Origin: Bacteroidales bacterium
GTDB taxonomy: Bacteria; Bacteroidota; Bacteroidia; Bacteroidales; JAADGE01
Length of the DNA: 64,000 nt
Assembly: GCA_021108035.1 (NCBI GenBank)
Contig: JAIORQ010000100.1
Location: 20,210 to 84,209 of the forward strand
Direction: 5' to 3'
Below are positions 1-64,000 of the stretch, piece by piece (position 1 is the first letter of the stretch; each line of letters opens with the position of its first letter). The notes beneath the pieces were generated by a model. The model worked only from the letters and a program-made list of their open reading frames with translations, was not told where the DNA came from and did not search any database. Position numbers and translations under genes: made by a program.

Positions 1-872
1 TTATTTACTTTCATAAATTCACATTCGCTGCATGCACATTCAGCATCTTCTGCAGCAGCAGGAATAAAAAACTTTTCGGGGCTTACTTTTTTCATTTCAT
101 GAATAACACCCGGTTCTGTAACAACAATAAAACTTTCGCTGTTATTTTCTTTTGTGTATTTTATTAATGCAGAAGTTGATCCTATAAAATCTGAAATTGT
201 AAGTATTTGCTTCGGACATTCAGGATGTGCAATTATTTTGGCATCAGGAGTCATTTTTTTTTGTTCTAAAATACCTTCAAGTGAAAATTCATTATGAACA
301 TGACAAGCACCGTCCCATATAACCATTTTCCTTCCTGTTAATCTGCTTACATAATTGCCGAGATTTTTATCAGGTCCGAATAATATTTTTTTATCTTTCG
401 GTATTGATTCAATAATTTTTACTGCATTAGAAGATGTACAAACTATATCTGTAAGTGCTTTAACTGCAGCTGTTGTATTTACATAAGAAACAACTGTATG
501 ATCCGGATGTTTTTTTACAAATTTTCTGAAATCATCTGCCGGACAGGAATCTGCAAGAGAACAACCTGCATTAAGATCCGGAAGAATAACTTTTTTATCA
601 GGCGATAAAATTTTTGCTGTTTCAGCCATAAAGTGTACACCGACAAAAACAATTATATCAGCTTCTGTAACAGCAGCTTTTTGCGAGAGAGCAAGACTAT
701 CACCAACAAAATCTGCAATGTCTTGAATTTCGGCATCTACATAATAGTGAGCAAGTATCACAGCATTTTTTTCTTTTCTTAATTTCTTGATTTCTTTTTT
801 ATAATTAAAATCCTTATCTGATTTACTTTTTATAAAACCTTTTTCTTTTATTTCTTTGAGAAGATCTTCCAT
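1..872 (-). CDS. nadA: Quinolinate synthase NadA, 3' end beyond the left edge
   Basis: Not in the ORF track. Manual translation from ATG at 872 gives [13 protein letters not shown]...[28 protein letters not shown]...[15 protein letters not shown]...[10 protein letters not shown] and, at the window edge, [12 protein letters not shown] with no stop. Confidence 0.95.
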
Positions 873-1443
873 ATATATTATTATTATAATATTTATTTTA
901 AAACTATATGATAATGATAATAGGCTGTTAATAATTTCATAAAATTATTGAAAAAAACTTGCATTTTTAAATTTAATAAAAGAATAAACAGCGAGTTAAG
1001 AATTATTAATATATAAACTTATTTTAAATCAGAAAATTACATGATATTATTAACAATTGTCAGTATATAAATTTACTAAATTTATTTAAAAAAATTTTAT
1101 TTGTTACTTATTAATATATTGTCAGTAATAATTAATAATAATTAAAAATTTAAATTGAATAATTGTAAATTCTTATTATAATGATAAATTATTTTTCTTT
1201 GCAAAATTAACTTTTAATTTTCTATATTAAAATTATCAACTTTTTATTAAAAAATTAAGAAAAATTTAATCAATTGAAATATATATAAATAGGAATAGTT
1301 TTTAACAGCTTGTTAGTATCTAAATTTAAAATTATTTTAACGAAATATTTACATAATTCATTAGTTATTAATCGCTTATAAAAGAAAATTTAATTTAAAA
1401 AAATTGAAATAATACTATCTTCTTTATATAAAATGATAAATTT
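873..1443. other. Very AT-rich intergenic region, candidate replication origin and/or divergent promoter region
   Basis: 571 bp with no ORF. TGTTAATAA at 926-934, TTATTAACA at 1047-1055, TTATCAACT at 1233-1241, and ATTGTCAGTA twice (1056-1065, 1118-1127). Confidence 0.4.
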
Positions 1444-1875
1444 ATGAAAAAAATTGCATTTGCATGTGATCATGCAGGATTTGAAACAAAAGAATTTTTG
1501 ATAAAATTGTTAAAAAAACAAGGTTATGAAACTAAAGATTTCGGAACCTATTCTTCTGAAAGTGTAGATTACCCTGATTATGCCCACCCAATGGCAAAAG
1601 CTGTTGAAAATAAAGAATATGATTTTGGAATATCTTTATGCGGCAGCGGAAACGGAATTAATATGACAGCTAATAAACACCAAGGAATAAGATCTGCTTT
1701 ATGCTGGAATGAAGAGATTGCAGAACTTGCCAGATTACATAATAATGCTAATATTTGTGCATTACCGGCACGTTTTATAAAAAGACAATTAGCAGCAAAA
1801 ATTGTTGAAATCTTTATAAAAACTGATTTTGAAGGAGGAAGACATATCATAAGAACAGAAAAAATAAAAATATAA
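1444..1875 (+). CDS. rpiB: Ribose-5-phosphate isomerase B
   Basis: ACDHAG, SVDYPDYA, CGSGNG, ANKHQGIRSALCW, HNNAN and FEGGRH motifs of the RpiB/LacAB family. Confidence 0.96.
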   Translation: MKKIAFACDHAGFETKEFLIKLLKKQGYETKDFGTYSSESVDYPDYAHPMAKAVENKEYDFGISLCGSGNGINMTANKHQGIRSALCWNEEIAELARLHNNANICALPARFIKRQLAAKIVEIFIKTDFEGGRHIIRTEKIKI

Positions 1876-1909
1876 AAAACTCTTTTTATATTAAAACTAA
1901 AAAAATTAT

Positions 1910-1917
1910 TACCTTTG
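1910..1917 (+). promoter_or_regulatory. Bacteroidota sigma-A -7 box (TACCTTTG) for the Rrf2 gene
   Basis: Matches TAnnTTTG and ends 20 bp upstream of the ATG at 1937. Confidence 0.6.
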
Positions 1918-1936
1918 GTACGGAAAAAGAAATATT

Positions 1937-2380
1937 ATGATTTCAAATACATGTAAATACGGAATTAGAGCAGTAATTTATCTTGCAGTTAATATTTCCG
2001 GAGACGAAAAAATAGGAATAAAGAAAATATCGGAAGACCTTGATTTGCCGGGACCCTTTTTGGGTAAAATTATGCAATCTTTAGCAAAAAATAAAATGCT
2101 GAAATCAGTTAAAGGTCCTCACGGAGGATTTAGTTTGGCCAAGGATCCCGATGATATTTCTCTTTACGATATTGTTAGCATAATTGACGGAACAGATGTG
2201 TTTCATGAATGTTTAATAGGAGTAAAAATTTGTGAGAATAATCCTGAAAATGAAAAATTTTGCCCTTTTATGAAAAGGTCTCACATAGTGAGAGAAAGTA
2301 TGAAAAAAGTTTTTGAAGAACAAACAATAGGAGAGTTTGTAAGAGGAATTAAAAGTGTTGATACATTTTTGCAAATTTGA
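1937..2380 (+). CDS. Rrf2-family transcriptional regulator
   Basis: N-terminal YGIRAVIYLA, winged-helix LGKIMQSLAK...SVKGPHGGF, ISLYDIV..IDG, and three C-terminal Cys (CLIGVKIC...CPF). Confidence 0.92.
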   Translation: MISNTCKYGIRAVIYLAVNISGDEKIGIKKISEDLDLPGPFLGKIMQSLAKNKMLKSVKGPHGGFSLAKDPDDISLYDIVSIIDGTDVFHECLIGVKICENNPENEKFCPFMKRSHIVRESMKKVFEEQTIGEFVRGIKSVDTFLQI

Positions 2381-2788
2381 TTATGTTTTAAATACTGACA
2401 TGATTTTTGTTTTAAAGTAAAGAAAATATCCGACAATTATTCCGAAAAAATTTGCAATAAAATCGTAAAAACTTCCGAAGCGGGTATCAGTCAGTAATTC
2501 TTGAATTATTTCGATAATACCGCTAAAGATTAGTATAACGGTAAGAACCGATAAAGTAAGCAAACTTGTCGGTTTTTTTTTGCTGTTGTGAATATCAATT
2601 AAAAGTGCTGCAGTTAAAAGTAAATACATAAAAAAATGAATAAGTTTATCTGAATGTTCGAAATTAATAAAATTAACTTTATCAGTTTTTTCTGCAGGTA
2701 ACAGGCTTAATAAAAGCACAATAATAACAGTAATAATTGATTTATAATATTTAAGTAATTTTGTCAAATGTCCGGTATTTATGTTCAT
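2381..2788 (-). CDS. VanZ-family membrane protein (start uncertain: ATG 2788 or TTG 2767; 2839 unlikely)
   Basis: SDKLIHFFMY, IEIIQE...R.GSFYDFIANFFG motifs with 3-4 hydrophobic helices. Confidence 0.85.
   Translation of the reverse strand: MNINTGHLTKLLKYYKSIITVIIVLLLSLLPAEKTDKVNFINFEHSDKLIHFFMYLLLTAALLIDIHNSKKKPTSLLTLSVLTVILIFSGIIEIIQELLTDTRFGSFYDFIANFFGIIVGYFLYFKTKIMSVFKT
2756..2763 (+). promoter_or_regulatory. -7 box (TAATTTTG) just upstream of hemW, inside the vanZ coding region
   Basis: TAnnTTTG match ending 4 nt before the hemW ATG at 2768. Confidence 0.45.
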
Positions 2789-3898
2789 ATTCCGTTTTGT
2801 GCAAAAAAATGTTTTTACTGTGATTTCTACACAGTACAATCAACAAAGTATAAGAATGATTATCTTAATGCTTTATTTTCAGAAATCAAATTAAGAAAAA
2901 ATTATTTGAATAATGATATTATTGAGACAATATATCTTGGAGGAGGAACTCCAAGCACATTAAAAACAGATGAAATTGAAAAAATTATACAGGAAATAAA
3001 GAAATATCACAAGGTTTTAAAAAATGCTGAGGTAACAGTTGAAGTAAATCCGGATGATGTTGATCAAGAATATGTTAAAGGACTAAAACAAACATCTGTA
3101 AACAGAATAAGCATAGGACTTCAATCTTTTTTTGATGATGATTTAAAACTGATGAACAGAAGACATAATGCTTTGGAAAATGAAAAAGCCGTTAAGTTGT
3201 TGCAAGATGCGGGATATTTTAATATAAGCGGAGATTTGATATACGGATTACCCGGACAAAGTACAAAAAAATGGAAAGAAAACCTTAATCTTTTTTTTGC
3301 ATTAAATCTTCCTCACTTATCTGCGTATCATCTTACATATGAGGCTAATACAATATTTCACAATTATTTGAAAAAAGGAAAAATAAGAGAAATACCGGAA
3401 GAAAGAAGCGAAGAACAGTTTCTACTTTTATGTACAGAAGCAGAAAAGAACAATTTTATTCATTATGAAACATCAAATTTTGCAAAACCCGGTTTTTATT
3501 CAAAACATAATACAGCTTATTGGCAACAAAAAAATTATTTGGGTTTAGGTACTGCAGCACATTCATATAACGGTAAATCTCGTCAATTTAATGTGAAGAG
3601 CTTAACAAAATATATTGAAAAAATAAACAATAAAACTAATCATTATGAAATAGAAATTCTCTCTGTAACAGATAAATATAACGATTATTTAATAACAAGT
3701 TTAAGAACAATCAGAGGTGTTGATTTAAACTATATAAATGATACATTCGGAACCGGATATTCGGATTACATAATAAAGCATTCAGCAGAACACATAAAAA
3801 GCGGTTTTCTTATTAGAGAGAATAATAAAATTTATATTACAAAAAAAGGGAAATTTATTGAGGACAGTCTTTTAGAAAAGTTGTTTTGCATTACTTAA
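2768..3898 (+). CDS. hemW: Radical SAM family heme chaperone HemW (HemN-like)
   Basis: IYVHIPFCAKKCFYCDF (CxxxCxxC), YLGGGTPS, EVNP, RISIGLQSF, DLIYGLPGQ, YETSNFAKPG..SKHN..YW. Confidence 0.94.
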   Translation: MSGIYVHIPFCAKKCFYCDFYTVQSTKYKNDYLNALFSEIKLRKNYLNNDIIETIYLGGGTPSTLKTDEIEKIIQEIKKYHKVLKNAEVTVEVNPDDVDQEYVKGLKQTSVNRISIGLQSFFDDDLKLMNRRHNALENEKAVKLLQDAGYFNISGDLIYGLPGQSTKKWKENLNLFFALNLPHLSAYHLTYEANTIFHNYLKKGKIREIPEERSEEQFLLLCTEAEKNNFIHYETSNFAKPGFYSKHNTAYWQQKNYLGLGTAAHSYNGKSRQFNVKSLTKYIEKINNKTNHYEIEILSVTDKYNDYLITSLRTIRGVDLNYINDTFGTGYSDYIIKHSAEHIKSGFLIRENNKIYITKKGKFIEDSLLEKLFCIT

Positions 3899-3904
3899 TA
3901 CTTC

Positions 3905-5857
3905 CTAAAGTAAAGCAGACTTGTCGGTAAAATTGGTTAGTTTAATTTTGAAGTCGTTTAGTTTTAATTTTTCTTGTCTTAATTTTTCCAATTTTTCTTC
4001 TTGTTCTTCAGATTCTTGTTCATATATTTTAATAATCTTTTGATCAATTTCTTTGATTTTTATTTGTACAATTTTTAATTTAAATTTATCAATTGCTTCC
4101 GGAACAGTTTCATATAGTCTCATACCCGGAAGATCAGTAGTGCCTCCTTGTTTGCTCCAAAGTTTCTTGCTTAACTCTTTTGAAGGACCGGTAAGTTCTG
4201 CAACAATACTGCTGATTTTTTCATCTTGATGCTTTAAAAAATAATCGATAATTGATTCATTATCAGAAGAAAAGAATTCCTCATAATCCTCAAAAATTTC
4301 TTTGTATATCAAGTTATTGAATTCTAAATGCTCATTTTTAATTTCATTGATTATATATTGAGCAACTGTTAAATTTGCAATATTATTTTCATCATAAGAA
4401 ATAATTTCATTTCCGAAGTTCAACAAATATGATATTATTTCCTTTTCATTGATTTCAGAAAACACACCTGTTATTTCTGCCGGAATTTGCGGTGTTTGTA
4501 TGGTTTTTTTGTATGTATGTTGATTGAAACGTTTTCTGTTATCATCATAATTTTTTCTTAAGACCCTTCTTACTTCTTCATACAGTATTTCTTCTTTAGT
4601 ATCTAATAATTTTGCCGTTGATCTGATGTATTCGGCACGCAAAATTTTATCAGGGATAACGGCAACAGAACGTACAATATCTTTCACTAAATTTGCACGT
4701 TTTACAGGATCATTATGAGCATCTTCAGCGAGTAGTTTTGCTTTAAATTCAATAAAATCTTTCTCATTTTCATTAATAAAAGTTTCAAGTTCTTGTGTTG
4801 ATTTTGAGCGTGCAAAAGAATCGGGATCCTCACCTTCAGGTAAAGTTACTATTCTAACATTCATTTCTTCTGCAAGAACCAGATCAATACCCCTTAAAGA
4901 TGCTTTAATTCCTGCAGGATCACCGTCAAAAATAATTGTGAGATTGGTAGTAAATCGCCGTACCAGTTTGATTTGATCTGTTGTTAAAGCTGTTCCGGAA
5001 GATGCAACAACATTCTCAATACCTGATTGATACATAGATATTACATCTGTATATCCTTCAACCATGTAACATTTATCATGTTTAACAATTGAGTTTTTTG
5101 CAAAATAGATACCGTAAAGAATTTTTGATTTATGATATATTTCAGATTCAGGAGAATTAAGATATTTTGCTGTTTGACTGTCTTTTTTTAAAGTTCTGCC
5201 GCCAAAAGCAATAACTTTTCCCGAAAGGGTATGAATAGGAAAAATAACACGTTCCGAAAAGCGATCAAAATTATAATTGCTTTCTTTTTTAACAATGGTT
5301 AGTCCGGTATTTTCGAGAAACTTCAATTTATATCCGCTTTTCAATGCTGATTCTGTTAATGCATCTCTTTTCTTCGGACTCCAACCGAGTTCAAACTTTT
5401 TAATAATATCATCTCTGAAACCACGCTCTGTAAAATAACTTAATCCTATATTTTTCCCTTCTTCTGTAGATTGAAGTGTTTTCTTAAAAAAGTTTTTAGC
5501 AAATTCGGTAACGATAAATAAACTGTCTCGTTCTTGTTTTTCTTGGATTTTTTCTTCAGATAATTCTTCTTCAATAACTTCAATGTGATATTTTTTTGCG
5601 AGGATTTTAAGAGCTTCAGGAAACGAAACTTTTTCGTGTTCCATTACGAATTTAACTGCATTTCCGGCAGCACCGCAACCAAAACATTTATAGATACCTT
5701 TAGCAGGAGAAACCATAAAAGAAGGAGTCTTTTCATCATGAAAAGGGCAATTTCCTTTAAAATTTGCACCGGCTTTTTTTAAGTTTATGTAATCTCTTAT
5801 AACATCGTAAACATCGGCGGCATCGAATATTTTATCAACGGTTTCTCGGGGTATCAT
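3905..5857 (-). CDS. dnaG: DNA primase
   Basis: CHC2 zinc finger CPFHDEKTPSF...CFGC, FGGR, KYLNSPE, TOPRIM VEGYTDV and FDGDPAG, DPD motif. Confidence 0.98.
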   Translation of the reverse strand: MIPRETVDKIFDAADVYDVIRDYINLKKAGANFKGNCPFHDEKTPSFMVSPAKGIYKCFGCGAAGNAVKFVMEHEKVSFPEALKILAKKYHIEVIEEELSEEKIQEKQERDSLFIVTEFAKNFFKKTLQSTEEGKNIGLSYFTERGFRDDIIKKFELGWSPKKRDALTESALKSGYKLKFLENTGLTIVKKESNYNFDRFSERVIFPIHTLSGKVIAFGGRTLKKDSQTAKYLNSPESEIYHKSKILYGIYFAKNSIVKHDKCYMVEGYTDVISMYQSGIENVVASSGTALTTDQIKLVRRFTTNLTIIFDGDPAGIKASLRGIDLVLAEEMNVRIVTLPEGEDPDSFARSKSTQELETFINENEKDFIEFKAKLLAEDAHNDPVKRANLVKDIVRSVAVIPDKILRAEYIRSTAKLLDTKEEILYEEVRRVLRKNYDDNRKRFNQHTYKKTIQTPQIPAEITGVFSEINEKEIISYLLNFGNEIISYDENNIANLTVAQYIINEIKNEHLEFNNLIYKEIFEDYEEFFSSDNESIIDYFLKHQDEKISSIVAELTGPSKELSKKLWSKQGGTTDLPGMRLYETVPEAIDKFKLKIVQIKIKEIDQKIIKIYEQESEEQEEKLEKLRQEKLKLNDFKIKLTNFTDKSALL

Positions 5858-5946
5858 TTTTTTAATGCTTGAATGTTTAAATATCTGTCAAATTTTGCCA
5901 ATATAGCTTATGTAAATTAAGAATCCAAACTCTAATCTGCATAAAA

Positions 5947-6693
5947 TTATTTTTTAAACAACTGAGGAATTTTAATGATATTTTTCATTATAACAGTTTG
6001 CCAACCGCCGAGTTTGTTCTTCTTTAAAGCTTTTACATCTTCTTTCATTTTTTTGATGATGTTTTTCAAACTTTTATTGCTTTCACCGCCAATTCTCATT
6101 TTAATCATCACCTCCGGAAGATATGCCGTTGATATTTTATGTTTTCCGAGAAAGCGCAAAATAATATCATAATCGGCAGCAATTTTTAAGTTAGTATCGA
6201 AAACACCGCAATTTTCGTAAACTTCTTTTTTTACAAGAAAAGTAGGATGGGGAGGCATCCATCCTTTTTTTAATTTAGAAAATGTAAATTCTCCGGACTT
6301 CCAATATCTAATTATTTTACCGGTATCTTCTTTTGCAACATACTGCAAATCCCCATAGATGCTATCGATTTGCTTTTCTGAAAAAAGGTTTACTGCTTTT
6401 TCGATTATAGTTTGTTCTGCATAAATATCATCTGCGTGCAAAAAACATATTATATCACCGGATGCATATTTTATCCCTTTATTTAAAGCATCATAAATGC
6501 CTTTATCAGGCTCGCTTATAATTTTTGCAATTTTATCTTGATGTTTTTTTATGATTTGAATTGTATTGTCAGAAGAATTTCCGTCAATAATAATATGTTC
6601 AATATTTTTGTATGTTTGGGAAGATACAGATAAAACAGTATCTTCAACAGTATTTTCGTTATTGTATGTTGCTGTTATTATTGAGACTTTCAT
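5947..6693 (-). CDS. Glycosyltransferase family 2 (WcaE-like)
   Basis: VSIITATYN, IDGNSSDNT, SEPDKGIYDALNKG, LHADD, MPPHPT, AADYD. Confidence 0.92.
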   Translation of the reverse strand: MKVSIITATYNNENTVEDTVLSVSSQTYKNIEHIIIDGNSSDNTIQIIKKHQDKIAKIISEPDKGIYDALNKGIKYASGDIICFLHADDIYAEQTIIEKAVNLFSEKQIDSIYGDLQYVAKEDTGKIIRYWKSGEFTFSKLKKGWMPPHPTFLVKKEVYENCGVFDTNLKIAADYDIILRFLGKHKISTAYLPEVMIKMRIGGESNKSLKNIIKKMKEDVKALKKNKLGGWQTVIMKNIIKIPQLFKK

Positions 6694-6698
6694 ATTAG

Positions 6699-6717
6699 AC
6701 GCTGATTTACGCAGATT
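6699..6717. repeat. Short 10-bp-period imperfect tandem repeat ACGCTGATT-T-ACGCAGATT
   Basis: Read directly between the GT2 start and the stop of the inserted hypothetical gene. Confidence 0.55.
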
Positions 6718-6726
6718 CTTATGATT

Positions 6727-7182
6727 CTATTCAGGCAAGTATCCGGTTTGTATTTTTTTAATTAATAAGATTATTTTATTTAGTGCATTTTTTGTCAGGT
6801 CAAGTATTATTATTTCGTTAATCTCAATTTCAGGATTATTAGTTAAAAATAAACTAAACCAAATACCTCTTTCAAAATTTTCATCACCAATTGTCATTAT
6901 CTGATGTTGTGGCAAATATTGGTTTTTATGCTTAACTTCCCTAAACGCAATTTCTTCATCTGCAATATCATGTATTAAATCATGTTGTTCCCCAATTCCA
7001 CATATATAAGCTACATTTTTTTCAATTGCAGCATTAATAATTTCACTAAATAATTTAGTATTTTTTTCTTTTGCTATAATTACTATACACCAATTCTGTT
7101 TTGGAAAAACATTTTTCCGGCTAATTGCAGAATGTTCTGTAAAATTTACAATTCGATTGTTAATTTTACCAAGAGTTTCCAT
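6727..7182 (-). CDS. Hypothetical protein
   Basis: 151-aa ORF, same strand as its neighbours and tightly packed, with no recognisable sugar-enzyme motif. Confidence 0.7.
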   Translation of the reverse strand: METLGKINNRIVNFTEHSAISRKNVFPKQNWCIVIIAKEKNTKLFSEIINAAIEKNVAYICGIGEQHDLIHDIADEEIAFREVKHKNQYLPQHQIMTIGDENFERGIWFSLFLTNNPEIEINEIIILDLTKNALNKIILLIKKIQTGYLPE

Positions 7183-7193
7183 TTAATTAAACT

Positions 7194-7745
7194 TTATTGA
7201 ATATTTCTTTTCCTGACTTCAACAGCCGGATTACCTTGATAAATAGTATATTCTTCAAGATTTTTAGAGGCAACAGAATTTACTGAAAGTATTGAATGAG
7301 ATTTGCATGTAACTCCGGGAGCTACAATACTTTTTGCTCCAATCCAAACACCTTCTTCCAGTTTTATTTCACCAACAATAAGATCAAAAGTCTGCTTTTT
7401 GTAATTATGATTTCCGCATAACAGCATAGCTCCTTGTGAGACGCTAACATTATCTCCAATTTTAACCTTAGCCAAATTATCAATCCACACCTTTTCACCT
7501 ATCCACACATTATTTCCGACAGTTAAAAACCAGGGATATTTGATATTTACAGATGGCTTTATAATAACACCTTCTCCGATTTTTGCACCGTATAACCTTA
7601 ATAAAAAAACCTTTAAAGAGCTAAACGGATTCCAAGGGTTTAAAAAGAAAAGGACATTAGTATAATACCACAATGTTCTTTTAATGAAACCTGCACCGGG
7701 TTTATACCATGAATTATCAAAGTCAGCTAATTTTGTTTTATTCAT
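7194..7745 (-). CDS. wcaF: WcaF-like hexapeptide-repeat acetyltransferase
   Basis: LRLYGAKIG.GV.IKPSVNIKYPW.L.VGNNVWIGE.VWIDNL, SQGAMLLCGNH: typical WcaF signature. Confidence 0.88.
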   Translation of the reverse strand: MNKTKLADFDNSWYKPGAGFIKRTLWYYTNVLFFLNPWNPFSSLKVFLLRLYGAKIGEGVIIKPSVNIKYPWFLTVGNNVWIGEKVWIDNLAKVKIGDNVSVSQGAMLLCGNHNYKKQTFDLIVGEIKLEEGVWIGAKSIVAPGVTCKSHSILSVNSVASKNLEEYTIYQGNPAVEVRKRNIQ

Positions 7746-8892
7746 TTTTAAATAAGTTTTTTGTATCTGATATCAATAATTCATTATTTGTGCATTCTTT
7801 TGCAAAATTAAATGCTTTTTCTGACATAATTTTATATTCTTCTTGTTTCATATCAATACATTTTTGAATTGTATCAATAAACTTACTCTTTTCAGATAAA
7901 GCAATATCCCAACCGACATTTTTGTCCTCAAGATCTCGCCATGGTGTTTGGTCGCTTATAATTACCGGACAACCGGCAGAGAAGCTTTCTAATATTGAAT
8001 GCCCGAAATTTTCACCTTTAGAAGGCATAAAAGCAAAATGATATTTTAAAAAAGTTTTATGTATCATGCTGCTTTCAATGCTGTTTTTGTAGTTAACTTT
8101 TATGTTTTTCGGAAGAAGATTAATTATTTTATTACATTCTTTCCAGTATTTATTATTATAAATTGAACCGAATAAATCATATTCAATTTTTCCTGAAAAA
8201 TCAGTTGATGCTAATATTTGTAGTGCATATAAAGTGTTTTTTTCGGCAGAAATTCGTGCAATGCTTACTAATTTTAACTCTCCTTTTTGTTTAATAATTT
8301 GTTTTGGTTCTTTTGTTAAGGTTATTCTCGGGAAATTGGGTACAACATTAATATTTGCATTATTCGATAAAATTGTTTTTATATCAAGTGCTTCTTTTTT
8401 ATCAGTTGCTTGAAAATTTACGTCTTTATATAAACCAAAAAGTTTTGCAATAAATATAAATATTTTCTTTTTAAATTGTTTCGCACTAAATGCTTGTTTT
8501 GACAGCATTCCTCTGGGAGCAACAATAATTTTTTTTCCGGTTTTTTTTATTAATCTTAACGGAAGAATAGAAAAAAAAAATGAATAAATTCCGTTTATGT
8601 ATGCAATGTCGCAGTCAATATTATTTATAAGGTCTATAAGGTTTTTTTTGTTTTTTTTTGTTTCGGAAAAATAATAAACCGTTGCTTTAGATTCAAAATT
8701 AAGCCATTTATCTTTTGTTATTTCTGGATATGGCTCTTTTTCCAAATAATCTCTGTCAGATGTAACAATATAAAAATCAAAATATTCATGAAGTGCGTCA
8801 ATCATATTGGCAACAGATCTGATAGGTCCGCCGGCTTTATACCCAGGTAAAAACCAATCAATAAATACCAATATTTTCTTTTTTTTTGACAT
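7738..8892 (-). CDS. Glycosyltransferase family 4
   Basis: PGYKAGGPIRSV, APRGML, ARISAEKN, PSKGENFGHSILES..AGCPVIISDQTPW. Confidence 0.92.
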   Translation of the reverse strand: MSKKKKILVFIDWFLPGYKAGGPIRSVANMIDALHEYFDFYIVTSDRDYLEKEPYPEITKDKWLNFESKATVYYFSETKKNKKNLIDLINNIDCDIAYINGIYSFFFSILPLRLIKKTGKKIIVAPRGMLSKQAFSAKQFKKKIFIFIAKLFGLYKDVNFQATDKKEALDIKTILSNNANINVVPNFPRITLTKEPKQIIKQKGELKLVSIARISAEKNTLYALQILASTDFSGKIEYDLFGSIYNNKYWKECNKIINLLPKNIKVNYKNSIESSMIHKTFLKYHFAFMPSKGENFGHSILESFSAGCPVIISDQTPWRDLEDKNVGWDIALSEKSKFIDTIQKCIDMKQEEYKIMSEKAFNFAKECTNNELLISDTKNLFKNE

Positions 8893-9085
8893 TTACCGCA
8901 ATATTAGTAATTATTTTGCAATTATTTTTATATGTTTATGTTTATAATTTTAAAGATACTGTAGTCAACCTATCGGCAAACAGGGAACATCAATGATTAA
9001 ATAATTATTCCTCTTATTGTTTTAATAATAATTTAATCCGGGAAATTTCGTTTTTTGCATACATTGTAAATTATATCTGAGATAA

Positions 9086-12000
9086 TTGAAAAGAATCATC
9101 ATTATAATATTTGTTTTTTTTGTTGCTCAAGAATTAACAGCACAATCTTTAAGCAATAAGCAAGAAAAAGAAGTTGTTTTGATGAATGATTCAATCATTT
9201 TGGATACCTTAAGCATTGTTCCGGGTTCTGTTTCTGTTTCATTTAAAGGAAAAAAATTGCCGGAGAATCTATATAAAATTGATTATTCTAATGCATTATT
9301 TTTAATAAATAAACAAGAAGTTGAAAACTCAAAGTATTATATTGATACTCTGACATTTAACTACAGAACATTTCCAATAAGCTTTTCTCAAAAATATGTA
9401 CATAAAGACAGTAATATTGTATCTGACAATATAAAAAGAAAAGAAAATAAAAGGTATTCACCGATTGATAATACTGATAATTTTTTTTCGAATTCACAAC
9501 TTAATAAATCAGGAAGTATATCCCGCGGAATAACATTCGGCAACAATCAAGACGCGTCTGTTAATTCTGATTTTAATTTGCAACTAAGCGGAAATATAAG
9601 CCCTGAAATATCTGTTACTGCTAATATTTCAGACAATAATATTCCTGTACAAGCAGACGGAACATCGCAACATTTAAGAGAATTTGATAAGGTTTTTATT
9701 GAATTGAAATCAAAAAAAAGCAGATTGACAGTCGGTGATTTTGATATAAATAAACCGGAAGGTTACTTTATGAATTTACATAAAAAAGTAAAAGGAGCCG
9801 GATTTATGACATGTTATAATTTAAACAAAAATATAAATGTTACATCTGCTGTAAATGCAGCAGTTTCTAAAGGAAAATTCAAAAGGCAAAAAATTACCGG
9901 ACAAGAAGGAAATCAAGGACCGTATAAATTATCCGGAGCAAATAACGAATTATATGTTATCATTTTATCCGGAAGTGAAAAGATATTTATTAACGGGGAA
10001 TTACTTGTAAGAGGTAACGAAAATGATTATACAATTGATTATAATGCCGGCGAGCTTACATTTACAGCAAAAAGAACAATTACTAAAGACAGCAGAATTA
10101 TTGCAGAATTTGAATATTCTAATTTGAGTTATGCGAGATTTGCTTTAAGCTCTGAAAATGTAATAAAAACAAAAACATCAGAATTTTATATAAATTTATT
10201 TTCAGAGCATGATGCAAAAAATCAAAATATCACGCAAGAACTAAGTGATGAACAAAAAATTTTGCTAAACTCTGTAGGAGATGATATTCATAAAGCTGTT
10301 GTTGAAAACAGCGTTTTACTCGAATCATTCAATAGTGATGAAGTGCTATACAGAAAAACGGATACTATTGTTGATCTCTTATTGTTTGAGAGTGTTTATG
10401 TTTATACAAATGATTCTACAGTTAATGTTTACAGATTAGGGTTCTCATATGCAGGGGAAAATTCCGGCAATTATATTCGAATACAAAACGGAATAAACGG
10501 AAGGGTTTATCAATGGGTTGCACCTGAAAACGGTATAAAACAAGGTAACTACGAACCACTGAAATTATTAATCAGCCCCAAAAAGAAACAAATGATGAAT
10601 TTCGGCGGCAAAACCGAGTTAAAAAATAATACAAATCTTTTTTATGAAGCAGCTTTTACAAATAACGACCTCAATTTGTTTTCAGATAAAGACAATGAAG
10701 ATAATTTAGGATATGCTTTGAAATTAGGCATAGAGAAAAACTTATTAAAAAAAGATACAAGTAAAACGTATCTAAACTTCGGTTCTGAATATATGTTTAC
10801 GGATAAACATTTTGATGCATTAGAACCATATAAAAATACAGAATTTGAGAGAGATTGGAACTTAATTCAAACAAATGCGATTTTCAATGAACAATCTTTT
10901 AACCTGCATATGTATTTCTTTAAAAAGAACTTTGGAAAAATCGGAATAGGGACAGATATTCTTAAAAGAGACAATGATTATTTCGGAAATAAAAGCAATT
11001 TTATAATGTCTCTTAATAAGAAAAACTACTCCGCCGATATTCATTTTAATTATCTTAAAACGAACGATACTGTCAGTGTAAGTGAATTTATTCGTTATAA
11101 TGCAAAAATAGAAAGAAAATTACCTTTCTTGATTATAGGAATTGCTGATTCGGGAGAAAAAAACATACTTAATATTAAAGAAAATGACAGCATTTCATCC
11201 GGATCGTTCCGGTTTAATCAATGGGAAACTTTTGTGAAAACTCCGGATTCTAAAAAAAGATCATTTAAGGTAAGTTATATAAACAGAGAAGACTTTTTAC
11301 CAATTGGTGAAAATCTTAATTTTGTTTCAAATTCTCATAATTTTAATATCTCCGGGAAATTGATAAATACAAAAAGTCATAAACTTAACACTGACCTAAC
11401 ATACAGACAATTACATATTGCAGATACAAGCTTAACCGATGATATTTCTGAAAACACAACGGCTGCAAGGCTCCGGCATTCGATAAATGTTTTTAAAGGT
11501 TCAATTTCTACGACAAGTTTTATTGAACATGTTACAGGCAATGAGCTTGTAAGAGAATTTTCATACATTGAGGTTCAAGCAGGACAAGGTATTTTTGCAT
11601 GGAAAGATTTTAACGAAAATAATATTAAAGAACTTAATGAGTTTGTGAAAGCAAATTTTCAAGATGAAGCAAATTATATCAGAGTATCTCTTCCGGGTAA
11701 TGAATACAGAAAAGTTTACAGCCAAAATTTTTATCAAGTGCTTAATTTAATACCAAGAAGAATTTGGTTTAAAGAAAAAGGATTTAAAAAAGTTATCTCG
11801 ATGTTTTCGAATCGATTTTCATATAAACTGAACCGCAAACTGAATCATTCAGCAGATTATGTAAAAATTGAATTTCCTGATACAGTACTTTTGTCTTTAA
11901 ATTCAATTTTAAAAAACAATATTGGTTTTGAAATTTCAAAAACACATACAAAACTTAATTATACGGTAATATCAAACAAAAGCAGAATTCTTACGGTAAA

Positions 12001-12535
12001 CGGAATTGATACACGAACTAATTATTTTCATCACATTAATTTAAATCAGAATTTAAATCAGTTTATTTTTTCTGATTTTTTTAAGAAAGGGAATAAGACA
12101 TATAGTTCAGAATTCTTTACATACAGTAATTATAATATTGAATATTATGAGAATAAAGCTTCCCTCATATTTAAGGCAGACAAAAAGAATGACATAACAA
12201 CTAATTTTATTTTTAAAAAGAAGACAAATCTTACAGGCGAGGAATTTTTAATATCGTATAATGCAGGAGCAGAGTATAGGTTTATTTCCTTAAACCAAGG
12301 CAGTTTTACAGCAAAATTTGATTTTATAGATATTGAATTTGAAGGGGCTGCAAACACATCAATTTCCTATGAAATGCTTGAAGGATTGCAAAGCGGAAAA
12401 AACTATGTTTGGTCTGTATTATGGCATAAACAATTATCGGAATATCTTCAATTGGAACTGAATTATTCCGGCAGAAAATCTGAAAACAATAAAATAATTC
12501 ATACCGGAGGATTAAGTATAAGAGCAATTTTTTAG
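9086..12535 (+). CDS. Large uncharacterised outer-membrane protein, probable beta-barrel (TTG start)
   Basis: Signal peptide, 1149 aa, alternating beta-strand pattern, C-terminal GGLSIRAIF ending in Phe. Confidence 0.75.
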   Translation: MKRIIIIIFVFFVAQELTAQSLSNKQEKEVVLMNDSIILDTLSIVPGSVSVSFKGKKLPENLYKIDYSNALFLINKQEVENSKYYIDTLTFNYRTFPISFSQKYVHKDSNIVSDNIKRKENKRYSPIDNTDNFFSNSQLNKSGSISRGITFGNNQDASVNSDFNLQLSGNISPEISVTANISDNNIPVQADGTSQHLREFDKVFIELKSKKSRLTVGDFDINKPEGYFMNLHKKVKGAGFMTCYNLNKNINVTSAVNAAVSKGKFKRQKITGQEGNQGPYKLSGANNELYVIILSGSEKIFINGELLVRGNENDYTIDYNAGELTFTAKRTITKDSRIIAEFEYSNLSYARFALSSENVIKTKTSEFYINLFSEHDAKNQNITQELSDEQKILLNSVGDDIHKAVVENSVLLESFNSDEVLYRKTDTIVDLLLFESVYVYTNDSTVNVYRLGFSYAGENSGNYIRIQNGINGRVYQWVAPENGIKQGNYEPLKLLISPKKKQMMNFGGKTELKNNTNLFYEAAFTNNDLNLFSDKDNEDNLGYALKLGIEKNLLKKDTSKTYLNFGSEYMFTDKHFDALEPYKNTEFERDWNLIQTNAIFNEQSFNLHMYFFKKNFGKIGIGTDILKRDNDYFGNKSNFIMSLNKKNYSADIHFNYLKTNDTVSVSEFIRYNAKIERKLPFLIIGIADSGEKNILNIKENDSISSGSFRFNQWETFVKTPDSKKRSFKVSYINREDFLPIGENLNFVSNSHNFNISGKLINTKSHKLNTDLTYRQLHIADTSLTDDISENTTAARLRHSINVFKGSISTTSFIEHVTGNELVREFSYIEVQAGQGIFAWKDFNENNIKELNEFVKANFQDEANYIRVSLPGNEYRKVYSQNFYQVLNLIPRRIWFKEKGFKKVISMFSNRFSYKLNRKLNHSADYVKIEFPDTVLLSLNSILKNNIGFEISKTHTKLNYTVISNKSRILTVNGIDTRTNYFHHINLNQNLNQFIFSDFFKKGNKTYSSEFFTYSNYNIEYYENKASLIFKADKKNDITTNFIFKKKTNLTGEEFLISYNAGAEYRFISLNQGSFTAKFDFIDIEFEGAANTSISYEMLEGLQSGKNYVWSVLWHKQLSEYLQLELNYSGRKSENNKIIHTGGLSIRAIF

Positions 12536-12594
12536 ATTAAAAGATTATTTTTTAAAAACATAATTTATATTTGGGTTTTAAAAAAAAGAAAGGA

Positions 12595-13608
12595 ATGAAA
12601 CAAATTTTAATATTTTTCGCTTTATTCATTTTGTCGTATTCTTCTTATTCACAGAAGTATATAGCATTGAAAAACGAATCTCCAGAAATTAATACAAGAA
12701 AATTTTATATTGAAGATGTAATTGATAAAAGACGTAACAAAAAAAACGTTGGTGAAATATGGAACGGAACATTTAAAAAATCTGAAGAAATTGATATTGA
12801 AGGCGGACTTGTAAAAGCTGCAGAAGAATATTTCAGAAACAACTTTTTTAAAACATCAGATAATCAAATAAAAGTTGATGTACATATTAAATACCTGTTG
12901 GTGAAACAGGGTTTATCAAAAGAAAAAGAAAACGGAAGTGCACATATTGTTATTGAATTTATAGGAATAAACGGAATAAAATATGAAACAAGATCAGATA
13001 TTTATGATGAAGTTGATGATGCTTTTTCCACCCATGAAGCGAGAATAAGGAGAGGCTTTTATGAGTGTGCCGTTAAATTTAATAATGCTTTAAAAAAAGA
13101 AGAATACCAAGAAGAAAGAGAGGATATTACTGATAATGCTGTCGAAATTGTCTTTGATGATAACAAAGAAATTAATAACGATAACTATGTGATTTCCGAG
13201 AAAAAGAAAAATCCTGCAAATCGTAATATAATTGCTGTGGGATACCTGATAGGAGGAATGAACCTGATAGGAGTTGATTACGAAATAAGAATACATGATT
13301 ATATAGGTGTTCACATTGGAGCAGGATTTCTCGGATATACCGGAGGCATAAAAGTTCATACAAATAAAAAAAAGAACAGTATGTTTTTTAATATAAGTTG
13401 GAAAGATGCAGGTTTGGGTTTGGTAAACGGTTTTGGAATAGAAGCGGGAGGAAGATGGGTTTGGTTTAAGGCAAAAGATATCGGTTTGTTATATCAAGCC
13501 GGCTTTTTTGTGCTTAATAATATTGATACTGAATTTGAACGATTAATATACGATAATAACAATGCACCGCCTGTTTCTTTTTCTTTTGGAATAGGTTTGA
13601 GTTGGTAA
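12595..13608 (+). CDS. Hypothetical exported protein with a C-terminal barrel-like region
   Basis: Signal peptide from MKQILIFF (ATG 12595 preferred over 12571); ends SFSFGIGLSW. Confidence 0.7.
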   Translation: MKQILIFFALFILSYSSYSQKYIALKNESPEINTRKFYIEDVIDKRRNKKNVGEIWNGTFKKSEEIDIEGGLVKAAEEYFRNNFFKTSDNQIKVDVHIKYLLVKQGLSKEKENGSAHIVIEFIGINGIKYETRSDIYDEVDDAFSTHEARIRRGFYECAVKFNNALKKEEYQEEREDITDNAVEIVFDDNKEINNDNYVISEKKKNPANRNIIAVGYLIGGMNLIGVDYEIRIHDYIGVHIGAGFLGYTGGIKVHTNKKKNSMFFNISWKDAGLGLVNGFGIEAGGRWVWFKAKDIGLLYQAGFFVLNNIDTEFERLIYDNNNAPPVSFSFGIGLSW

Positions 13609-13654
13609 AATAATCGATTTAAGACCGTTTCAATTTTTTAAAACAAAAATTTTC

Positions 13655-13662
13655 TATATTTG
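13655..13662 (+). promoter_or_regulatory. -7 box (TATATTTG) for ompH
   Basis: TAnnTTTG match 32 bp before the ATG. Confidence 0.65.
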
Positions 13663-13693
13663 CAGAAATTTTAATTATAAAAACTTATTTAAT

Positions 13694-14194
13694 ATGAAAA
13701 AATTATCATTATTGTTTTTTGTTGTTTTATTTTCAGTTTTAACAATTAATGCACAGAAATTTAAATTCGGACATATAGACGGAAATGCTGTTTATAAAAA
13801 AATGCCGGAAGTTCAAAAAGCTGATACAATATATACGACATATGTAAAAGCATTAGAAGATCAAATAAAAGGCATGCAAGAAGAGTATAATGCGAAAGCT
13901 AAAGACTATCAAGATAATGAGGCAACTCTCAGTGAAATATTAAAAGAAACAAAAATTGACGAATTAAAATCATTGGGTGAGCGTATTCAAAAATTCCAAG
14001 TTTCAGCCCAAGAAGATGCTATTAAAAAGCAAAATGAAATTTATGAACCTATCAGAAAGAAATTTAATGATGCTTTAAAAAACGTTGCTGAAAAATACGG
14101 TTATAAATTTATTATTGATAAATATACACTGCTCTACTATGATGATGCTGATGATGTTACCAATCTTGTTGAAAAAGAGTTGGGTATTAACTAA
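13694..14194 (+). CDS. OmpH/Skp periplasmic chaperone
   Basis: Signal peptide, QKFGHID...MPE, long coiled coil, C-terminal GYKFIID...LLY.DDADDVT.LV.KELG. Confidence 0.92.
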   Translation: MKKLSLLFFVVLFSVLTINAQKFKFGHIDGNAVYKKMPEVQKADTIYTTYVKALEDQIKGMQEEYNAKAKDYQDNEATLSEILKETKIDELKSLGERIQKFQVSAQEDAIKKQNEIYEPIRKKFNDALKNVAEKYGYKFIIDKYTLLYYDDADDVTNLVEKELGIN

Positions 14195-14223
14195 ATAAAA
14201 AACGGACAATTTTAAAATATTTA

Positions 14224-14277
14224 AAAAACCGGAGATTTCTATTTTCTGAAGAAGAAGATGGTTTTCTTCGGTTTTGT
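14224..14277 (+). terminator. Possible long hairpin/terminator after ompH
   Basis: AAAACCGGAGA ... TCTTCGGTTTT pairing (with G-U), followed by T residues. Confidence 0.4.
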
Positions 14278-14354
14278 TTATCTTACAGCCTGAAAAAACA
14301 TACAGAACAATAATTAAATTGTTTTATTATTTTAGGTATATATTAAAAAGTATT

Positions 14355-14362
14355 TATATTTG
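14355..14362 (+). promoter_or_regulatory. -7 box (TATATTTG) for the lipoprotein/barrel pair
   Basis: TAnnTTTG match about 55 bp upstream of the ATG at 14417. Confidence 0.6.
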
Positions 14363-14416
14363 CAGTATCAAATTAACATTATTAACCATTAATTATTAAC
14401 TTTAAATCTAATTAAA

Positions 14417-14884
14417 ATGAAAAAAGTATTTATTTTATTATTTGTATTATTCGGCTTTACAGCTGTAACAGTTGTTAGTTGTAAAAAAGCAGAAGTTGCT
14501 TCTCCGGTAGTAGTAAAAACAGACCAAACAGCAACTATTAAAGGTAAAATGCAAGCTGATTTAAATTTGTTTACTTCAGGAATGGAAAATGCTCCTTCGG
14601 GAACAAAGGTTATCTTTCAAATTGAAAAAATTGATTTAAATTCACAAGCACCTGGTGGAGAATACTTACTTTATGAAACAACTCTTAACGGTTCCGGTGA
14701 ATATACTATTGATTTACCGACTAATGCTAACGGTGTGAGTGTAGCAATTATGCCTAATGACTTTGTTTATAACCAAGTTCAATGGGACGAAACTACCGAA
14801 AGAACAGTGTTCTCTGCCGGTCAACAAAATGTAACAATTGTCTATGGAGAGACAGAAATATTAGACTTTAATTATAGTTATTAA
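14417..14884 (+). CDS. Hypothetical lipoprotein, beta-rich
   Basis: Lipobox VVSC followed by KKAE; the mature part is predicted beta-rich (TATIKGK...GEYTIDLPT). Confidence 0.75.
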   Translation: MKKVFILLFVLFGFTAVTVVSCKKAEVASPVVVKTDQTATIKGKMQADLNLFTSGMENAPSGTKVIFQIEKIDLNSQAPGGEYLLYETTLNGSGEYTIDLPTNANGVSVAIMPNDFVYNQVQWDETTERTVFSAGQQNVTIVYGETEILDFNYSY

Positions 14885-14930
14885 TAGCTATTATCAGATT
14901 AATTGATTTTTTATTAAAAAAGTATAGACA

Positions 14931-15911
14931 ATGAAAAAAATAATAATAATATCATTCACATTAATTTTCTGTATCTTTATGGGTGCTAATGCACAGACAG
15001 ATACTGATACTGATACAGATACAGACACTGATATATATGATGATACAGAAACATATGATGATACAGAGGTGCTTGTAAATAAAAACGGTTTTCCTATATT
15101 ACCTCAAGAAGGAGATATAGCAATAGGAATATCACTGAATCCTATTTTTACATATATTGGCAATTCTTTTAACGGAAATGTCTTTAACAATGCTCCGGTT
15201 GCAGATTTTTTAAGTTATCCGGTCGGTATTAATAATTTATATATTAGCACACAAGCACCCACTTCAAGTCAAATATTTTTAAAATATTTTCTTGATGATA
15301 AAACTGCTGCGAGAATAAGTTTTGAATATACAGGGGTTAATTCATATAATAGTGTGTATGTTCAAGATGATGCTGCAATTTTAGATGATCCGTTAAGCAA
15401 TGCTAAAACAGAAGATATGCTTAATGTTAAAGGTTCTACATTTGTTATAGGTGCCGGTTATGAAATGAGAAGAGGAAATACAAGAGTACAAGGCTACATG
15501 GGAGGGAATCTTTATTTCTTAATGCAAAATTCTGATGTATTGTACAGTTACGGTAATCCAATGTCAGAATTAAACCCGGAACCAACTTCGACAGAATGGA
15601 ATTATTCAGGACAAATTAATATTCTGGCAGACGGAGGAAGAAAAACAACTCAATATAACGGTAAAACTATGGGATTCGGTCTTGGCGGCTTCATGGGAGT
15701 AGAATGTTTCCTTTTCCCGAAAGTTTCAATCGGTGCTGAACTGGGATACGGATATATGTATTTCCAACAAGGTCAAACCAGTTATGATTATGATATTTGG
15801 AATGTAAACGAAATAGAAAGTAAAACAGAAACACAAGGACCGGGTAATTCCGGACACGGATGGGGTACAGGTAATCCTTCTGCTAACTTCTTTTTAATGT
15901 TCCATTTCTAA
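14931..15911 (+). CDS. Outer-membrane beta-barrel protein with N-terminal Thr-Asp repeat
   Basis: Signal peptide, GVECFLFPKVSIGAELGYGY strand pattern, C-terminal FFLMFHF. Confidence 0.8.
   Translation: MKKIIIISFTLIFCIFMGANAQTDTDTDTDTDTDIYDDTETYDDTEVLVNKNGFPILPQEGDIAIGISLNPIFTYIGNSFNGNVFNNAPVADFLSYPVGINNLYISTQAPTSSQIFLKYFLDDKTAARISFEYTGVNSYNSVYVQDDAAILDDPLSNAKTEDMLNVKGSTFVIGAGYEMRRGNTRVQGYMGGNLYFLMQNSDVLYSYGNPMSELNPEPTSTEWNYSGQINILADGGRKTTQYNGKTMGFGLGGFMGVECFLFPKVSIGAELGYGYMYFQQGQTSYDYDIWNVNEIESKTETQGPGNSGHGWGTGNPSANFFLMFHF
14997..15068 (+). repeat. In-frame repeats: six ACWGAY hexamers (TD)6, then two 18-bp-period units (YDDTE)
   Basis: aca gat act gat act gat aca gat aca gac act gat, then tatgatgatacaga twice. 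Confidence 0.85.
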
Positions 15912-15931
15912 AAATATTTTTAAGCTATTAT

Positions 15932-15968
15932 AACTCCCAAGTTTGTTTACACATTTGGGAGTTTTTTT
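15932..15968 (+). terminator. Rho-independent terminator
   Basis: AACTCCCAA (15932-40) / TTGGGAGTT (15955-63) stem followed by a T run. Confidence 0.8.
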
Positions 15969-16064
15969 ATGGCCGGATTTCTGTTTTATTCGTGTTAATA
16001 AGATATTTATAAAGATTTCTATCAAACAAATTTGTATAATGACTAATATTTTATGAAAAATACC

Positions 16065-16072
16065 TAAATTTG
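16065..16072 (+). promoter_or_regulatory. -7 box (TAAATTTG)
   Basis: TAnnTTTG match 44 bp before the ATG at 16116. Confidence 0.5.
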
Positions 16073-16115
16073 ATAAATTATTGAATGCTGACAACTGATT
16101 TAATATAAGTTTTAC

Positions 16116-17408
16116 ATGAAAAAAACAATCATTCTTATTTTAGGACTTACTTTATTTACACATTTAAATGCTCAGCAAAGCACAACCGGAAAATACAGAC
16201 CTGAAAACATAAGCAAAGGCATAACAGGAGAAATAACAAGAAACCAAGTTATTGTTGATAATGTTCCGTCATATTTATGGCAACACGGTTGCGGACCGAC
16301 AGCATTAGGTATGGTAATCGGATATTATGATTTTATTGGTTTTTCTGATCTTATTCCGGGAGATGCTTCCGATCAAAGTGAAAATGTAAACAATGCAATA
16401 GCAAATTCTGATCATTATGATGATTATTCTGTTCCAATAGATTATTATCCTGATTTATTTGATGATAAGTCAGTATTTGGTGGAGCTCATACATCTGATT
16501 GTATAGCAGATTTTATGAAAACTTCTTGGTGCAGTGAAAGTAACAGATATGGTTGGAGTTGGAGTAACATGATTGATAATGCTTTTGAAGATTTCATTCA
16601 AATGCAAAACAACGGTTATTATTTAAACACATCTAATAATTGGTTTTCCGGAACAAGTTGGGATATTTATAAAAATGAAATTAATAATAACAGGCCGGTT
16701 GTTCTGTTAGTCGACTGTAATGGTGACGGTAATACAGATCATTTTGTAACAGGTATAGCTTATGATGATATTAACTTAATGTATGCAATTTATAACACAT
16801 GGGATAATAATATTCATTGGTATCTGTGGCGAGAAATGTCAAGTGATTACAGTTGGGGGGTTTATGGATTTAACATTTTGGAAATTAGTTTCAGCAATAC
16901 AGGCTATGATATTTTAGCAAGAGTAAATCCTGTAAACGGAGGAACAATAAACGGTACCGGAAGTTATAACTATGGAGAAACTGCAAACTTAACGGCAGTT
17001 CCGGATGATAACTTTGTTTTTATTGATTGGACGGAAAACGATTTGCAAGTTTCAACAGACCCGAATTATAGTTTTACCGTTACCTCAGACAGAAAACTTT
17101 GTGCAAATTTTAATCGTTCTGTATCAATAGATGCAAAAGAAAAGAATATTACATTTAATATTTATCCAAATCCGACAAAAGAATTAATAAACATTGAGAT
17201 TGGTAATGCTTACAATTATTGCAACGAAATTGAATTTGTTTTATATGATTATTCGGGCAAAGGGAATAAAATTGAGAATTACACACAGAATCAAAATACA
17301 ATAACGTTAAGCATTTCAGATAAAATTTCCGGAATTTATTATTTAAGAATAAGCATTAACGGAAAAGAATACGGAATAAAAAAAGTTGTGATAATTAAAA
17401 ACAATTAA
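16116..17408 (+). CDS. T9SS-secreted papain-like (C39/C10-like) cysteine peptidase with a repeat domain
   Basis: WQHGCGPTALGMVIGYYD (catalytic Cys), DHFVTGIAYD (His), YNTWD; GGTINGTGSYNYGETANLTAVP..F..WTE repeat; C-terminal IYPNPTKE...SGIYYLRI...KKVVI T9SS type A sorting domain. Confidence 0.8.
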   Translation: MKKTIILILGLTLFTHLNAQQSTTGKYRPENISKGITGEITRNQVIVDNVPSYLWQHGCGPTALGMVIGYYDFIGFSDLIPGDASDQSENVNNAIANSDHYDDYSVPIDYYPDLFDDKSVFGGAHTSDCIADFMKTSWCSESNRYGWSWSNMIDNAFEDFIQMQNNGYYLNTSNNWFSGTSWDIYKNEINNNRPVVLLVDCNGDGNTDHFVTGIAYDDINLMYAIYNTWDNNIHWYLWREMSSDYSWGVYGFNILEISFSNTGYDILARVNPVNGGTINGTGSYNYGETANLTAVPDDNFVFIDWTENDLQVSTDPNYSFTVTSDRKLCANFNRSVSIDAKEKNITFNIYPNPTKELINIEIGNAYNYCNEIEFVLYDYSGKGNKIENYTQNQNTITLSISDKISGIYYLRISINGKEYGIKKVVIIKNN

Positions 17409-17419
17409 AATATAAACAG

Positions 17420-18037
17420 ATGAAAAAAAATCTTATAACAACTATTTGGGTAACAGCAATTATATGGATTGTATTTATAATCCTTGGTCCAATATTCGGA
17501 TTATTTTCAGAGAATGAATTAAATGATTTTGGTATAAGACCCAGAACAACTAATGGGTTATTGGGGATTATATTTTCGCCCTTTTTGCATGCAGATTGGG
17601 GTCATTTGATCTCTAATACAATCCCATTATTTATTTTAACATTTGTTATTCTTCATTTTTACAGAAAACTTTGGATTCCTGTAACAATATTTTCAATAAT
17701 ACTTGGTGGTCTTTGCGTTTGGGCATTTGCTCCAAAAGATACGATTATGATAATAAACAATGTGAGTAAAGAGGTAGCACAAAATCATATTGGAGCAAGC
17801 GGTGTTATTTTTTCTTATATCGGGTTTATTCTGTTTAGCGGAATTTTCAGAAAAAGTTTTAAATCTATTATAATTGGCATACTTGTTTTTATTTTATATG
17901 GAGGAGCTCTATTCAAAGGAATTATTCCTGGTCAACCGGGTGTTTCATGGCAAGGCCATTTATTTGGTGCAATTGCAGGTGTTATTGCTGCTTATATATA
18001 CAGGAATAAATATAAGCAGGCTGATAAGATTAATTAA
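17420..18037 (+). CDS. Rhomboid-family intramembrane serine protease
   Basis: FLHADWGHLISN, HIGASGVIF (catalytic Ser), VSWQGHLFGAIAG (catalytic His). Confidence 0.94.
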   Translation: MKKNLITTIWVTAIIWIVFIILGPIFGLFSENELNDFGIRPRTTNGLLGIIFSPFLHADWGHLISNTIPLFILTFVILHFYRKLWIPVTIFSIILGGLCVWAFAPKDTIMIINNVSKEVAQNHIGASGVIFSYIGFILFSGIFRKSFKSIIIGILVFILYGGALFKGIIPGQPGVSWQGHLFGAIAGVIAAYIYRNKYKQADKIN

Positions 18038-18075
18038 CAGAGCTTGCTTTAAGTAATAAAGACAGGAAAAAAGAG

Positions 18076-18789
18076 TTAACGTAAGGTAATCATAAGGTTT
18101 TTATGTAATTCCTTAACGATCATTTTATGAAATCCGGGATATAAAAACTTGTCTCTGATTTTTGATTGACTTCTGTATATAGTATTGTGTTGTACTTTTG
18201 TATGTCCGTCTTCGGTTTTACTTAATATAATTCTTTGAGTACCTTCAGAAACTCCGTTATTTATATAACAAAATTGAATTGTTTTACTATCATCATCAAC
18301 TTTAGTAATCTCATAAGCAACAACAAGCCTTTTTAATCCGCCGAGAAGATCAAGATTTATGAAAAAAACCTGCCCTTCTCTCATTCCTTCATAATTATTA
18401 CTGTCAATATAAAATATTTTTTTTTTCTTTTTTGAATACATAAAACCGAGACTTACAATATGTCCGGAATAAATTTCAGGAAGACTAATGTTTTTATATG
18501 ATTTCCAAACTTTATTAATATCTTCTTTAAGATAATATGTTTCATATTGATAACTGTAACTTAAAGAGTCATTATCGTCAATACCGGTGGGATTTAATTC
18601 ATCAAAAGAATTAATGTTCAGCAAATATTTGTTTTTAATGAATTTCTTTTTCCTCTTTTGAAAAACATGATCTGTGTCAATTGTGTTTATGCATGATTGT
18701 GCAAAGCTTAACGGGCTGAATATAAAAATAATAACAAGAAGGCTTAAGAGTTTTTTCCAAATCCTTTCAGTTAGTGTTTCGATGTTCAT
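18076..18789 (-). CDS. Hypothetical exported protein, possible SRPBCC/START-like fold
   Basis: Hydrophobic N-terminus; 237-aa ORF with upstream TATTTTTG box (18818-18825). The fold guess rests on the alpha-beta-alpha pattern only. Confidence 0.65.
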   Translation of the reverse strand: MNIETLTERIWKKLLSLLVIIFIFSPLSFAQSCINTIDTDHVFQKRKKKFIKNKYLLNINSFDELNPTGIDDNDSLSYSYQYETYYLKEDINKVWKSYKNISLPEIYSGHIVSLGFMYSKKKKKIFYIDSNNYEGMREGQVFFINLDLLGGLKRLVVAYEITKVDDDSKTIQFCYINNGVSEGTQRIILSKTEDGHTKVQHNTIYRSQSKIRDKFLYPGFHKMIVKELHKNLMITLR

Positions 18790-18881
18790 AATATTACAAT
18801 AATTGTTTTCTTGGGAGCAAAAATAAAATAAAAAGTGTATTTATATCAAGAAATTTGACGAGTGAAATAAAGAAGTCTGAT

Positions 18882-19283
18882 TTAACGATTATTTTCTCGT
18901 TTTCGCCATGTTTCAATTGAAACAACATCCCCCTCAATTACATCCTCTATGAATATTTCAAAGGTTTCAGGATTAACACAGAAAAAATAATAGGTTTCAA
19001 ACCATGTTTCTTGGTTATAACCCACCTGAATAAAATATTCGCTGTGATCTGCATTGGGAGCTTCAATAATTGAAGATAAAGATTGCTCACCGTTTGTCAT
19101 TGCTTTTACGTGAACGGCTGCATCATTATATTCCGGCAGATCTGTAACAGCTTTCATGACTTTATCTTCAACAGTTTCAGTCATGTTGCCGGCTTTATCG
19201 CTTACATTATTATTGGTTGACGAATCATTACAACCGGCGAATAAAAAAAGGCTTATAATTAAGAAAAGAAGTAAATTTTTCAT
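18882..19283 (-). CDS. Hypothetical lipoprotein
   Basis: Lipobox FAGC followed by a Ser/Asn-rich linker. Confidence 0.75.
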   Translation of the reverse strand: MKNLLLFLIISLFLFAGCNDSSTNNNVSDKAGNMTETVEDKVMKAVTDLPEYNDAAVHVKAMTNGEQSLSSIIEAPNADHSEYFIQVGYNQETWFETYYFFCVNPETFEIFIEDVIEGDVVSIETWRKRENNR

Positions 19284-19429
19284 TTATTAAAAATTTTATA
19301 TAAAAGTTTGCTTTTTCTAATAAACTGTCAAATAACACAAAAATCATTAAAATAAAAAAATTAATTACTCGTTCCGAAAAAGAGGGAAAAACAATTTTAA
19401 AATAATATTTATCCACTAAAAATATCAAA

Positions 19430-20527
19430 ATGAAACAACTACTAATCACAGGAACTTTAATATTAATAACTGTTTTGTCAAGTTGTAAAAAAGATGAGGA
19501 TACAGATATACTTCCTGAAGAGGAAAGCAATATTATATTCGTAACTGAAGATGTTACAGCAACAACCACATGGTATTCAGATAAGATTTATGTAATAGAC
19601 GACTATGATTTTTATGTAGATGCAACATTAACAATTCAAGCCGGAACAGTTATTAAATTCCAACAGTCAGAAGGAGCATATCTCGGATTGGGTTCATCCG
19701 GTACAATTGCAGCAAACGGAACTTCAAGCAAACCAATCATTTTTACTTCGTATAAGGACGATATTCACGGCGGAGATACGAACAAAGACGGAACAGCAAC
19801 TAATCCTGCAACAGGAGATTGGAATCATATCAATATTAATGATGCAAACGGATCAACTTTTAATTATTGTGAGTTTTATTATGGAGGCAACGGGTCTTAT
19901 AATTACACCTTAACCTTATACGGATCAAAAAATACGAAAGTTACAAATTGTACATTTGCACATAATCGCGGCGGAAAGGATGGAGATTTTTATTACGGAG
20001 CACTTGATGCAAGCGAGGCAGAAGACGGTACTGTTATAACCGGAAATGTTTTTTATGATAACATACTTCCTTTATCTGTAAGTACAAGTTTTAACTTGGA
20101 TGCCTCTAATACATTTAATAATCCCGGAGATGTAAGCGAAACAAACACGATGAACGGTATCTTTGTTTATGCTATAGATGAGATTTCGACAAATTTAATT
20201 TGGAGTGAGACAGATGTAGCTTATGTGATCAATGATAATGATTTGTGGGTGAACTCCGGAAACTCTTTGACTTTGGCTGATAATGTTGTCATAAAATTTA
20301 CTCCGACTAGTACTTTATTATTAACTGATGGGACAAGTGCTGTCAATCAAGGAAGCGGTAACTACTTTACTTCTTTTAAAGACGATTCAAGAAAAGGAGA
20401 TACTAACGGTGACGGAACAGCAACATTTGCTGCTGCAGGAGATTGGGAAGGCATATACGATGACAGTATGGGTATACCGTCACCCTATTTCTTTACATGG
20501 GCGAATATTTTGTATGATTCCTATTAA
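19430..20527 (+). CDS. Lipoprotein with right-handed parallel beta-helix repeats and an internal duplication
   Basis: Lipobox LSSC; LTIQAGTVIKF, PIIFTS, GDWNHI, FNYCEFYYGG, VTNCTFAHN motifs. Confidence 0.8.
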   Translation: MKQLLITGTLILITVLSSCKKDEDTDILPEEESNIIFVTEDVTATTTWYSDKIYVIDDYDFYVDATLTIQAGTVIKFQQSEGAYLGLGSSGTIAANGTSSKPIIFTSYKDDIHGGDTNKDGTATNPATGDWNHININDANGSTFNYCEFYYGGNGSYNYTLTLYGSKNTKVTNCTFAHNRGGKDGDFYYGALDASEAEDGTVITGNVFYDNILPLSVSTSFNLDASNTFNNPGDVSETNTMNGIFVYAIDEISTNLIWSETDVAYVINDNDLWVNSGNSLTLADNVVIKFTPTSTLLLTDGTSAVNQGSGNYFTSFKDDSRKGDTNGDGTATFAAAGDWEGIYDDSMGIPSPYFFTWANILYDSY

Positions 20528-20580
20528 GGCAAGTTGCAGCCGGTATCTTTTTTGAGTATAAAAATTTTTGTTTCAGGATA

Positions 20581-21075
20581 TTACAAAAGCTCTGTCATTT
20601 TACCGAGTTGTGTAATTCTTGCATCAGTAAATTTAATATCTCTTACAAAGTGCATGTTTCCCCATAAATAGCTGTTTCCCTTTAATATTCGGGTAGTTTT
20701 CATACGCCTTTTCAATCGTTTGATTTCTTTTTCTGTTGCTTTTCTTCTCTCTCCTAATTCTCCGTAAAGCTTTATTGCCGGAAAAGAATTAAATTTAGCT
20801 TTAACTAATGACTTTAACCAAAACCACATATTGCTGTTTACACCGAGGACACATATATTTTGATTATATTCTGCATTTTTCGGTAAAGTTTCCGGATATT
20901 TTTCAAAATAAAAACCGGATTGATTGCGATTTAAAAATAGAGAACCAATGGGTGTTATATCAGGCAAATTTTTATTATTAACGGATGCAATTGCTACATG
21001 AAAATTAGTTCTGAAACTTTTGTTGAAATGTTTTCTGATTTCAAGCCAATTTCTTGTAATGTTGATTTTATTCAT
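20581..21075 (-). CDS. Pyridoxamine 5'-phosphate oxidase-like FMN-binding protein
   Basis: AIASVN...PDITPIGSLFL...GFYFE...ICVLGVN pattern of split-barrel flavoproteins. Confidence 0.75.
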   Translation of the reverse strand: MNKINITRNWLEIRKHFNKSFRTNFHVAIASVNNKNLPDITPIGSLFLNRNQSGFYFEKYPETLPKNAEYNQNICVLGVNSNMWFWLKSLVKAKFNSFPAIKLYGELGERRKATEKEIKRLKRRMKTTRILKGNSYLWGNMHFVRDIKFTDARITQLGKMTELL

Positions 21076-21221
21076 TTGAAAAAGAAAAAGTAGAATCTAA
21101 AGTTAAAACATTTTATCTGATTAACATGAAACTAATTACGTTTTATACTACGGATTTTTAATTTTTAGTATCTTTATGCCCTTAGAGACTAATTCTGTTA
21201 TTAGAAAAGATTATTTGTAAG

Positions 21222-21662
21222 ATGAAACAAAAAAAGATTATAAAATTCAATTCCGATAACAAAGAATTATTAAAAAAGGCATTCGAAATAAGAACAGAAG
21301 TGTTTGTGGAAGAACAAAATGTAGATCATGAGATTGAATATGACGGTTACGATGATGATGCCGGGCATTATATTATTTTTTATAACGATGTTCCGATTGG
21401 AACAGCAAGAAGAAGGTTTACAGAAGAAGGCATTAAATTTGAACGTTTAGCAGTTTTAAAAACATACCGAGGCTTGGGCTTGGGCGGGGATTTAATGCAA
21501 TATATGATGGATGATGTATTACCGACTGATAAAAAGATTTATTTAAACTCTCAAGCAACTGTTGAAAAGATATATGAAAAATACGGTTTTAAGAGAGTAG
21601 GGGAAATGTTTTTTGAAGCAAATATTGAACATTATAAAATGGTGTATGAGCCGAGACAGTAG
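21222..21662 (+). CDS. GNAT N-acetyltransferase (ElaA/YjcF-like)
   Basis: IRTEVFVEEQ, PIGTAR, ERLAVLKTYRGLGLG, LNSQ...YEKYGF...FFEANIEH..M. Confidence 0.93.
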   Translation: MKQKKIIKFNSDNKELLKKAFEIRTEVFVEEQNVDHEIEYDGYDDDAGHYIIFYNDVPIGTARRRFTEEGIKFERLAVLKTYRGLGLGGDLMQYMMDDVLPTDKKIYLNSQATVEKIYEKYGFKRVGEMFFEANIEHYKMVYEPRQ

Positions 21663-21689
21663 CCGTCTGATAATATATGAAGTAATAAT

Positions 21690-22511
21690 ATGAAAACCAA
21701 ACACAAGGTAATATTCGGAAATTGTATGAGTATGGAAGAATTACCTGACAATTTATGTCATTTAATGGTAACTTCACCACCATATTTTAACGCCCCTTTC
21801 GATTATAAAGATTTCTTTAAAAATTATGATACGTTTCTTGGGATGTTAAGCAAATTTGCAGAAGAAACATATAGAGTATTACAAGACGGCAGAATTGCAG
21901 TTGTGAATATTGATGATATGCTTGTAAACGGAACAAAATATCCTATAATTGCAGATACAATTAAAACTTTTCAAAAGGCAGGATTTAGATACCGTGATAA
22001 AATAACTTGGAAAAAACCTGACGGATATTTGCGAATAAGTCGTCGAAGCGGTGTATTATTGCAAAATCCATATCCAATGTATTATTATCCGGATAATCTA
22101 TTGGAAAGCATACTCATATTTCAAAAAGGAAAATTTAATTATCGTTCAATTTCTGAAAGAGTTAGAGAATTATCAAAAATAGACAAAAAAGAATTTCAAG
22201 AAAATAAATGGTATTCAACACTTTGGGAAATAACAAATGTTTTGCCAAACTCAAAACTTGAAAAAAATATTGCAGCTTTTCCGGATGAATTACCTTACAG
22301 AATAATAAAATTGTTTTCCCATAAAGGTGAAATTGTTTTAGACCCGTTTCTTGGAAGTGGCACTACAATGAAAATTGCACGCAAGCTGCAAAGACATAGT
22401 ATTGGATTTGAGTTAATTCGTGATTTGGAAGAAACAATAAAAATTAAAACAGGATTTGATAATTTGATGAATATTAATCCTTTATCTGTCTTTAATATTT
22501 TATTAAATTAA
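21690..22511 (+). CDS. Beta-class N4/N6 DNA methyltransferase
   Basis: VTSPPY catalytic motif in the N-terminal part; AAFPDELPYRIIKLFS and LDPFLGSGTT SAM-binding motif in the C-terminal part. Confidence 0.93.
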   Translation: MKTKHKVIFGNCMSMEELPDNLCHLMVTSPPYFNAPFDYKDFFKNYDTFLGMLSKFAEETYRVLQDGRIAVVNIDDMLVNGTKYPIIADTIKTFQKAGFRYRDKITWKKPDGYLRISRRSGVLLQNPYPMYYYPDNLLESILIFQKGKFNYRSISERVRELSKIDKKEFQENKWYSTLWEITNVLPNSKLEKNIAAFPDELPYRIIKLFSHKGEIVLDPFLGSGTTMKIARKLQRHSIGFELIRDLEETIKIKTGFDNLMNINPLSVFNILLN

Positions 22512-22516
22512 AAGAA

Positions 22517-23413
22517 ATGAATGAAAGCTATAAATATTGTTTTGATAAGATAAATTTGATGATTAAAAGGTCAAAGACAAAAATTATTTTCCCAATAATT
22601 ACTTACGGACTTCTTATTGATTATATTAATGAAAGAAAAATTATTTTTGAAGATAATGAAATTAAGAAAAGTTATCAAAATGCAGTAAATAAATTCAAGG
22701 AAATACTTGGACACGATATTCATATTGGTGGAAAATACTATGATGCTTACCCCTCACGTAATTTACCAAAATATGGAGTATTATCAGTTTTAGCTAATAA
22801 GAAATATGAATTGGCAGCGAATTACTATAATAATGCAAATAAATTGGTTGATACTATTCCTCAATTGGTAAAAAGTTTTATTGACGATAAACTCGGGAGT
22901 ATACCTATTTTCGATAATCCAAAAGTACGATTTGAAAAAACAAAAAATAATATCATTTTTTTTGATTTAATTGAAAATCAAATTGAAATTAATCCAACTA
23001 ATTTTGAGATATTTTGCTTTGCGATATTAAAAGTTCATTTAGAAAAATTTGCTTGCAAAATATATAGAGACACAAGAACTTCTGCACACGATAAAGGTGT
23101 CGATTTATCAACAAACTTTGGAGTTATCTACCAAATAAAAAAGTTAAAGCTTTTAAATGAAAATTCTGCGAAAAATATTTATAATGAATTACAGACCAAT
23201 TTTTCAAGTGATAGACTGCAAGATGGAAATGTAATTCTGATAATTGATGATATTTCAAAAGATGTTAAAAGTTTCTTAATAAATATGAAAGTTCAAACAA
23301 TTACAAAATCTGAATTGCTGAAACTCGTGAGACTTTTAGAGGTTGAAGATAGGATGAAAGTTCTTAAAATTGTTTATGATGAGTTTTGTAGAGAATATAA
23401 AAGCGATATATAA
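22517..23413 (+). CDS. Probable type II restriction endonuclease (PD-(D/E)xK, HaeII-like motif)
   Basis: Directly downstream of the MTase. RTSAHDKGVDLSTNFGVIYQIKKL resembles a D..G.D...Q.K nuclease core; the HaeII-like label is from memory. Confidence 0.7.
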   Translation: MNESYKYCFDKINLMIKRSKTKIIFPIITYGLLIDYINERKIIFEDNEIKKSYQNAVNKFKEILGHDIHIGGKYYDAYPSRNLPKYGVLSVLANKKYELAANYYNNANKLVDTIPQLVKSFIDDKLGSIPIFDNPKVRFEKTKNNIIFFDLIENQIEINPTNFEIFCFAILKVHLEKFACKIYRDTRTSAHDKGVDLSTNFGVIYQIKKLKLLNENSAKNIYNELQTNFSSDRLQDGNVILIIDDISKDVKSFLINMKVQTITKSELLKLVRLLEVEDRMKVLKIVYDEFCREYKSDI

Positions 23414-23415
23414 TT

Positions 23416-23739
23416 ATGAAAAAGAATTTTTCTGGTAAAAGATATAATTTTCAGATAGAAATTGATTATAGTACAGGTTATTTTGAAATTTATTCACAAT
23501 ATAAAGAAACGAATCAAATTTCATGTATTACAAATCTAAATTATTTACTTTCTGAATTTAACAGTTATTATAAACGAAACGATGAAGTTGATGAAACAAC
23601 ATGGGTTATTAAAAATACTGAAAGATTAAAGATGTTATTCAAAACGACAAATAAAAATTTTGATGATATTCGTTTTATTTCACATTTAGAACAACAACTT
23701 GATATTGATAGAAATTATGGTGGATGGAACTGCGAATAA
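23416..23739 (+). CDS. Hypothetical protein within the R-M cassette
   Basis: 107-aa ORF starting 2 bp after the REase stop; no family recognised. Confidence 0.6.
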   Translation: MKKNFSGKRYNFQIEIDYSTGYFEIYSQYKETNQISCITNLNYLLSEFNSYYKRNDEVDETTWVIKNTERLKMLFKTTNKNFDDIRFISHLEQQLDIDRNYGGWNCE

Positions 23740-24232
23740 TAATTTTAAAATATTTTGTAATATCTCAAATGCCGCTTTTAATGATAGATATACGCTATCA
23801 AGCGTTGAACGAGTGAAAGCATTAGCAACAGTTTTATCTGATACAGAAATAACAAACTACGATTTTAAACAAGTAATTGAAACAAAAGGAAAAAATGTTT
23901 TCTTTTTTCTTGACCCGCCATATTATTCGGCAACAAAATCAGCTTTATACGGAAAAAACGGGAATATGCACAAAACATTTAATCATGAAAGATTTGCAAA
24001 TGTTTTAAAAGAAACAAAACATAAGTGGTTAATAACCTATGACGATAGTAAATATATTCGAGAATTATTTTCTTTTGCTAATATCACGGCTTGGGATTTA
24101 ACCTACGGAATGAGAAACGTAAATAAAAACGGAAATCAAACAGGAAAGGAACTATTTATTTCAAACTATGTAAATGATATTACAAAAGGAGATAAACAAT
24201 TAAAACTGTTCAATGAAAAAAATTTAAAATAG
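23699..24232 (+). pseudogene. 5'-truncated Dam/D12-class N6-adenine methyltransferase
   Basis: Keeps FFLDPPYY, FNHERFA, KWLITYDD and ELFISNY but lacks the N-terminal SAM-binding (YPGGK / EPF.GGG) half. Similarity appears to start near SNAAF (~23770). Confidence 0.8.
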
Positions 24233-24253
24233 AAGTTCAAAAAACAAACAATA

Positions 24254-26422
24254 ATGAAACGAGAACGGAAAGCGGCACATTTTGATTCTAAAGCTAAAGG
24301 ATCCGGCAAACTGCGAGAAAAGATAAGGGGATCACATATAAAAAGAGCGAATATACCGGTTCAAGAAGTTTCAAAAAAAACAAAATTGCTGTGGTTATTT
24401 ATTATAACAACAGTTACACTAATTGCCTATTATCCTGCATTTGATAATGAAATTACATCTTGGGATGATGAATTTTATATAAATGAAAATCCTTATTTAA
24501 AAGATCTTTCGGGAGAAAATGTTTCAAAGCTTTTTGATTTTGATACTTACTATATGGGAAATTATCATCCTCTTGCAATGATTTCTTTATCAATAGACTA
24601 CGCAATCGGAGGAGAAGATGAGAATGGGAACATTAATCCGTTTATATTTCATTTTACAAATATAATTTTACATATTCTTGTAAGCCTGTTGGTCTTTTGG
24701 TTTGTTTTGGCTTTATTGAAAAATTTTAATATTGCCGTAATTGCCGGTTTGTTGTTCGGGGTCCATACTCTTCATGTAGAATCTGTCGTTTGGATTTCTG
24801 AACGAAAAGATGTTCTTTATTCTCTGTTTTTTGTTGCTTCTTTGGTTTCTTATGTAAAATATATTGACAATAAAAAAATCAGTTTATATATACTTTCTCT
24901 CATTCTTTTTTCTCTTTCGTTGTTTTCTAAAGGACAGGCTGTATCATTGGCGGTTACAATAATTATTATTGACTTTTTAAGAAAACGTAAACTTTCAGAT
25001 CTAAAGATTATTGCAGAAAAAATACCGTTCTTTGCATTGGCAATATTTTTCGGACTTGTGGCTATCGGTGCTCAAAAAGAAAGTGAAGCACTCGTTGATG
25101 AACAGGCTTATACATTTGTGCAAAGGATCGGAATTGCGTCTTTTGCATTTATGCAATATGTAATTAAGTTGATATTACCGGTTAATTTGTCTGCAATTAA
25201 TCCGTATCCGGATATTATCGGGCAAAAAATACCCGGCCTTTATTATTTAATGATTATTCCGGTTTTTTTAATTGCCGGTTTGTTTTTTTGGTTGCTGAAA
25301 AAGGGAAAAAATATCCTTGTTTTCAGTATTGCATTTTTTGTTGCTAATATTTTCTTGCTTTTGCAATTTATACCTGTAGGAAGTGCTGTTTATGCTGATC
25401 GTTATGCATATATACCGTCAATTGGTTTTTTTATACTGATTGCGTTTTTAATTATGCAAATGATACAAAAAAACGAAAAGAACAAAATGATTTTTTATGG
25501 TTTTACAGGATTTTATATAGTTGTATTAGCCGGATTAAGTTTTATGCGTTCAGAAATTTGGCAAAACAGCGAAACCTTATGGAATGATACTGTAGAGAAA
25601 TCACCGAAATCTGTTGTTGCATGGAATAATTTGGGAAGTTATAAAGATAAAAAAGCTGCTGCTGCAATGGAAGATTTGCGTTTTGATGAGGCTAAAAGAT
25701 TACGTCTTGAAGCAATAGGTAATTTCTCAAAAGCAATTGCCGGAAAACCGGATTATAAAAACGCGTTTTATAACAGAGGTGTATCAAGTTTTGAAGTTGG
25801 TAAGCTAATGAAAGACAGCTCTTTAATTGTTTCTTCCATTAAAGATTTTGATAAGGCATTAGAGCAAGATGCTCAATTTCCGGATGCATATCATAACAGA
25901 GGAAATGCAAAAGCAGAATTAGGAAAATTAGAAGCAGCTTTGAAAGATTTTAATTTAGCGATTGACCTAAAACCAAATGAATCGAATTTTTATGCTAACA
26001 GAGGCGTAACAAAAGGAAAACTGGGAGATTTAAAGGGAGCATTTGAAGACTTTAACATGTCTTTAAGTATTGATCCTAATGAATCTGCTGTTTATTCCAA
26101 CAGAGGAAAAGCCAAAATGCTGGGAGGAGATGTTTCCGGTGCGATTGCAGATTATGATATCGCTGTTCGGATAAATCCTAAACATCATACAGCATATTTT
26201 AACAGAGCATTGGCAAAACAAAAATCTCAAGACCTAAAAGGAGCTTTAGAAGATTTTAATGCGGCAATTTCAATAAATCCGAAAATGGCTGATGCATATT
26301 ATTTCAGAGGCTTCTTATTTTTGGATTTGAATAATAAAGAAGCAGCATGTAATGATTTTAAACAAGCAAGTTATATGGGAATAGCTGTTGCAGGTGTATT
26401 GTTGCAACAATATTGTCAATAG
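24254..26422 (+). CDS. TMTC-like GT-C membrane glycosyltransferase with C-terminal TPR repeats
   Basis: WDDEFYI, YHPL, FHFTNIILH, HVESVVWISERKDVL, SKGQAV, ADRYAYIPS, WQNSETLW; about 11 TM helices, then about 8 TPRs (AYxNRG). Confidence 0.88.
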   Translation: MKRERKAAHFDSKAKGSGKLREKIRGSHIKRANIPVQEVSKKTKLLWLFIITTVTLIAYYPAFDNEITSWDDEFYINENPYLKDLSGENVSKLFDFDTYYMGNYHPLAMISLSIDYAIGGEDENGNINPFIFHFTNIILHILVSLLVFWFVLALLKNFNIAVIAGLLFGVHTLHVESVVWISERKDVLYSLFFVASLVSYVKYIDNKKISLYILSLILFSLSLFSKGQAVSLAVTIIIIDFLRKRKLSDLKIIAEKIPFFALAIFFGLVAIGAQKESEALVDEQAYTFVQRIGIASFAFMQYVIKLILPVNLSAINPYPDIIGQKIPGLYYLMIIPVFLIAGLFFWLLKKGKNILVFSIAFFVANIFLLLQFIPVGSAVYADRYAYIPSIGFFILIAFLIMQMIQKNEKNKMIFYGFTGFYIVVLAGLSFMRSEIWQNSETLWNDTVEKSPKSVVAWNNLGSYKDKKAAAAMEDLRFDEAKRLRLEAIGNFSKAIAGKPDYKNAFYNRGVSSFEVGKLMKDSSLIVSSIKDFDKALEQDAQFPDAYHNRGNAKAELGKLEAALKDFNLAIDLKPNESNFYANRGVTKGKLGDLKGAFEDFNMSLSIDPNESAVYSNRGKAKMLGGDVSGAIADYDIAVRINPKHHTAYFNRALAKQKSQDLKGALEDFNAAISINPKMADAYYFRGFLFLDLNNKEAACNDFKQASYMGIAVAGVLLQQYCQ

Positions 26423-26438
26423 ATGATATTAGAATTAA

Positions 26439-26700
26439 GGGCACTCCTAAAAACTCATTTCTTTCAAAAAACAAATAGAACAAATGAGATGCAAGTCATA
26501 TTTTTTTTTGGAATAGCATTAGCTATTTCAAAAAAAATTGACGAAGCAGATTATTTGTTATCTTTGTTCCCAAAGGGTTTCCATAGCTTTTCATATACTT
26601 CACCAAATTTCATCACATTATCCCGATAGTGTTTCATAAATTTGGATTGTCTATGAAAAGCTATGAAAATTTTGATGCGAATGAGTTTTTAGGAGTGCCC
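26439..26700. mobile_element. MITE-like non-autonomous element, 262 bp
   Basis: Perfect 20-bp terminal inverted repeats GGGCACTCCTAAAAACTCAT / ATGAGTTTTTAGGAGTGCCC, flanked by TTAA on both sides (26435-38, 26701-04); two internal hairpins; no credible ORF. Confidence 0.85.
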
Positions 26701-26753
26701 TTAAGATTATATATAAAATGTTCTGAATTTACAATTACAGATCAGGTAAAACA

Positions 26754-27200
26754 CTAATCAGATTTATATTTGAGTTCATACAGTTCCTTTTCTAATTCTT
26801 CAATGCGCTCTTTAAGTTTTTGATTTTCCTTTTCAACATCTGTTTCACCTTCCTTTTTAATTTTTTCTGCACATGTAATAAAATATCGGGTATCTCCCCA
26901 CCAAGCAAAAGTTCTGTAGCGTTCTTTATATGTTAAACGAACTTTTTTGCCTTGTAGTGAAACTAATTGATCAATTACTTCTTCATCGCTGTCGAGAACA
27001 GAGAATAAAAACTTTTTTTCATTGGAAACACCTTGGCTCAATTCTCCTTCCCATGTTTTAAACATTACTCCCCTTTGACTGAATTTTATCAGTTCTCCGG
27101 CTCTGTATCCTTCGCTGAAGGTTACAAAATATACAAATGTCATAAATCCGGCTATACTGACAATAATGATTAGTCCTGCCCATATAAGAAATTTTTTCAT
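26754..27200 (-). CDS. Conserved membrane-anchored hypothetical protein
   Basis: N-terminal TM helix, FSEGYRAGELIKFS.RG..FKTWEGEL motif, C-terminal coiled coil. Confidence 0.75.
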   Translation of the reverse strand: MKKFLIWAGLIIIVSIAGFMTFVYFVTFSEGYRAGELIKFSQRGVMFKTWEGELSQGVSNEKKFLFSVLDSDEEVIDQLVSLQGKKVRLTYKERYRTFAWWGDTRYFITCAEKIKKEGETDVEKENQKLKERIEELEKELYELKYKSD

Positions 27201-27402
27201 ATACTGTTGATTTTAAATTGGTTTAAATAATTTCTTGTAAAAATACAAATTGTTTTATTAAAAAACAGAATTTCTTAAGTGTATTATCACAAAAATTATA
27301 GTAATGTAACGAGCTTATAGTCAGAAAGAAAACAGGGTCTAATTAATAAAGTAAATAAAAATGAAACTTAGGGCACGGTTTTTTCGTATACCAACATGAA
27401 AA

Positions 27403-28281
27403 ATGAAATCACAGAGACATTTGAAAAGACTTATATTCATAATAACATTAACTTGTTTTGCATTTGTGCATACAAATGCACAAAGGTTTGATATTTATGA
27501 AGGAGATACGATTAACTGTATTAATAAAAAAAACCAAAAAGAAGGGCTTTGGATAATTTTTAAATCCGGGACAGAGCTAATTCTTCAAAAAGGGAGTTAT
27601 TTGAAAGGGAAAAAAGAAGGTTTATGGACAACATATTATACCGGCGGACAAAAGAAATCTGAAATTTCTTATTTACAGGATGAAAAAAATGGTTACGCCG
27701 TGATATATTTTGAAAACGGTAACATTGCGGAAGAGGGAATATGGTTAGTTGATAAATGGGTTGGGAAATATAAATCGTATTATGAGAACGGAAAACTTTT
27801 TTATTCTTGGAATTATAATAATAAGGGCACAAGAAGCGGATACCAACAATATTTCTATAAAAACGGAGAAATTAAGATTGAAGGTGAATGGCTGGAAGGC
27901 AAAGAAACCGGGACTATCAGAGAGTATTATTCTTCCGGAACAATAAAAGCCGAAAAAAAATTTAATGAAGGGAAAGTTGATCCGGAAGCAATAAAGATTT
28001 ATAATATAACTGAAAATAAAAATGATGCAACAGATACAAATGTAAATGATACCCAAGATAGTGATACCGTTATTGCATTTTATACCAAGGCGGATACCGT
28101 AAAAGTATTTCACGGAAACGGGAAACATGTATTTTACAATAAACATAAGAAAGTCGAAAAAGACGGATTCTTTACAGACGGGATATTAATAGACGGAAAG
28201 CATTATATTTATGATAAAAACGGAGTTCTTATAAGGACATTAATATATAAAGAAGGGAAGATCACAGAGGTTAATGAATAA
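27403..28281 (+). CDS. Exported MORN-variant repeat protein (YwqK-like)
   Basis: Signal peptide; repeated G.W..YY.NG...EG units. Confidence 0.88.
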   Translation: MKSQRHLKRLIFIITLTCFAFVHTNAQRFDIYEGDTINCINKKNQKEGLWIIFKSGTELILQKGSYLKGKKEGLWTTYYTGGQKKSEISYLQDEKNGYAVIYFENGNIAEEGIWLVDKWVGKYKSYYENGKLFYSWNYNNKGTRSGYQQYFYKNGEIKIEGEWLEGKETGTIREYYSSGTIKAEKKFNEGKVDPEAIKIYNITENKNDATDTNVNDTQDSDTVIAFYTKADTVKVFHGNGKHVFYNKHKKVEKDGFFTDGILIDGKHYIYDKNGVLIRTLIYKEGKITEVNE

Positions 28282-28282
28282 A

Positions 28283-28316
28283 AAAACCTTCCGTCAATCG
28301 GAAGGTTTTCTTTTTT
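28283..28316. terminator. Bidirectional intrinsic terminator between convergent genes
   Basis: AAAACCTTCCG-TCAAT-CGGAAGGTTTT with an A run before and a T run after. Confidence 0.85.
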
Positions 28317-28338
28317 ATAAGGGTTATGATAACCTGTG

Positions 28339-30906
28339 TTAACCGCATTTAGAATATCCGCAAGATTGACAAATCAAACAACCTTCTTGATATACTAAAG
28401 TATCAGAGCCGCATTCAGTGCAGATTTTGCCTTTTTTGGCTTTTGTTCCGTCAGGGATATACATTTTTAAAGCTCTTTCAATACCTTTTTTCCATGTGTT
28501 AATAGTATCTGTTCCGAATTGCAGTGAAGATATAAGGTTCACGGCATGTTCAACGGGCATACCGTGTCTTAAAACTCCGGAAATCAATTTCGCATAGTTC
28601 CAAAATTCCGGATTAAATTTATAAGACAGACCTTCAATTGTTATGTTGAAACCGAACTTATTAGTATATTTAAAATCATATCTTTTAGAACTGTTATCAA
28701 ATCTTTGTTTTATAATTTTTCCTCTTGTTATAGATTTCGGAATAGGTAAGGCATCAGCTTCTGCACGACCGGAAAATATTTCATAAGGCAGACCGTCTTT
28801 AATTCCTATAAATGCAATCCATTCTTCATCATTATTACTGAAATGAATAACATCAGCTTTTAATTCTTTTGGTCTTTTTGAATGTTCTTTAATTTCATTT
28901 GCAGTTTTTTTCTTTTTTTCTTTTGCAGAAATTAAAACACCGTCCCGAGAGCCGTCTCTATATACAGTAACACCTTTGCAACCACTTTTCCATGCTTCAA
29001 GATATACATCGCCGACCAACTTAACGGAAACATCTTTCGGCAAATTAACGGTAACACTAATAGAGTGATCAACCCATTTTTGAACACTTCCTTGAAGTCT
29101 TACTTTGCTTATCCAATCTACATCATTTGAAGTTGCTTTATAATAGGGAGAATCTTTAATTAACTTTTCAATTTCTTTATTATCAAGAAGTTTTGCTTCT
29201 TCTGAATTTATTCCGTTTGTTTCCAACCAAGTAATAAACTTATGATGAAATACATTATATTCTTCCCAAGAATCGCCTGTTTCATCAACAAAATTAACAG
29301 TAACATTCTGATCATTAGGATTAACTTTTCTTCGTCTTTTATAGAAGGGTAAAAATACAGGCTCAATACCTGATGTTGTTTGTGAAAGAATACTTGTGGA
29401 ACCTGTCGGAGCAATAGTCAGCAAAGAAATATTTCTTCTGCCGTGTTCTTGCATTTCTTCATAAAGTTTAGGATCTGCTTTTTTGATGCGATCAATGAAA
29501 GGATTTTCTTTTTCTTTTCCGGCATCAAAAAGCTCAAAAGCACCTCGATCTTTTGCCATTTCAACAGATGATCGATATGCTTCAACAGCGAGTGTTTTAT
29601 GTACAAGAACAGAAAAGTCCGTAGCATTTTCACTTCCGTATCTTAAATTTAATGCCGCCAACATGTCTCCTTCTGCTGTTATTCCTACTCCGGTTCTTCT
29701 GCCTTTAACGGCTTTTTCTTTAATTTTTTCCCATAAGTTTCTTTCGGTTCTTTTAATTTCTTCTGATTCCGGGTCTGAACCAATTTTTGCAAGAATATCG
29801 TCAATTTTCTCAAGCTCAAGGTCAATTATATCGTCCATAATTCGTTGAGCATATCTTGCATGTTGTTTAAATTTGTCAAAATTGAATTTCGCATCTGCAG
29901 AGAAAGGATTATCAACATAGCTGTATAAATTAACGGCGAGTAACCTGCAACTGTCATAAGGACAAAGCGGTATTTCACCGCAAGGATTAGTAGAAACGGT
30001 TTCAAAACCATGTTCTGCATAGCAGTCTGCAACAGATTCATTAATAACTGTATCCCAGAAAAGAATTCCCGGTTCGGCTGATTTCCAAGCGTTATTTATG
30101 ATTTTTTTCCATAATTTACGAGGATTGATTACTTTTTTTGTTACAGGATTATCAGAATTAACAGGATATTGTTGTTGATACGGTTTATTATCAATCACTG
30201 CTTTCATAAATTCATGATCAATTTTTACGGAAACATTGGCTCCCGTAACTTTTCCCGCTTCTAATTTAGCATCTATGAAATTTTCTGCATCCGGATGTTT
30301 AATTGAAATAGACAACATTAATGCACCTCTTCTGCCGTCTTGTGCAACTTCACGTGTTGAATTTGAGTATCTTTCCATAAAGGGAATAACACCGGTAGAT
30401 GTTAAAGCACTGTTGCTTACCGGACTTCCTTTCGGACGTATATGAGACAGGTCGTGACCAACGCCGCCTCTTCGTTTCATCAACTGAACTTGTTCTTGAT
30501 CAATCTTCAGAATGCCGCCGTATGAATCAGCCGGATTTTCTTCACCTATAACAAAACAATTTGACAATGAAACCGCTTGAAATTTATTTCCGATACCTGA
30601 CATCGGGCTTCCGGCAGGAATAATATATTTAAAATTCTTTATAAGGTCATAAATTTCGTTTTCGCTTAAAGGATTAGGATATTTTTGTTCAATTCGGGAG
30701 ATTTCTTTTGCAAGTCTTCTGTGCATTTCATCTGGGCTCTTTTCGTATATATTACCGAAAGAATCCTTCAATGCATATTTGCTTGTCCAAACACGCGCAG
30801 CGAGTTCATCGCCTTTAAAATATTTTAATGCTTCTTGATAAGCTTCGTCAAAGGTAAAACCTACTCTTTTAGACACAGAAGAGTAAGTTGAAGTTTTTAC
30901 TTGCAT
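28339..30906 (-). CDS. nrdJ: Adenosylcobalamin-dependent (class II) ribonucleotide reductase
   Basis: SLSNCFV, STNPCGEIPLCPYDSCRL, TIAPTGS, TTSGIEP, GCKGVTVYRDGSR, C-terminal CTECG...CLICQSCGYSKC; no adjacent nrdB/nrdG. Confidence 0.96.
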   Translation of the reverse strand: MQVKTSTYSSVSKRVGFTFDEAYQEALKYFKGDELAARVWTSKYALKDSFGNIYEKSPDEMHRRLAKEISRIEQKYPNPLSENEIYDLIKNFKYIIPAGSPMSGIGNKFQAVSLSNCFVIGEENPADSYGGILKIDQEQVQLMKRRGGVGHDLSHIRPKGSPVSNSALTSTGVIPFMERYSNSTREVAQDGRRGALMLSISIKHPDAENFIDAKLEAGKVTGANVSVKIDHEFMKAVIDNKPYQQQYPVNSDNPVTKKVINPRKLWKKIINNAWKSAEPGILFWDTVINESVADCYAEHGFETVSTNPCGEIPLCPYDSCRLLAVNLYSYVDNPFSADAKFNFDKFKQHARYAQRIMDDIIDLELEKIDDILAKIGSDPESEEIKRTERNLWEKIKEKAVKGRRTGVGITAEGDMLAALNLRYGSENATDFSVLVHKTLAVEAYRSSVEMAKDRGAFELFDAGKEKENPFIDRIKKADPKLYEEMQEHGRRNISLLTIAPTGSTSILSQTTSGIEPVFLPFYKRRRKVNPNDQNVTVNFVDETGDSWEEYNVFHHKFITWLETNGINSEEAKLLDNKEIEKLIKDSPYYKATSNDVDWISKVRLQGSVQKWVDHSISVTVNLPKDVSVKLVGDVYLEAWKSGCKGVTVYRDGSRDGVLISAKEKKKKTANEIKEHSKRPKELKADVIHFSNNDEEWIAFIGIKDGLPYEIFSGRAEADALPIPKSITRGKIIKQRFDNSSKRYDFKYTNKFGFNITIEGLSYKFNPEFWNYAKLISGVLRHGMPVEHAVNLISSLQFGTDTINTWKKGIERALKMYIPDGTKAKKGKICTECGSDTLVYQEGCLICQSCGYSKCG

Positions 30907-30986
30907 CCGAATAAATAATTTAACAGTGGTAAAAAAGGTTTACCAAAAGTAGTTTAAATCCGGCTTTAGAAAAAGTTCGGTTATTA

Positions 30987-31013
30987 AAAAAGGGTCTGTT
31001 AATAACCCTTTTT
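30987..31013. terminator. Hairpin between tdh and nrdJ (terminator or regulatory)
   Basis: AAAAAGGGT / ACCCTTTTT perfect 9-bp stem. Confidence 0.55.
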
Positions 31014-31047
31014 CAGTTGAAAATCAAGAAGTAAATCTGTTAATAAC
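30995..31047. promoter_or_regulatory. 12-bp direct repeat TCTGTTAATAAC upstream of nrdJ, putative operator
   Basis: Identical copies at 30995-31006 and 31036-31047, 41 bp apart. Confidence 0.55.
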
Positions 31048-31131
31048 TTTAAATTAACATTTGGTTGTTTTTTTACAGCCAAAACGAATTTGCAGTTTTT
31101 TAGAATACAAACTTTAAAAAAACTTTAATTA

Positions 31132-32088
31132 TCATTTAGAACTGAACTTTGTTCGAACTCCCTCTAACATGGTGTTGGTCAGTTTTGTAATATTATATTT
31201 GGTTTCTAAGCCCCAATCTTTTTGAGCTTGAGAATCATCAATACTTTGCGGCCAAGATTCTGCAATCGGTTGTCTGAAATCCGGATTATAAGTAATTTTA
31301 AAATCAGGAAGATGCTTTTTTATTTCAGCAGCAATTCCTTTTGGTGCAAAACTAATTCCGCCGACATTATAACTTGAGCGAATTTTGATGTTTTCTTTCG
31401 GTGCTTCCATAAGTTTAATTGTAGCATTTACGGCGTCTTCCATAAACATCATCGGTAAAGCAGTATCTTCTTTTAAGAAACATTCGTAATTACCGTTTTT
31501 AATTGCTTCATAAAAAATTTCAACAGCATAATCAGTTGTTCCTCCACCGGCTTCAGTTTTATAACTTATCAAACCGGGATACCTTATACTTCTTACATCA
31601 ACATCATATTGATTATAAAAATATTCGCACCATCTTTCTCCGGCAAGCTTACTGATACCGTAAACCGTAGAAGGCTCTGTAATAGTAAGTTGGGAGGTGT
31701 TAACACGAGGCGTTGTGGGACCGAAAACAGCAATTGAACTTGGCCAAAAAACCTTTTTAATATCTTCTACAACTTTGGCTAAATCCAAAATATTCAACAA
31801 ACTTTGCATGTTAATATGCCAAGCTTGCAGTGGAAGTTTTTCTGCATTACCGGATAATACAGCAGCCAAATGATAGATTTGTGTGATTTTATGACGTATA
31901 ACGTAATGTATCAAACGTTTATCGTCCATAACGTCTAATATTGCAGAAGGGCCGGCTTTTTTAATATCTTTCGGGATGTCTTTAATGTCTGTTGCATAAA
32001 CATTTTCGTTTCCGTGAATTGCTCTCATAGCTGTAACAAGCTCGGAACCAATTTGTCCGGCAGCACCAATAATCAAAATTCTTTCCAT
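31132..32088 (-). CDS. NAD-dependent epimerase/SDR, probable L-threonine 3-dehydrogenase
   Basis: GAAGQIG, PSSIAVFG, YGISK, SIRYPGLIS, GGGTTDYAVEIF, SWPQSIDDS.A..DWG: signature of SDR-type threonine dehydrogenases. Confidence 0.88.
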   Translation of the reverse strand: MERILIIGAAGQIGSELVTAMRAIHGNENVYATDIKDIPKDIKKAGPSAILDVMDDKRLIHYVIRHKITQIYHLAAVLSGNAEKLPLQAWHINMQSLLNILDLAKVVEDIKKVFWPSSIAVFGPTTPRVNTSQLTITEPSTVYGISKLAGERWCEYFYNQYDVDVRSIRYPGLISYKTEAGGGTTDYAVEIFYEAIKNGNYECFLKEDTALPMMFMEDAVNATIKLMEAPKENIKIRSSYNVGGISFAPKGIAAEIKKHLPDFKITYNPDFRQPIAESWPQSIDDSQAQKDWGLETKYNITKLTNTMLEGVRTKFSSK

Positions 32089-32101
32089 ATTTTTTTTTTT
32101 C

Positions 32102-32135
32102 CAAAAGTAAACATTCTAAAGAAATGAAAAGCAAA
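32102..32135 (-). promoter_or_regulatory. Bacteroidota promoter, -33 TTTG and -7 TACTTTTG
   Basis: The minus strand reads TTTG (32135-32132), a 22-nt spacer, then TACTTTTG (32109-32102), just upstream of the ATG at 32088. Confidence 0.6.
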
Positions 32136-32370
32136 AAATAAAAGAAAAATTGTCGTTTAAAAAAACATTACTATTTTTATGTTATTAATGTGTAAATATT
32201 TACTTATGAAACACCCATGAGAACAAAATTTCACACAAAGCAGCATGAATAACAAACCATGTTAATTACTTGCATATAGTTGCAGGTGTTCCTATGTGCA
32301 GAGCAAAACAAATAAAAAATGAAAAGCACCCAATTTGCACAATATTAATTAATTGTAAAAATTTAGACAC

Positions 32371-33018
32371 ATGAAAAGAATTATCTTTATTCAAACTTTA
32401 ATTTTTTTGTTTTTCTTTTCAAACAGTCTTTTTTCTCAACAATATTATAAATTCACTTGTGATATTACAGTTAAAGAGAAAATATCGGAAAAACAATTCT
32501 CACTGACAAAAGGTAAAATTGAATATAACAAATATTCTGACCGAACAGTTCTTAAATTTACTTTTCCCGTAAAAGAAACATGGATTCTCAGCAAAGACAG
32601 CCTTACAAGATTTATTAACGGCAAGCTTGATTATCAAATTCAAACAGCACCTTTGCATAAATATTCTGTTTTCAGGTTATTTCTGAAAGGAACACTGAAA
32701 AATTACGGTTTAAAAGAATCGTTATACAAAATAATTGAAATTGAAGAAAAAGACAACAATTTGATTTATACAACATGGAAGCCTGAAAGAGAAATTGAAA
32801 AATTTGATTTCGGGAAGGTCGTTCTTGCTCAAAAGGATAATAAACTTAACGGAATAGCTTTTTATGATAAAACAGAAAAACTTATAAGTAAACAAATTTT
32901 TAAAGATTATGTGAATTTAAAAGGGCTGTATTTTCCGTTTAAAATTATTCAGATTACATATACACAAAACGGTGAAGAATATAAGATTACCGAATTTAAG
33001 AATATTGTTTTGAAATAA
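32371..33018 (+). CDS. Exported hypothetical protein, possibly LolA-like fold
   Basis: Signal peptide; beta-rich pattern ending in YFPFKIIQITY...ITEFKNIVL, as seen in LolA-like proteins. Fold not verified. Confidence 0.6.
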   Translation: MKRIIFIQTLIFLFFFSNSLFSQQYYKFTCDITVKEKISEKQFSLTKGKIEYNKYSDRTVLKFTFPVKETWILSKDSLTRFINGKLDYQIQTAPLHKYSVFRLFLKGTLKNYGLKESLYKIIEIEEKDNNLIYTTWKPEREIEKFDFGKVVLAQKDNKLNGIAFYDKTEKLISKQIFKDYVNLKGLYFPFKIIQITYTQNGEEYKITEFKNIVLK

Positions 33019-33032
33019 CAGATAGGTTTAAT

Positions 33033-33437
33033 ATGAAAAGAAATTTTATCATACTCTTGCTGTCGGTTTTAGCATTACAAAATCCGATTAAAGCATACGG
33101 ACAAATAAGTGAGGATATAAACAATTTCGAAAAAATTAAAATTTACAAACCTGAAAAAAAGAGAGATTATTCTTATGCAAAAGAACAATTTAAAACTTTT
33201 CAGGTATTGTTTTCGGGGATGTTTTTGTTTTATAAAAATTTTATATCATCGCAAGATAACAGCTCTTGTCCGTTCCGGATTTCCTGTTCGGAATATTTTA
33301 TAAAATCGGTGCAAAAAAAGGGAGTAATACTCGGTTTTTTAAACGGAATAGACAGATATAAAAGATGTAACGGTTTCAGCAATAACAGATACGAAAGGGA
33401 TTATGAAACCGGTAAACTAATTGACCCTGTTGATTAA
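33033..33437 (+). CDS. YidD-like (haemolytic domain) protein with an N-terminal signal/extension
   Basis: FYKNFISSQD..SCPFRISCSEY...KGVILG.L.GIDR..RCN carries the three-Cys YidD signature. Confidence 0.85.
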   Translation: MKRNFIILLLSVLALQNPIKAYGQISEDINNFEKIKIYKPEKKRDYSYAKEQFKTFQVLFSGMFLFYKNFISSQDNSSCPFRISCSEYFIKSVQKKGVILGFLNGIDRYKRCNGFSNNRYERDYETGKLIDPVD

Positions 33438-33565
33438 TTTACATTGAATAATGAACGACAGAGTCCTCACCGCAGGGAATTAAAAAAGGTAGTAAATGTT
33501 GTGGTGCATTTAAAGAATGTAATCAGCACATTTAATAATAAAATTCAAGGAAAGAAAATATTGAT

Positions 33566-33573
33566 TAAATTTG
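33566..33573 (+). promoter_or_regulatory. -7 box (TAAATTTG) of the KilA-N gene
   Basis: TAnnTTTG ending 20 bp before the ATG at 33593. Confidence 0.6.
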
Positions 33574-33592
33574 TCGTATATAAATTATTATT

Positions 33593-34459
33593 ATGAGTAA
33601 AACGACAAAAATACAAGTTGAAGACAAAATAATTTCAATTATAAAGAAAGACCGCCAAGATTACATTTGTTTGACTGATATGGTTCGTGAAGAAGAAGGA
33701 AATGACCATATCCGAAATTGGATGAGAAATAGGAATACTGTTGAATTTCTCGGACTTTGGGAAACTTTACATAACCCAAATTTTAAACCTGTCGAATTCG
33801 ACACCTTTAGAAAACAAGCCGGATTAAACAATTTCAATTTGACACCTAAAAAGTGGATTGAAACTACAAATGCAATTGGTATAACATCTAAATCAGGCAG
33901 ATACGGCGGAACCTATGCACATAAAGATTTAGCCTTTGAATTCGGTGCTTGGATTAGTCCAATGTTCAAACTTCTTCTGATAAAGGAATTTCAAAGGTTA
34001 AAAGAGATTGAAACCAATAAATACAATCTTGAATGGAATGTTAAACGAATATTAAGCAAAACAAATTACCAGATTCATACAGATGCTATTAAGGAGCATA
34101 TTATTCCAAAAAAGAGTTATAGTAAAAGTGTTGAATGGATTGTTTATGCAGAAGAAGCAGACTTGTTGAATGTTGCAATGTATGAATGTACCGCAAAAGA
34201 CTGGAGGGAAGCAAATTCTGAAAACGCAAAAAAAGGGTTGAATATTAGAGATTTTTCAAGTATTAATGAATTAGTAGTGTTATCAAACCTTGAAAATCTA
34301 AATTCCGTTATGATTGCTGAAAACATTAGTAAAGTTGAAAGATTTAAACAACTGAAAAAGGTAGCTGTTTCTCAATTAAACACTTTGGATAATAAGGACT
34401 TTATGAAATCTTTAAAAAGGCTTAATGAAAGAACTTATATTGAAGAAAAGACAAATTAA
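33593..34459 (+). CDS. KilA-N domain DNA-binding protein
   Basis: DYICLTDM, IRNWMRNRNTVEFLGLWE..HNPNFK, SKSGRYGGTYAHKDLAFEFGAWISP.FKL.LIKEFQRLK. Confidence 0.92.
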   Translation: MSKTTKIQVEDKIISIIKKDRQDYICLTDMVREEEGNDHIRNWMRNRNTVEFLGLWETLHNPNFKPVEFDTFRKQAGLNNFNLTPKKWIETTNAIGITSKSGRYGGTYAHKDLAFEFGAWISPMFKLLLIKEFQRLKEIETNKYNLEWNVKRILSKTNYQIHTDAIKEHIIPKKSYSKSVEWIVYAEEADLLNVAMYECTAKDWREANSENAKKGLNIRDFSSINELVVLSNLENLNSVMIAENISKVERFKQLKKVAVSQLNTLDNKDFMKSLKRLNERTYIEEKTN

Positions 34460-34461
34460 AA

Positions 34462-35286
34462 ATGAAGATAAAATATATTTTGTTCTCTGTATTTTTGCTT
34501 TTACAAATAAATTTGTCGGCTCAAAACCTGTTTAATAAAGAAAACTCATTAATCTTTACAAAATATCTTTTTGAAATACATCAATATGAATTTGCAACAA
34601 CAGAACTTGAGAAACTTGTTTTTTTTAATAAATCGGACGATTCACTAAAATACTTATTATTAAAATCATACAGACTTTCGGGACAATATGATAAAGGAAT
34701 TAACAGAGCAAAGAAGTTATATAACAATTTTGAAATTATGCCGATGGTTTCTGCTCCGGAATATACTAAATTATTAATTTCGGCAGATAAATATTCTGAT
34801 GCTCGGGAATTTCTTTCTGTTAATCATAACTTAAAGTATGATGATAATATAAAATTTTCATTACAGATAAATTTACTTGAAAAAAAGTGGCATGCTGCAA
34901 ACGATATTTATCAAGAGAATAAGGAAACGGTACAAGGAATTGAGGCTTATGAATCAATAATATTTCAAGGTATGAATTTAAAGCGAAAAAGTCCTTTTCT
35001 CGCCGGGACTCTTTCAACTTTTGTTCCGGGAATGGGGAAAGTATATACAAGCTATTGGAAAGACGGGTTGCTGGCTTTTATGAGTATAAGTATCAGTTCA
35101 TGGCAATCATATAACGGTTTTCAAACCGACGGAGCTGATTCTGCATACGGGTGGATTTTCGGAACAGTTGCAACAATACTTTATTTTAGTAATATTTATG
35201 GGTCACAAAAATCGGCAAAACGTTATAATTCCGATAATGAAAAAAAAATTATTCATAAGATTAAGTATCATTTGGATACTTTTTAG
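34462..35286 (+). CDS. Exported TPR-like protein with a C-terminal membrane (DUF5683/TM2-like) segment
   Basis: Signal peptide, helical repeats, KSPFLAGTLSTFVPGMGKVY motif, then two hydrophobic helices. Confidence 0.75.
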   Translation: MKIKYILFSVFLLLQINLSAQNLFNKENSLIFTKYLFEIHQYEFATTELEKLVFFNKSDDSLKYLLLKSYRLSGQYDKGINRAKKLYNNFEIMPMVSAPEYTKLLISADKYSDAREFLSVNHNLKYDDNIKFSLQINLLEKKWHAANDIYQENKETVQGIEAYESIIFQGMNLKRKSPFLAGTLSTFVPGMGKVYTSYWKDGLLAFMSISISSWQSYNGFQTDGADSAYGWIFGTVATILYFSNIYGSQKSAKRYNSDNEKKIIHKIKYHLDTF

Positions 35287-36097
35287 TTGGTTTGGATTTT
35301 CTTATTCTCAAAACATTTCAGCAACATTTGAATTAGCTGAAAACAGCTGTAATGCAGGAAATTTTAAAGAAGCAATCTATTATTATCAAAGAATACTTTG
35401 TTTTGGAACTGATGCAGAAAAAACTAAATCTTATATAAACTCGGCAAATTGTTATTTTGAATTATCAGATTATGATAAAGCTTATGAATTATATGAATTA
35501 GCTTATTATACAGTTCAAAATGACAGTCTGAAAAAAGAATTGCTTTTTAAAAAAGCAATAACTCTGTTAAATGAAAAAAGATACAAATTGGCATTGCTTG
35601 AAATACTTGAATTTGACAGTCAGAACGATAAATACTTCACTCTAAAAAAAGAAATTTATCTCGGAATTACTTATTTCCTTTTGGATGAATTTGAAAAATC
35701 AGAAAAACATATTATGAATTATGTGAATCTTTCACATATTGAAAACAGCGAAGAATATGAACAACTTTTTATTGAAAATTCCAAGATTAAAAGAAGTAAA
35801 ATTAAAACAGCCGTTATTTTGAGCAGTATAATACCCGGATTAGGCCAAATGTATGCAGGTGATTTTAAAAATGCAGTAAATTCCGCCTTACTTAATGCAT
35901 CACTTTTAGGAATTGCAATATTAATCGGATATAATTACGGCATAATTGATGCTGTTGTTACAATTTTTCCGTGGTTGTTAAGATATTACTCAGGAGGTAT
36001 GATAAAGGTTGAAAATATTGCTCAAAGGAAAATAGCCGGAGAAAAGCAAAGAATTTACAATGAATTGTTACAATTAATAAAAGAAACCGACAATTAA
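35237..36097 (+). CDS. TPR protein with a C-terminal membrane (DUF5683/TM2-like) segment
   Basis: ATG at 35237 (MKKKLFIRL, signal peptide) preferred over 35168; TPR pattern; AVILSSIIPGLGQMY motif, then hydrophobic helices. Confidence 0.75.
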   Translation: MKKKLFIRLSIIWILFSWFGFSYSQNISATFELAENSCNAGNFKEAIYYYQRILCFGTDAEKTKSYINSANCYFELSDYDKAYELYELAYYTVQNDSLKKELLFKKAITLLNEKRYKLALLEILEFDSQNDKYFTLKKEIYLGITYFLLDEFEKSEKHIMNYVNLSHIENSEEYEQLFIENSKIKRSKIKTAVILSSIIPGLGQMYAGDFKNAVNSALLNASLLGIAILIGYNYGIIDAVVTIFPWLLRYYSGGMIKVENIAQRKIAGEKQRIYNELLQLIKETDN

Positions 36098-36230
36098 GGC
36101 TCTGATATATAATGAGATAAAAAATGAAGACAGAAATAAAAAATAAGATTGACTGTTTTTTTAATCAAGTGCATTGCCCCTTTTTCATAAAACTTTTTAT
36201 AATACAAAAGTAAAAAAACTTTTTTTATTG

Positions 36231-36238
36231 TATATTTG
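36231..36238 (+). promoter_or_regulatory. -7 box (TATATTTG)
   Basis: TAnnTTTG 26 bp before the ATG at 36264; supports that start over 36174. Confidence 0.55.
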
Positions 36239-36263
36239 TATATTAACTCTTAAAACTGACGAA

Positions 36264-36797
36264 ATGAAAAAATTAGTACTATTACCGGTATTTATTTTAA
36301 TTTATTCTTTTTCATTTTCATCTGTAGATTTATTTGAAATTGATACAGAATTGATTGAAAAACAGTTTGAAATCCTGAATATTTTTGAAGAATTGTATGT
36401 TAGCGGAGATGAAAGTTTAATTGATATTGAAAATCAGTCAGAGATTCTCACCGGCAGTATAAAACTTATAGAAGGATTTGAGCTTGTAAAAAGGTCAAAT
36501 GATATGATATCGGGAATACCGATGGTTGTGCACAGTTTACTTTTGGGGCCTGTAGGTATTGTATTAGAAAATTTGAAACCAAATTTAAAAACATGGGCAA
36601 TTGTTGCAATTATAGCGGGAGGAGTTATTATTGCTTCCGGTATTGTTTTTATAATAATTGTTGCATCTACCAGAAGTGCCGGAGAGTCATGCGGAAATGC
36701 TTTAGGTGACAGTTGCGGGAATGCTATAGGCAGCGGTTGCAGCAGCTCTTCTTCGGGATGCAGTTCGGGACTGTCGTATTTGATGAGCGTTTTTTAA
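36264..36797 (+). CDS. Hypothetical membrane protein with a Cys/Gly/Ser-rich C-terminal tail
   Basis: Signal peptide, acidic domain, GIP...LLGPVGIV segment, TM helix, then ESCGNALGDSCGNAIGSGCSSSSSGCSSG. Confidence 0.7.
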   Translation: MKKLVLLPVFILIYSFSFSSVDLFEIDTELIEKQFEILNIFEELYVSGDESLIDIENQSEILTGSIKLIEGFELVKRSNDMISGIPMVVHSLLLGPVGIVLENLKPNLKTWAIVAIIAGGVIIASGIVFIIIVASTRSAGESCGNALGDSCGNAIGSGCSSSSSGCSSGLSYLMSVF

Positions 36798-36823
36798 TAT
36801 CATTAACATATAAATTTGTATTT

Positions 36824-37279
36824 ATGAAAAGGAAGATTTTATTAGTATTTGCAGCATTCTTGGCTGTTGCATTTTTTTACGGACAAGCAAATGCGCAAGC
36901 AGGAAAAATGATTGGTTTATGGAAAACAATTGATGATGAAACCGGAGAAGCTAAATCGCATGTTAAGATTTACAAAGCAAAAACCGGATTTTATTATGGC
37001 AAAGTTATTAAGTTGTTGAAAGAACCCCAAGATAAAAAATGTGAAGAATGTAAAGGAGCTTTAAAAAACAGACCAATTGTCGGAATGGTTATCTTAATTA
37101 AAATGAAAGTTGACGGAGATAAATTAGCAGACGGAAAGATTTTAGATCCCGGAAACGGAAAATTCTATCATTGCACAATGGAGTTAGATTCTAAAAATAA
37201 AGACAAATTAAAATTAAGAGGCTCTCTTGACAGTTGGGGGCTTGCAGGCAGAACACAATATTGGTACCGTGTGAAATAA
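36824..37279 (+). CDS. DUF2147 domain protein
   Basis: ATG 36824 gives a signal peptide; GLWKTIDDETG..KS.V.IY, C..C.G..K..PI.GM.I, GKILDP.NGK.Y, L.LRG...GRTQYW.R. Confidence 0.9.
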   Translation: MKRKILLVFAAFLAVAFFYGQANAQAGKMIGLWKTIDDETGEAKSHVKIYKAKTGFYYGKVIKLLKEPQDKKCEECKGALKNRPIVGMVILIKMKVDGDKLADGKILDPGNGKFYHCTMELDSKNKDKLKLRGSLDSWGLAGRTQYWYRVK

Positions 37280-37306
37280 AAATAATAATTTGAAAATAAT
37301 AAACAG

Positions 37307-37336
37307 AAAGCTGCCCGATATCCGGCAGCTTTTTTA
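37307..37336 (+). terminator. Rho-independent terminator
   Basis: AAAGCTGCC / GGCAGCTTT stem followed by a T run. Confidence 0.85.
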
Positions 37337-37401
37337 ATCCCCTTAACCTCTTTAAAAAGGAGGAGTTAGAATTTTTTGCACACCGATAATAAAAATTTAT
37401 T

Positions 37402-38055
37402 TTATCCGGTAATTACCCCATTCAAATAATCATTAAAAAGCTTTTGGGTTTTGAAAATCGACAACAAATTATCAAGAAAATCCCCGGCAGTTAAATCTTC
37501 GTTTGTTAAATTTTTATTAACAGTATAGCTTTTATAATTCAGCAATTGTATATCCGGAAAATCTTTCGGGAAACCTCTTGGTGCTGTTTTTAATTTTTCT
37601 CCGTACATTTCCGGAAAAACCGTTTTAAAGGTTGGTTCGCTAATGATTTTTTTTATGTTACTTGAATCATTATAAATATCATCCCTTACAGATTTTAAGA
37701 CTTTTGGTTGCGGACAATAAATACCGCCTCCGGCAAAAGATGCTCCGGATTCGATGTGGATATAGTAGCCGGCAAATTCACTTTTCCTGCCGCCTTTAGC
37801 AATATAAGCACCAAAATTAGGCTTATAAGGCTCTTTGTTTTTTGAAAATCGAACATCTCTGTATATCCTGAATATACATTCTTTAGCAGAACTAACATCA
37901 ATTGTATTATCAAACTCTTTTATCTTCAGTATTAAAATATTGACAAATTCTTCAAAAGAATTTTTGGCGTCTTCAAAAACAGGTTTATTGTCTTGAAACC
38001 ATTCTCGGTTGTTGTTCACTTTGAGTTCTGTAAGGAAATTTAGGATTGATTGCAT
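37402..38055 (-). CDS. DUF2461 domain protein
   Basis: FLTELK.NNNREWF, FRIYRDVRFSKNKEPYK, AGYYIHI, LKTAPRGFPKD.P.I.LL. Confidence 0.92.
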   Translation of the reverse strand: MQSILNFLTELKVNNNREWFQDNKPVFEDAKNSFEEFVNILILKIKEFDNTIDVSSAKECIFRIYRDVRFSKNKEPYKPNFGAYIAKGGRKSEFAGYYIHIESGASFAGGGIYCPQPKVLKSVRDDIYNDSSNIKKIISEPTFKTVFPEMYGEKLKTAPRGFPKDFPDIQLLNYKSYTVNKNLTNEDLTAGDFLDNLLSIFKTQKLFNDYLNGVITG

Positions 38056-38088
38056 CTGTTGTTGTATTTAGATATTAGTTGCAAGCAT

Positions 38089-39078
38089 TTAGCTTTTTAT
38101 AATTTGTTTATATAGTTTGTAATGTTGATCAGCAATTGATTTTGCTGAATATTTCTTAACATTTTCTCTTCCGCTGTTGATAATTTTTTTTCTAAAGTTT
38201 TTTTCTTCAATAATTTTTGCAATTGCAGACCTAATCTCTTTAACGTCGTAAGGATCAACAAGTAAAGAGTTTGTTCCTGCAACTTCTTTCATCGGAGAAA
38301 GATTGCTTGTGATGAGAGCTCTGCCTGTTGCTTGTGCTTCCAAAATCGGAACGCCGAAACCTTCATATGTTGAGACAAATGTGACTAAATCTGCCTTTTT
38401 GTACAATTCAATAATTTCTGAATAAGCTAAATTGTAATGATTTTCAAAATCAATTTGTTGTTGTTTAAGAAGTGCTGTTTGTTTGTGGGAAAGTTTGCCT
38501 ACAATTGTTAATTTGCAGGGTATTCCTTTCAATGCCGGGATAAGATTCTCAAGGTTTTTGTTTGGTTTTGTCCCTATTTGGAGGATAAGAGGTTTTTCTG
38601 TATTAAAATCTTTTGGAGAATATTTTATTTCTTCGGAAACACAATCCGGTATAACAATTATCTTTTCAGGTTTTATCTTAAAGGTTTTTAATATTTCATT
38701 TTTAGTAAATTCAGAAATTACAGTAATATATTTTACTCTTGCAAAAGGCATGGAAAACCAAAAAAAACGTAACACTTTGTTTTTTATACCCTTTCCTTTT
38801 AAAGCAGAACCAATATCGTGTACTGTAAGAATTGTTTTTCTTTTTTTAAGAAATAAAGCAACAAAATGAATATCTCCTGTAATATGATTAATATCTCCCT
38901 GATTAAAAGCAGCATTTATCGTAACGGCAATGCGTTTGAGTAATCCTTTGCTTTGGTATTTTGCAAAATTATTTGAGATTTTTACATCTTTCGGCAGTTC
39001 TTTCTGTATTGAAAAAAACTGTTCTTCAATGCTGTGAAAAACAGGGGAGGGGTGGCGGAAGAAGAAGTAGATATTCAT
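38089..39078 (-). CDS. Glycosyltransferase family 4
   Basis: HITGDIH, TVHD, VISEFTK, GTKPNKN, STYEGFGVPILEAQA.G. Confidence 0.92.
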   Translation of the reverse strand: MNIYFFFRHPSPVFHSIEEQFFSIQKELPKDVKISNNFAKYQSKGLLKRIAVTINAAFNQGDINHITGDIHFVALFLKKRKTILTVHDIGSALKGKGIKNKVLRFFWFSMPFARVKYITVISEFTKNEILKTFKIKPEKIIVIPDCVSEEIKYSPKDFNTEKPLILQIGTKPNKNLENLIPALKGIPCKLTIVGKLSHKQTALLKQQQIDFENHYNLAYSEIIELYKKADLVTFVSTYEGFGVPILEAQATGRALITSNLSPMKEVAGTNSLLVDPYDVKEIRSAIAKIIEEKNFRKKIINSGRENVKKYSAKSIADQHYKLYKQIIKS

Positions 39079-39105
39079 TGATCTTATTAATATTTCACAG
39101 AAAAA

Positions 39106-40518
39106 TTATTGCTTAAGGAACGGTTTATATTTATAAGGTTTTAACACAGTTAGGCTTAATACTAACCAGATTAATAAAAATTGTATCACTTGCCCAAAGA
39201 TCAGAGTAATATTACTTTCTATTTTAATAATCGGTAAAATAAGGCTGAATAATGCAATTAAATTTAAATCACCCCTCCCGAATGCTAAAACTTTGTATAT
39301 ATATTTATATGCCAAGCCTTGAAAAAAACTTAAAAAAATTATACCAAAGAAACCAAAATTAATATAAAATTCTACTAACATAGGCCAATTCATTGTTCCT
39401 TTAGATTGTCCCTTAAGACCATAATCTTCAGCCAAATCTGTACCCATCTTATTTTCAGGTTTAAACGGTAATATAACCCTGGGGATGGGAGCAATCGGCA
39501 GCCACCAAAATGTTTCTCCCAATAAAAATGGGCGATCTTTTACTTCATGTTGAAATACACATTGACCCATATATGAAACTTGTTCAAATCTTGATTTTGT
39601 ATGTTTATCTGAATCAATTACTTTATCTGATGTATCTAAAAAATTGGGATCTTCATATGTTTCGCTCAATATATTGAAACCTCGTTCGATTAAATATTCT
39701 GTTGTTAGAGATTCTCCCCCATACCACCATTTTAGAACATCTTTTCTGTAATAGTGTCTCACAAAGAATAGCGGGGTAAGTAAAATTGTTACTATCAGAA
39801 TTGAAATAACAGGAACCTTATTTTTTTCAAAAAAATAGATTATAAAAGGGACAAAAACAAGAAGGACAACGTAGATAAATAAAGTTTGTGCTACAGCAAT
39901 AAAAAATTGAAGGATTAAAAAAGTAAATAACAGGATAATTATAATTTTATTACCTTTTTTTCTGAGGATTATTAATGTAAGACCGGCAGAAATTAGGCTT
40001 GGAGTATAATCTAATATTGACAAAACACCCTTTAATGATTGCATTAAATCATAATAAATATAATAAAGACCTCTGTAGATTAAATATAAAGTCATAATGC
40101 CCAACATTATTTTTCCTAATTGTTTGGAATTAAACCGATTATTCGTATTGAATATAGGATTAATAATCTTTTTTGAAAAACTTCTATAATAACCAAGATA
40201 TAATGCAACAATACCAAGCGCAGAGAAAAAAGACATTTCAAACAGAAAGCCTTCAGGAATAATTCTATATAAATGTGTAACCTTTTCTGATCGGAGGTAA
40301 GGCTGTAAAAAATTCAACCAAGTCAGGAATATTGCAGTAAAAAAAAGAATATCTTCTCTTTTTCTTAAAAAGAATATCCGTAAAGCAACAGATAATATAA
40401 ATGCAAAACTGATATATGACCAAATGTAAACAGCGAAATCATAAGCCGGATTAAAAAAAAACGAAAAAAAAACAGTAATTATTCCTGATATTGCTATTGA
40501 AAAAAAATGATTTTGCAT
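39106..40518 (-). CDS. Probable O-antigen polymerase Wzy
   Basis: About 11 hydrophobic helices; large periplasmic loop ending PIPRVILPFKP; VEFYINFG motif; lies inside a GT locus. Confidence 0.7.
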   Translation of the reverse strand: MQNHFFSIAISGIITVFFSFFFNPAYDFAVYIWSYISFAFILSVALRIFFLRKREDILFFTAIFLTWLNFLQPYLRSEKVTHLYRIIPEGFLFEMSFFSALGIVALYLGYYRSFSKKIINPIFNTNNRFNSKQLGKIMLGIMTLYLIYRGLYYIYYDLMQSLKGVLSILDYTPSLISAGLTLIILRKKGNKIIIILLFTFLILQFFIAVAQTLFIYVVLLVFVPFIIYFFEKNKVPVISILIVTILLTPLFFVRHYYRKDVLKWWYGGESLTTEYLIERGFNILSETYEDPNFLDTSDKVIDSDKHTKSRFEQVSYMGQCVFQHEVKDRPFLLGETFWWLPIAPIPRVILPFKPENKMGTDLAEDYGLKGQSKGTMNWPMLVEFYINFGFFGIIFLSFFQGLAYKYIYKVLAFGRGDLNLIALFSLILPIIKIESNITLIFGQVIQFLLIWLVLSLTVLKPYKYKPFLKQ

Positions 40519-40528
40519 TATATATCAA

Positions 40529-41662
40529 TTACGAAAATAATTTATTTTTTAGTTCTTCAAATACCAAATCACAAATATACATATTCGTATAATTTTGCTT
40601 GGTTTTGTTTTCATAGAAGTTCTCCCGTTTAAAACGGTCTAAAGAATTAAAATCTAAAGAAATAACTTTTGGAGAACTTTTCATTTGAATATAAGGGATA
40701 ATCCCTTTCATGACATCAGGAAACCAGACATCTAAACCACAAATAAGATATTCAAATAATTTATTCGGAGCATTGTATTCATAGTTTTTCGTATTCCCTT
40801 TATATAGAATAATGCCTACATGATACTTTGATAATACCAAAGGTAATTTTTCGTATTCTATTCCTGTATTTACAAAATTGATATAAGATGATTGTAGTTT
40901 TTGTAAATATTGATCTGTGTCTTGGTGCATATTATATGTAAATATATCAAATAATACCTTTCCGTTTTGTAATATTACCCAATCTGAAAATTCTTTAATA
41001 TAAGTATCATTAAGAGAAAGCGCACCCACATAAACACATTTTAAAGGAGTATTTGATTTTTTCCTATCAATCAAATCTATTTTTTGCAACCAAGATTTGG
41101 GAGGATAATTTGGTAATTCTTTTAAAATTTCTTTATCAACTGAAGGGTTATCTTTAATAAAAAAGTTAAGTCTGTCTTTATTGGTATGAGATACCCAAAC
41201 TGCTTTGTTGTAAATATACGTTTGTTCCAATTTATGAAAAAGACATTCCAGCTTCATTGACCGGTTTTGATATTCATCAGGAGTAGTGTATTCGTGATAA
41301 TGGACAAAAATTGCAGTTTTTCGGTTAAATATTTTTGTGTATAAAAAAACAGGAAAAGAAGATAATGATTCGTAATATAAAATTTTATTTGGACAAAAAA
41401 AGATCAATCTCAATAAAACCGAGACTTGAAAAAAGAAATATTTTAAAAGCCGAAATATTATGTTTTCATTATTTTTGGCCGGTGCTGTTCTGTATATTTT
41501 TACTCTTTTATTAATAAAGACATTTCGTTTTTTTGTATTATGAGTTGAAAAAGCGGATATTTTAGTTTCTGCATTAGATTCTCCGGCAAGATAATTTATC
41601 ATATTAGTTGCCGGAGGATAATATTCTAAAGGCAAGAAGTGTAATATTGCTGTTTTTTTCAC
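40529..41662 (-). CDS. Glycosyltransferase (GT-B, GT4-like)
   Basis: YHEY, YVGALS, YEYNAPNKLFEYLICGL. Confidence 0.8.
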   Translation of the reverse strand: MKKTAILHFLPLEYYPPATNMINYLAGESNAETKISAFSTHNTKKRNVFINKRVKIYRTAPAKNNENIIFRLLKYFFFQVSVLLRLIFFCPNKILYYESLSSFPVFLYTKIFNRKTAIFVHYHEYTTPDEYQNRSMKLECLFHKLEQTYIYNKAVWVSHTNKDRLNFFIKDNPSVDKEILKELPNYPPKSWLQKIDLIDRKKSNTPLKCVYVGALSLNDTYIKEFSDWVILQNGKVLFDIFTYNMHQDTDQYLQKLQSSYINFVNTGIEYEKLPLVLSKYHVGIILYKGNTKNYEYNAPNKLFEYLICGLDVWFPDVMKGIIPYIQMKSSPKVISLDFNSLDRFKRENFYENKTKQNYTNMYICDLVFEELKNKLFS

Positions 41663-41768
41663 AGAAAAATATTTATTTTGTTTAATTGGTCCGAAGCAGG
41701 ACTGTATAAAAAAAATTATTAAACCTAATTTATTAAATGTTTCATATAAAAGGACTTTTGTCTGTTTC

Positions 41769-42815
41769 TTACTTGTTCCGCTTTAAAGTAGAACTAAAAT
41801 TGGAATCTAATATTTTATATAATTCATCAGCTCTGTTCTTATATGAATATTTTGAATCAATACTACGATTTCTTGCTTTTTCTCTGAATAACAGAACACC
41901 GGTTTTATCCCGGTTTAAAATATCCTTAATTTTATTTGAGCATTCTTCTTCATTTTTGAAAAAAATGATTTCTTCGTCTTCTTTAAAGTATTGTGCTTGC
42001 TCTTCCGAAAAAGGAGTTAATAATATTCCTCCGGCTCCCGGCACCTCAAATGTTCTCATATTATGAGAGCCCTCATTATGTTCCCTGAAAACATTGAGTT
42101 GAACTCTATATCTTCCGGTATTTATCCAAAACTCTTTATTATATACAGGATCATAAGCATTTAAGTTATTGTGTTTTGTTCGGTTTTTCCACCCGTTCCC
42201 GAAAACATCAATCTTAATTTCCCTGTTTAACAGATAATTTATTAAACAGATTCTTTTTTTATCAGGGTTTCCGATGAAGCAGACTTTATTGATTTCTTCA
42301 TATTTTTTAGTTTCTTCATATATTGCATCGGGCAATTCAAAACCAAAAGGTAAATGAGCGGTTTGTATATTATAACGACTTTTAATTAAATCAATTATTA
42401 CAGGACTGTAACTGATATGTAAATCATAAAGATTAAAGCTTTTTTTTATGTTTTTATTCCCGGAACCGCGTCCTGCAAAGGAAAAAGGATGATCCGGGTT
42501 ATAATTGACAAGAACAATGCCTTTGTCCTTAATCTTTCTTAATGTGGAGGGTAAAATATTAATTCCCTTAAAAACAATTAAAATATCAGCATCTGTAGTT
42601 TCTACATCTAAAAATATTTTTTTATTAAACCGTTTGTAAACATATTTTATATCAAACCGTCTTAAAATTTTTTTAAAGAAATTGTTTTTTAATTCTGTAT
42701 TAAAATCTGAAGCAATATCAATAGTATATACAGATGTGAGTTTTGAAAGATATTTAAAATAATATTCTTCAATACTTGCTTTATTACTAAAATTACCGGC
42801 TATTATTATTTTCAT
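41769..42815 (-). CDS. Glycosyltransferase, YkvP/CgeB-like
   Basis: NYNPDHPF, CFIG, LNVFR..N....NMRTFEVPGAGG.LLT...E....FKE.EEI. Confidence 0.85.
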   Translation of the reverse strand: MKIIIAGNFSNKASIEEYYFKYLSKLTSVYTIDIASDFNTELKNNFFKKILRRFDIKYVYKRFNKKIFLDVETTDADILIVFKGINILPSTLRKIKDKGIVLVNYNPDHPFSFAGRGSGNKNIKKSFNLYDLHISYSPVIIDLIKSRYNIQTAHLPFGFELPDAIYEETKKYEEINKVCFIGNPDKKRICLINYLLNREIKIDVFGNGWKNRTKHNNLNAYDPVYNKEFWINTGRYRVQLNVFREHNEGSHNMRTFEVPGAGGILLTPFSEEQAQYFKEDEEIIFFKNEEECSNKIKDILNRDKTGVLLFREKARNRSIDSKYSYKNRADELYKILDSNFSSTLKRNK

Positions 42816-44001
42816 TTTCGTGTTTTAATGTTAAATCCGCAACAATATTTTTAACCATAACATCATATGAAAATTTTTTAATTTTATTTAAAGATATTGT
42901 TTTTGCATTTCTTACGAACTCTTCGTTTTCAAGAACAAATTTTAAGTGTTTTCTCAAGGCTTCAATATTTCCGGTTTCAAACACAAACCCGTTTTTACCG
43001 TTTTCGACCAGATCAAAAGCAGAACCGGGCATATCTGATGTTATTATCGGAAGTCCGAAATTCATTGCCTCATTAACAACTAAGCCCCATGTTTCTCCAA
43101 TAGTGGATGCAAGAACAAAAACATCTGCAACAGCATAATATTTTGAAATTTCAGACTGATTAATAAAGCCGGTTAAAATTACATTTTTAATGTTTTCTGT
43201 TTTAATTTTCTGTTCTAATTCTGTTCTTAAAAGCCCTTCTCCAAGTAAGATTAAAGTTATGTTTTCTTTGTTTTGTAATCTGAATGCCTCCAAAATATCG
43301 AGAGTCCTTTTTTTTGGCATGTATTTACCTGCTGACAGCACAAATTTATTGTCAGAAGGTAAACCTAAGACCTTTTTTATGTCTGAAATATTATTTTTGT
43401 ATTCATCATAGGTTTTTGAGAACCGTTCATTGTCAACAGAATATGGAGCAAAGATTAGTTTGTTTTCTGTAACGCCATAATATTTATAGAACTCCTTATT
43501 TTGCTTTCCGATATACAAAAATCGATCAATTATTTTAATAAGAAAGAATTTAAAAACAAATTTTTTAAGGCATAATATTAATTTCAATTTTTTTAGTTCT
43601 TGATTTAACGGGCTTTCAGCTCGCATCCATATTTTTGCTTTAAAGAAGAAAGAAAAAATGAAAATAAACCAATTTGTAAAATATGCCCAACCGTGTATAA
43701 TAATTATATCAGGCTTTTCTTTTCTGATTTTTTTTATGATATTAAAATTAACCAAACCAAAAAAGCTGCCTGATACGGCAGGTTTTAACGAGTTGTTTTT
43801 GACAAATTCATATTCATACCCGTCAAAAAGCGGTGTGTCCCATTTTATTTTACTGCCAAATTGTTTATCGAAGCCGCCAATAGTATGGTCTGTAAGATAC
43901 AATACTTTTAATTTAATCTCTTTTTGTCCTGCAATTTTTTTTAGCAAAGGCGATTGGTATTGAATTGGGTGTGATAATATGTATAGCAATTTTTTGGTCA
44001 T
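42793..44001 (-). CDS. Glycosyltransferase family 4
   Basis: SHPIQYQ.PL, PYSVDNERF, AGK...KKR..D, ETWGLVVNEAM..GLP. Confidence 0.92.
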   Translation of the reverse strand: MTKKLLYILSHPIQYQSPLLKKIAGQKEIKLKVLYLTDHTIGGFDKQFGSKIKWDTPLFDGYEYEFVKNNSLKPAVSGSFFGLVNFNIIKKIRKEKPDIIIIHGWAYFTNWFIFIFSFFFKAKIWMRAESPLNQELKKLKLILCLKKFVFKFFLIKIIDRFLYIGKQNKEFYKYYGVTENKLIFAPYSVDNERFSKTYDEYKNNISDIKKVLGLPSDNKFVLSAGKYMPKKRTLDILEAFRLQNKENITLILLGEGLLRTELEQKIKTENIKNVILTGFINQSEISKYYAVADVFVLASTIGETWGLVVNEAMNFGLPIITSDMPGSAFDLVENGKNGFVFETGNIEALRKHLKFVLENEEFVRNAKTISLNKIKKFSYDVMVKNIVADLTLKHENENNNSR

Positions 44002-44026
44002 AGCTTATTAAATGTTTTGAAAGCAG

Positions 44027-45184
44027 TTATTTTTTAATAAATAATAATGAATAATTTTTTGATATATACTTTTCAATTCTCTTAATTTGTTTTTCATAGG
44101 TATTATTCAATGCAAATTCTATTCGTTTTCGTTGCAATTCCGGATTGTTATAGTAGTCTAAATTATTTATTACTTTTTTAAACAATTCGGGAAGGTTTTC
44201 ATTATGCATATCGTCAACCATTTCAATTAAGGCTCGTTTTTCTGCATAAGTTGAAATATGACTTGAAATAATTACTTTTCCTGTTGAAAGATATTCTATA
44301 ATTTTATGACCATTAGCCCCTTTATTTTCTTGTTGAGATAAATCGTAAATTGAAATTAAGGCATCCATATTTTGAATATTTTTGGCTAAAATTTCGGATT
44401 TAACAGGTCCGTATAAATTGCTGTTATCTAATGATTTTAATTCGTCAATAAATTTTTGTGAATTTATCCATCCACCTAAATTTGAATGAGATAAAACATA
44501 GCTACCCCAAAAATGAAATTCTGTTAATGGATTGTTTTTGACAATATTAATTATTGTTTTTGAGTCTATACTTTTAACAAGTAAGTTTCCTGTAAAACCA
44601 ACTTGAATTTTACTGTTAGAATAATAATCATTTGTTTCCATTTTTTTTTCAGCAAATTTCACAAAGTAATCCGAAAGACCATGATTAATAAATTTTGTTT
44701 TATTCAGTTCTCTAAATCTATCTATAATGACTTGTGATACAGAAAAAATAAAATGTGATACTTTTGCTATTTTTAACTCATTGTAATATAGCGAATTGTC
44801 AACAGGATGGTAAATACTGATACTATAGTTAAATGCTTTATAATTTGACAGCAAAAAAGCACTGAAGTTCCAAATAACATCAACTTTTGTAAGTTTTATT
44901 TTTTTTAACAATTGCCTTAATCTCATATTTATTAATAAATCATATGTTTTTCTAAGATGAAATCTAAAGAATTTTGGAAAATTGGGGTTGTATGTAACAA
45001 TTAATAAATTTTGATTGTATTTTTCGATTGTAAAATTTTTATCAAATGAATTATCAGGAGGATTAAAAAAATACACTTGGTTGTTTTTTGATAAATTAAT
45101 TGCATAATGGTGTTTTGAGATAAACATATCTCCCCATTTATCTGTGGATAATATTATAATTTTTTTATTATTAAAGTGAAACAT
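44027..45184 (-). CDS. Glycosyltransferase (GT-B)
   Basis: WGDMFISKHHYA, YHPVD, NHGL, HKIIEYLSTGK. Confidence 0.8.
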   Translation of the reverse strand: MFHFNNKKIIILSTDKWGDMFISKHHYAINLSKNNQVYFFNPPDNSFDKNFTIEKYNQNLLIVTYNPNFPKFFRFHLRKTYDLLINMRLRQLLKKIKLTKVDVIWNFSAFLLSNYKAFNYSISIYHPVDNSLYYNELKIAKVSHFIFSVSQVIIDRFRELNKTKFINHGLSDYFVKFAEKKMETNDYYSNSKIQVGFTGNLLVKSIDSKTIINIVKNNPLTEFHFWGSYVLSHSNLGGWINSQKFIDELKSLDNSNLYGPVKSEILAKNIQNMDALISIYDLSQQENKGANGHKIIEYLSTGKVIISSHISTYAEKRALIEMVDDMHNENLPELFKKVINNLDYYNNPELQRKRIEFALNNTYEKQIKRIEKYISKNYSLLFIKK

Positions 45185-45875
45185 TTTTTTTTGATAAAAA
45201 TGAAATGATTAAATCTTTAGAACAATTAAATAAAACATCTAAAACACTTAAATTAGGAACAAATGTTTTACCCAATTGTTTATATTCAGGATATTTAAAG
45301 TCAGAATATTCAATTTTAATGTTTGAATCGCTAAAATTTTCTTCATCCATATATTTTAACCCGCCTTTGCCGGAAAGGTAAGTCTCGCAATTAAAATATT
45401 TACATATATTAACTAATCTTTGAGACGAAATGCCTAACTCAGAGCTTATTTTCGAGGAAAATTCAATTTGAGTGTTAATGCCTAAGTAATTTAAAACAAA
45501 CATAATGGCGTTGGTATTAAAGTCTGATAACGAACTATATTCAGAATAATATATTTTTTCAACTTCATTAAAAATTTCATTAAAAAAAGGTGCTTTTCTA
45601 TATAATTGTACAATAGTTTTCAGATGCTTTTTTTTCCAATCTCTTGCGTTATTGATACCTGTTTTGTTATATGTAAAAAAAACATTGTTTTGCAAAGGAA
45701 CAGTCAATAACAATTCTTGATCTGCAGACGTTTTAATTTTATTTCTATTAGCAAAACTTCCTTTTGATATTTTTACGTCATCAATAAATACAAAAACATT
45801 TGAGTTATAAATTTTATAAAAATAACCTAACCACGGAAAAAAGTTGGGTTGATGAATTGATATAATTTTCGTCAT
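45171..45875 (-). CDS. WbqC-family protein
   Basis: IHQPNFFPWLGYF.KI, F..DDV, NRNKIK, LTVP, YLSG.GG..Y, Y.Q....F.PNLSVLD.LFN. Confidence 0.93.
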   Translation of the reverse strand: MTKIISIHQPNFFPWLGYFYKIYNSNVFVFIDDVKISKGSFANRNKIKTSADQELLLTVPLQNNVFFTYNKTGINNARDWKKKHLKTIVQLYRKAPFFNEIFNEVEKIYYSEYSSLSDFNTNAIMFVLNYLGINTQIEFSSKISSELGISSQRLVNICKYFNCETYLSGKGGLKYMDEENFSDSNIKIEYSDFKYPEYKQLGKTFVPNLSVLDVLFNCSKDLIISFLSKKNVSL

Positions 45876-45878
45876 AGC

Positions 45879-46298
45879 TTATAGTTTTCGAATCATATAA
45901 AATAATTCATCGGATTGGTTTGCGATATAAAAATTGTTTTTAAAGTAAAAATTAATCGCTTTATAGTTATCTTTGTACACTTTAAGAGAAATACCATCAA
46001 AGGTTTGTGTTGTTTCTTCTATAAAATGGCTTAATAATGATTTTCCAAACCCTAAATTTCTCAATTTTTTTTTAATCATAAATTTATGGATATGAATTTT
46101 CGTTTCTTTTTTTGAAGCAATAATATAGCCGTCTATTAAATCTTTGTTTAATAAGACATAGCTAAAATTCCATTTTAAAGGTAACTCTGCTAAAAAATTT
46201 TCTTTTTCCCAATATTCATGAGGTATATCTTTCAAAATATCAATAAAATCATTGATGTTTTTCTCTAAGAATTGTTTACTTATTGCAATTATTTTCAT
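45879..46298 (-). CDS. GNAT N-acetyltransferase
   Basis: IHKFMI...RNLGFGK.LL, LKVYKDN..AINFY.K..F. Confidence 0.85.
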   Translation of the reverse strand: MKIIAISKQFLEKNINDFIDILKDIPHEYWEKENFLAELPLKWNFSYVLLNKDLIDGYIIASKKETKIHIHKFMIKKKLRNLGFGKSLLSHFIEETTQTFDGISLKVYKDNYKAINFYFKNNFYIANQSDELFYMIRKL

Positions 46299-46306
46299 TT
46301 TTTAAA

Positions 46307-46939
46307 TTAAATTAACCATCGAATTATTTCAAATGCTTCCGCATAAATACATCCTGCCTGTCCTCCTCTGGTTCTGAGGACACTTTCAATAAAGTTTTTA
46401 TCAACATAATCTCTGCCGAGTTGAGAAATATATTTTTTTATGGAACTTATTTTAAGTTTAACATGCTTTTCTGTAAGTCTAATGAATAAATTAGTTGTAA
46501 AGGTTAAATTATTCCAAGGAATTTCATATCCAACTAATGTTGTTTTTTTGAAAGCTCTAAAACCCTCATTTCTTATAACTTGGTGGTCTTGGTGTGTGTC
46601 AAAAGTTGACGGTAAAAAAACTATATCCGGTTTTATATCAGTTCTTATTTTTAAGATATAATCTAATATTTCTTGTCTAAATTCCGGAAACTTCCTAGCT
46701 TGGAATGAATTTATTTCAAAATTTTTTTTTATGCCTAGTATCTCCATTGCCTCACGCATATTTATTTTATTGATATTTTTATCAAATCTGGAGGGTATAG
46801 AGATTTCAGCTGCTGAAAAAGCGACACAAAAAACGTCATTTCCGTTTTCTGTAAATTTAGCAATTGACCCGCCACAACCAAATTCAGCATCGTCAGTATG
46901 TGGTGCAAGTATTAATATTCTTGAATCTTTATTTATCAT
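46307..46939 (-). CDS. PIG-L family deacetylase
   Basis: LAPHTDDAEFGCGG, DTHQDH, YEIPW, EAFE. Confidence 0.93.
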   Translation of the reverse strand: MINKDSRILILAPHTDDAEFGCGGSIAKFTENGNDVFCVAFSAAEISIPSRFDKNINKINMREAMEILGIKKNFEINSFQARKFPEFRQEILDYILKIRTDIKPDIVFLPSTFDTHQDHQVIRNEGFRAFKKTTLVGYEIPWNNLTFTTNLFIRLTEKHVKLKISSIKKYISQLGRDYVDKNFIESVLRTRGGQAGCIYAEAFEIIRWLI

Positions 46940-48102
46940 TTTAATATTTTTTTAACTATATTTCCAAGAGGTTTTAATGGTCTCAAAACCGGATAAGTAT
47001 TATACAAAGACAGCTCTGTTTTAAATTCGGTATGTTCTCTACGAGGGGCATTTATGTATAATTCAAATTCTTGCTCAGAAAAACCCAACTTTTTTAACAC
47101 AAACTCCTTATCTTCCTCACATTGTTCTTTATTATACATTGGTTTTTCCAATTCTTTCAGGGCTTCGTCTTTTGTAATTTGGCCTGAACATATTAGGTTT
47201 GATAAATGTGCTTTTCGTTTATCTATCCCGACCTTTTTCGGTAGAATATATCCTTGATAAAAACGTGTGAAGATTGACTCGTAATGTTTTCCGCCGTAAT
47301 CTTTCCAGTCTAATTCTGATATGATTGTTTCTTTTATTTCACTTTTAACATACAACAGATAATTTAACAAATCAACGGTTTGTATGCCTTTAACTTTTTG
47401 GTAATAATGTTTTGCTTTTGAGCCGAAAAAAGGAAAGGTTTTTAAAGGAATTGTTCCGTATTTTTTATGAATATCTTTGATATTGACGTGATCAGCCTTA
47501 TTAAAAATCCAAGATTTCGGTAACAGAGACTCGGTAACAACATTATTGCCCGAAAGAATATACTTTATATTGTTTTGAGCTGCAATTTTATAAATTGTTC
47601 CAAAAATAGCATGGTCTGTTATTGCTTCTATATCAATAACATTAGCTTTGAAATAAGCAAGTTGAATATCCCGAAACTCATTCCAATTTATAACATAAGT
47701 TTCTAAATCAAAATCAAGTTTAGTAATAATATTTTCGATGTTTTTTACTGCAAGTTCAGAATTCCAACCATTATCAAAATGCACGCAAAGAACTCGCAAT
47801 CCTGCTTTTTTTGCAATATATGCTAAATAGGTACTGTCCACACCGCCGCTGACACCAAGAAGACAATCATATTTTTTATTTTTCCCGGAGTTTTTAATGT
47901 TTTGAATACTTTCTTCAAATTTTTGTATCCCTTTTTCTTCTTTTAAAACATGTTTTTTCTCTTCAATAAAATATTCGTGATAATAATTGCAAACCCCGTT
48001 TTTATCAAAAGTTATATTAGGGTCAGCAATGTTATCCATTACTGTTTTGGTGCATTGCCGGCAGTTATCGGGGATAAACTTTGGGTTTACGTAGTGTTTC
48101 AT
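46936..48102 (-). CDS. N-acetyl sugar amidotransferase (WbuX/WbpG/PseA-like)
   Basis: CRQCTKTVMD, YDCLLGVSGGVDS, HFDNGWNSELA, YGGKHYES.FTRF, DKRKAHLS.LI.SGQ. Confidence 0.93.
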   Translation of the reverse strand: MKHYVNPKFIPDNCRQCTKTVMDNIADPNITFDKNGVCNYYHEYFIEEKKHVLKEEKGIQKFEESIQNIKNSGKNKKYDCLLGVSGGVDSTYLAYIAKKAGLRVLCVHFDNGWNSELAVKNIENIITKLDFDLETYVINWNEFRDIQLAYFKANVIDIEAITDHAIFGTIYKIAAQNNIKYILSGNNVVTESLLPKSWIFNKADHVNIKDIHKKYGTIPLKTFPFFGSKAKHYYQKVKGIQTVDLLNYLLYVKSEIKETIISELDWKDYGGKHYESIFTRFYQGYILPKKVGIDKRKAHLSNLICSGQITKDEALKELEKPMYNKEQCEEDKEFVLKKLGFSEQEFELYINAPRREHTEFKTELSLYNTYPVLRPLKPLGNIVKKILK

Positions 48103-48477
48103 TATAGAATAGGTTTAGCATCTTTTATATTAATGTTTGTTTTAGAGAGAGAATTGTCGGAGCTGGTTAAAAAATCATCTGCAATTATCCTTAAACATTT
48201 TTGGCAGAACATATTATCTGTTTTTTTCATCATCCAAGTTACTTTTTCAAATAATTCGACAGGAAAATTATTTATTCTTTGTTCAACATCTATTTCGTTA
48301 ATTATATTTTTTTCTTTTGTTTACAAAAAAGTCAAGGTCTTCACTATATCTGTGATTCAAATAAAACCGGACAAGTGCAGTTCCGCCGGTTAAGTAAAAA
48401 GGCAAATTTAATGTTTTCCAAAAAACAAGAAATTTATCTTGTAGCCGGTATAATTTCGTGTAACCTGTTTTTAACAT
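48102..48477 (-). pseudogene. AbiEii-type nucleotidyltransferase toxin with an internal deletion/frameshift
   Basis: Not in the ORF track. ATG 48477: MLKTGYTKLYRLQDKFL...FYLTGGTALVRFYLNHRYSEDLDFFVN, stop at 48298. A second frame (48317-48102) gives KEKNIINEIDVEQRINNFPVELFEKVTW...DNSL and ends TAATG on the amidotransferase start. Confidence 0.85.
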
Positions 48478-48736
48478 AAAAATAGTTTTTTCGTAATGAC
48501 GGAAATCTTAATTTATTGATTGTTTTATCTGTTAATAAAAGTTTAGCGGTATTTATATCAAATATTTGTAAAACAATAAACCAAGGAAAAATTTCAATAG
48601 TTTTTTTAAACAAACCGTCAATATCATAATGTCCTGCAAATTTAGCCTCGCCTTTTATAAGTTTATCAACTTCTTCGGGTGAGATTTTGTAATCCCACAT
48701 TAGTTGCCGGTATATTTTTTCCTTTTCTTTTTCCAC
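48434..48736 (-). CDS. Small helical protein, probable antitoxin partner of the AbiEii pseudogene
   Basis: Overlaps the toxin start by 44 bp; LMWDY motif. GTG 48736 preferred because TTG 48766 lies inside hisF and upstream of the promoter box. Confidence 0.6.
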   Translation of the reverse strand: MEKEKEKIYRQLMWDYKISPEEVDKLIKGEAKFAGHYDIDGLFKKTIEIFPWFIVLQIFDINTAKLLLTDKTINKLRFPSLRKNYFYVKNRLHEIIPATR

Positions 48737-48744
48737 AATACCTG

Positions 48745-48752
48745 CAAAGTTA
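48745..48752 (-). promoter_or_regulatory. -7 box TAACTTTG whose first three bases are the hisF-like stop codon
   Basis: Forward CAAAGTTA; stop codon at 48750-48752. Confidence 0.55.
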
Positions 48753-49523
48753 AGATATTTTTTCAAAAATAAATTCTTTAAGGTGTTTCTGAGAAGGGTA
48801 ATTAATTAAAACACCTCTGTTTTTGCTTTTGTAAACAAACATTGAACCTGCTGATACTGCTGATGCTCCGCCGATTATTACAGCTTTTGCAAAATCGTCA
48901 ATGTTTGAAGCACCTCCGTTTGCAACAACCGGTATGCTGACATTATCAGAAACAAGCTTTATCAAATCAATATCATATCCGCTAAAAGTTCCTTCTTTGT
49001 CAATTGTGGTTAAAATAATTTCTCCGGCACCGTGATTTTCAATTGTTTTAACAAAATCAGTCAGTTTTTGTTTTACTTTTCTTTTTCCGGAATTAGTATA
49101 ACAAACATATTTTCCGAACAAGTCTTTTTTTACATCAACTGATGCTACAATGCTTTGATTTCCGTATATTTTTGCTGCTTCTGTAATTAATATCGGCTTA
49201 TTGCCGGCAGAAGAATTAATTATTATTTTTTCAACACCAATACTAAAAATTCTTTTTATTTGATCAATATTTTTTATTCCGCCGCCATATCCGAGAGGCA
49301 TAAAACATTCCGAAGCAATTTCTTCAATAATTTGATAATTCGGTTCTTTTTTGAGATTTGTTGCTTCAATGTCGAGAAAAACAAGTTCGTCAATTTCTTT
49401 TTCGTTAAAGATTTTAACAGCGTTTACAGGATCGCCTATGTAATTTGGTTTTTTGAATTTTATTGTTTTTACAAGACCTCCTTTTTGCAATAATAAAACG
49501 GGTATTACTCTTATTCGTTTCAT
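48750..49523 (-). CDS. HisF-like cyclase subunit of the amidotransferase complex (WbuZ-like)
   Basis: RVIPVLLL..GGLVKT..F....YIGDPVNAVKIFNEKE.DEL, MPLGYGGGI, GAGEI, GT..GYD, AVSAGS.FV; context shows it is the polysaccharide paralogue. Confidence 0.93.
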   Translation of the reverse strand: MKRIRVIPVLLLQKGGLVKTIKFKKPNYIGDPVNAVKIFNEKEIDELVFLDIEATNLKKEPNYQIIEEIASECFMPLGYGGGIKNIDQIKRIFSIGVEKIIINSSAGNKPILITEAAKIYGNQSIVASVDVKKDLFGKYVCYTNSGKRKVKQKLTDFVKTIENHGAGEIILTTIDKEGTFSGYDIDLIKLVSDNVSIPVVANGGASNIDDFAKAVIIGGASAVSAGSMFVYKSKNRGVLINYPSQKHLKEFIFEKIS

Positions 49524-49528
49524 ATAAT

Positions 49529-50143
49529 TTAAAATTCGGTCAAAGATTGTTCTGTCAGAAATTTTTTTATCTCATTTTCAGAAGGGTTTTCCGATAAAAA
49601 AGTAACAGGTTCGGAATAATCAATGTCATCGAAATATGATAGTTGTTGATGAAATAATTTTATATTAAAAGCATCTGCAAAAATTTGTTTTGCCCTGTTG
49701 GTTATTTGATTAAGTGTGATTTCTGATTTCAAAATAAAATACATATCTATATAATCTTTCCATTTGGCTCTGCCTCCGAATGCATAGGCTTTCATTGCTG
49801 CCAAATCAAGTAAAGACGGCAAAGTAATAATATCTTTAAATTTGTGTTTGTGTTCTGTTTTAAAAGGAAAATTAAAAAATGTAAGCTTAACTCCTCCGGT
49901 TACAATATGGAATTGGTCATACGCTTCATGTAGTATTGTATAGATAATTTCATTTTTTTTTAGGAAGTTCTTAATACTTCGCCTTTTTACATTTTTATGA
50001 GTAAATAAATCAAAATCAATTGAACGCCTGTGTCCGATGTAAAGAGCAATCGCTGTTCCGCCAACAAGATAATAATCTGTTGAAAAAACAGAAACAACTG
50101 AAAGTAAGTCTGTTTGTTCTTTATTTAAAATTTCAGTGTGCAT
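49529..50143 (-). CDS. AbiEii-type nucleotidyltransferase toxin (appears intact)
   Basis: YYLVGGTAIALYIGHRRSIDFDLF, LAAMKAYA..GRAKWKDYIDMYFI. Confidence 0.92.
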   Translation of the reverse strand: MHTEILNKEQTDLLSVVSVFSTDYYLVGGTAIALYIGHRRSIDFDLFTHKNVKRRSIKNFLKKNEIIYTILHEAYDQFHIVTGGVKLTFFNFPFKTEHKHKFKDIITLPSLLDLAAMKAYAFGGRAKWKDYIDMYFILKSEITLNQITNRAKQIFADAFNIKLFHQQLSYFDDIDYSEPVTFLSENPSENEIKKFLTEQSLTEF

Positions 50144-50408
50144 ATTTTTGAAAATACAGATTAAAAAAATTAGTAACTTGCGGGAAATAATTAACCCTTT
50201 TTCTTTGAGTTTGTTTGTAAAAAATATCAGCTACATAATTAATTTCCAGCAAATTAAACAGTTTTTTTACAGATTTTTCATCCCCGTAATTTAAGATAAA
50301 TTCAACTAAAACTTCGTGGCTTATATCTTGTTTTTTTTCTTCGGGAATATACCAAAAAAGAGATGAATTTTCTTTTATGAATTCTTTTATTTCAGGTGAG
50401 TTTTTCAT
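50133..50408 (-). CDS. Small protein, probable antitoxin of the downstream AbiEii toxin
   Basis: LFWYIP...VEFILNYGD motif; 11-bp overlap with the toxin start. ATG 50408 preferred because TTG 50444 lies inside the promoter box. Confidence 0.7.
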   Translation of the reverse strand: MKNSPEIKEFIKENSSLFWYIPEEKKQDISHEVLVEFILNYGDEKSVKKLFNLLEINYVADIFYKQTQRKRVNYFPQVTNFFNLYFQKYAH

Positions 50409-50441
50409 GTATTTAAAATTAATCACGGATGTTTCAGAATA

Positions 50442-50449
50442 CAAATTTA
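50442..50449 (-). promoter_or_regulatory. -7 box TAAATTTG whose first three bases are the hisH-like stop codon
   Basis: Forward CAAATTTA; stop codon at 50447-50449. Confidence 0.55.
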
Positions 50450-51064
50450 GTAATTTTCAATAAAATTTCTCAACACTTGCATCCCAAATTTATGGCTTTT
50501 TTCGGGATGAAATTGGATTCCTGTGATATTATCCTTTTCTAAGCCGACAGTAAATTCGTAACCATAAATTGTCTTTGCAGATATATCTTCCTCGTTATTT
50601 GATTTCAAATGATATGAATGAACAAAATAAAACCTTGCATCATCGGGCATATTTCGGAATAATTTGCTTTGCTTGTTATATTCAATCTCATTCCAACCCA
50701 TATGCGGAATTTTGTAGTTTTTTGGAAGTTTATTTTTATCAAAGGCAACAGTTTCAGCATCAAACCAAGCAAGACCTTTTTTTTGACCCTCTTCACTGCT
50801 TTTGGTAAATAATTGCACACCGAGACAAATACCAAGAATAGGGTTTTTGTCTTCCAAGACTTTTTTATTAAGTATCGGAATAAGTCCTGAATTTTCAAGT
50901 TGTTCCATTCCGTAGTCAAAAGAACCTACACCCGGGAGTATTAATTTTTCAGATTGCTCAATATCTTCAATTTTACCGGAAATTATTGATTTATACCCGA
51001 TTTTTTTGAGCATATTTTGTATTGAGCGGACATTGCCGGCTTTATAGTCTATTATTGTGAGCAT
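50447..51064 (-). CDS. HisH-like glutamine amidotransferase subunit (WbuY-like)
   Basis: IIDY..GNV.S, LILPGVGSF, ILGICLG.QL, PHMGWN, FYFVHSY, QFHPEKS. Confidence 0.94.
   Translation of the reverse strand: MLTIIDYKAGNVRSIQNMLKKIGYKSIISGKIEDIEQSEKLILPGVGSFDYGMEQLENSGLIPILNKKVLEDKNPILGICLGVQLFTKSSEEGQKKGLAWFDAETVAFDKNKLPKNYKIPHMGWNEIEYNKQSKLFRNMPDDARFYFVHSYHLKSNNEEDISAKTIYGYEFTVGLEKDNITGIQFHPEKSHKFGMQVLRNFIENY
51002..51064 (-). repeat. Copy A of a 63-bp direct repeat (first 21 codons of the hisH-like gene)
   Basis: Matches 52518-52580 with 4 substitutions. Confidence 0.92.
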
Positions 51065-51155
51065 TATATTTTTAGATGTTTTTTAATTGATTATCTATTT
51101 GAATACTGAAAAAAGATGTTTCGATAATTGATTTAATAGAACTTTCTCAATCATA

Positions 51156-52430
51156 TTATTTTTTTATAAAATCAGATAAATTCCATGCCTGTATATGTTT
51201 TATACCGTTTCTTTCGTTAAGAATAATATCGTCTAATGAGATAACTATTTTCGGAAAATTGTCGTTAATAGATTCAAGCGAACGGTATTCTCGGTCTATT
51301 GTTTTTTCATCTGTCATTAAATAAGTTACTTGTATATAAATTGGTTTTGCATTTTTTATTGCTACAAAATCAACTTCTTTATTTCGTAAATACCCGACGT
51401 AAACGTCAAAACCGGCATTTATTAATTGTAAGTAAACAAGATTTTCTAATTTATATCCTATTCCGTAAGCAAAACCTGCGTAAATATAATTTTTGTAAGA
51501 CAGGTCGTTTATATAAAATTTAAAACTGCCTGCCAGCGTTTTTTTTCCGGAAATATTATATTTTTCTGCTTGATGAATCAAAAAGCTGTTTTTCAGATAA
51601 TTTATATAGTTAGCAATGGTTTCGTAACTGGTTTTTTTATTTTTGCTTTTATAATAGTTGACAATATTATTTATAGAAATTAAATTTGATGCGTTATTTA
51701 TAAGAAAACTAAAAATATCTTCAAGCAGTTTGGCATCTTTTATTTTGTATCTTTGAATAATATCTCGCAGTAAAATTGTGTCTTTTACAGCAGTAACATA
51801 GTGTCTTTTAGTCTCTTCATTACTTAAATTAAACAATTCGGGCAAACCGCCTGAATTAAGATATTGCAAAAAACTTTGTTTTGTATTTTGTAACTTAGCA
51901 AAAGTAATATATTCGATATAAGAAAACGGCAATATTTGAAACTCCACATATCTGCCTGATAAATAGGTGGATAATTCTCCGGCAAGTAGTTCGGAATTTG
52001 AACCTGTAATAAATATTTCAAATTCCCGTGTATAATCTTGCGAAAAGGAATTAATTGTTTTCTCCCATGAATTTATATTTTGAATTTCATCTACAAAAAG
52101 GTATATTTTGCCTTCGGGTTTTATTTTTTCAATATATAAATTTATTAAATCTGATAAATCAATGTGTGTTTGTATGAAATCAAAATCGGTAAATTCTTTA
52201 TTAATATACAAAATATTTTTTGCAGGCGTATTATTATTTTTCAAATAACGCATTATTTGTCGTAAAATATAACTTTTCCCGCTTCTGCGTTGACCTACAA
52301 GAACTTTTATTAGTTTATTTGATAAGTAATTTTGTATTTTGGACAGATAATATTTTCGAATAAATCCGTAATTTGTGATATTTTTATCCCAAAAGTTATA
52401 TTTTTTTAATATTGAGATTTTATCAGACAT
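51156..52430 (-). CDS. AAA+ ATPase with a DUF4143-type C-terminal domain
   Basis: Walker A GQRRSGKS, Walker B LFVDEIQ, ITGSNS, YLNSGGLPE, KFYIND, LENLVY..L, EVDFV. Confidence 0.92.
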   Translation of the reverse strand: MSDKISILKKYNFWDKNITNYGFIRKYYLSKIQNYLSNKLIKVLVGQRRSGKSYILRQIMRYLKNNNTPAKNILYINKEFTDFDFIQTHIDLSDLINLYIEKIKPEGKIYLFVDEIQNINSWEKTINSFSQDYTREFEIFITGSNSELLAGELSTYLSGRYVEFQILPFSYIEYITFAKLQNTKQSFLQYLNSGGLPELFNLSNEETKRHYVTAVKDTILLRDIIQRYKIKDAKLLEDIFSFLINNASNLISINNIVNYYKSKNKKTSYETIANYINYLKNSFLIHQAEKYNISGKKTLAGSFKFYINDLSYKNYIYAGFAYGIGYKLENLVYLQLINAGFDVYVGYLRNKEVDFVAIKNAKPIYIQVTYLMTDEKTIDREYRSLESINDNFPKIVISLDDIILNERNGIKHIQAWNLSDFIKK

Positions 52431-52445
52431 GGTTTAAATTTATGT

Positions 52446-52453
52446 CAAAATTA
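52446..52453 (-). promoter_or_regulatory. -7 box (TAATTTTG) of the ATPase gene
   Basis: Forward CAAAATTA, 15 bp upstream of the ATG at 52430. Confidence 0.55.
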
Positions 52454-52517
52454 CAATTTTATAAGCCACAGCAAAAAATATTGTATGTTTTTTTTTATAA
52501 AAAACCTATAAATTTAA

Positions 52518-52580
52518 TTTTTTGAGCATATTTTGTATTGAGCAGACGTTGCCGGCTTTGTAGTTTATTATTGTGAGCAT
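52518..52580 (-). repeat. Copy B of the hisH 5' duplication, a dead stub (MLTIINYKAGNVCSIQNMLKKLNL*)
   Basis: 59/63 identical to 51002-51064, read directly. Confidence 0.92.
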
Positions 52581-52689
52581 TAAGAAATTTATAGAACCTT
52601 TATAGCTTTTTATTAAAATTTGAAAATAATAGTTTAATCAATATCTGTTTTTAGCTTTGTCCCTGTTTTATAACAGACACAGCATTTTT

Positions 52690-53511
52690 TTAGTTATCAT
52701 TTCTTTTATATAGTGCAATAATCCAATAATCTTTTGTTTTTATTTTTGGCCAAAAAGCAAAAATAGTTTTTTTAATTAAATTGAAAAAAACACGATTGTT
52801 AACAATGCCTATTTTTTCCGCATTTGTTTTTATATAAAAATCGACATTTTTAAAACCGCATACCGGACAAATAGGTGCGTTAAATTTATTTTTTAATTTA
52901 TGTGAATGATTTTTTAATTTCATTAGATAATTCAAACCAATATATTTTTTCCCGGAACCAGTAGTTGTAGTAGAAATACAGGAATAATTAAAATCAGAGA
53001 AAAGTATTTGTAAATCATTATTATTATAATTTCTTAAATGAAGATCAACATTAAATATTGTTTTGCAAATTGGACATTTCGTTACATTTTTATCAATTTT
53101 TTCATTTAAAGGAACACTAATTAATACATATTTATTTGAAACCCTAACAAGTTCATTAAGAGCTTTTTTATAATCGTCTACTGTGAGGTGCTCAATTACT
53201 TGTAAACTTGTAACACAATCAAATTCTTTATCTTTAAAAGGAATATTGGTAATGTCACCTATAGCTTTATTTGTTAATACATGTTTTAGCGCAGAATCGC
53301 TTCTGTCTATTCCTGTTATATTAATTTTGGTTTTTTTTTCAAGAATATAATTGCAAAACAATCCATTGCCACAGCCAACATCAAGTACGTTCTTAATCTC
53401 TTTAGGTAATAATGTGTAGGTTTTTTCAATTCTTACTTTATCTCGTTTTCCTAAAACAGAGGGTTTCCAAAATTCATCATTTTCATAATATTCTTTTTTA
53501 AAATCAGTCAT
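52690..53511 (-). CDS. Class I SAM-dependent methyltransferase
   Basis: VLDVGCGNG, GIDRS, GDITNIPFKDKEFDCV...VIEHL; two CxxC motifs in the C-terminal half. Confidence 0.9.
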   Translation of the reverse strand: MTDFKKEYYENDEFWKPSVLGKRDKVRIEKTYTLLPKEIKNVLDVGCGNGLFCNYILEKKTKINITGIDRSDSALKHVLTNKAIGDITNIPFKDKEFDCVTSLQVIEHLTVDDYKKALNELVRVSNKYVLISVPLNEKIDKNVTKCPICKTIFNVDLHLRNYNNNDLQILFSDFNYSCISTTTTGSGKKYIGLNYLMKLKNHSHKLKNKFNAPICPVCGFKNVDFYIKTNAEKIGIVNNRVFFNLIKKTIFAFWPKIKTKDYWIIALYKRNDN

Positions 53512-53569
53512 TTGTTTTGTTTTTTAGTGATAAAAGGGTTTAAAAAGTTGTTATTAGAAGCTAAAATTC

Positions 53570-54712
53570 TTAAAAACTAAATTCTCCGCTAATAATAGAA
53601 ATTGTTATATTTTTTTTGTCAGAGAATTCGATTTTATTAATAAATGAGGCAGGAGATAGATTTTGTAAATAATAATTAATTGAGTTTAGTCTCATTTCAT
53701 TAAGTTTTTCTTTTTCCATATTTAAAGCATTTGTTATACAGTTTTCTAATTCATTAAGATTATTATACATTAAACAGGTTTTCTCATGTTCTAAGCTTGG
53801 ATTAAAAAGCTTATTATATTGAATAATAGGAATAACACCACATGCTAATGCTTCAATAACGTTATGAGAAAAAGGCATTTCAAATCCGGGAGCAGCTATA
53901 ATAAAATTAGATGATGATAAATATTCCATCCAGTTTATAAAATTTATTTTATTTGTGCTGTTACTATCTATTATTACAATAGGAGTAATATCATCGTTTA
54001 GATCTGAGTCTGTTCTTATCTTATCAGAAAACTTTGTTAAAATATATTTCAACAAATCGTTTCTGTTTATTAGTGATTTAAAGTTCTTATTTATGTCATA
54101 ATATGATTTGTGAAAAATGGAACCACCAAACGTAATGGACATCTTCTTTGGTGAACTTCTTGATTTTAATAAATAATTTTCTACTGCTTGTGTAGAATTA
54201 AGGTTCTGTGAAATATAAATAAGTGGATGAAACGGAAAAGGGAGAGTAAACGGATGATTTTTAAAAGCTAATTTATAGTCAATTGTTAAATATTTATTAA
54301 AATTAGAAGGGAATTTTGATTTTGGGCAATCAGTGATAAAAACTTTAAAAGTGTAATTTTTAATTTGTTTAGATGAATATAATAAACGGACCTTTAAAAA
54401 GGTGAAAATATATAAAATATATAAACCATTACAAGAAGAATAGAAACTAAATTTTGGCTTTAGGAATATATCATAACCGGCAAGTCGGTAAGTATTAATT
54501 ATACTAAAAACATAACGATCCTTATGTCCGTCGTCAAGAAGAAAAACTGCAACTTTTTCTGATTGTTTTTTGGCAGATGAATTAATAAAATGTATAAAAA
54601 AAGCATAAAGAGCTCCCGTTGGTTTAAATTGAAAAAAAGCATATTTAAAATTTCCTTTAAACAAATATCTGACAAGTCGTCCAAGCTTTTTAATGAATTC
54701 CATTATTAGCAC
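53570..54712 (-). CDS. Hypothetical protein, possible exostosin/GT47-like glycosyltransferase
   Basis: C-terminal SNFIIAAPG...SHNVIEALACGVIPII resembles the exostosin GT-B motif. Confidence 0.55.
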   Translation of the reverse strand: MLIMEFIKKLGRLVRYLFKGNFKYAFFQFKPTGALYAFFIHFINSSAKKQSEKVAVFLLDDGHKDRYVFSIINTYRLAGYDIFLKPKFSFYSSCNGLYILYIFTFLKVRLLYSSKQIKNYTFKVFITDCPKSKFPSNFNKYLTIDYKLAFKNHPFTLPFPFHPLIYISQNLNSTQAVENYLLKSRSSPKKMSITFGGSIFHKSYYDINKNFKSLINRNDLLKYILTKFSDKIRTDSDLNDDITPIVIIDSNSTNKINFINWMEYLSSSNFIIAAPGFEMPFSHNVIEALACGVIPIIQYNKLFNPSLEHEKTCLMYNNLNELENCITNALNMEKEKLNEMRLNSINYYLQNLSPASFINKIEFSDKKNITISIISGEFSF

Positions 54713-55369
54713 TTATTTTATCTTTTTAATAAAAACGTCCGGTTTATTAAAGTATTCAGAATACTTCACCAACTCCTCTTTAGACAGTTCCCACCAGCGC
54801 GACCTTAACAGTTTATTTCTGGTTTCTTCTTTGAATCGATATTTTATTATTTTTGCCGGTACACCACCTACAATTGCATAAGACGGAACATCTTTTGTAA
54901 CAACTGCACCTGCAGCTATAACTGCACCTGTTCCTATTGATACACCTTCGATAACAACAACATTTGTTGAAATAAGCACATCTGCTCCTATTTTAATCTC
55001 TCCGGTTTTATCGTTTTTATAAGTAGTTTTGTCTTTCCACCCTCTTTCTTTTATATAAAAAATCGGATTTATACTGATATGGTCTAATGCATGGTTTACA
55101 ACTCCTATTTTCACATCAAAAGAAATACAAGAAAAATTACCAATTGATGAACAGTTATTGATATCTGTATTACTTCCGATAAAAATATAATTTCCCATAT
55201 TAATATTCATTGGAATACTTACATTTTTGTTAATTTTTAAACCTTTTTTCTGTAAAAAAGATTTTGGAACATTTGAACGAAGATAGCCGGACTTATATTT
55301 ATAATCCATATACCTTATTCTTAACCGGGTTTTTAAGGGTGTAATTATATTTTGTTTAATTGAAAACAT
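54713..55369 (-). CDS. CatB/Vat-like hexapeptide O-acetyltransferase
   Basis: [12 protein letters not shown]...ISINP, IG.DV.I...V...[35 protein letters not shown]. Confidence 0.9.
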
Positions 55370-55371
55370 TG

Positions 55372-56748
55372 TTATATATATTTATTTATTATTTTTAAAA
55401 GATCAATTTTGTTCAAGGCACTATAAACCATTGGGTTGTTGTTGATTTCATTTTTGAAAATTTTAATCCCTTTTTCACTAAAAATAATTGACGGGGTTTT
55501 AAATAACAAAGCATCTTCAACAACAGAAGAAAAGGATGTTATATTTATCAAGGTTTCAGATAAGGTATCATAAATTTCAGAATTTTTATCCCAGGAAAAC
55601 TGAAGATTTATTTTATTAAGCGTTTTATTTAGTTCGTCTTTTATATATATGTGCCTTGGGTGTATTCTGAAAACTATTTTTATATCCTTTCTGTTTGTGT
55701 TTATTTTTAGCAGCGCTTTAAGAAGAAAGCTGCTTTGCGGTATTGTTGTATTTTGTAACGAAATTAAAATTGTATTTTTTTTTATTTCTTTTTTAGATGT
55801 TTTAGTTAATATCCAATGTTTATGAGTATAATTTTCAATTATTTTTATCTTATGCTGTTTTTGGAAAACTTCGTGAAGCAATGTTTCTTCTTTTTTTGAA
55901 AAAACATAAATTGTACTCGGCAGCAAATTATAACCCCCGGCAGGAATAAAATTCCATGCTCCGTATGCATAGTGCATTTTACTTATAATACTATGTTGAA
56001 TATCAATTGTTTCAATGTGTTTATTATTTGCCGCAGCCATTATTGCCATTCTGCTTGTCATGTAGTAGGCAACAATATAAACTTTTTTTAAAGAAGTGTG
56101 TTTGTTAAAAAAAGAGGTATAAAATTTATAATTTTTAATAAAATATAAATACTCCAAAAACAACGGAAACAATTCGCAATCAGGGAAATGTTCTGTTAAG
56201 GTTTTAGCAAAGCTTCTTTTTTTAAAATTACAGTATTCATTTTTATAAACAGAAAACAGCTTTTTTATTAAAGATATATTATCATATCTTAAAAAGACAG
56301 GTGTTAGGTTTTTAATATTACTTTTTTCTTTAAGATGCGGAAAACTGTATTCTTTTGAATAATTTAATGTTCCTTCGTATATTATCGAATTTTGAACTGA
56401 CAATTCAATAAAAAAAGGGTCTAAATATTTATTATAGTTATTATTATTTTCATACCTAAGCTCGTGGTTGGAAAACCAAATTTCTTCTATGTTTGGATTA
56501 ACATGTAATTTTTCAAACTTTTTAAATTTATAATTTTTTATTGTTGACAAATGAGTTTTTATTGCACTTAATGTGCGGTATGCATTTCCGCGGTATTTTA
56601 TTTTACTTGGGGCATTTTGTAAATTTCTTGATATATACATCTTAAAAATTGGCCATAAATTCCCGTAAGATGAATTGAAAGTTATTATATTTTCTTCTGT
56701 TTCAAACTTTTTTATTCTTTGAAATATATGTTTTTCATCTAATTTCAT
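55372..56748 (-). CDS. Putative polysaccharide transferase (GT-B, sialyl-/glycerophosphotransferase-like)
   Basis: [24 protein letters not shown] pattern; sits next to wzx. Confidence 0.55.
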
Positions 56749-56797
56749 GAATTGGTTTATTGTAATTGTTTTGGAAAACTTCTTTTAACTTGAATTA

Positions 56798-58210
56798 TCA
56801 ATCAGGTAAACTTATAAGATCTTTCTTATAAAAAACAACATATGCAAGAAATATTAAAATTGTTAAAGTAATAGCTATTTTTATTAATATTGAAATATCT
56901 AAAAGAAAATATGCTGTTAATGTAATAATAAAAGTTGCAACAATCCATTTAACCGGGTGATAATTAACGTTATTATATTTTTTAAATTCCTTTAAGAAAA
57001 AACCGGCATACCCCATATACATAAGTGCCAAAAATGTTGTAACGGCAGCAGCAACAACTCCAAATATCGGAATGAAAATAATGTTTAATATTACGTTAAG
57101 AATACCTGCCGTAAATGTAATTTTCCATAACAGATTTGTTTTTTCATAATAAAAAAGAGCAGTTGTTGATCCCATATACATCGGCCTGTAATTATATGCC
57201 ATAATAATTGGAACAGTTAAGGGATAAACAGACCGCAAATCTTCATTTTGAATTAAAAAAAAGAAAATTTCTTTTATCCACAAACACATTAAAAAAGATA
57301 TAATAAGGAATGCAATTTGAACAATAAATATTAACTTTCGAGAAGCTGCTTCTTTTCCTTGTTTTATATAATGTCTTAGTGTAGGCCCTATTGCTAATCC
57401 TGTAGCACTTGCCAAAGTCCCAAAATAGTTTCCAAAATTATAAGCAAGATTGTATCCTCCAATATTTTCAGTTGAAACATTAATGTTATCCATAACAATT
57501 CTATCCGAACTATCCAAAAGGAAAGAGGAATAGTAATGAGGAATAGTAGGCAAGGTAACTTTTAATGATTTCTTAATTAACCTTCTTTTATAATTAAAGA
57601 TTGGAGTTAATTTTAATTTCTTATATAAGGGAAACATATATGAAATGCCTTGTAATGTTCCTGTTATGGCATTTGAAACAAACCACCCCATATATCCCAT
57701 TTTAAGCCCGGCAATAGTATATAGTGTTAATAATATGCTAAATACTCCAAAAACAACAGATCTTACTGCAATAGGTGTTGGTTTTTCTTGTAATTGATAA
57801 TAGGAGTGAGCGATCATAGTTGTTGGCCCGACAATTAATCTGGGAACAATCAGCAGAGGAATAATATACCACAAATTTTCTCTTGCTTCTTCGGGAGTTA
57901 TAAAATATAAAAGAATTACAAGTAAAATGCTAAAAACAAACATCCATTGACTTAAAAAACCGTGTATTTGCCTCCATAACCATTTATGTTGTTTTTCAGA
58001 ATGATAAAATGAATTAACAATTGATAAGCGAAGACCAAGCATTTCAAAAACACTGACAGCCCCGATATATGACATTATAATACCATTAATACCATAATCT
58101 GTTTTTGTTAAATATTGTGTTACTATAGGTAGTGTAAAGACACTTAAAATACGAGGAAGCTGTGGAGCAAGACCATAAATTAATGTATTTGTGAATAATT
58201 TTTTGAGCAT
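56798..58210 (-). CDS. Wzx-type polysaccharide flippase
   Basis: NTLIYG, TLPI.T.YL...DYG, LLDSSDRI, G.YNLAY, NIIFIP.FG..AAA.TT; about 12-14 TM helices. Confidence 0.9.
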   Translation of the reverse strand: MLKKLFTNTLIYGLAPQLPRILSVFTLPIVTQYLTKTDYGINGIIMSYIGAVSVFEMLGLRLSIVNSFYHSEKQHKWLWRQIHGFLSQWMFVFSILLVILLYFITPEEARENLWYIIPLLIVPRLIVGPTTMIAHSYYQLQEKPTPIAVRSVVFGVFSILLTLYTIAGLKMGYMGWFVSNAITGTLQGISYMFPLYKKLKLTPIFNYKRRLIKKSLKVTLPTIPHYYSSFLLDSSDRIVMDNINVSTENIGGYNLAYNFGNYFGTLASATGLAIGPTLRHYIKQGKEAASRKLIFIVQIAFLIISFLMCLWIKEIFFFLIQNEDLRSVYPLTVPIIMAYNYRPMYMGSTTALFYYEKTNLLWKITFTAGILNVILNIIFIPIFGVVAAAVTTFLALMYMGYAGFFLKEFKKYNNVNYHPVKWIVATFIITLTAYFLLDISILIKIAITLTILIFLAYVVFYKKDLISLPD

Positions 58211-58213
58211 TTG

Positions 58214-59269
58214 TTACTTAGTAATAATCTTTAATTTGTTTTTTTTGTATTCTTTCATCTGACCAATATCAACCCACGATTTTTCAGAAACAGGAAAAAC
58301 ACCAATCTTTCCCCCCCTTTTTTTTGTATCATCAATTAAACTTGTGATATGATAAATTTTATTTTTTGGTATGATTTTTAATACGTCCGGATTCAGAATA
58401 TACATCCCTGTATTAACAAGAAAATCAAATTCAGGTTTTTCATCAATTTTTATTAATTCACCACCCTTTGATATTTTACAAACACCATAAGGAATTGCAT
58501 AGTGTTGCATTGATGCTACAAGTGTAATGTCATATTTTCCTTTTATATGAAAGTCATATATTTCAGCATAATTGGCTTTTATTATGATGTCACAATTGGC
58601 AACAAAAAAAGGTTTTTCAAATTCATTTTCCACAAATTTCAATGCTCCTGCCGTACCAAGCGGTTTTTTTTCATTAATGTATTGTATATTATAATTGTGC
58701 TTAATATCTTCAAGATATGCCTTTATCATTGATGCTTTATAATTTACCGAAATATAATATTCTGAAATCTTATATTTATTATATTCTTTCATTATGACTT
58801 CTATCATTGATTTATCTCCGACAGGAATAAGCGGTTTTGGAAGAATGTTTGTGAACGGAGCTAAACGTGTGCCTTTTCCGCCGGCCATTATAACAACCTT
58901 TGCATCAATTTTTTCCTGTTTGGTTTCAATGCTAATTTTATAAAAATCATCTTTTATAATAATATCAATGAGTTGGTTGTTCTTTATTACGGGAATGTGT
59001 TTTACGTCTTTTTTCTTGAAAACTTTATCTGCCTCATCATGAGTAAAGTTGTAAGGCAAGCTGATAAAATTTTTATTAGTTATTTCTTCTATGGGATTCT
59101 TTAGAGAAACATCATTCAGAATAGCTCTTCTTATGTCTCCGTCTGTTATAACACCAAATATTTCATTATTCTTATATATGCATAAAAACCCGATGGCAGC
59201 TTTGTCAAGCTTTTTCATAGCATCTTTAATTGTAACGGTATCATCAGCAATGTAATTGTTATGGTTCAT
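58214..59269 (-). CDS. CBS-domain sugar-phosphate nucleotidyltransferase (PtmE-like)
   Basis: N-terminal CBS pair (GVITDGDIRRAIL), then MAGGKGTRL.PFT..LPKPLIP, PLGTAGAL, NCDI, VNTG.YIL, W.DIG. Confidence 0.9.
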   Translation of the reverse strand: MNHNNYIADDTVTIKDAMKKLDKAAIGFLCIYKNNEIFGVITDGDIRRAILNDVSLKNPIEEITNKNFISLPYNFTHDEADKVFKKKDVKHIPVIKNNQLIDIIIKDDFYKISIETKQEKIDAKVVIMAGGKGTRLAPFTNILPKPLIPVGDKSMIEVIMKEYNKYKISEYYISVNYKASMIKAYLEDIKHNYNIQYINEKKPLGTAGALKFVENEFEKPFFVANCDIIIKANYAEIYDFHIKGKYDITLVASMQHYAIPYGVCKISKGGELIKIDEKPEFDFLVNTGMYILNPDVLKIIPKNKIYHITSLIDDTKKRGGKIGVFPVSEKSWVDIGQMKEYKKNKLKIITK

Positions 59270-59431
59270 TTTATTTTGTTTTTATATCCAATAAGCACGT
59301 TTTTTTTCTTTTGTTATCTATATTTAAAAGACCATTGATATACAGTAAAAAGAATAGTGTTTTTGAACATTTAAAAAATCAATTTATATTATAGTGCAAG
59401 AATTTTATTTCTGACGATATTTTATTCATTA

Positions 59432-61333
59432 TCAGAATATGACATCCTTAAAAATAATAATTTTTCCCTTATCTAAAGTTAATTTATCAGATAATATTAA
59501 TTTTTCTACAATATCAACCGGCAAAATTTCTAATCCGGAAGTCTCAAGAATTATATCAAATTTTACATTCCGATAATTTTCAATTTTATTTTCCGGATAA
59601 TTTTGTTTTATAAATTTAATAAATAGTCCTGAAGTATTCCCTTTCTTTTTTAATTTTATTATATCATCCTGTAACATTTCATTATAGGTATAGTATGTAG
59701 AAAGAAAATAAAGAGAGTATATATAAGATTTTGTAAATAACTCAACATCCTTGTTTGTGTATGGTCTTCCTGCGCCCCAATCGGACACACTTTCGTAAGA
59801 GTGTTTTTTAAATAATTCAATAAACCGTTCCTTTGAGACACCTAGAAGAGCAAAGTTTTCCATTACTCTTGTTAGATTCTTTTTATATCCATGTGGCTGA
59901 AAACTATAATCTTGAAAAACCAAGCGATGATGAGAATAACAATTAACAAAATAAATTACATTGCCGGAATTTGTAAGCAAAAGATTGTTATTATCATTAT
60001 CGCTTATGATATATTGTGATAGTTCAGGCATATTTGTCGATCGAAAATAATTTTTTGTCAAATATTTTGCGTTTAGATAAAAGAAACCAGTCATCACACC
60101 CCAAACAATAAATAACATAACAATTGTTATTGTTTTTATTACCTTATTCGAAGCAAATTTTTGACTTATTTTTATTAATATCTGAACAACAAAAAAAACA
60201 GAGAATACAATATATGGAATTATGGCACCCCTGTACCAAAACCTACTGTAATGAGTGCTTTGAAATATTGTGCTTATTGAAAATATAGTCAGAGCGAAAA
60301 AAATAATAAATACATATTTCGGCATTTTCTTCCGAAAAAAATAAAATGAAACTATTGGCAGAAAATAAGGAAATATTGCTAAAATTGCAATTCTCTTAAT
60401 TCGTATCAAGCTTGAGGATTCATTGGGCATAATAAGTGACAAGTCAATTGTAGTATCAAAAAGTTCCTTTCCCATTTCTGAAGAGGCTAAAACAATTTTT
60501 TGAAACAAAATAATTCCCCCAAAGACAAAGATCATAAGTAAAACTTTATACTTATGTTTGATAAACACCAATAATTTGTATCTGAAAAGAATTATTAATC
60601 CTGAAATAAAAATTAAAATAATTGCTGAAGGAACATGGATGAATGCTAAAATTGTAAACAGCAACAGTGGAATGTAAAAATGTTTATCGGTTTTTTCATA
60701 ATTTTGAAATATAAAAATGATATAACCAATTGCAAAAAGGATTGCTGTACCTGAAGTTCCTGAAATAATCGCTCTTGAAAGATCGTTAAATTGTCCGTGA
60801 TAAAAAATATAAGAAGGAGAAAACCATGCTCGTAAATTAAAAATATGAGAATAAGGTGGATACAATTTTGTAAAAAAGAAAAAGAACACAACTGCCATAA
60901 AGTGAATATAAACTTTACTTTGTACTGTCTTCAACAGAGACGATAGTTTATTCAGAAAATATATGATTGAAAGATATAAAAAAAATGCATTAAAAAATCG
61001 AACAAAGAATATTCCCAACCGTTGATCTAATATTAAACATCCTATTTTATAAAAAGGTAAATTAATTAAATATGCTAAAATCCGAACGAATTCATGCGAT
61101 AACAGATTGCTGCCGTTATAATGGTCTTGCGGTAACGAAATACCTACTTGAGACATTTTATTTAATATCCCGAAATAAAAATAATCATCGCCAATCGAAT
61201 ACGGAGGAGAGTTTACCGGCACCCATGCTTCTAAATTAATTAAGATAGGATATAAATCCGGTAAATTAATAACAAAAGCAAAAATAAATGCTATCAAAAA
61301 CAAATTGATATTATTTTTGAAAAAGTTTTTCAT
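59432..61333 (-). CDS. Large multi-pass membrane protein, possible GT-C fold
   Basis: About 11 hydrophobic helices, GDDY acidic motif after TM1, soluble C-terminal domain. Confidence 0.6.
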   Translation of the reverse strand: MKNFFKNNINLFLIAFIFAFVINLPDLYPILINLEAWVPVNSPPYSIGDDYFYFGILNKMSQVGISLPQDHYNGSNLLSHEFVRILAYLINLPFYKIGCLILDQRLGIFFVRFFNAFFLYLSIIYFLNKLSSLLKTVQSKVYIHFMAVVFFFFFTKLYPPYSHIFNLRAWFSPSYIFYHGQFNDLSRAIISGTSGTAILFAIGYIIFIFQNYEKTDKHFYIPLLLFTILAFIHVPSAIILIFISGLIILFRYKLLVFIKHKYKVLLMIFVFGGIILFQKIVLASSEMGKELFDTTIDLSLIMPNESSSLIRIKRIAILAIFPYFLPIVSFYFFRKKMPKYVFIIFFALTIFSISTIFQSTHYSRFWYRGAIIPYIVFSVFFVVQILIKISQKFASNKVIKTITIVMLFIVWGVMTGFFYLNAKYLTKNYFRSTNMPELSQYIISDNDNNNLLLTNSGNVIYFVNCYSHHRLVFQDYSFQPHGYKKNLTRVMENFALLGVSKERFIELFKKHSYESVSDWGAGRPYTNKDVELFTKSYIYSLYFLSTYYTYNEMLQDDIIKLKKKGNTSGLFIKFIKQNYPENKIENYRNVKFDIILETSGLEILPVDIVEKLILSDKLTLDKGKIIIFKDVIF

Positions 61334-61557
61334 ATACTTTGTTTCTATACTTTCTTAAGTGCAAAAAAGACGATTCCCCCTTTTTCAGACTCCGTCACTT
61401 TTTTTAATTTGTTTTTAAATAAACCGGAGATTATCGGAGAAAAGATACTGCGTATACTTTTTAGTAAATACCATTTATTAAACATTTTCTTTTTAATAAA
61501 GCCTAGAATAGAAAAAGGAGCTTCCTTAATATATTTAATTTTTTTTTTTGAACACCA

Positions 61558-62682
61558 TTATTTTTTTAATTTTAATAGTTGATTACAAATAAAATATATT
61601 TTTTCTTCATTTAAAGTAGGAACTGAAGGCAGACTAATTACAGCATCACCTAACATTTCACTAACAGGGACATTGTGAGTATGAAATATTTTTAACCGTG
61701 AAGATGCAATAAAACCCGGACGCGTTTCTATTCCTGCCTCTTTCAATTGTTCTATAAGAATATCGCGACCTTGTGGAAAAACTTTCTTTGAAATTTTCAA
61801 GGCAAATGCCCAGAGTACCGGATTAATGTTTGGTTCAAAGTATTGTAATTCAATTTCGTCAATATTTTTTAAATTTTTTAAATACAAATTGTGCATATTT
61901 TTTCTTGCAGCAATTATATCATTTCGTTTTTCGAATTGTGCCACTCCTAAAGCAGCTTGCATATTTGTTAGTCTGAAATTATGTCCGGGAACTTCATGCC
62001 AATATTTTCCACGTTCAGAAAGTCCGTGACTTCTGTACAGCTTCATTTTATCCGAAAGTTCTTTATTGGCAGTAATAAGCATTCCACCCTCACCGGTTGT
62101 GATTGTTTTTGTTGCTTGAAAGCTAAAACTGCTTAAATGTCCAAAAGTTCCTGCATATTTGTCTTTGTATTTTGAAAAAAGTGCTTCGGCGACATCTTCA
62201 ATCACCCAAATATTATATTTATTTGCGATATTCATAATTTCGTCCATATCACAAACATTACCATAAGTATGAACAGGAACAATTGCTTTTGTTTTTTTTG
62301 TTATTTTTTTTTCTATTTCGGATGCTGTTATATTCCATGTTTTAGGGTCAACATCAGCAAAAATAGGTTTTGCTCCAAAATGTAATGCAATATTTGCCGC
62401 TGCCATAAAAGCAAATCCCGGAACAATAATTTCATCACCCGGTTTTATTCCAACAGCAAGATAAGCTAAGTGAATTGAAGTAGTGCCGTTGGAAGTTGTG
62501 ATAGAGTTATTAATATTAAATAAATCGGAAAAACTATCTTCCAGTTTTTTTATATAACTACCACCTGAAATCCATGTGGACTTAACCGCATCATTTACAT
62601 AGGCAATTTCATTGCCCCAGAAATAAGGTTGCACCCAAGATATCCTTTCGTTCATTTTATTTTTTTTGAATATAAGTTCCAT
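61558..62682 (-). CDS. DegT/DnrJ/EryC1/StrS aminotransferase (perosamine synthase-like)
   Basis: WISGG, NGT, VHTYG, IEDVAEA, SFQATKTITTGEGGM, NFRLTNMQAALG. Confidence 0.93.
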   Translation of the reverse strand: MELIFKKNKMNERISWVQPYFWGNEIAYVNDAVKSTWISGGSYIKKLEDSFSDLFNINNSITTSNGTTSIHLAYLAVGIKPGDEIIVPGFAFMAAANIALHFGAKPIFADVDPKTWNITASEIEKKITKKTKAIVPVHTYGNVCDMDEIMNIANKYNIWVIEDVAEALFSKYKDKYAGTFGHLSSFSFQATKTITTGEGGMLITANKELSDKMKLYRSHGLSERGKYWHEVPGHNFRLTNMQAALGVAQFEKRNDIIAARKNMHNLYLKNLKNIDEIELQYFEPNINPVLWAFALKISKKVFPQGRDILIEQLKEAGIETRPGFIASSRLKIFHTHNVPVSEMLGDAVISLPSVPTLNEEKIYFICNQLLKLKK

Positions 62683-63248
62683 ATCACACCATACATACTA
62701 AAAGATTTCAAAAACAAAAAACTATTTTTCAAATAAAAATTATTGGACTTATGCATTTCTTCATGAACAGTAACCTTATATTCTGTTATATTCCTTTTTA
62801 AAAACTCTATTGACAATTCATTAAGCATTTCCCGTCCCATACCCTTTGAACGTTCAGTATTATCAACAGCTATAACAACCAATTCTGATTTTATATTTAT
62901 ATCTACTTTTTTGTTATATAATATGGTTTGAATTAATTTTATTATAATCTGCGGTTTACGCAATATTCTCATAATTATTAATGGTATAAAAATATAAAAC
63001 CGCTTAATTATCACTTTAAATAGTAAATCACTATCTTCTGTTGCTAAAATGAAACCCTTCAATTTATTATTCACAGAAGCTACAATTAAGAATCCTAAAT
63101 CAAGATGAAATATAGATGTATAAAGCTTGTAAAGAAACCTAAAACCTAATTCAGTAATAAAACTACGGTAAGATAAAGCTTCAATATGTAATTTTACAGC
63201 ATCTTTAACAAATCTGTCTGATTTTTTTTTAACAATTTCTATTTGCAT
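62652..63248 (-). CDS. GNAT N-acetyltransferase
   Basis: ELVVIAVD...RSKGMG..ML, V......SNNFYLKN.F. Confidence 0.85.
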   Translation of the reverse strand: MQIEIVKKKSDRFVKDAVKLHIEALSYRSFITELGFRFLYKLYTSIFHLDLGFLIVASVNNKLKGFILATEDSDLLFKVIIKRFYIFIPLIIMRILRKPQIIIKLIQTILYNKKVDINIKSELVVIAVDNTERSKGMGREMLNELSIEFLKRNITEYKVTVHEEMHKSNNFYLKNSFLFLKSFSMYGVIWNLYSKKIK

Positions 63249-63269
63249 AAGTAATAAACAATAATTTTC

Positions 63270-64000
63270 TTAATTATATGATTTTTTGACTTTTCCTTTT
63301 TTCATCTTATATAATAAAACATCACGAATAAAATCATGTAAATCTTCTTTAAGCCAATCCAGTGGTTTTTTCCACTTAAACATAGAACTTTGACTATCAA
63401 GAATTACATCTTTATTGTTGTTATTTACAATAACTTCAAACAATGTCCCTATGTCGTGAAAAATTTGATCATTTTTGTTATTAAAAACAAAATCAAAATC
63501 TCCAAATTTTATAAAATTATTTCCTCCTAAACCACATTCTTGCCAAAGTTTTCGTTGAGCTGTTTCAATCATTCTTTCACCATATAGTACACGACCTCCC
63601 GGCACCCACCACTCACCTTTTGCCGGTTCATTTTTTCTTTTTACAAGTAAAACTTTTCCTTCTGTATTTGTAACAAATATATCTACACATGGAATTGACA
63701 ACGTTTGGAGAATAGTTTGATATAATTCCGGGTCAATGATTTTTTGTCCTTCATTATTTCTTAGATAATTTGAAAAAAAAGATGTCTCTAATTGTCTTTG
63801 ATAATTGTTTAAAAGATTGAGAATAAATTTATGGTCAATTAATTTTGTCCAATCATTTGGATACTTCCACAAATGTTCACTGCTCTGGGAATCAAGCTGT
63901 ATACCATCTTGTTTAATATTAGCAATGTAAATTTTGGATATTACATGTTGATAATAATTTTCTGTTTTATTTTCCACAAGATATTCAACTGTTTCAAGTT
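63270..64000 (-). CDS. NUDIX hydrolase (GDP-mannose mannosyl hydrolase-like), 5' end beyond the right edge, probably two NUDIX domains
   Basis: PCVDI...VLLVKR.NEPAKGEWWVPGGRV...ET..RKLWQECG. The frame stays open past GTG 63977 to the edge (LETVEYLV). Confidence 0.85.
   Translation of the reverse strand, partial: LETVEYLVENKTENYYQHVISKIYIANIKQDGIQLDSQSSEHLWKYPNDWTKLIDHKFILNLLNNYQRQLETSFFSNYLRNNEGQKIIDPELYQTILQTLSIPCVDIFVTNTEGKVLLVKRKNEPAKGEWWVPGGRVLYGERMIETAQRKLWQECGLGGNNFIKFGDFDFVFNNKNDQIFHDIGTLFEVIVNNNNKDVILDSQSSMFKWKKPLDWLKEDLHDFIRDVLLYKMKKGKVKKSYN

Follow-up and report, generated by a model that had tools for sequence, protein, structure and literature searches.

A conserved five-gene envelope operon of Bacteroidota around a predicted exported YidD paralogue

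Positions 32371-36797 (+ strand) of the 64,000-nucleotide stretch of Bacteroidales DNA that was analyzed (the window; GCA_021108035.1 JAIORQ010000100.1:20210-84209) hold a genuine, widely conserved Bacteroidota envelope operon of five genes, here called A to E, around a predicted exported YidD paralogue. The operon has apparently gone unstudied so far; a literature search found no description of a five-gene operon with an exported YidD. The window contains one copy, together with an inserted lodger gene, and our tentative reading, to which we give slightly less than an even chance, is that the products form a periplasm-side machine handling a hydrophobic client. The original prediction of an uncharacterized envelope module in this region is, as a whole, partly supported.

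The five predicted open reading frames B, C, D, E, and A were confirmed on the + strand and all are real, but a sixth, encoding a 288-aa KilA-N protein (33593-34459) between C and D, had been overlooked. The usual gene order is A-B-C-D-E, and the order here is B-C-lodger-D-E-A. The signal-like sequences claimed for all five products are borne out (a basic N-terminus, then a hydrophobic stretch), and each protein is predicted to carry an N-terminal export signal. In four of the proteins (B, C, D, and E), the residue directly after the hydrophobic stretch is Gln; the family alignments show no variation at this residue for C and E, and almost none for D. Gln in this position is the "Q-rule" of Bacteroidetes signal peptidase I (PMC5837995, PMC10653852). 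Sequence profiles gave no Pfam or NCBIfam family for B, D, or A at E<=0.1, and word-index homologue searches returned few proteins, with generic names only. A defence or phage origin of the module was rejected, as none of A, B, C, D, or E matches a PADLOC or PHROG family.

Conservation of the gene neighbourhood in other genomes is strong. Of 80 species-level loci (one per species) across Bacteroidota, 60 have the order A-B-C-D-E; they span the Cytophagales, Chitinophagales, Bacteroidales, Saprospiraceae, and Sphingobacteriales, and their C proteins are 35-60% identical to that of the window. The same order holds in 15 of 20 class-sample loci. Marivirga tractuosa is a cultured species that carries all five genes. 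C-D-E or C-D alone occurs in nine of the 80. Within a 300-species class sample, D is present in 68 genomes, 60 of which (counted by hand) have a YidD-like gene within 3 kb, and about one in five of the sampled Bacteroidia species has the operon. The suggestion that the genes might not co-occur elsewhere is decisively contradicted, and their co-inheritance across other genomes supports the prediction of a dedicated envelope module.

In the sister species G001, G002, and G005, C, D, and E are dispersed over three housekeeping sites: C in the arrangement lolA-RR-C-amidohydrolase, with ftsK upstream of lolA; D in rnhA-D-prs; and E between PPDK-like and FKBP genes. The PPDK-like, FKBP, RNase H, and prs genes were rejected as functional partners, representing housekeeping synteny of the dispersed genes. 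B is absent from the dispersed form, in which only the housekeeping LolA is present. A further species, G004, has C at its dispersed site and an E homologue, with no clear D; eight genus members lack C, D, and E, and a ninth, G010, whose genome is incomplete, has E only. In the genome under study, all three dispersed sites are empty and the block lies between epimerase and DUF2147 genes, which are adjacent to each other in G002, G005, and G013. In this lineage, these two genes received the block between them as a single insertion, and the five genes share their inheritance, gains, and losses. A link between C and a LolA fold occurs twice independently: as the B gene next to C in the operon, and as canonical lolA, two genes away from C, where the genes are dispersed. 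The operon, dispersed, and absent states, with replacement of the dispersed set by the operon, show that the parts depend on one another. Flanking genes vary by locus, as would be expected around a mobile island, which would fit a scenario in which the five genes are neighbours by descent or hitch-hiking and have no joint function. However, several orders share the gene order at protein identities of 35-60%, reading frames overlap, and the dispersed genes were lost together from three sites with the operon in their place; we consider this scenario very improbable, and the co-occurrence data bring it close to refutation.

YidD is nearly universal in bacteria, its molecular action is poorly defined, and Pfam formerly named the family "haemolytic domain". 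The E. coli protein is a membrane protein insertion efficiency factor, and, where Sec/YidC inserts membrane proteins, cytoplasmic YidD lies near the nascent chains, according to Yu et al. (2011, J Bacteriol 193:5242) as cited in PMC8082313. C (33033..33437, +; 134 aa) is a long paralogue in which a predicted signal peptide and Gln24 are followed by a ~35-aa linker and then by a complete YidD domain bearing the signature FYKxFISSQD. It had been described as YidD-like, with three Cys and a signal/extension, and it indeed passes both curated thresholds, scoring 50.4 bits against Pfam YidD (PF01809; cut-off 27) and 56.4 bits against the NCBIfam equivalog TIGR00278 (cut-off 40). The cysteines C79, C85, and C112 (C...CS...RC arrangement) do not vary across 21-22 sequences, the canonical YidD of this genome among them, and Q24 and SSQD are also invariant in the C subfamily. 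This subfamily comprises 155 clusters (50% identity, E<=1e-30) among 1.84 billion representatives; in a fusion ("Rosetta stone") test, the best 150 of 9,536 C matches were all single-domain proteins of 99-187 aa. C sits between LolA-fold and TPR genes, outside the rnpA-yidD-yidC context, as had been noted, and a search for a separate canonical pair found YidD (98 aa, 86.8 bits) on contig C57 and YidC on contig C6; the canonical yidD is itself not adjacent to yidC. Judged by its sequence, C is a true YidD-family domain behind a signal peptide and a second copy in the genome. Databases label it as an ordinary YidD, so the family has been hidden.

With its 134 aa, basic N-terminus, hydrophobic core, and invariant Gln24, C departs from the small, export-signal-free YidD type. 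Its signal peptide, context, and second-copy status lead to the prediction that it works on the opposite membrane side. Alternatively, C may be an ordinary cytoplasmic-face YidD on an uncleaved N-terminal anchor, aiding Sec/YidC insertion of D, E, and A; this would agree with the YidD thresholds passed, with the canonical hydrophobic stretch kept before the YK motif, and with co-encoded proteins that all need membrane insertion or export. However, the basic N-terminus, hydrophobic core, and invariant Gln at the predicted cleavage site match those of exported Bacteroidetes proteins (PMC5837995), the YidD domain would end up outside with an N-in anchor too, and a canonical YidD is already present in the genome, which makes this arrangement improbable.

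B (32371..33018, +; 215 aa) is a predicted exported protein, directly upstream of C in most loci. Its AlphaFold2 model (pLDDT 83.8, pTM 0.75) has a Foldseek match to the LolA-superfamily protein NE2245 (3buu; E 8.4e-11), and Foldseek probability is 1.0 for 3buu, 9tp6, 3bk5, LolA, and LolB at TM 0.4-0.64, with a TMq of 0.63-0.64 for LolA3 of P. gingivalis (9tp6). The label "LolA-like" is borne out at the fold level, the model indicating the incomplete beta-barrel closed by helices that defines the LolA fold. B does not match the LolA/LolB profiles PF03548, PF16584, and PF17131 at E<=0.1 (Pfam, NCBIfam), and a B family profile run against PDB sequences gave chance matches only and no relative; the same LolA models do match the housekeeping LolA of G001. 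As B has no detectable sequence likeness to LolA, LolB, or LolA3, we infer cargo binding from the fold alone. A canonical lolA is encoded elsewhere in this genome.

Directly 5' of B is a leader/promoter element of ~165 nt (32206..32370, +) that holds the inverted repeat TGCATATAG...CTATGTGCA and has no Rfam family match. The element is repeated in the genome, with three copies (contigs C3, C23, and C25), each ending in ...TTTAGACAC-ATG ahead of an exported-protein gene. In G005, where the site is empty, this element is found ahead of the DUF2147 gene.

RseB and MucB, LolA-fold proteins that sense mislocalised lipid or LPS, are also among the Foldseek matches of B, suggesting that the module could instead sense envelope stress or lipid mislocalisation, with B acting like RseB/MucB and D, E, and A relaying the signal through the membrane. 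Where the genes are dispersed, C directly follows a stand-alone receiver-domain gene. Moreover, F1, a helical exported protein of 289-369 aa, accounts for 17 of 51 closely following genes downstream of E (100 loci), and its homologue in this genome is found elsewhere, beside an ECF sigma factor gene; F1 was not counted as core, being present in 17 of 51 only and encoded elsewhere here. However, the RseB matches of B are much weaker than those to LolA-type proteins (TM about 0.3 versus about 0.6), about 100 loci have no conserved sigma factor, anti-sigma factor, kinase, or DNA-binding gene in or beside the operon, and a YidD domain has no known sensing role. We give a sensory function little credence.

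D (34462..35286, +; 274 aa) and E (35237..36097, +; 286 aa from the ATG) are predicted exported TPR-type proteins whose reading frames overlap by 50 bp, as claimed, and whose proposed paralogy extends over the full length in an end-to-end alignment (hhalign 99.8%, E 5.5e-30). Each has about four TPRs and three short hydrophobic helices with S-x3-P-G-x-G-x2-Y. E matches TPR_2 (31.7 bits, cut-off 27), and its AlphaFold2 model (pLDDT 88) is all-helical, with about four TPR repeats and helices at 188-198, 202-206, 210-234, and 236-285. Foldseek returned generic TPR proteins only (consensus TPR, LapB, MamA, PilF), and the structure search matched nothing to the C-terminal helical part. D itself matches no TPR profile; D family members give weak TPR and DUF5683 matches, and one matches TM2 (PF05154) at E 0.006, so that the TPR character of D is proposed from the weak family matches and the full-length paralogy to E. 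Together with strict pairing and overlapping frames, this paralogy fits the suggested heteromer of D and E.

The shared C-terminal membrane motif attributed to D and E is real and invariant (S185, P189, G190, G192, Y195, Y241, N244, G247, and N256 in D, family alignment A1; S196, P200, G201, and G203 in E), whereas the helices that carry it are weakly hydrophobic and their topology is uncertain. A Kyte-Doolittle scan of D found no strong membrane segment, helices 1 and 2 of both proteins have about 15-17 uncharged residues of modest hydropathy, and all three helices have Lys/Arg on both flanks, a combination that misfits a simple three-pass inner-membrane topology. Such short, modestly hydrophobic, basic-flanked helices may escape stop-transfer, and the module might then build itself, with D, E, and perhaps A as its clients. 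Sec would export the D/E helices completely, B would shield them in the periplasm, and C, working from the periplasmic side, would place them in one of two leaflets, either the outer one of the inner membrane or the inner one of the outer membrane. What the TPR pair binds once anchored in the membrane would be the true output. YidD family members are membrane-active, and C is never found without a D/E-type partner, whereas B and A can be missing. However, the dispersed form lacks B and has only the housekeeping LolA, and helical insertion from the periplasm with YidD has no known precedent; we regard self-assembly of this kind as unlikely.

A (36264..36797, +; 177 aa from the ATG), a small, predicted exported protein with two membrane helices, is encoded by the first operon gene in most genomes and the last here. 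The A-family HMM scores this reading frame at E 7.7e-32, and an alignment of 20 family members has the motif (D/E)LF.(V/I)D in the N-terminal helical part. The same alignment does not uphold its description as Cys-rich, the Cys/Ser-rich tail being lineage-specific. A TM2-domain identity was dropped, as none of ten A-family proteins matches TM2 (PF05154) even at E<=5. About 25 bp upstream of A is a TAnnTTTG-like motif (tatatttg).

The gene between C and D matches KilA-N (PF04383; 82 bits, cut-off 23.8), the PADLOC candidate defence family PDC-S22 over its full length (residues 1-276, E 1.5e-124), and phrog_2657, annotated as a transcriptional regulator. It is missing from the 93-95% identical locus of G014, where the C-D gap is about 95 bp, and is absent from every other locus examined. 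By these profile matches it is a candidate defence gene, inserted as a lodger and outside the module. Among other neighbours, a dprA cluster downstream of E was rejected as a sixth gene because it is lineage-specific, and a gene for an MMPL/sterol-sensing-domain lipid exporter lies directly upstream of A in four genomes of one family only.

In the periplasm-side machine that we tentatively favour, D and E would form a pair, given their translational coupling and constant co-occurrence. A and the C-terminal helices of both would lie in or on the inner membrane, with the TPR domains facing the periplasm, and this platform would hold the exported YidD domain of C at the periplasmic membrane face. 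As cytoplasmic YidD is near nascent chains, C may by analogy contact a hydrophobic client, which might be a hydrophobic helix or the acyl chains of a lipid or lipoprotein. This client would pass from C to the LolA-fold carrier B, or in the reverse direction, and B would shield it in the periplasm. Counting against this mechanism are the absence of any conserved LolCDE-like, LolB-like, or other energy-providing gene in the operon, the uncertain topology of D and E, the lack of sequence likeness between B and the Lol proteins, the poorly defined action of canonical YidD, and the confinement of the MMPL link to one family. The module may, as the original prediction inferred, serve membrane-protein insertion or secretion. 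A bolder proposal, which we consider possible and doubtful, is that a YidD fold working periplasm-side on a D/E/A platform with a LolA-fold carrier constitutes an unrecognised envelope-biogenesis machine, a Lol- and Sec-independent route inserting or extracting hydrophobic clients. These could be helical anchors, lipoproteins, or lipids, handled by an operon with no conserved ATPase.

An exported YidD locked in an operon with a carrier fold and a TPR pair offers a defined system for the binding and action of YidD, and a periplasm-side YidD machine, if true, would give the first clear biochemical handle on YidD domains. Envelope trafficking in Bacteroidota, the export of surface lipoproteins included, is only partly understood; LolB has been known there for a short time and LolA3 is still an orphan. 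A missing route may lie here. The genus, with an operon, a dispersed set, or neither, is a natural experiment that points to strains for comparison.

Among known systems, B resembles the Bacteroidota Lol carriers LolA1/LolB1, LolA2/LolB2, and LolA3 (PMC11885536; PMC13103446; PDB 9tp6) in its half-barrel fold and predicted type I signal peptide, but it matches no LolA, LolB, or LolA3 model or PDB chain in sequence, and its operon lacks a LolB-like lipoprotein and LolCDE genes. LolA3 is an orphan in Bacteroidota (PMC11885536; PMC13103446), and two papers on it make no mention of YidD. Like LolA2/LolB2 of the flexirubin operon, B is a LolA-fold paralogue dedicated to one operon; the flexirubin locus, however, has biosynthetic genes, which the operon of B lacks. 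RseB and MucB are LolA-fold periplasmic sensors that resemble B in being among its fold matches, but they have two domains and match weakly (TM about 0.3), and the operon has no anti-sigma or sigma partner.

The C-terminal part of D and E opens with the motif S..IPG.GQ.Y, which matches DUF5683 (PF18935, Bacteroidetes) over the first ~24 model positions, in 15 of 17 E members (sub-threshold) and six of 15 D members; E of the window scores 15.2 bits (cut-off 26.7; model positions 4-24 of 151) and D has no match. DUF5683 proteins, however, lack a TPR domain, the first helix alone matches, and in the literature searched they appear in unrelated contexts only. Aryl-polyene/flexirubin-type export sets combine a LolA-like protein with an MMPL/RND exporter, and a LolA-fold gene likewise lies near an MMPL gene in the four genomes described above, but the exporter is outside the conserved core of the operon and absent here, and the operon has no polyketide or lipid synthesis genes. 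We know of no YidD or TPR components in such sets. With YidD itself (PF01809/TIGR00278), C shares the core YK...C...(S/T)CS.Y...R.(R/K)C, the three Cys, and the preceding hydrophobic stretch. Canonical YidD proteins, however, have about 70-100 aa, whereas C has 134 aa with a predicted signal peptide, a +1 Gln, and a ~35-aa linker; C has SSQD in place of the canonical SP motif and, mostly, RCN in place of RCHP, and its gene is found with LolA-fold and TPR genes rather than with rnpA/yidC.

The block under study is flanked on its left by an NAD-dependent epimerase gene (31132-32088, minus strand) that is transcribed divergently, and on its right by a DUF2147 gene (about 36824-37279). It comprises six plus-strand ORFs within a window of about 29% G+C (G000:C3:20210-84209). 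These are B (32371-33018), C (33033-33437), a KilA-N gene (33593-34459) that stops 2 bp short of the next start codon, D (34462-35286), E (35237-36097), which overlaps D by 50 bp, and A (36264-36797); E and A both start with ATG. The five genes of the original prediction are thus all present as ORFs, while the KilA-N gene, here called the lodger, had been omitted from it.

C encodes a YidD-like protein, matching the Pfam YidD family at 50.4 bits (cut-off 27) and TIGR00278 at 56.4 bits (cut-off 40). A search for separate canonical yidD and yidC genes found both elsewhere in the genome, a 98-aa YidD on contig C57 (86.8 bits) and YidC on contig C6, so C is an extra YidD copy. In an alignment with 20 relatives, C begins with a signal peptide, followed by Gln24, which is invariant, by ~35 residues of variable linker, and by a complete YidD domain with the subfamily signature FYKxFISSQD; the three-Cys motif that had been predicted is invariant throughout. 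Among 1.84 billion representative proteins, the tight C subfamily amounts to 155 clusters at E<=1e-30, and the best 150 matches are all single-domain proteins of 99-187 aa. The genome also contains a second YidC-type 60KD_IMP domain (91 bits; G000:C39:24243-24800, minus strand), located within a 1243-aa open frame, an unusually large size for a member of the YidC family.

Profile and sequence searches identified no sequence family for B. Modelling with AlphaFold2 from seven homologues gave a confident structure (pLDDT 83.8, pTM 0.75) that Foldseek assigns to the LolA superfamily, with matches to NE2245 (3buu; E 8.4e-11), to P. gingivalis LolA3 (9tp6; TMq 0.63-0.64), and to other LolA and LolB structures. 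The LolA likeness proposed for B therefore holds, as a resemblance of the predicted structure by fold only.

The A family consists of ~150-aa proteins with a signal peptide, a (D/E)LF.(V/I)D helical segment, and two membrane helices that usually carry PLGIP.F.WG. A had been described as a Cys-rich membrane protein; the two membrane helices are there, but its Cys/Ser-rich tail is not conserved in the family. Assignment of A to the TM2 domain was not borne out: ten proteins of the family had no TM2 match even at E<=5. In B, C, D, and E, a Gln directly follows the hydrophobic core, which is the Q-rule of Bacteroidetes signal peptidase I (PMC5837995, PMC10653852). Based on such signals, all five products likely leave the cytoplasm.

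D and E are paralogous end to end (hhalign 99.8%, E 5.5e-30, 254 columns). The E model is all-helical (pLDDT 88), with about four TPRs followed by C-terminal helices at residues 188-198, 202-206, 210-234, and 236-285; a structure search with this model returned nothing beyond generic TPR proteins. The C-terminal motif predicted to be common to the two paralogues is conserved in both families as S-x3-P-G-x-G-x2-Y, positioned at the first C-terminal helix, and resembles the start of Pfam DUF5683 with a score below threshold. In both D and E, the three helices at the C-terminus are short and only modestly hydrophobic, with Lys/Arg on every flank, which leaves room for a rival reading: that B and C would act on D and E as their clients. 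We consider this the less likely reading.

The gene set recurs across Bacteroidota, as the neighbourhood comparison suggested for non-canonical YidD homologues bears out. Of 40 relatives, those with C, D, and E side by side are G014, G016, G028, G029, G033, G034, G036, and G037, and metagenome contigs with close C homologues have the same neighbours, including a B homologue that overlaps the start of C. In a 300-species class sample, the C profile sorts its matches into a long subfamily with high scores (about 29 genomes at >=100 bits), an intermediate class that is also long, and canonical YidD at about 50 bits. The D profile matches 68 genomes of this sample; by hand count, 60 of these have a YidD-like gene <=3 kb from D on the same strand, and in the remaining eight mostly both genes are present, on different, often short, contigs. 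In 20 loci from the class sample, the order is A-B-C-D-E in 15, B-C-D-E in two, and C-D-E in three, with no C-D or other arrangement. For 80 one-per-species loci collected by the FYKxFISSQD pattern, the corresponding counts are 60, seven, and five, with four C-D and four other. Cultured Marivirga, Marinoscillum, and Emticicia are among the latter species, as are MAGs that carry the labels Chitinophagales, Saprospiraceae, Sphingobacteriales, and Bacteroidales. Of the cultured carriers, which include Marinoscillum pacificum, Marivirga tractuosa (L092) has the complete set A-E.

The module or its C-D(-E) core is present twice in L103, L151, L093, G028, G033, G134, G147, and G309, in some cases with the two copies next to each other. 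The closest relative of the window (L079, the G014 contig JAUVIG010000390.1; 93-95% protein identity) is publicly labelled 'Chlorobiota bacterium', and other carriers are labelled Bifidobacteriaceae or Rickettsiales. Because all of these bear a Bacteroidota-type operon, they are probably mislabelled bins. An occasional gene after E, F1, encodes a helical exported protein of 289-369 aa and accounts for 17 of 51 closely following downstream genes from 100 loci. The F1 homologue of the window's genome (E 2.7e-43) is located away from the operon (C16:47908-48777, minus strand), directly upstream of an apparent ECF sigma factor gene and of one encoding 427 aa. Another gene seen downstream of E, dprA, is a lineage-specific neighbour and no part of the module.

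Within the genus, the sister species G001, G002, and G005 have C, D, and E singly, each at a housekeeping site unrelated to the other two: C downstream of ftsK-lolA-receiver and upstream of an amidohydrolase gene, D with rnhA and prs on either side, and E flanked by a PPDK-like gene and an FKBP isomerase gene. In G004, C occupies its site and an E homologue is present, with no clear D. All three sites are empty in the window's genome (gaps of 183, 160, and 469 bp), where the flanking genes are conserved (56-87% identity). In G002, G005, and G013 the epimerase and DUF2147 genes are direct neighbours, an empty site indicating that the block arrived as a unit. The block proteins share just 31-37% identity with the dispersed G001 copies but 50-61% with those of G016, from another genus, which points to xenologous replacement of the dispersed set by the block. 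Eight genus members have none of C, D, and E, G003 and G013 being of this null type, and a ninth (G010, 70% complete) has E only. Of all the evidence that the parts need one another, this all-or-none pattern, seen in two different genomic arrangements, is the strongest.

A repeated ~165-nt leader (32206-32370) directly precedes B, with further copies at C23 ~40560-40735 and C25 ~7775-7949; each of the three precedes an exported-protein gene. The leader ends ...TTTAGACAC-ATG, includes the inverted repeat TGCA(C/T)ATAG ... CTATGTGCA, and matches no Rfam family; its role could be that of a shared operator or 5'-UTR element. At the empty site of G005 the same leader precedes DUF2147, so the block landed between the leader and the DUF2147 ORF, leaving B behind the leader.

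The lodger is a full-length match to the PADLOC candidate defence family PDC-S22 (E 1.5e-124) and has two diverged paralogues (52-54% identity) on contigs C22 and C31. The G014 locus, 93-95% identical and with C and D about 95 bp apart, lacks it, as do all other loci examined. A distant relative has a 147-aa gene in the C/D gap (L090 4764-5207), which we take to be an IS200-type transposase. Together these suggest that the gap took in a selfish gene at least twice.

We propose that A-E may build a periplasm-side machine handling a hydrophobic client, a reading we hold at somewhat less than even confidence. It is suggested by the predicted export of all parts, by the only parts with functional precedent (YidD and the LolA fold) handling hydrophobic segments at membranes, by the linkage of C to LolA-fold genes in both the operon and the dispersed arrangements, and by the resemblance of the D/E pair to a coupled scaffold. 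In L060, L065, L070, and L076, four genomes of one family, the gene directly upstream of A encodes an MMPL/sterol-sensing-domain exporter of about 750-760 aa, in a conserved obg-PAP2-crcB neighbourhood. This hints at a lipid client, in one family only and with an exporter outside the core.

Our literature search found no paper linking YidD with LolA-like or TPR genes, and papers on Bacteroidota LolA paralogues (PMC11885536, PMC13103446) do not mention YidD or tetratricopeptide proteins. By sequence C belongs to the same family as canonical YidD, but it departs from it in size, in its export signal, which canonical YidD lacks, and in genomic context, as originally predicted. The gene set as a whole matches no described system in its composition.

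Follow-up and report, generated by a model that had tools for sequence, protein, structure and literature searches.

The region considered here lies in a window of 64,000 nucleotides from an uncultured Bacteroidales bacterium of marine sediment, where it belongs to a long polysaccharide-biosynthesis operon on the minus strand. HisH/WbuY, HisF2/WbuZ and WbuX constitute an acetamidino-sugar module. HisF2/WbuZ also matches TIGR03572 (294 bits), and WbuX is 74-82% identical to WbuX of G001, G009, G024, G093, G224 and G220. The surrounding operon encodes a flippase, acetyltransferases, a methyltransferase, PIG-L, WbqC and glycosyltransferases. A preliminary description of this DNA reported that the trio is split by lodgers which are co-oriented with the host genes, leave them intact and lack terminators. 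Gene calls, coordinates and profile matches bear this out, with the corrections set out below (Table 1): trio genes and lodgers are all on the minus strand and the three host genes are full length. A search for terminators between the trio genes and the lodgers found none, the single terminator-like site detected (46853-46825) residing within the next downstream gene. Because the lodgers share the operon orientation, are tightly packed with overlapping or near-zero spacers, and are not separated by detectable terminators, we infer that they are most likely transcribed together with the glycan genes.

Table 1. Features of the interrupted acetamidino-sugar module (window coordinates).
Feature	Coordinates	Strand	Evidence
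wbuX, N-acetyl sugar amidotransferase, 388 aa, intact	46936..48102	-	TIGR03573, 282 bits vs cut-off 203
AbiEii2 C-terminal remnant, out of frame with N-terminal piece	48102..48322	-	aligns to L028 AbiEii2 3' end
AbiEii2 N-terminal fragment, 59 aa, premature stop	48298..48477	-	PF08843, E = 9e-9
AbiEii2 deletion junction, 335 nt lost internally, frameshift	48322..48323	-	window aligned to L028
anti2, pair-2 small partner, intact	48434..48766 (ORF start TTG 48766; likely GTG 48736 = 100 aa)	-	
hisF2/wbuZ, cyclase-like subunit for acetamidino modification, 257 aa, intact	48750..49523	-	NF038364, 360 bits vs 310
AbiEii1, pair-1 toxin candidate, compact MenT1-like nucleotidyltransferase, 204 aa, intact	49529..50143	-	PF08843, 45.4 bits vs 22.5
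anti1, pair-1 small partner	50133..50444 (ORF; likely ATG 50408 = 91 aa)	-	directly upstream of AbiEii1
hisH/wbuY, glutaminase subunit, 205 aa, intact	50447..51064	-	TIGR01855, 228 bits vs 105; PF00117
Functional repeat copy, 2 nt + hisH codons 1-21, 65 nt	51002..51066	-	direct-repeat search
AAA_14-DUF4143 ATPase, predicted PD-(D/E)XK nuclease domain, 424 aa	51156..52430	-	PF13173, E = 1e-30; PF13635, E = 3e-14
Remnant hisH 5' end	52506..52582 (65-nt repeat copy at 52518-52582)	-	direct repeat, sequence reading

The lodger between hisH and hisF2, pair 1, appears to be an intact MenAT1-like toxin-antitoxin module. AbiEii1 is also matched by the PADLOC AbiEii model, and across 60 homologues G29, T30, H38, R39, S41, D43, D45, K129 and D133 are invariant, as are the motifs GG..HR.S.D.D and K..D. 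Although no match to PDB chains was obtained at the sequence level, the AF2 model (pLDDT 94.3) has MenAT1/MenT1 (8an5, E = 5e-6), JHP933, MenT4 and TglT as its top Foldseek matches. The partner, anti1, overlaps the start of AbiEii1 by 11 nt, carries an LFWY...NYG motif and is 75-85% identical in G001 and G024, with dN/dS of 0.08-0.11. It has no match in Pfam or NCBIfam, and hhalign against DUF6922-type partners gave a probability of 54% (E = 1.3e-4). By analogy with MenT toxins, AbiEii1 would extend tRNA 3' ends and so halt translation, and the 91-aa anti1 would neutralise it.

Judged by sequence, pair 2, between hisF2 and wbuX, is the same type of system as pair 1 but an unrelated member of it. 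anti2 is 90% identical to the L028 partner and has homologues upstream of AbiEii2 in G093, G224 and L152; like anti1 it is assigned to no family, hhalign against the DUF6922 group returning a probability of only 40% (E = 2.9e-4). A second, divergent pair had been described after hisF and an unrelated pair is indeed present, but its toxin has been killed by a frameshifting deletion of 335 nt, as measured against the intact 236-aa allele of L028. The N-terminal fragment retains a GGTA...D.D motif and matches the N-terminus of L028 AbiEii2 at 81% identity. The C-terminal remnant includes a 43-aa ORF (48102-48233), which is 86% identical in protein sequence to the L028 allele, and ends in a stop that overlaps the wbuX ATG (TAATG). 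Short imperfect repeats, TTTTTTG(T)AAA(Y)CAAA, flank the deletion. The intact allele is present in a congener and in a separate sediment sample (run X6), contigs of which continue at 48320/48329 into the missing QNENYNEYI and LNYKFNWKDV coding segments. The pair-2 toxin would have been destroyed only just now, by a slippage-type deletion, with the partner gene surviving; a partner outliving its toxin is the usual order of toxin-antitoxin decay.

The third lodger, the ATPase, corresponds to PADLOC defence candidate PDC-S01 (E = 2.7e-139), of which type about 33 copies are present in the window genome. It lies upstream of hisH, as first described, but is inserted in the hisH 5' end and bracketed by a 65-nt duplication. 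The two repeat copies are 94% identical, the remnant copy differing by D6N and R13C, and the remnant 5' end as a whole is a dead 24-codon ORF ending in TAG. G001 likewise has a decayed piece of hisH, equal in extent, upstream of a different ATPase. The non-coding spacers that flank the window ATPase (51067-51155 and 52431-52517) occur nowhere else in the genome or among the fetched loci. A PDC-S01 ATPase-nuclease gene would appear to have been placed within the first 63 nt of hisH with duplication of the segment; since the segment was duplicated on entry, hisH remains whole.

The toxins of pairs 1, 2 and 3 share 23-31% identity with one another and the ATPases 23-28%, so the cassettes represent independent acquisitions. 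The earlier suggestion of three independent inserts therefore holds for their origins; it does not hold for the pairs as hits on this genome, as relatives carry them too. Pair 1 occupies the hisH|hisF junction in G001 (75% amino acid identity), L154, G024 (61%), G093 and G224, and in G014 it lies directly upstream of hisF (64% identity over the residues present). Pair 2 is found at hisF|wbuX in G014 (intact, 236 aa), G093 and G224, although the pair-2 toxins of the two carrier lineages are only 45-46% identical. The junctions of both pairs are unchanged across at least three Bacteroidales families, the relatives listed spanning f1 and f70. WbuX identity is 80-82% both between families f1, f66 and f70 and within a genus, from which it follows that the module moves horizontally. 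Pair 1 has a dS of approximately 1-1.6, a saturated range (>1) in which rate comparisons are rough, and a dN/dS of 0.08-0.22, as against 0.05-0.20 for the flanking hisH, hisF and wbuX; these host-like values argue for long co-residence under purifying selection. Together the comparisons indicate that the pairs are old residents which have co-diverged with the trio under purifying selection and have moved with it between families as a composite module. The related-clade gene trees lack resolution, and one ancient gain followed by losses and several gains at the same junction both fit. The toxins are, to judge from their alleles, being lost or crippled one by one, lineage by lineage: AbiEii1 is broken into 69- and 128-aa pieces in G093, carries a GG to RG change in G224 and is absent from G220, the trio being intact in both G093 and G220.

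In the related clade, a sample of only about ten loci, the site upstream of hisF is filled in 8 of 10 and hisF|wbuX in 5 of 9. Three distinct pairs and no fewer than four distinct ATPases are present at these sites, along with a YhcG-like PD-(D/E)XK gene and an AlbA_2 fragment; Schlafen-type genes too are among the junction occupants of ten related loci. By contrast, among 80 distant metagenomic HisF2 loci (48-77% identity) hisH-hisF is tight in 71/72 and hisF-wbuX in 41/46, with ordinary glycan genes in four of the five exceptions, and the cassette families were matched in none of the 80. The window genome has nine PF08843 matches, two of them at the two internal junctions of the trio; the chance of two falling inside one three-gene unit is ~1e-5 (~4,300 junctions; a post hoc test). 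The same cassette types nonetheless adjoin cysC and occur in GT2 5' ends and in other operons of the same family. Since other glycan-gene junctions are colonised as well, the hotspot is broader than the trio, and the claim of a hotspot stands as recurrent occupation in relatives of junctions that are tight in distant loci, not as a property specific to the trio. Outside glycan loci, pair C10 precedes a 686-aa gene and a hut operon harbours an ATPase, and enrichment at glycan loci is a matter of examples rather than of a genome-wide count. As read from these loci, the trio junctions are a persistent landing pad, not three fresh insertions. They and other glycan-operon junctions of the lineage would form a sink in which cassettes accumulate and are exchanged.

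We consider it probable that small cassettes of defence or addiction type have long occupied an acetamidino module in a glycan operon and that this module has moved as a composite, its toxins decaying. The likely payoff would be abortive-infection or addiction functions expressed together with a phage-targeted surface glycan; the preliminary description had likewise proposed that the pairs could stabilise the locus or add abortive-infection defence beside a likely receptor pathway. It is improbable, and for the two pairs largely refuted by the comparisons with relatives, that this genome took three recent, independent insertions at a hotspot confined to wbuX/hisF/hisH. The absence of any relationship between the cassettes, the placement at trio junctions of every one of the three copies that these families have in the 64 kb, and the lack of the ATPase upstream of hisH in a sediment strain of run X6 would all suit recent insertion. 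However, other genera and families carry pairs 1 and 2 at these very junctions, the pairs showing dS and dN/dS that resemble those of the host genes; the same cassette types occur elsewhere at cysC, GT2 and hut junctions, and the recent look is limited to the ATPase insertion and the toxin deletion.

It is very doubtful that the pair-1 nucleotidyltransferase and its partner have been co-opted into glycan synthesis, where they might nucleotidylate a sugar or carrier, even though their position is conserved, they are tightly coupled to hisH and hisF, and purifying selection acts on them as strongly as on the enzymes. Close homologues (50-76% identity) reside in toxin-antitoxin clusters without adjacent hisH or hisF, neighbouring MNT/HepT, AbiEi/AbiEii and DUF433 genes. 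They belong to a large subfamily (at least 7,844 members at E ≤ 1e-20) whose source names include one Proteobacteria and one Altiarchaeales MAG. Distant trios work without pair 1, as their hisH-hisF junctions leave no room (71/72) and pair-1 matches were found in 0/80 loci. Moreover, the toxin is broken in G093 and absent from G220 with the trio unharmed, and the fold and catalytic motifs of AbiEii1 are of the MenT toxin type. Finally, an assembly or binning artefact joining a glycan locus with unrelated contigs, conceivable in a metagenome-assembled genome of 116 contigs, can be set aside with near certainty, because a 34,952-nt contig of an independent Logan assembly spans the entire stretch with zero differences and the gene order is identical in the separately assembled genomes or metagenome contigs G001, G024, G093, G224, L154 and L028.

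A separate observation concerns the bracketing duplications. ATPase and toxin-antitoxin cassettes are often flanked by duplicates of the first ~20 codons of the entered gene. In five cases (hisH in G000 and G001; GT2 genes in L158, L144 and L145) each repeat begins no more than a few nt from the ATG and runs to about codon 18-21, and two ATPases of 23% identity occupy the same hisH patch with identical boundaries. Tentatively, a cassette that brings one copy of a conserved 5' coding patch may recombine with the counterpart of that patch in a related gene. Such a cassette may be circular, having been excised via its flanking repeats, with Campbell-type integration making a dedicated recombinase unnecessary; the outcome would be patch-cassette-patch with the host gene intact. 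The shared boundaries and the two unrelated ATPases in one patch favour this possibility. Furthermore, such patches are the best-conserved DNA within their genes: for hisH, identity between loci is 84-95% over the first 75 nt as against 64-77% for the remainder. G358 (ATPase b) has a mosaic hisH, 88-89% identical to G000/G001 over the 5' 75 nt and 61-69% over the rest, whereas the equally distant L156 and G039 are only 63-68% identical in that segment. Shared cassette ends, inverted repeats and a nearby recombinase gene were sought and none was seen, again in keeping with patch recombination. Against this, it leaves the first patch-cassette-patch arrangement unaccounted for, circular or empty-site junctions were not directly observed, and the fit is poorer for the repeats (43-154 nt) at C23, C21, C50 and C5, whose sites are non-coding or at 3' ends.

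A transposition- or integrase-like process leaving long target duplications or att-type repeats (~40-150 nt), with selection retaining only insertions whose duplication regenerates a gene end, is unlikely. Flanking repeats are enriched over random intervals, scoring ≥40 in 4/30 G000 ATPase genes versus 27/3,000 intervals and ≥20 in 5/36 AbiEii pairs versus 42/3,000 (p ~2e-4 each), and at the C5 ATPase the final 22 codons of an upstream hutI-like gene are duplicated, which is reminiscent of 3'-end-restoring elements. Repeats nevertheless range in length between 30 and 154 nt and have the ATG, not random upstream points, as their start; cassette ends are unconserved and unaccompanied by a recombinase gene, and two unrelated ATPases share identical hisH boundaries.

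A number of parallels can be drawn with known systems. The ATPase resembles PDC-S01 (COG1373: AAA_14 + DUF4143 PD-(D/E)XK) in its HMM match and two-domain architecture, whilst bracketing by host-gene-end duplications is not described in the literature found. SXT/R391 elements, at the prfC 5' end, and tRNA-gene islands are integrating elements which rebuild the end of their target gene. These and integron cassettes share with the window direct repeats of target sequence and a complete host gene copy; the window-type inserts, however, are only 1-1.5 kb, have repeats of variable length and lack an integrase, an attC-like site and conserved ends. As in the defence and toxin-antitoxin islands of variable chromosomal regions, unrelated defence-type genes are clustered, turn over between strains and decay, but here they alternate, gene by gene, with conserved biosynthetic genes of the same orientation rather than being set apart in an island.

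Amongst toxin-antitoxin systems, the closest is MenAT1 (Rv0078A/Rv0078B) of the MenT/AbiEii (DUF1814) family, whose toxins extend tRNA acceptor ends (PMC10435456, PMC7450476). AbiEii1 is similar in size (~200 aa), in its hG[GS]...D.D and K..R..KD..D motifs, in predicted fold, which is closest to that of MenT1, and in having a small partner gene directly upstream that overlaps the toxin. Unlike MenAT1, the window pair is embedded within a biosynthetic operon and its 91-aa partner is neither MenA1 nor AbiEi, being at best a distant DUF6922 relative. The type IV abortive-infection system AbiE is likewise similar in its toxin, which falls in the Pfam and PADLOC AbiEii models, but the window lacks the defining AbiEi antitoxin (COG5340, winged helix, ~200-300 aa). 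In the E. coli group 2 (K2) capsule, an AbiEi/AbiEii pair upstream of the cluster is reported to be conserved in >500 genomes, to be co-transcribed with the capsule genes and to affect phage susceptibility (PMC12488582). Both loci thus physically link an AbiE-type pair to surface-polysaccharide genes; whereas the E. coli pair flanks its cluster, here two pairs and an ATPase lie between the subunits of an enzyme module and travel with it across families.

The amidotransferase trio of the window lies within a single minus-strand polysaccharide operon (41.7-58.2 kb), whose other products include a flippase, a hexapeptide acetyltransferase, a methyltransferase, a PIG-L deacetylase, GNAT and WbqC proteins and glycosyltransferases. 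The WbuX/WbuY/WbuZ module has three of its three subunits, each full length and above curated cut-offs, TIGR01855 being the model of the histidine-pathway HisH in a profile library without a separate WbuY model. The contiguity of the trio is broken at both internal junctions and at the 5' end of hisH. Gene calls, profile scores and direct reading confirm the preliminary description of a trio split by lodgers with its own ORFs intact. The G+C content is ~24-33% throughout with no step at the inserts, and the single terminator-like hairpin detected falls within the PIG-L gene. The lodgers are probably transcribed together with the glycan module. A scan of the window for sigma-70-type promoters was uninformative (44 sites versus 44.8 expected). 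The genome assembly (G000) comprises 4.96 Mb in 116 contigs, and the stretch also occurs in marine-sediment metagenomes, the runs containing it being DNA runs only.

Features of the interrupted trio in the window, by position
Feature	Position	Strand	Length	Match or remark
wbuX	46936-48102	-	full length	TIGR03573, 282 bits (cut-off 203)
AbiEii2 C-terminus, out of frame	48102-48233		43-aa ORF	
AbiEii2 N-terminal fragment	48298-48477	-	59 aa	PF08843, 36 bits
AbiEii2 deletion junction	48322/48323			335 nt missing versus L028 allele
anti2	48434-48766	-	~100 aa	probable GTG start 48736
TAnnTTTG	48745-48752			at hisF stop
hisF2/wbuZ	48750-49523	-	full length	NF038364, 360 bits (cut-off 310)
AbiEii1	49529-50143	-	204 aa	PF08843, 45.4 bits (threshold 22.5); PADLOC AbiEii models
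anti1	ORF to 50444	-	91 aa	likely ATG 50408, start placed by comparison with relatives
TAnnTTTG	50442-50449			at hisH stop
hisH	50447-51064	-	full length	TIGR01855, 228 bits (cut-off 105)
Direct repeat, downstream copy	51002-51066	-	65 nt	94% identical to upstream copy
ATPase a	51156-52430	-		upstream of hisH; PF13173 and PF13635 (AAA_14 and DUF4143)
TAnnTTTG	52446-52453			16 nt before ATPase ATG
Direct repeat, upstream copy	52518-52582	-	65 nt	

The pair between hisH and hisF (pair 1) consists of AbiEii1 and a small upstream partner, anti1, whose gene overlaps that of AbiEii1 by 11 nt. AbiEii1 carries the nucleotidyltransferase motif hG[GS]x9-13Dh[DE]h (G28-G29-T30...H38-R39-x-S41-x-D43-x-D45) and the downstream K...R..(K/R)D..D motif (K118...R125...K129-D130..D133), with G29, T30, H38, R39, S41, D43, D45, K129 and D133 invariant in an alignment of 60 homologues. 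Its AF2 model (pLDDT 94.3, pTM 0.90) is most similar in Foldseek to MenT1 of the MenAT1 complex (8an5_B, E = 5e-6, TM 0.52/0.56), further matches being JHP933, MenT4 (6y56, TM 0.64) and TglT/MenT3 (6j7p). AbiEii1 is thus a putative toxin with a predicted MenT-like fold, albeit one whose profile gave zero matches against PDB sequences. MenT toxins extend the acceptor ends of tRNAs by adding nucleotides, and diverse antitoxins, small or large, neutralise them (PMC10435456, PMC7450476, PMC11375011). The subfamily contains at least 7,844 proteins at E <= 1e-20, and among the matches listed the sources include Bacteroidales and Bacteroidetes MAGs, one Proteobacteria MAG and one Altiarchaeales MAG. 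An origin of the AbiEii1 C-terminal tail as a captured hisF 3' fragment (the 29-nt repeat D8) was rejected because the P.E.EIK.FL tail is conserved throughout the toxin subfamily, whatever the context. In one sequencing run (X3), a single low-depth contig connects 49472 directly to 50480, so that pair 1 and the hisF and hisH ends are missing; the joint has 20 matching letters on one side, the implied deletion is imprecise, and the contig may be a chimera or derive from another organism.

The pair between hisF and wbuX (pair 2) had been described as simply a second, divergent one. A second AbiEii pair does follow hisF, but its toxin gene is, judged by alignment, a deletion pseudogene. The closest relative (hisF 93% identical) is L028, a 2.4-kb contig from the same genus that corresponds to C346 of genome G014 by coordinates, and its intact AbiEii2 has 236 aa (PF08843, E = 4e-12). 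The deletion in the window is flanked by short imperfect repeats, TTTTTTG(T)AAA(Y)CAAA, and causes a frameshift, 335 nt not being divisible by three. Contigs of run X6, from an unrelated sediment study and 90-95% identical, part from the window exactly at the deletion point; since they continue into sequence coding the missing residues, intact alleles coexist in nature. Pair 2 was also considered as a local duplicate of pair 1, which was rejected, as identity between the toxins is only 23% and the partners match each other at no better than E > 1.

Neither anti1 nor anti2 gave any Pfam, NCBIfam or PADLOC match, Pfam being checked to E <= 5. A third, unrelated pair in relatives (pair 3) has a partner which matches DUF6922 (PF21956, E = 7e-13, in L029), and hhalign comparison with nine DUF6922-type partners gave weak matches for anti1 (54%, E = 1.3e-4) and anti2 (40%, E = 2.9e-4). 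No paper mentioning DUF6922 was found in the literature searched.

Comparison with relatives, about ten loci in all, shows that both junctions are recurrently occupied. Position upstream of hisH varies too: L154 has no ATPase where ATPase b stands in G001.

Gene orders at the trio in related loci, read in the direction of transcription (MT, methyltransferase)
Locus	Order
G000 (window)	MT, hisH remnant, ATPase a, hisH, pair 1, hisF, pair 2 (toxin deleted), wbuX
G001 (same genus)	sulfotransferase, hisH remnant, ATPase b, hisH, ATPase c, pair 1, hisF, wbuX
L154 (metagenome contig)	sulfotransferase, hisH, ATPase, pair 1, hisF, wbuX
G024 (another genus)	hisH, pair 1, hisF, wbuX (spacers 0-2 nt)
G014/L028	pair 1, hisF, pair 2 (intact), wbuX
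G009	pair, AbiEii, cysC, ATPase c-like, hisF, wbuX
G093 (family f70)	hisH, ATPase, pair 1 (toxin split, 69 + 128 aa), hisF, pair 2 (intact, 248 aa), wbuX
G224 (f70)	hisH, pair 1 (GG -> RG), hisF, pair 2, YhcG-like PD-(D/E)XK gene, AlbA_2 fragment, wbuX
G220/L029 (f66)	hisH, hisF, pair 3 (DUF6922 + 214-aa AbiEii), wbuX
G358 (f108)	ATPase b (83% identical to that of G001), hisH, hisF

The trio is contiguous in G039, G047, L031 and L032. Across 80 more distant metagenomic HisF2 loci (48-77% identity), hisH and hisF are tightly joined in 71 of 72 (median spacer -1 nt), as are hisF and wbuX in 41 of 46, the exceptions being four with ordinary glycan genes and one with a 358-nt ORF-less gap; AbiEii, partner or ATPase matches were found in none of the 80. 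In one distant Bacteroidota locus (L033, 5354-6925), hisH and hisF are separated by a 523-aa SLFN/AlbA_2-HATPase_c_4-HTH gene and no other, which adds a fourth kind of lodger to this junction.

In the hisF tree the related loci form a clade of nine (support 92/95, with poor resolution inside it), and pair 1 occurs in seven of these, missing only in the sister pair G220 and L036. In both dS (~1-1.6, saturated) and dN/dS (0.08-0.22), pair 1 matches hisH, hisF and wbuX. The two pairs, though independent in origin, are not fresh hits on G000, as they share their junctions and have host-like dS and dN/dS in relatives; they appear to be old lodgers. WbuX is 80-82% identical between G000 and other families, which is the within-genus level, and the module therefore moves horizontally, with the pairs moving along with it. 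AbiEii2 is 45-46% identical between the G014 and f70 types (hisF 73-77%), and AbiEii1 of G014 is a mosaic, 64% identical overall to that of the window with its last ~40 residues near-identical. The toxins thus evolve, or are exchanged, faster than the genes around them.

The hotspot surmised at the trio is real in that its junctions are recurrently occupied in relatives, but it is broader than the trio, extending to cysC, glycosyltransferase and hut operons. All three copies of these families in the window lie at the trio, and genome-wide two of the nine AbiEii matches do. A third, decayed AbiEii pair lies on the same contig in a second glycan-type operon ~12 kb past the window end (C3:96129-96697), 3 nt after the cysC stop and before an NAD-dependent epimerase gene; it comprises a DUF6922-type partner (107 aa) and a truncated AbiEii (96 aa), and an AlbA_2 gene lies nearby at 92500-93279. 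At the junction of hisF and wbuX, pairs 2 and 3 start at nearly one nucleotide, 8-9 nt past the hisF stop and just beyond a conserved TAAYTTTG that is also there at empty sites, and in both the toxin stop overlaps the wbuX ATG. The motif TAnnTTTG resembles the Bacteroidetes -7 box. It was rejected as evidence of cassette promoters: at the hisF stop it is conserved in the empty sites of G001, G009 and G024, and across the AT-rich window it occurs at chance frequency (128 observed versus 125 expected), so it gives only a hint of internal promoters.

Several other loci carry similar genes. Within the family of G000, AbiEii genes lie on both sides of cysC in G013, and G019 has an ATPase, pair 1, DUF433 and an ATPase within a glycan locus. 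L144 (G015:C84, 6000-12800), of the same family, has five AbiEii-type genes in ~5 kb among glycosyltransferase fragments. Two of these fragments are near-identical C-termini of 119-123 aa, each followed by pair-1-type and DUF6922/AbiEii cassettes, which suggests that a block of cassettes was duplicated; it is adjoined by a PIN-domain-like gene. In L152 and L156, also of this family, pairs 2 and 1 are adjacent, beside MNT/HepT and AbiEi-like/AbiEii pairs and near a GT4 gene. L152 (1500-6400) has four toxin-antitoxin modules in a row by the GT4 gene, namely one of pair-2 type, one of pair-1 type, MNT/HepT and a 257-aa AbiEii accompanied by a 204-aa gene, after which comes a PDDEXK_3 gene. In L156 (5448-6525), upstream of a 174-aa AbiEii1, one frame fuses an anti2-type N-terminus, two AbiEii2-type pieces and an anti1-type C-terminus, and is a recombination scar between neighbouring pair-2 and pair-1 cassettes.

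The ATPase does precede hisH, as had been described, but it is also bracketed by a 65-nt duplication of the hisH 5' end. ATPase a matches the PADLOC candidate PDC-S01 (HMM PDLC04787, E = 2.7e-139), which joins an ATPase to a PD-(D/E)XK domain; G000 has ~33 such genes and nine PF08843 matches. The repeat holds the first 21 hisH codons plus 2 nt, and the upstream one of its two copies, which carries the changes D6N and R13C, reads as a dead ORF of 24 codons. ATPase b of G001 is 23% identical to ATPase a, yet each has a decayed hisH remnant on one side and a functional hisH on the other, with identical boundaries at the ATG and codon 21. ATPase a is absent from the X6 strain, whose sequence departs from that of the window precisely at the ATG of hisH.

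Flanking direct repeats scoring at least 40 were found at four of 30 ATPase genes in G000, compared with 27 of 3,000 random 1.18-kb intervals by a k-mer method; these four repeats span 61-108 nt ungapped and up to 154 nt by BLAST. Repeats scoring at least 20 flank five of the 36 AbiEii pairs in the genome and locus sequences analysed, compared with 42 of 3,000 random intervals. Binomial arithmetic gives ~2e-4 for each comparison. In five cases the repeat corresponds to the 5' end of the invaded gene (start codon and ~18-21 codons), which is hisH in G000 and in G001 and a GT2 gene in L158 (MTTQPLVSILMTAYNREK), L144 (KLSIITVNLNNAKGL) and L145, where three GT2 5' fragments surround one ATPase. 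At C5:84591-86051 of G000, an AAA_14-DUF4143 gene stands between a hutI-like gene and ftcD in a non-glycan operon; the 61-nt repeat on either side of it duplicates the final 22 codons of the upstream gene, with the stop codon kept in both copies. The hisH of G358 is a mosaic, its first 75 nt being 88-89% identical to those of G000 and G001 and the remainder 61-69%, whilst the same segment is 63-68% identical in the equally distant L156 and G039; the ATPase b cassette therefore seems to have arrived with a hisH 5' patch. No hisH remnant was found upstream of ATPase b in the 490 nt available from G358.

Recombination at short conserved coding patches is the explanation we favour for these repeats. 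Transposition with a long target duplication would also leave direct repeats around an insert and is less favoured: no transposase accompanies the window cassettes, conserved ends are absent from the ATPase a cassette, and its flanking spacers are single-copy in the genome and the loci compared. The inverted repeats of the window are weak pairs (70-80% complementary), none bracketing a cassette. For an ordinary transposon a short, fixed target duplication is expected, whereas the repeats here measure 30-154 nt. The features of an integron gene cassette are also absent, with no attC-type site, no shared end motif in the pair junction sequences read and no integrase among the genes scanned at 41.7-58.2 kb. 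The conservation of the 75-nt hisH 5' end was rejected as a mark of a dedicated recombination site, being mostly that of an invariant protein with diverged synonymous sites, the G358 mosaic excepted. Separately, three tandem 32-nt units with TTGTCA...TTGACA-type inverted motifs lie between the hisH stop and ATPase c in L021 (G001:C55, 8983-9067). In L034, from an uncultured 'Chlorobi' MAG, hisF2 breaks off after ~127 residues into unrelated sequence (1805-2317), and an AAA_14-DUF4143 gene 42% identical to that of the window lies 2.3 kb downstream.

Coding-patch recombination can be extended into a wider scheme, which we regard as rather unlikely. PDC-S01 and DUF6922-type/AbiEii cassettes would enter operons via 5' coding patches of hisH or GT2 genes (start codon to ~codon 20), the patch being duplicated and the host gene rebuilt, so that cassettes could be swapped at this pad in an integron-like manner without a recognisable integrase. 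Such a process would tie the expression and inheritance of abortive infection to a phage-recognised glycan.

Surface-glycan loci are prime phage targets and often recombine. Toxicity, neutralisation, co-transcription, defence and stabilisation are properties which we infer for the cassettes. If the pairs are active, deleting or replacing part of the module would also cost the cell an antitoxin, the loss of which could glue a horizontally mobile glycan module together, and abortive infection would be coupled to receptor expression. Three leads emerge: a compact, very widespread MenT1-like subfamily whose small partner is uncharacterised, natural toxin alleles, both intact and broken, which are directly comparable, and the duplicated first ~20 codons of invaded genes, which may reveal how PDC-S01/AbiEii cassettes move.

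In the literature searched, no description was found of gene-by-gene intercalation inside one enzyme module, of the persistence and co-divergence of such an arrangement across families, or of a recurrent duplicated-5'-end signature at PDC-S01/AbiEii cassettes. The parts themselves are of known kinds: MenT/AbiEii toxins with a non-AbiEi partner, a PDC-S01 candidate and a WbuXYZ-type module. The pairs differ from the AbiE system, as the AbiEi antitoxin (COG5340, winged-helix DNA binding, ~200-300 aa) is absent upstream of the window toxins, where the partners have only 91 and ~100 aa. In E. coli, an AbiE pair flanks the capsule cluster and is co-transcribed with capsule genes (PMC12488582), whereas the pairs of the window are intercalated inside the module. 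Thus toxin-antitoxin and candidate defence genes here alternate with the genes of a single enzyme module, rather than just lying beside it, and are co-inherited with it across families.

Follow-up and report, generated by a model that had tools for sequence, protein, structure and literature searches.

AbiEii-type toxin and small-partner cassettes at the gene junctions of a sugar-amidation operon in a marine-sediment Bacteroidales genome

AbiEi antitoxins are winged-helix transcriptional autoregulators of about 200-300 amino acids. The gene pairs described here resemble AbiE, an abortive infection and toxin-antitoxin (TA) system of type IV (AbiEi-AbiEii; Dy et al. 2014, PMC3985639) in their DUF1814/AbiEii nucleotidyltransferase toxin with GG..A and DxD motifs, and in being bicistronic and widely transferred horizontally, the antitoxin gene preceding the toxin gene and overlapping it. 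Unlike AbiE, the partners here are 91 and 100 aa long with no detectable similarity to AbiEi (winged-helix plus C-terminal domain), and the toxins are short (204-236 aa); an AbiE-type function is predicted from sequence. In E. coli, an AbiEi/AbiEii pair lies beside, and is co-transcribed with, the group 2 capsule genes (PMC12488582). Our locus likewise links a co-oriented AbiE-type module to a surface-polysaccharide cluster; whereas the E. coli pair stands upstream of its cluster on a pathogenicity island, the pairs here sit between the subunit genes of an enzyme trio, and the occupant varies between relatives.

Three further kinds of system bear comparison. Restriction-modification genes insert with long target duplications, and the repeats often span start or stop sites (Nobusato/Furuta/Kobayashi; PMC2853133); the AbiEii-type cassettes have a 6-bp flanking repeat or none, and their cargo is not a restriction-modification system. 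Defence and variable-gene hotspots, and capsule/O-antigen switching, share with our locus the fixed flanks, changing occupants, homologous recombination in the flanks and mosaic identity breakpoints, but the gaps here are 0-40 nt within an operon, and each occupant runs in the operon's orientation and fills the space between one gene's stop and the next gene's start. Integron gene cassettes are similarly small one- or two-gene units, often TA pairs, stacked in a single orientation and expressed from an upstream promoter; the present cassettes differ in lacking attC and any non-coding DNA at the 3' end, and in normally bringing their own promoter.

Organization of the locus

The window (the whole 64,000-nt stretch analysed) derives from a marine-sediment Bacteroidales MAG, and the locus is a surface-polysaccharide cluster that holds a wbuY-wbuZ-wbuX sugar-amidation module. 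Domain profile searches identified the host trio as WbuY/HisH, AglZ/HisF2 (WbuZ) and WbuX. Both internal junctions of the trio and its upstream edge are occupied, by two AbiEii-type toxin and small-partner pairs and one PDC-S01 ATPase gene, respectively.

46936..48102, minus strand: wbuX, N-acetyl sugar amidotransferase, PP-loop (TIGR03573, 282 bits)
48102..48477, minus strand: TOX2 pseudogene, AbiEii-type toxin (PF08843 on the N-terminal 59 aa; alignment with G014)
48434..48736, minus strand: AT2, intact presumed antitoxin of 100 aa with a GTG start (67% identity to the L037 partner)
48745..48752, minus strand: TAACTTTG, wbuZ stop overlapping the -7 box consensus; a host feature, found at empty sites too
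48750..49523, minus strand: wbuZ, AglZ/HisF2 cyclase-like subunit (NF038364, 360 bits)
49529..50143, minus strand: TOX1, 204-aa AbiEii-type nucleotidyltransferase toxin, intact (PF08843; PADLOC AbiEii)
50133..50408, minus strand: AT1, 91-aa presumed antitoxin, start set by homologues, 11-nt overlap with TOX1
50442..50449, minus strand: TAAATTTG, wbuY stop overlapping the Bacteroidota -7 box consensus; the AT1 ATG lies 41 nt downstream
50447..51064, minus strand: wbuY, HisH-like glutamine amidotransferase of the sugar-amidation trio (TIGR01855, 228 bits; GATase)
51002..51066, minus strand: downstream arm of a 65-nt repeat, the functional wbuY start (repeat search)
51156..52430, minus strand: AAA_14/DUF4143 ATPase gene, PADLOC candidate defence family PDC-S01, just upstream of wbuY (Pfam; PDLC04787, E 2.7e-139)
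52518..52582, minus strand: upstream arm of the direct repeat, relic copy of the first ~21 wbuY/hisH codons (repeat search)
33593..34459, plus strand: KilA-N domain gene, 155 nt past the upstream stop

The first-pass annotation had read both internal junctions as TA cassettes that begin at a host stop codon forming a promoter box, and the layout it described is present: the wbuY/hisH stop TAA (50449-50447) plus ATTTG gives TAAATTTG (50449-50442), the wbuZ/hisF2 stop TAA (48752-48750) plus CTTTG gives TAACTTTG (48752-48745), and downstream of each lie an AbiEii-type toxin and its small partner. The antitoxin genes start at ATG 50408 (AT1) and GTG 48736 (AT2), not at the TTG codons that overlap the boxes. 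The toxin stops also lie at the cassette ends as described. Five nucleotides, ATTAT, separate the TOX1 stop TAA (49531-49529) from the wbuZ ATG (49523), and the stop of the TOX2 remnant overlaps the wbuX ATG as TAATG (48104-48100). These 3' ends leave no room for attC. None of the ~30 cluster genes scanned with Pfam encodes a recombinase domain or an IntI integrase, and a search of 46800-52800 for direct and inverted repeats returned, apart from chance matches in AT-rich sequence, only the 65-nt duplication of the wbuY start, with no inverted repeat of note at the cassette ends. The view of these units as horizontally mobile, inserted two-gene cassettes without a recombinase, integrase or attC is supported.

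Cassette 1 (AT1-TOX1) is an intact pair. The 204-aa TOX1 matches AbiEii PF08843 (45 bits, E 1.2e-11) and the PADLOC AbiEii models, and has more than 7900 homologues; across 29 of them the catalytic motifs GG[T]A and DxD and their surroundings (G29 T30 A31, H38 R39 S41, D43 F44 D45 and K127-D133) are invariant. Cassette 2 (AT2-TOX2), by contrast with the earlier picture of two TA cassettes, has lost its toxin. Alignment with the intact 236-aa gene of G014 revealed a frame-breaking internal deletion of 335 bp in TOX2, with its deletion point at ~48322/48323 between TTTTTTG[T/A]AA microhomologies. The N-terminal remnant still matches PF08843 (E 9e-9, versus 4.4e-12 for the intact G014 TOX2), and an intact TOX2 allele is present in metagenome run X6. 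In cassette 2 the toxin is now dead and the antitoxin an orphan; loss of the toxin with retention of the antitoxin is the usual pattern of TA-pair decay. The N-terminal parts of TOX1 and TOX2 are 37% identical; no similarity was found between TOX1 and the C-terminal remnant of TOX2, nor between AT1 and AT2, and neither partner matched any family in Pfam, NCBIfam or PADLOC, even at E 5.

Occupants and exchange at the two junctions

Cassette 1 is also found at the wbuY-wbuZ junction in G014, G001, G024, L045/L126 and L127, a distribution spanning three families, with TOX1 broken in L045; wbuY adjoins wbuZ without a cassette in the orthologous operons of the close relative L125 and of the more distant G039 and L128-L133. 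The wbuZ-wbuX junction is more variable. It holds c2 in the window and G014, c2' in L045/L126 (its antitoxin only 38% identical), c2'' in L127 and an unrelated DUF6922-like pair in L125, and it is empty in G001 and G024; at least four different AbiEii-type cassettes occur there among related genomes. All three boxed cassettes at wbuZ-wbuX start right past the box, and each toxin stop overlaps the wbuX ATG, a neater fit than would be expected from random insertion by itself. The spacer of 11-22 nt, however, differs even from one empty site to the other, too much for breakpoints to be placed at this junction.

Nucleotide identity between the window and G014 rises from 55-70% to 93-100% at ~49650, inside TOX1, and drops again at ~48005, inside wbuX; cassette 2 lies within the recombined segment so delimited, from ~49650 to ~48005. 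In L127, the toxin groups with cassettes of other contexts (98/89 support) and the antitoxin with the junction antitoxins (99/97), a discordance that indicates recombination inside the cassette. These abrupt changes in identity and the disagreement between the antitoxin and toxin trees make spread by homologous recombination directly visible. On the antitoxin tree, the wbuY-junction cassettes could stem from a single origin or from two, and therefore do not count as several independent hits.

Beyond the trio, AAA_14/DUF4143, AbiEii, HepT, PIN and sugar-nucleotide genes are over-represented among the genes closest to 80 homologous loci, and the family also occurs in unrelated contexts and phyla, archaea included, beside other TA genes; a canonical 221-aa AbiEi-like partner stands beside another AbiEii in L014. 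A search of the MAG itself for more cassette copies gave a 37-codon fragment at C3:96228-96338 and, on C10, a distant relative of TOX1, but nothing else; the cassettes are therefore not a multicopy element. Short AbiEii toxins with an unannotated partner of 90-100 aa form a very large family found across phyla and in more than one domain; we know of no experimental study of it.

The real phenomenon at this locus is a hotspot. We consider it probable (roughly 0.7) that the gaps of the trio were colonised by small, recombinase-less defence-type cassettes through recombination and survivor bias, and not through stop-codon targeting. Cassettes would have entered by illegitimate or duplication-generating recombination, and the survivors would be only those insertions that share the operon's orientation, occupy exactly the space from a stop to the following start and leave the operon working. 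Homologous recombination, using conserved host genes and conserved cassette ends as arms, accounts for later spread and swapping between lineages. We presume that the pairs act in AbiE-like growth arrest and defence against phage, or else stabilise the locus. Should the hotspot reading be correct, the locus would be a clean, small example of defence or addiction genes riding recombination-prone surface-sugar loci, themselves phage receptors, and would show such genes residing inside an enzyme operon that stays unbroken. A broader proposal seems unlikely to us: that junctions in glycan operons are docking sites for recombinase-less, promoter-to-stop TA or defence cassettes, which in Bacteroidota would join within the -7 box (a host TAA, or a host box with the cassette box), land only where they are immediately transcribed and the operon stays intact, and be exchanged by homologous recombination afterwards.

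Stop codons, -7 boxes and alternative explanations

Promoters of the Bacteroidota sigma-A type carry TAnnTTTG at -12 to -5 relative to the transcription start. This motif, a predicted promoter element, is present at the locus, and its spacing to the ATG fits leaders of 0-29 nt. The origin of the box appears to differ between the two junctions. At wbuY, it is retained in relatives (TAAATTTG in G024, TAATTTTG in L127), and the closest empty wbuY-wbuZ site, that of L125, reads TAAATATT and is box-less, which links the box to the cassette; it may have arrived with one old insertion or been selected afterwards. At wbuZ, the overlap of stop and box is most simply a host feature, as the sequences of the empty sites in G001 and G024 already read TAA-TTTTG, that is, TAATTTTG. 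The proposal that the host TAA completes the box upon insertion is therefore compatible with wbuY-wbuZ and fails at wbuZ-wbuX, where the empty sites already have the box.

The first-pass annotation had gone further and suggested a dedicated mechanism that places promoter-less cassettes immediately behind a host TAA; the TAA would then complete TAnnTTTG, and the cargo would be turned on. Such a new mobility mode would matter far more than a hotspot, and the comparative evidence does not support it. Filled wbuY sites (window, G024 and L127) do combine the TAA with (A/T)TTTG where the closest empty site does not; in one unrelated case, the host gene sucB in L110, the stop TAA plus ATTTG again forms TAAATTTG directly before an antitoxin; and only 23 of the 2466 TAA stops in the MAG (0.93%) precede nTTTG. 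Those 23, however, include ordinary gene pairs such as cas1-cas2 and hsdM-hsdS, and the wbuY cases are not independent given their one or two possible origins. The 5' boundary is not consistently TAA followed by nTTTG at unrelated hosts: at more than 20 independent Bacteroidota loci of the family, the cassette carries its own complete TAT[AC]TTTG box 12-34 nt upstream of the antitoxin ATG, outside any stop codon. In G015 and L039, the host gene upstream of the copy is a truncated fragment and the box lies 17-40 nt past its stop, and c2'' of L127, which joins wbuZ through TAATG, has no box at all. The 6-bp repeat TAAATT that had been taken to bound cassette 1 does occur twice (50449-44 and 49531-26), but its 3-nt extension past TAA is expected at ~2% by chance in 31% GC DNA (simple arithmetic), and it is kept at none of the diverged orthologous junctions, which read TAACA-ATG, TAG-ATG, TAAC-ATG and TAATG; it recurs only in G014, the relative that shares the recombined segment of the window. 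With pre-boxed empty sites, cassette-borne boxes and spread by homologous recombination, stop targeting does not work as a rule, and we judge the mechanism improbable. The overlap of stop and TAnnTTTG looks like ordinary packing of an internal promoter in the compact operons of this phylum. L155, considered as a third host-stop box because an ABC transporter stop there forms TAACTTTG, was rejected, the cassette having its own TATATTTG 22 nt before the ATG.

Slightly less remote, and still unlikely, is illegitimate recombination between the cassette's own 8-bp -7 box and a -7 box at the end of a host gene, which would place junctions inside the box and make promoter-bearing junctions hotspots. 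Three different cassettes and the empty sites have wbuZ-TAA(n)TTTG in common and diverge right past it, free-standing cassettes begin with a box of the same consensus, and the TOX2 deletion shows that 10-nt microhomology events occur in this DNA. Eight AT-rich bases are nonetheless weak evidence, the spacer past the box is too short and variable to place a breakpoint, the right-hand junctions show no matching homology beyond the ATG, L127 has no box, and the closest empty wbuY site offers none to pair with. Least probable is that the pairs, rather than being selfish or defence modules, serve the acetamidino-sugar pathway as accessory enzymes or regulators (a nucleotidyltransferase and its partner). 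This would explain their conserved place inside the trio, and cassette 1 is indeed retained between wbuY and wbuZ in three families, with its genes co-oriented and tightly packed; many orthologous trios, however, have no pairs, two toxins are broken (TOX2 in the window and TOX1 in L045), the same family occurs beside other TA genes in unrelated contexts and phyla, archaea among them, and the fold family is AbiEii.

The upstream ATPase gene and the KilA-N gene

The ATPase gene at the upstream edge of the trio is bracketed by a 65-nt direct repeat of the wbuY start whose arms are 94% identical. It is missing from the dominant strain of metagenome run X6, where read depth falls and a contig diverges at 51065. 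The sequencing runs listed, in a search over any kind of run, were all DNA metagenomes of sediment, and their contigs are too short to yield clean alleles of the empty sites. This arrangement resembles the long target duplications of restriction-modification genes (PMC2853133): a defence gene without a recombinase, a direct repeat of more than 30 bp over the start of a host gene, and the host gene left intact.

The KilA-N gene had been thought to follow the same stop-to-stop rule as the cassettes. It lies 155 nt from the upstream stop and has its own TAAATTTG at 33566-33573, within that spacer and outside any host stop, so the resemblance is one of intergenic position only. A 633-aa gene considered as the KilA-N gene proved to encode a membrane protein. 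As a separate observation, the metagenome contigs show strain variants that break at gene borders.

Gene pairs inserted in the sugar-amidation operon

The source genome, a metagenome-assembled genome (MAG) of 31% GC present in marine-sediment metagenomes, carries here a polysaccharide biosynthesis cluster (about 37.4 to 64 kb) that comprises glycosyltransferases, WbqC, GNAT, PIG-L, a flippase, DegT and a sugar nucleotidyltransferase; the operon described here lies on its minus strand. Domain and family matches identified three host genes, wbuY, wbuZ and wbuX, as a sugar-amidation trio; cassette 1 (AT1, TOX1) and cassette 2 (AT2, TOX2) occupy its two gaps.

Genes of the operon and further inserts
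AAA_14/DUF4143 ATPase gene, upstream of wbuY; PADLOC candidate defence family PDC-S01 (E 2.7e-139)
wbuY, minus strand; HisH-like (TIGR01855, 228 bits)
AT1, ATG at 50408, minus strand; 91 aa, wbuY-wbuZ gap
TOX1, minus strand; 204 aa, PF08843 AbiEii match, wbuY-wbuZ gap
wbuZ, minus strand; AglZ/HisF2 (NF038364, 360 bits)
AT2, GTG at 48736, minus strand; 100 aa, wbuZ-wbuX gap
TOX2, minus strand; a second gene of AbiEii type, in two fragments, wbuZ-wbuX gap
wbuX, minus strand; TIGR03573, 282 bits
KilA-N gene, 33593-34459, plus strand; 288 aa

The coordinates and strings quoted in the first-pass annotation all proved correct on checking the sequence. Its description needs correcting for the second of the two toxin-antitoxin pairs: the cassette 1 toxin is intact, but that of cassette 2 is dead. 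Relative to the copy in the same-genus genome G014, a frame-breaking deletion has removed 335 bp between two TTTTTTG[T/A]AA microhomologies. G014 has the identical wbuZ-AT2-TOX2-wbuX order with a toxin intact at 236 aa, and one metagenome contig (run X6) carries the intact allele. Antitoxin starts at TTG codons overlapping the putative promoter boxes (TAnnTTTG, the Bacteroidota -7 consensus) were rejected, as homologues fix other starts for AT1 ('MKNSPEIKEF') and AT2 ('VEKEKEKIYRQLMWDY', GTG start read as Met). A second case of a decayed toxin with its antitoxin kept is found at L045 (3990-4800, Acetofilamentum sp. MAG), where the orthologous TOX1 is interrupted by an extra stretch and an in-frame stop, beside an AT1 still 79% identical to the window copy. 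A 37-codon fragment resembling the TOX1 nucleotidyltransferase motif region, 12 kb past the window end (G000:C3:96228-96338), is probably another decayed cassette.

Putative promoter boxes at the two host junctions

The cassettes do have the anatomy described, and over evolutionary time they move. Their stop-to-start fit and the overlap of host stop and box are best explained by survivor bias in an operon whose genes are closely packed, by a predicted internal promoter of the host at wbuZ, and by a single old wbuY junction that would have been inherited and recombined. The targeting of stop codons proposed earlier is not needed and is contradicted by most independent loci; the -7 box may nevertheless take part in joining via microhomology. 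In this genome nTTTG follows 23 of 2466 TAA stops (0.93%), so that a pair of them at adjacent junctions is unusual. Junctions without a cassette show the overlap too, among them cas1-cas2, hsdM-hsdS, truB-queA and a capE/capF-like pair; in many cases the following start codon comes 8-30 nt later. From the sequence, it looks like a general placement of internal sigma-A promoters in compact Bacteroidota operons. The Bacteroidota box occupies -12 to -5 relative to the transcription start, with median leader lengths of 24-32 nt (PMC9723704).

The wbuZ|wbuX junction in related genomes
G001 (same genus), empty: TAA-TTTTG + 14 nt + ATG
G024 (another genus), empty: TAA-TTTTG + 22 nt + ATG
L045/L126, filled by c2': TAAATTTG
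L125, filled by c3: TAACTTTG
L127, filled by c2'': TAATG, without box
G039, L131, L133 (distant), empty: without box

Because the box is present at the empty G001 and G024 sites, the box at the wbuZ stop is a host junction feature, or at least independent of the occupant. The claim that host TAA and cassette together make a promoter at wbuZ thus fails on these sites, which already read TAA-TTTTG, a state named beforehand as refuting. The gap is a hotspot, holding at least four different AbiEii-type pairs and two empty states in related operons; every occupant is co-oriented, with its toxin stop overlapping the wbuX ATG in the form TAATG or ATGA.

Matters are otherwise at wbuY|wbuZ, where the box travels with the cassette. 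The closest empty operon (L125; WbuY 80%, WbuZ 77% identical) reads TAA-ATATTTTT, then 31 more nt to ATG, without a box, and other empty sites read TAA-ACT-ATG (G039) and TAAATG (L128). Cassette 1 occupies this junction in the window, G014, G001, G024, L045/L126 and L127 (three families), with the wbuY-stop box retained in three, at -41 (window), -11 (G024) and -13 (L127). A different AAA_14 gene is inserted between wbuY and AT1 in G001 and L045, and G001 retains a remnant, TAAATTTG, no longer a stop. These AAA_14/DUF4143 genes are preceded by direct repeats (L013, G001:C55, about 8955-9080, minus strand; L045, 2335-2450) of two or three units of about 30 nt each, e.g. tgacaaaattaa..aaattatgtcaa, which may act as operator sites for the winged-helix domain of DUF4143.

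Relatives at other loci and recombination

A scan of 185,579 species genomes for the TOX1 family gave 80 loci (48-59% identity) in Bacteroidota, Thermodesulfobacteriota, Cloacimonadota, Ignavibacteriota, Patescibacteria and archaeal MAGs, nearly all with an 89-99-aa partner overlapping the toxin start. At more than 20 Bacteroidota loci, TAT[AC]TTTG, whose TAT is not a stop codon, lies at -12 to -34 of the partner ATG; this pattern recurs in the cassette 2 family. In G015 and L039 the copies follow glycosyltransferase fragments that are truncated, and their box comes 17-40 nt past the stop. Among the loci surveyed, the wbuY junction and L110 (sucB, 2-oxoacid dehydrogenase E2; TAA + ATTTG, 14 nt ahead of ATG) are the only cases in which the box is formed by a host stop; therefore, the cassettes are predicted normally to bring their own complete promoter, and reliance on a host TAA to complete it is exceptional, not the rule first proposed.

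At other loci, members of the family are found in arrays together with MNT/HepT, PIN, AbiEi/AbiEii and DUF4143 genes, and beside glycosyltransferase, Wzi and epimerase genes; an AbiE-capsule association has been published for E. coli (PMC12488582). At a polysaccharide locus edge, L015 (G015:C84, 8000-14800) holds four or five AbiEii-type pairs and a PIN pair, piled up within 6 kb and interleaved with repeated fragments of a Wzt ATPase N-terminus and a glycosyltransferase C-terminus, which suggests that cassettes were copied along with pieces of their neighbours. AT1/TOX1 pairs that are 52-54% identical, found in MAGs bearing the label Halobacteria or archaeon (L062, L055) and in Patescibacteria of the candidate phyla radiation (L093, L121) seem to reflect transfer across phyla and perhaps domains, MAG labels being subject to possible binning errors.

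In the toxin tree, the label 'at this site' needs at least three changes: G024 groups with L039 (99/90), L127 with L067/L075 (98/89) and the window weakly with L037 (91/11), these partners all coming from contexts other than wbuY|wbuZ. The antitoxin tree places G024, L127 and L126 in one clade (99/97), adjoined by an unresolved cluster of the window, G001, L037 and L039, and is compatible with one or two origins at this junction. That two genes of a single pair disagree in this way speaks for recombination within the cassette, not for repeated targeted insertion.

Aligned with G014, the window shows 55-72% identity over most of TOX1, leaps to 97-100% at about 49650, keeps about 93% across wbuZ and cassette 2 as far as 100 nt into wbuX, and drops to 64-75% past about 48005. 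The stretch from about 49650 to about 48005 was transferred as a segment; one of its ends lies within a cassette, the other within a host gene. By such transfer a cassette can enter a genome without a dedicated mechanism. The 6-bp TAAATT repeat said to bound cassette 1 is present in the window but recurs only in G014, with which the window has the recombined segment in common; the remaining orthologues have TAACA-ATG, TAG-ATG, TAAC-ATG or TAATG. Metagenome contigs of related strains end where genes meet, at 49524, 50454 and 51065, and also where TOX2 has its deletion.

The ATPase and KilA-N genes

A 65-nt direct repeat of the wbuY start (94% identical; 51002-51066 and 52518-52582) flanks the ATPase gene, resembling the insertion with long target duplication of restriction-modification genes, in which the repeats commonly extend across a start or stop site so that the target gene stays intact (PMC2853133). 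Cassettes 1 and 2 have no such long flanking repeat. Of the two copies, the upstream one (52518-52582) is no more than a dead stub. The dominant strain of run X6 lacks the ATPase gene, and a contig from that run diverges exactly at 51065.

The KilA-N gene fits the stop-to-stop rule ascribed to it only in its intergenic position: a 155-nt spacer precedes it, holding its own TAAATTTG box 27 nt before ATG. With this box (33566-34459) it lies inside a row of envelope-protein genes, and two paralogues are found on contigs C31 and C22.
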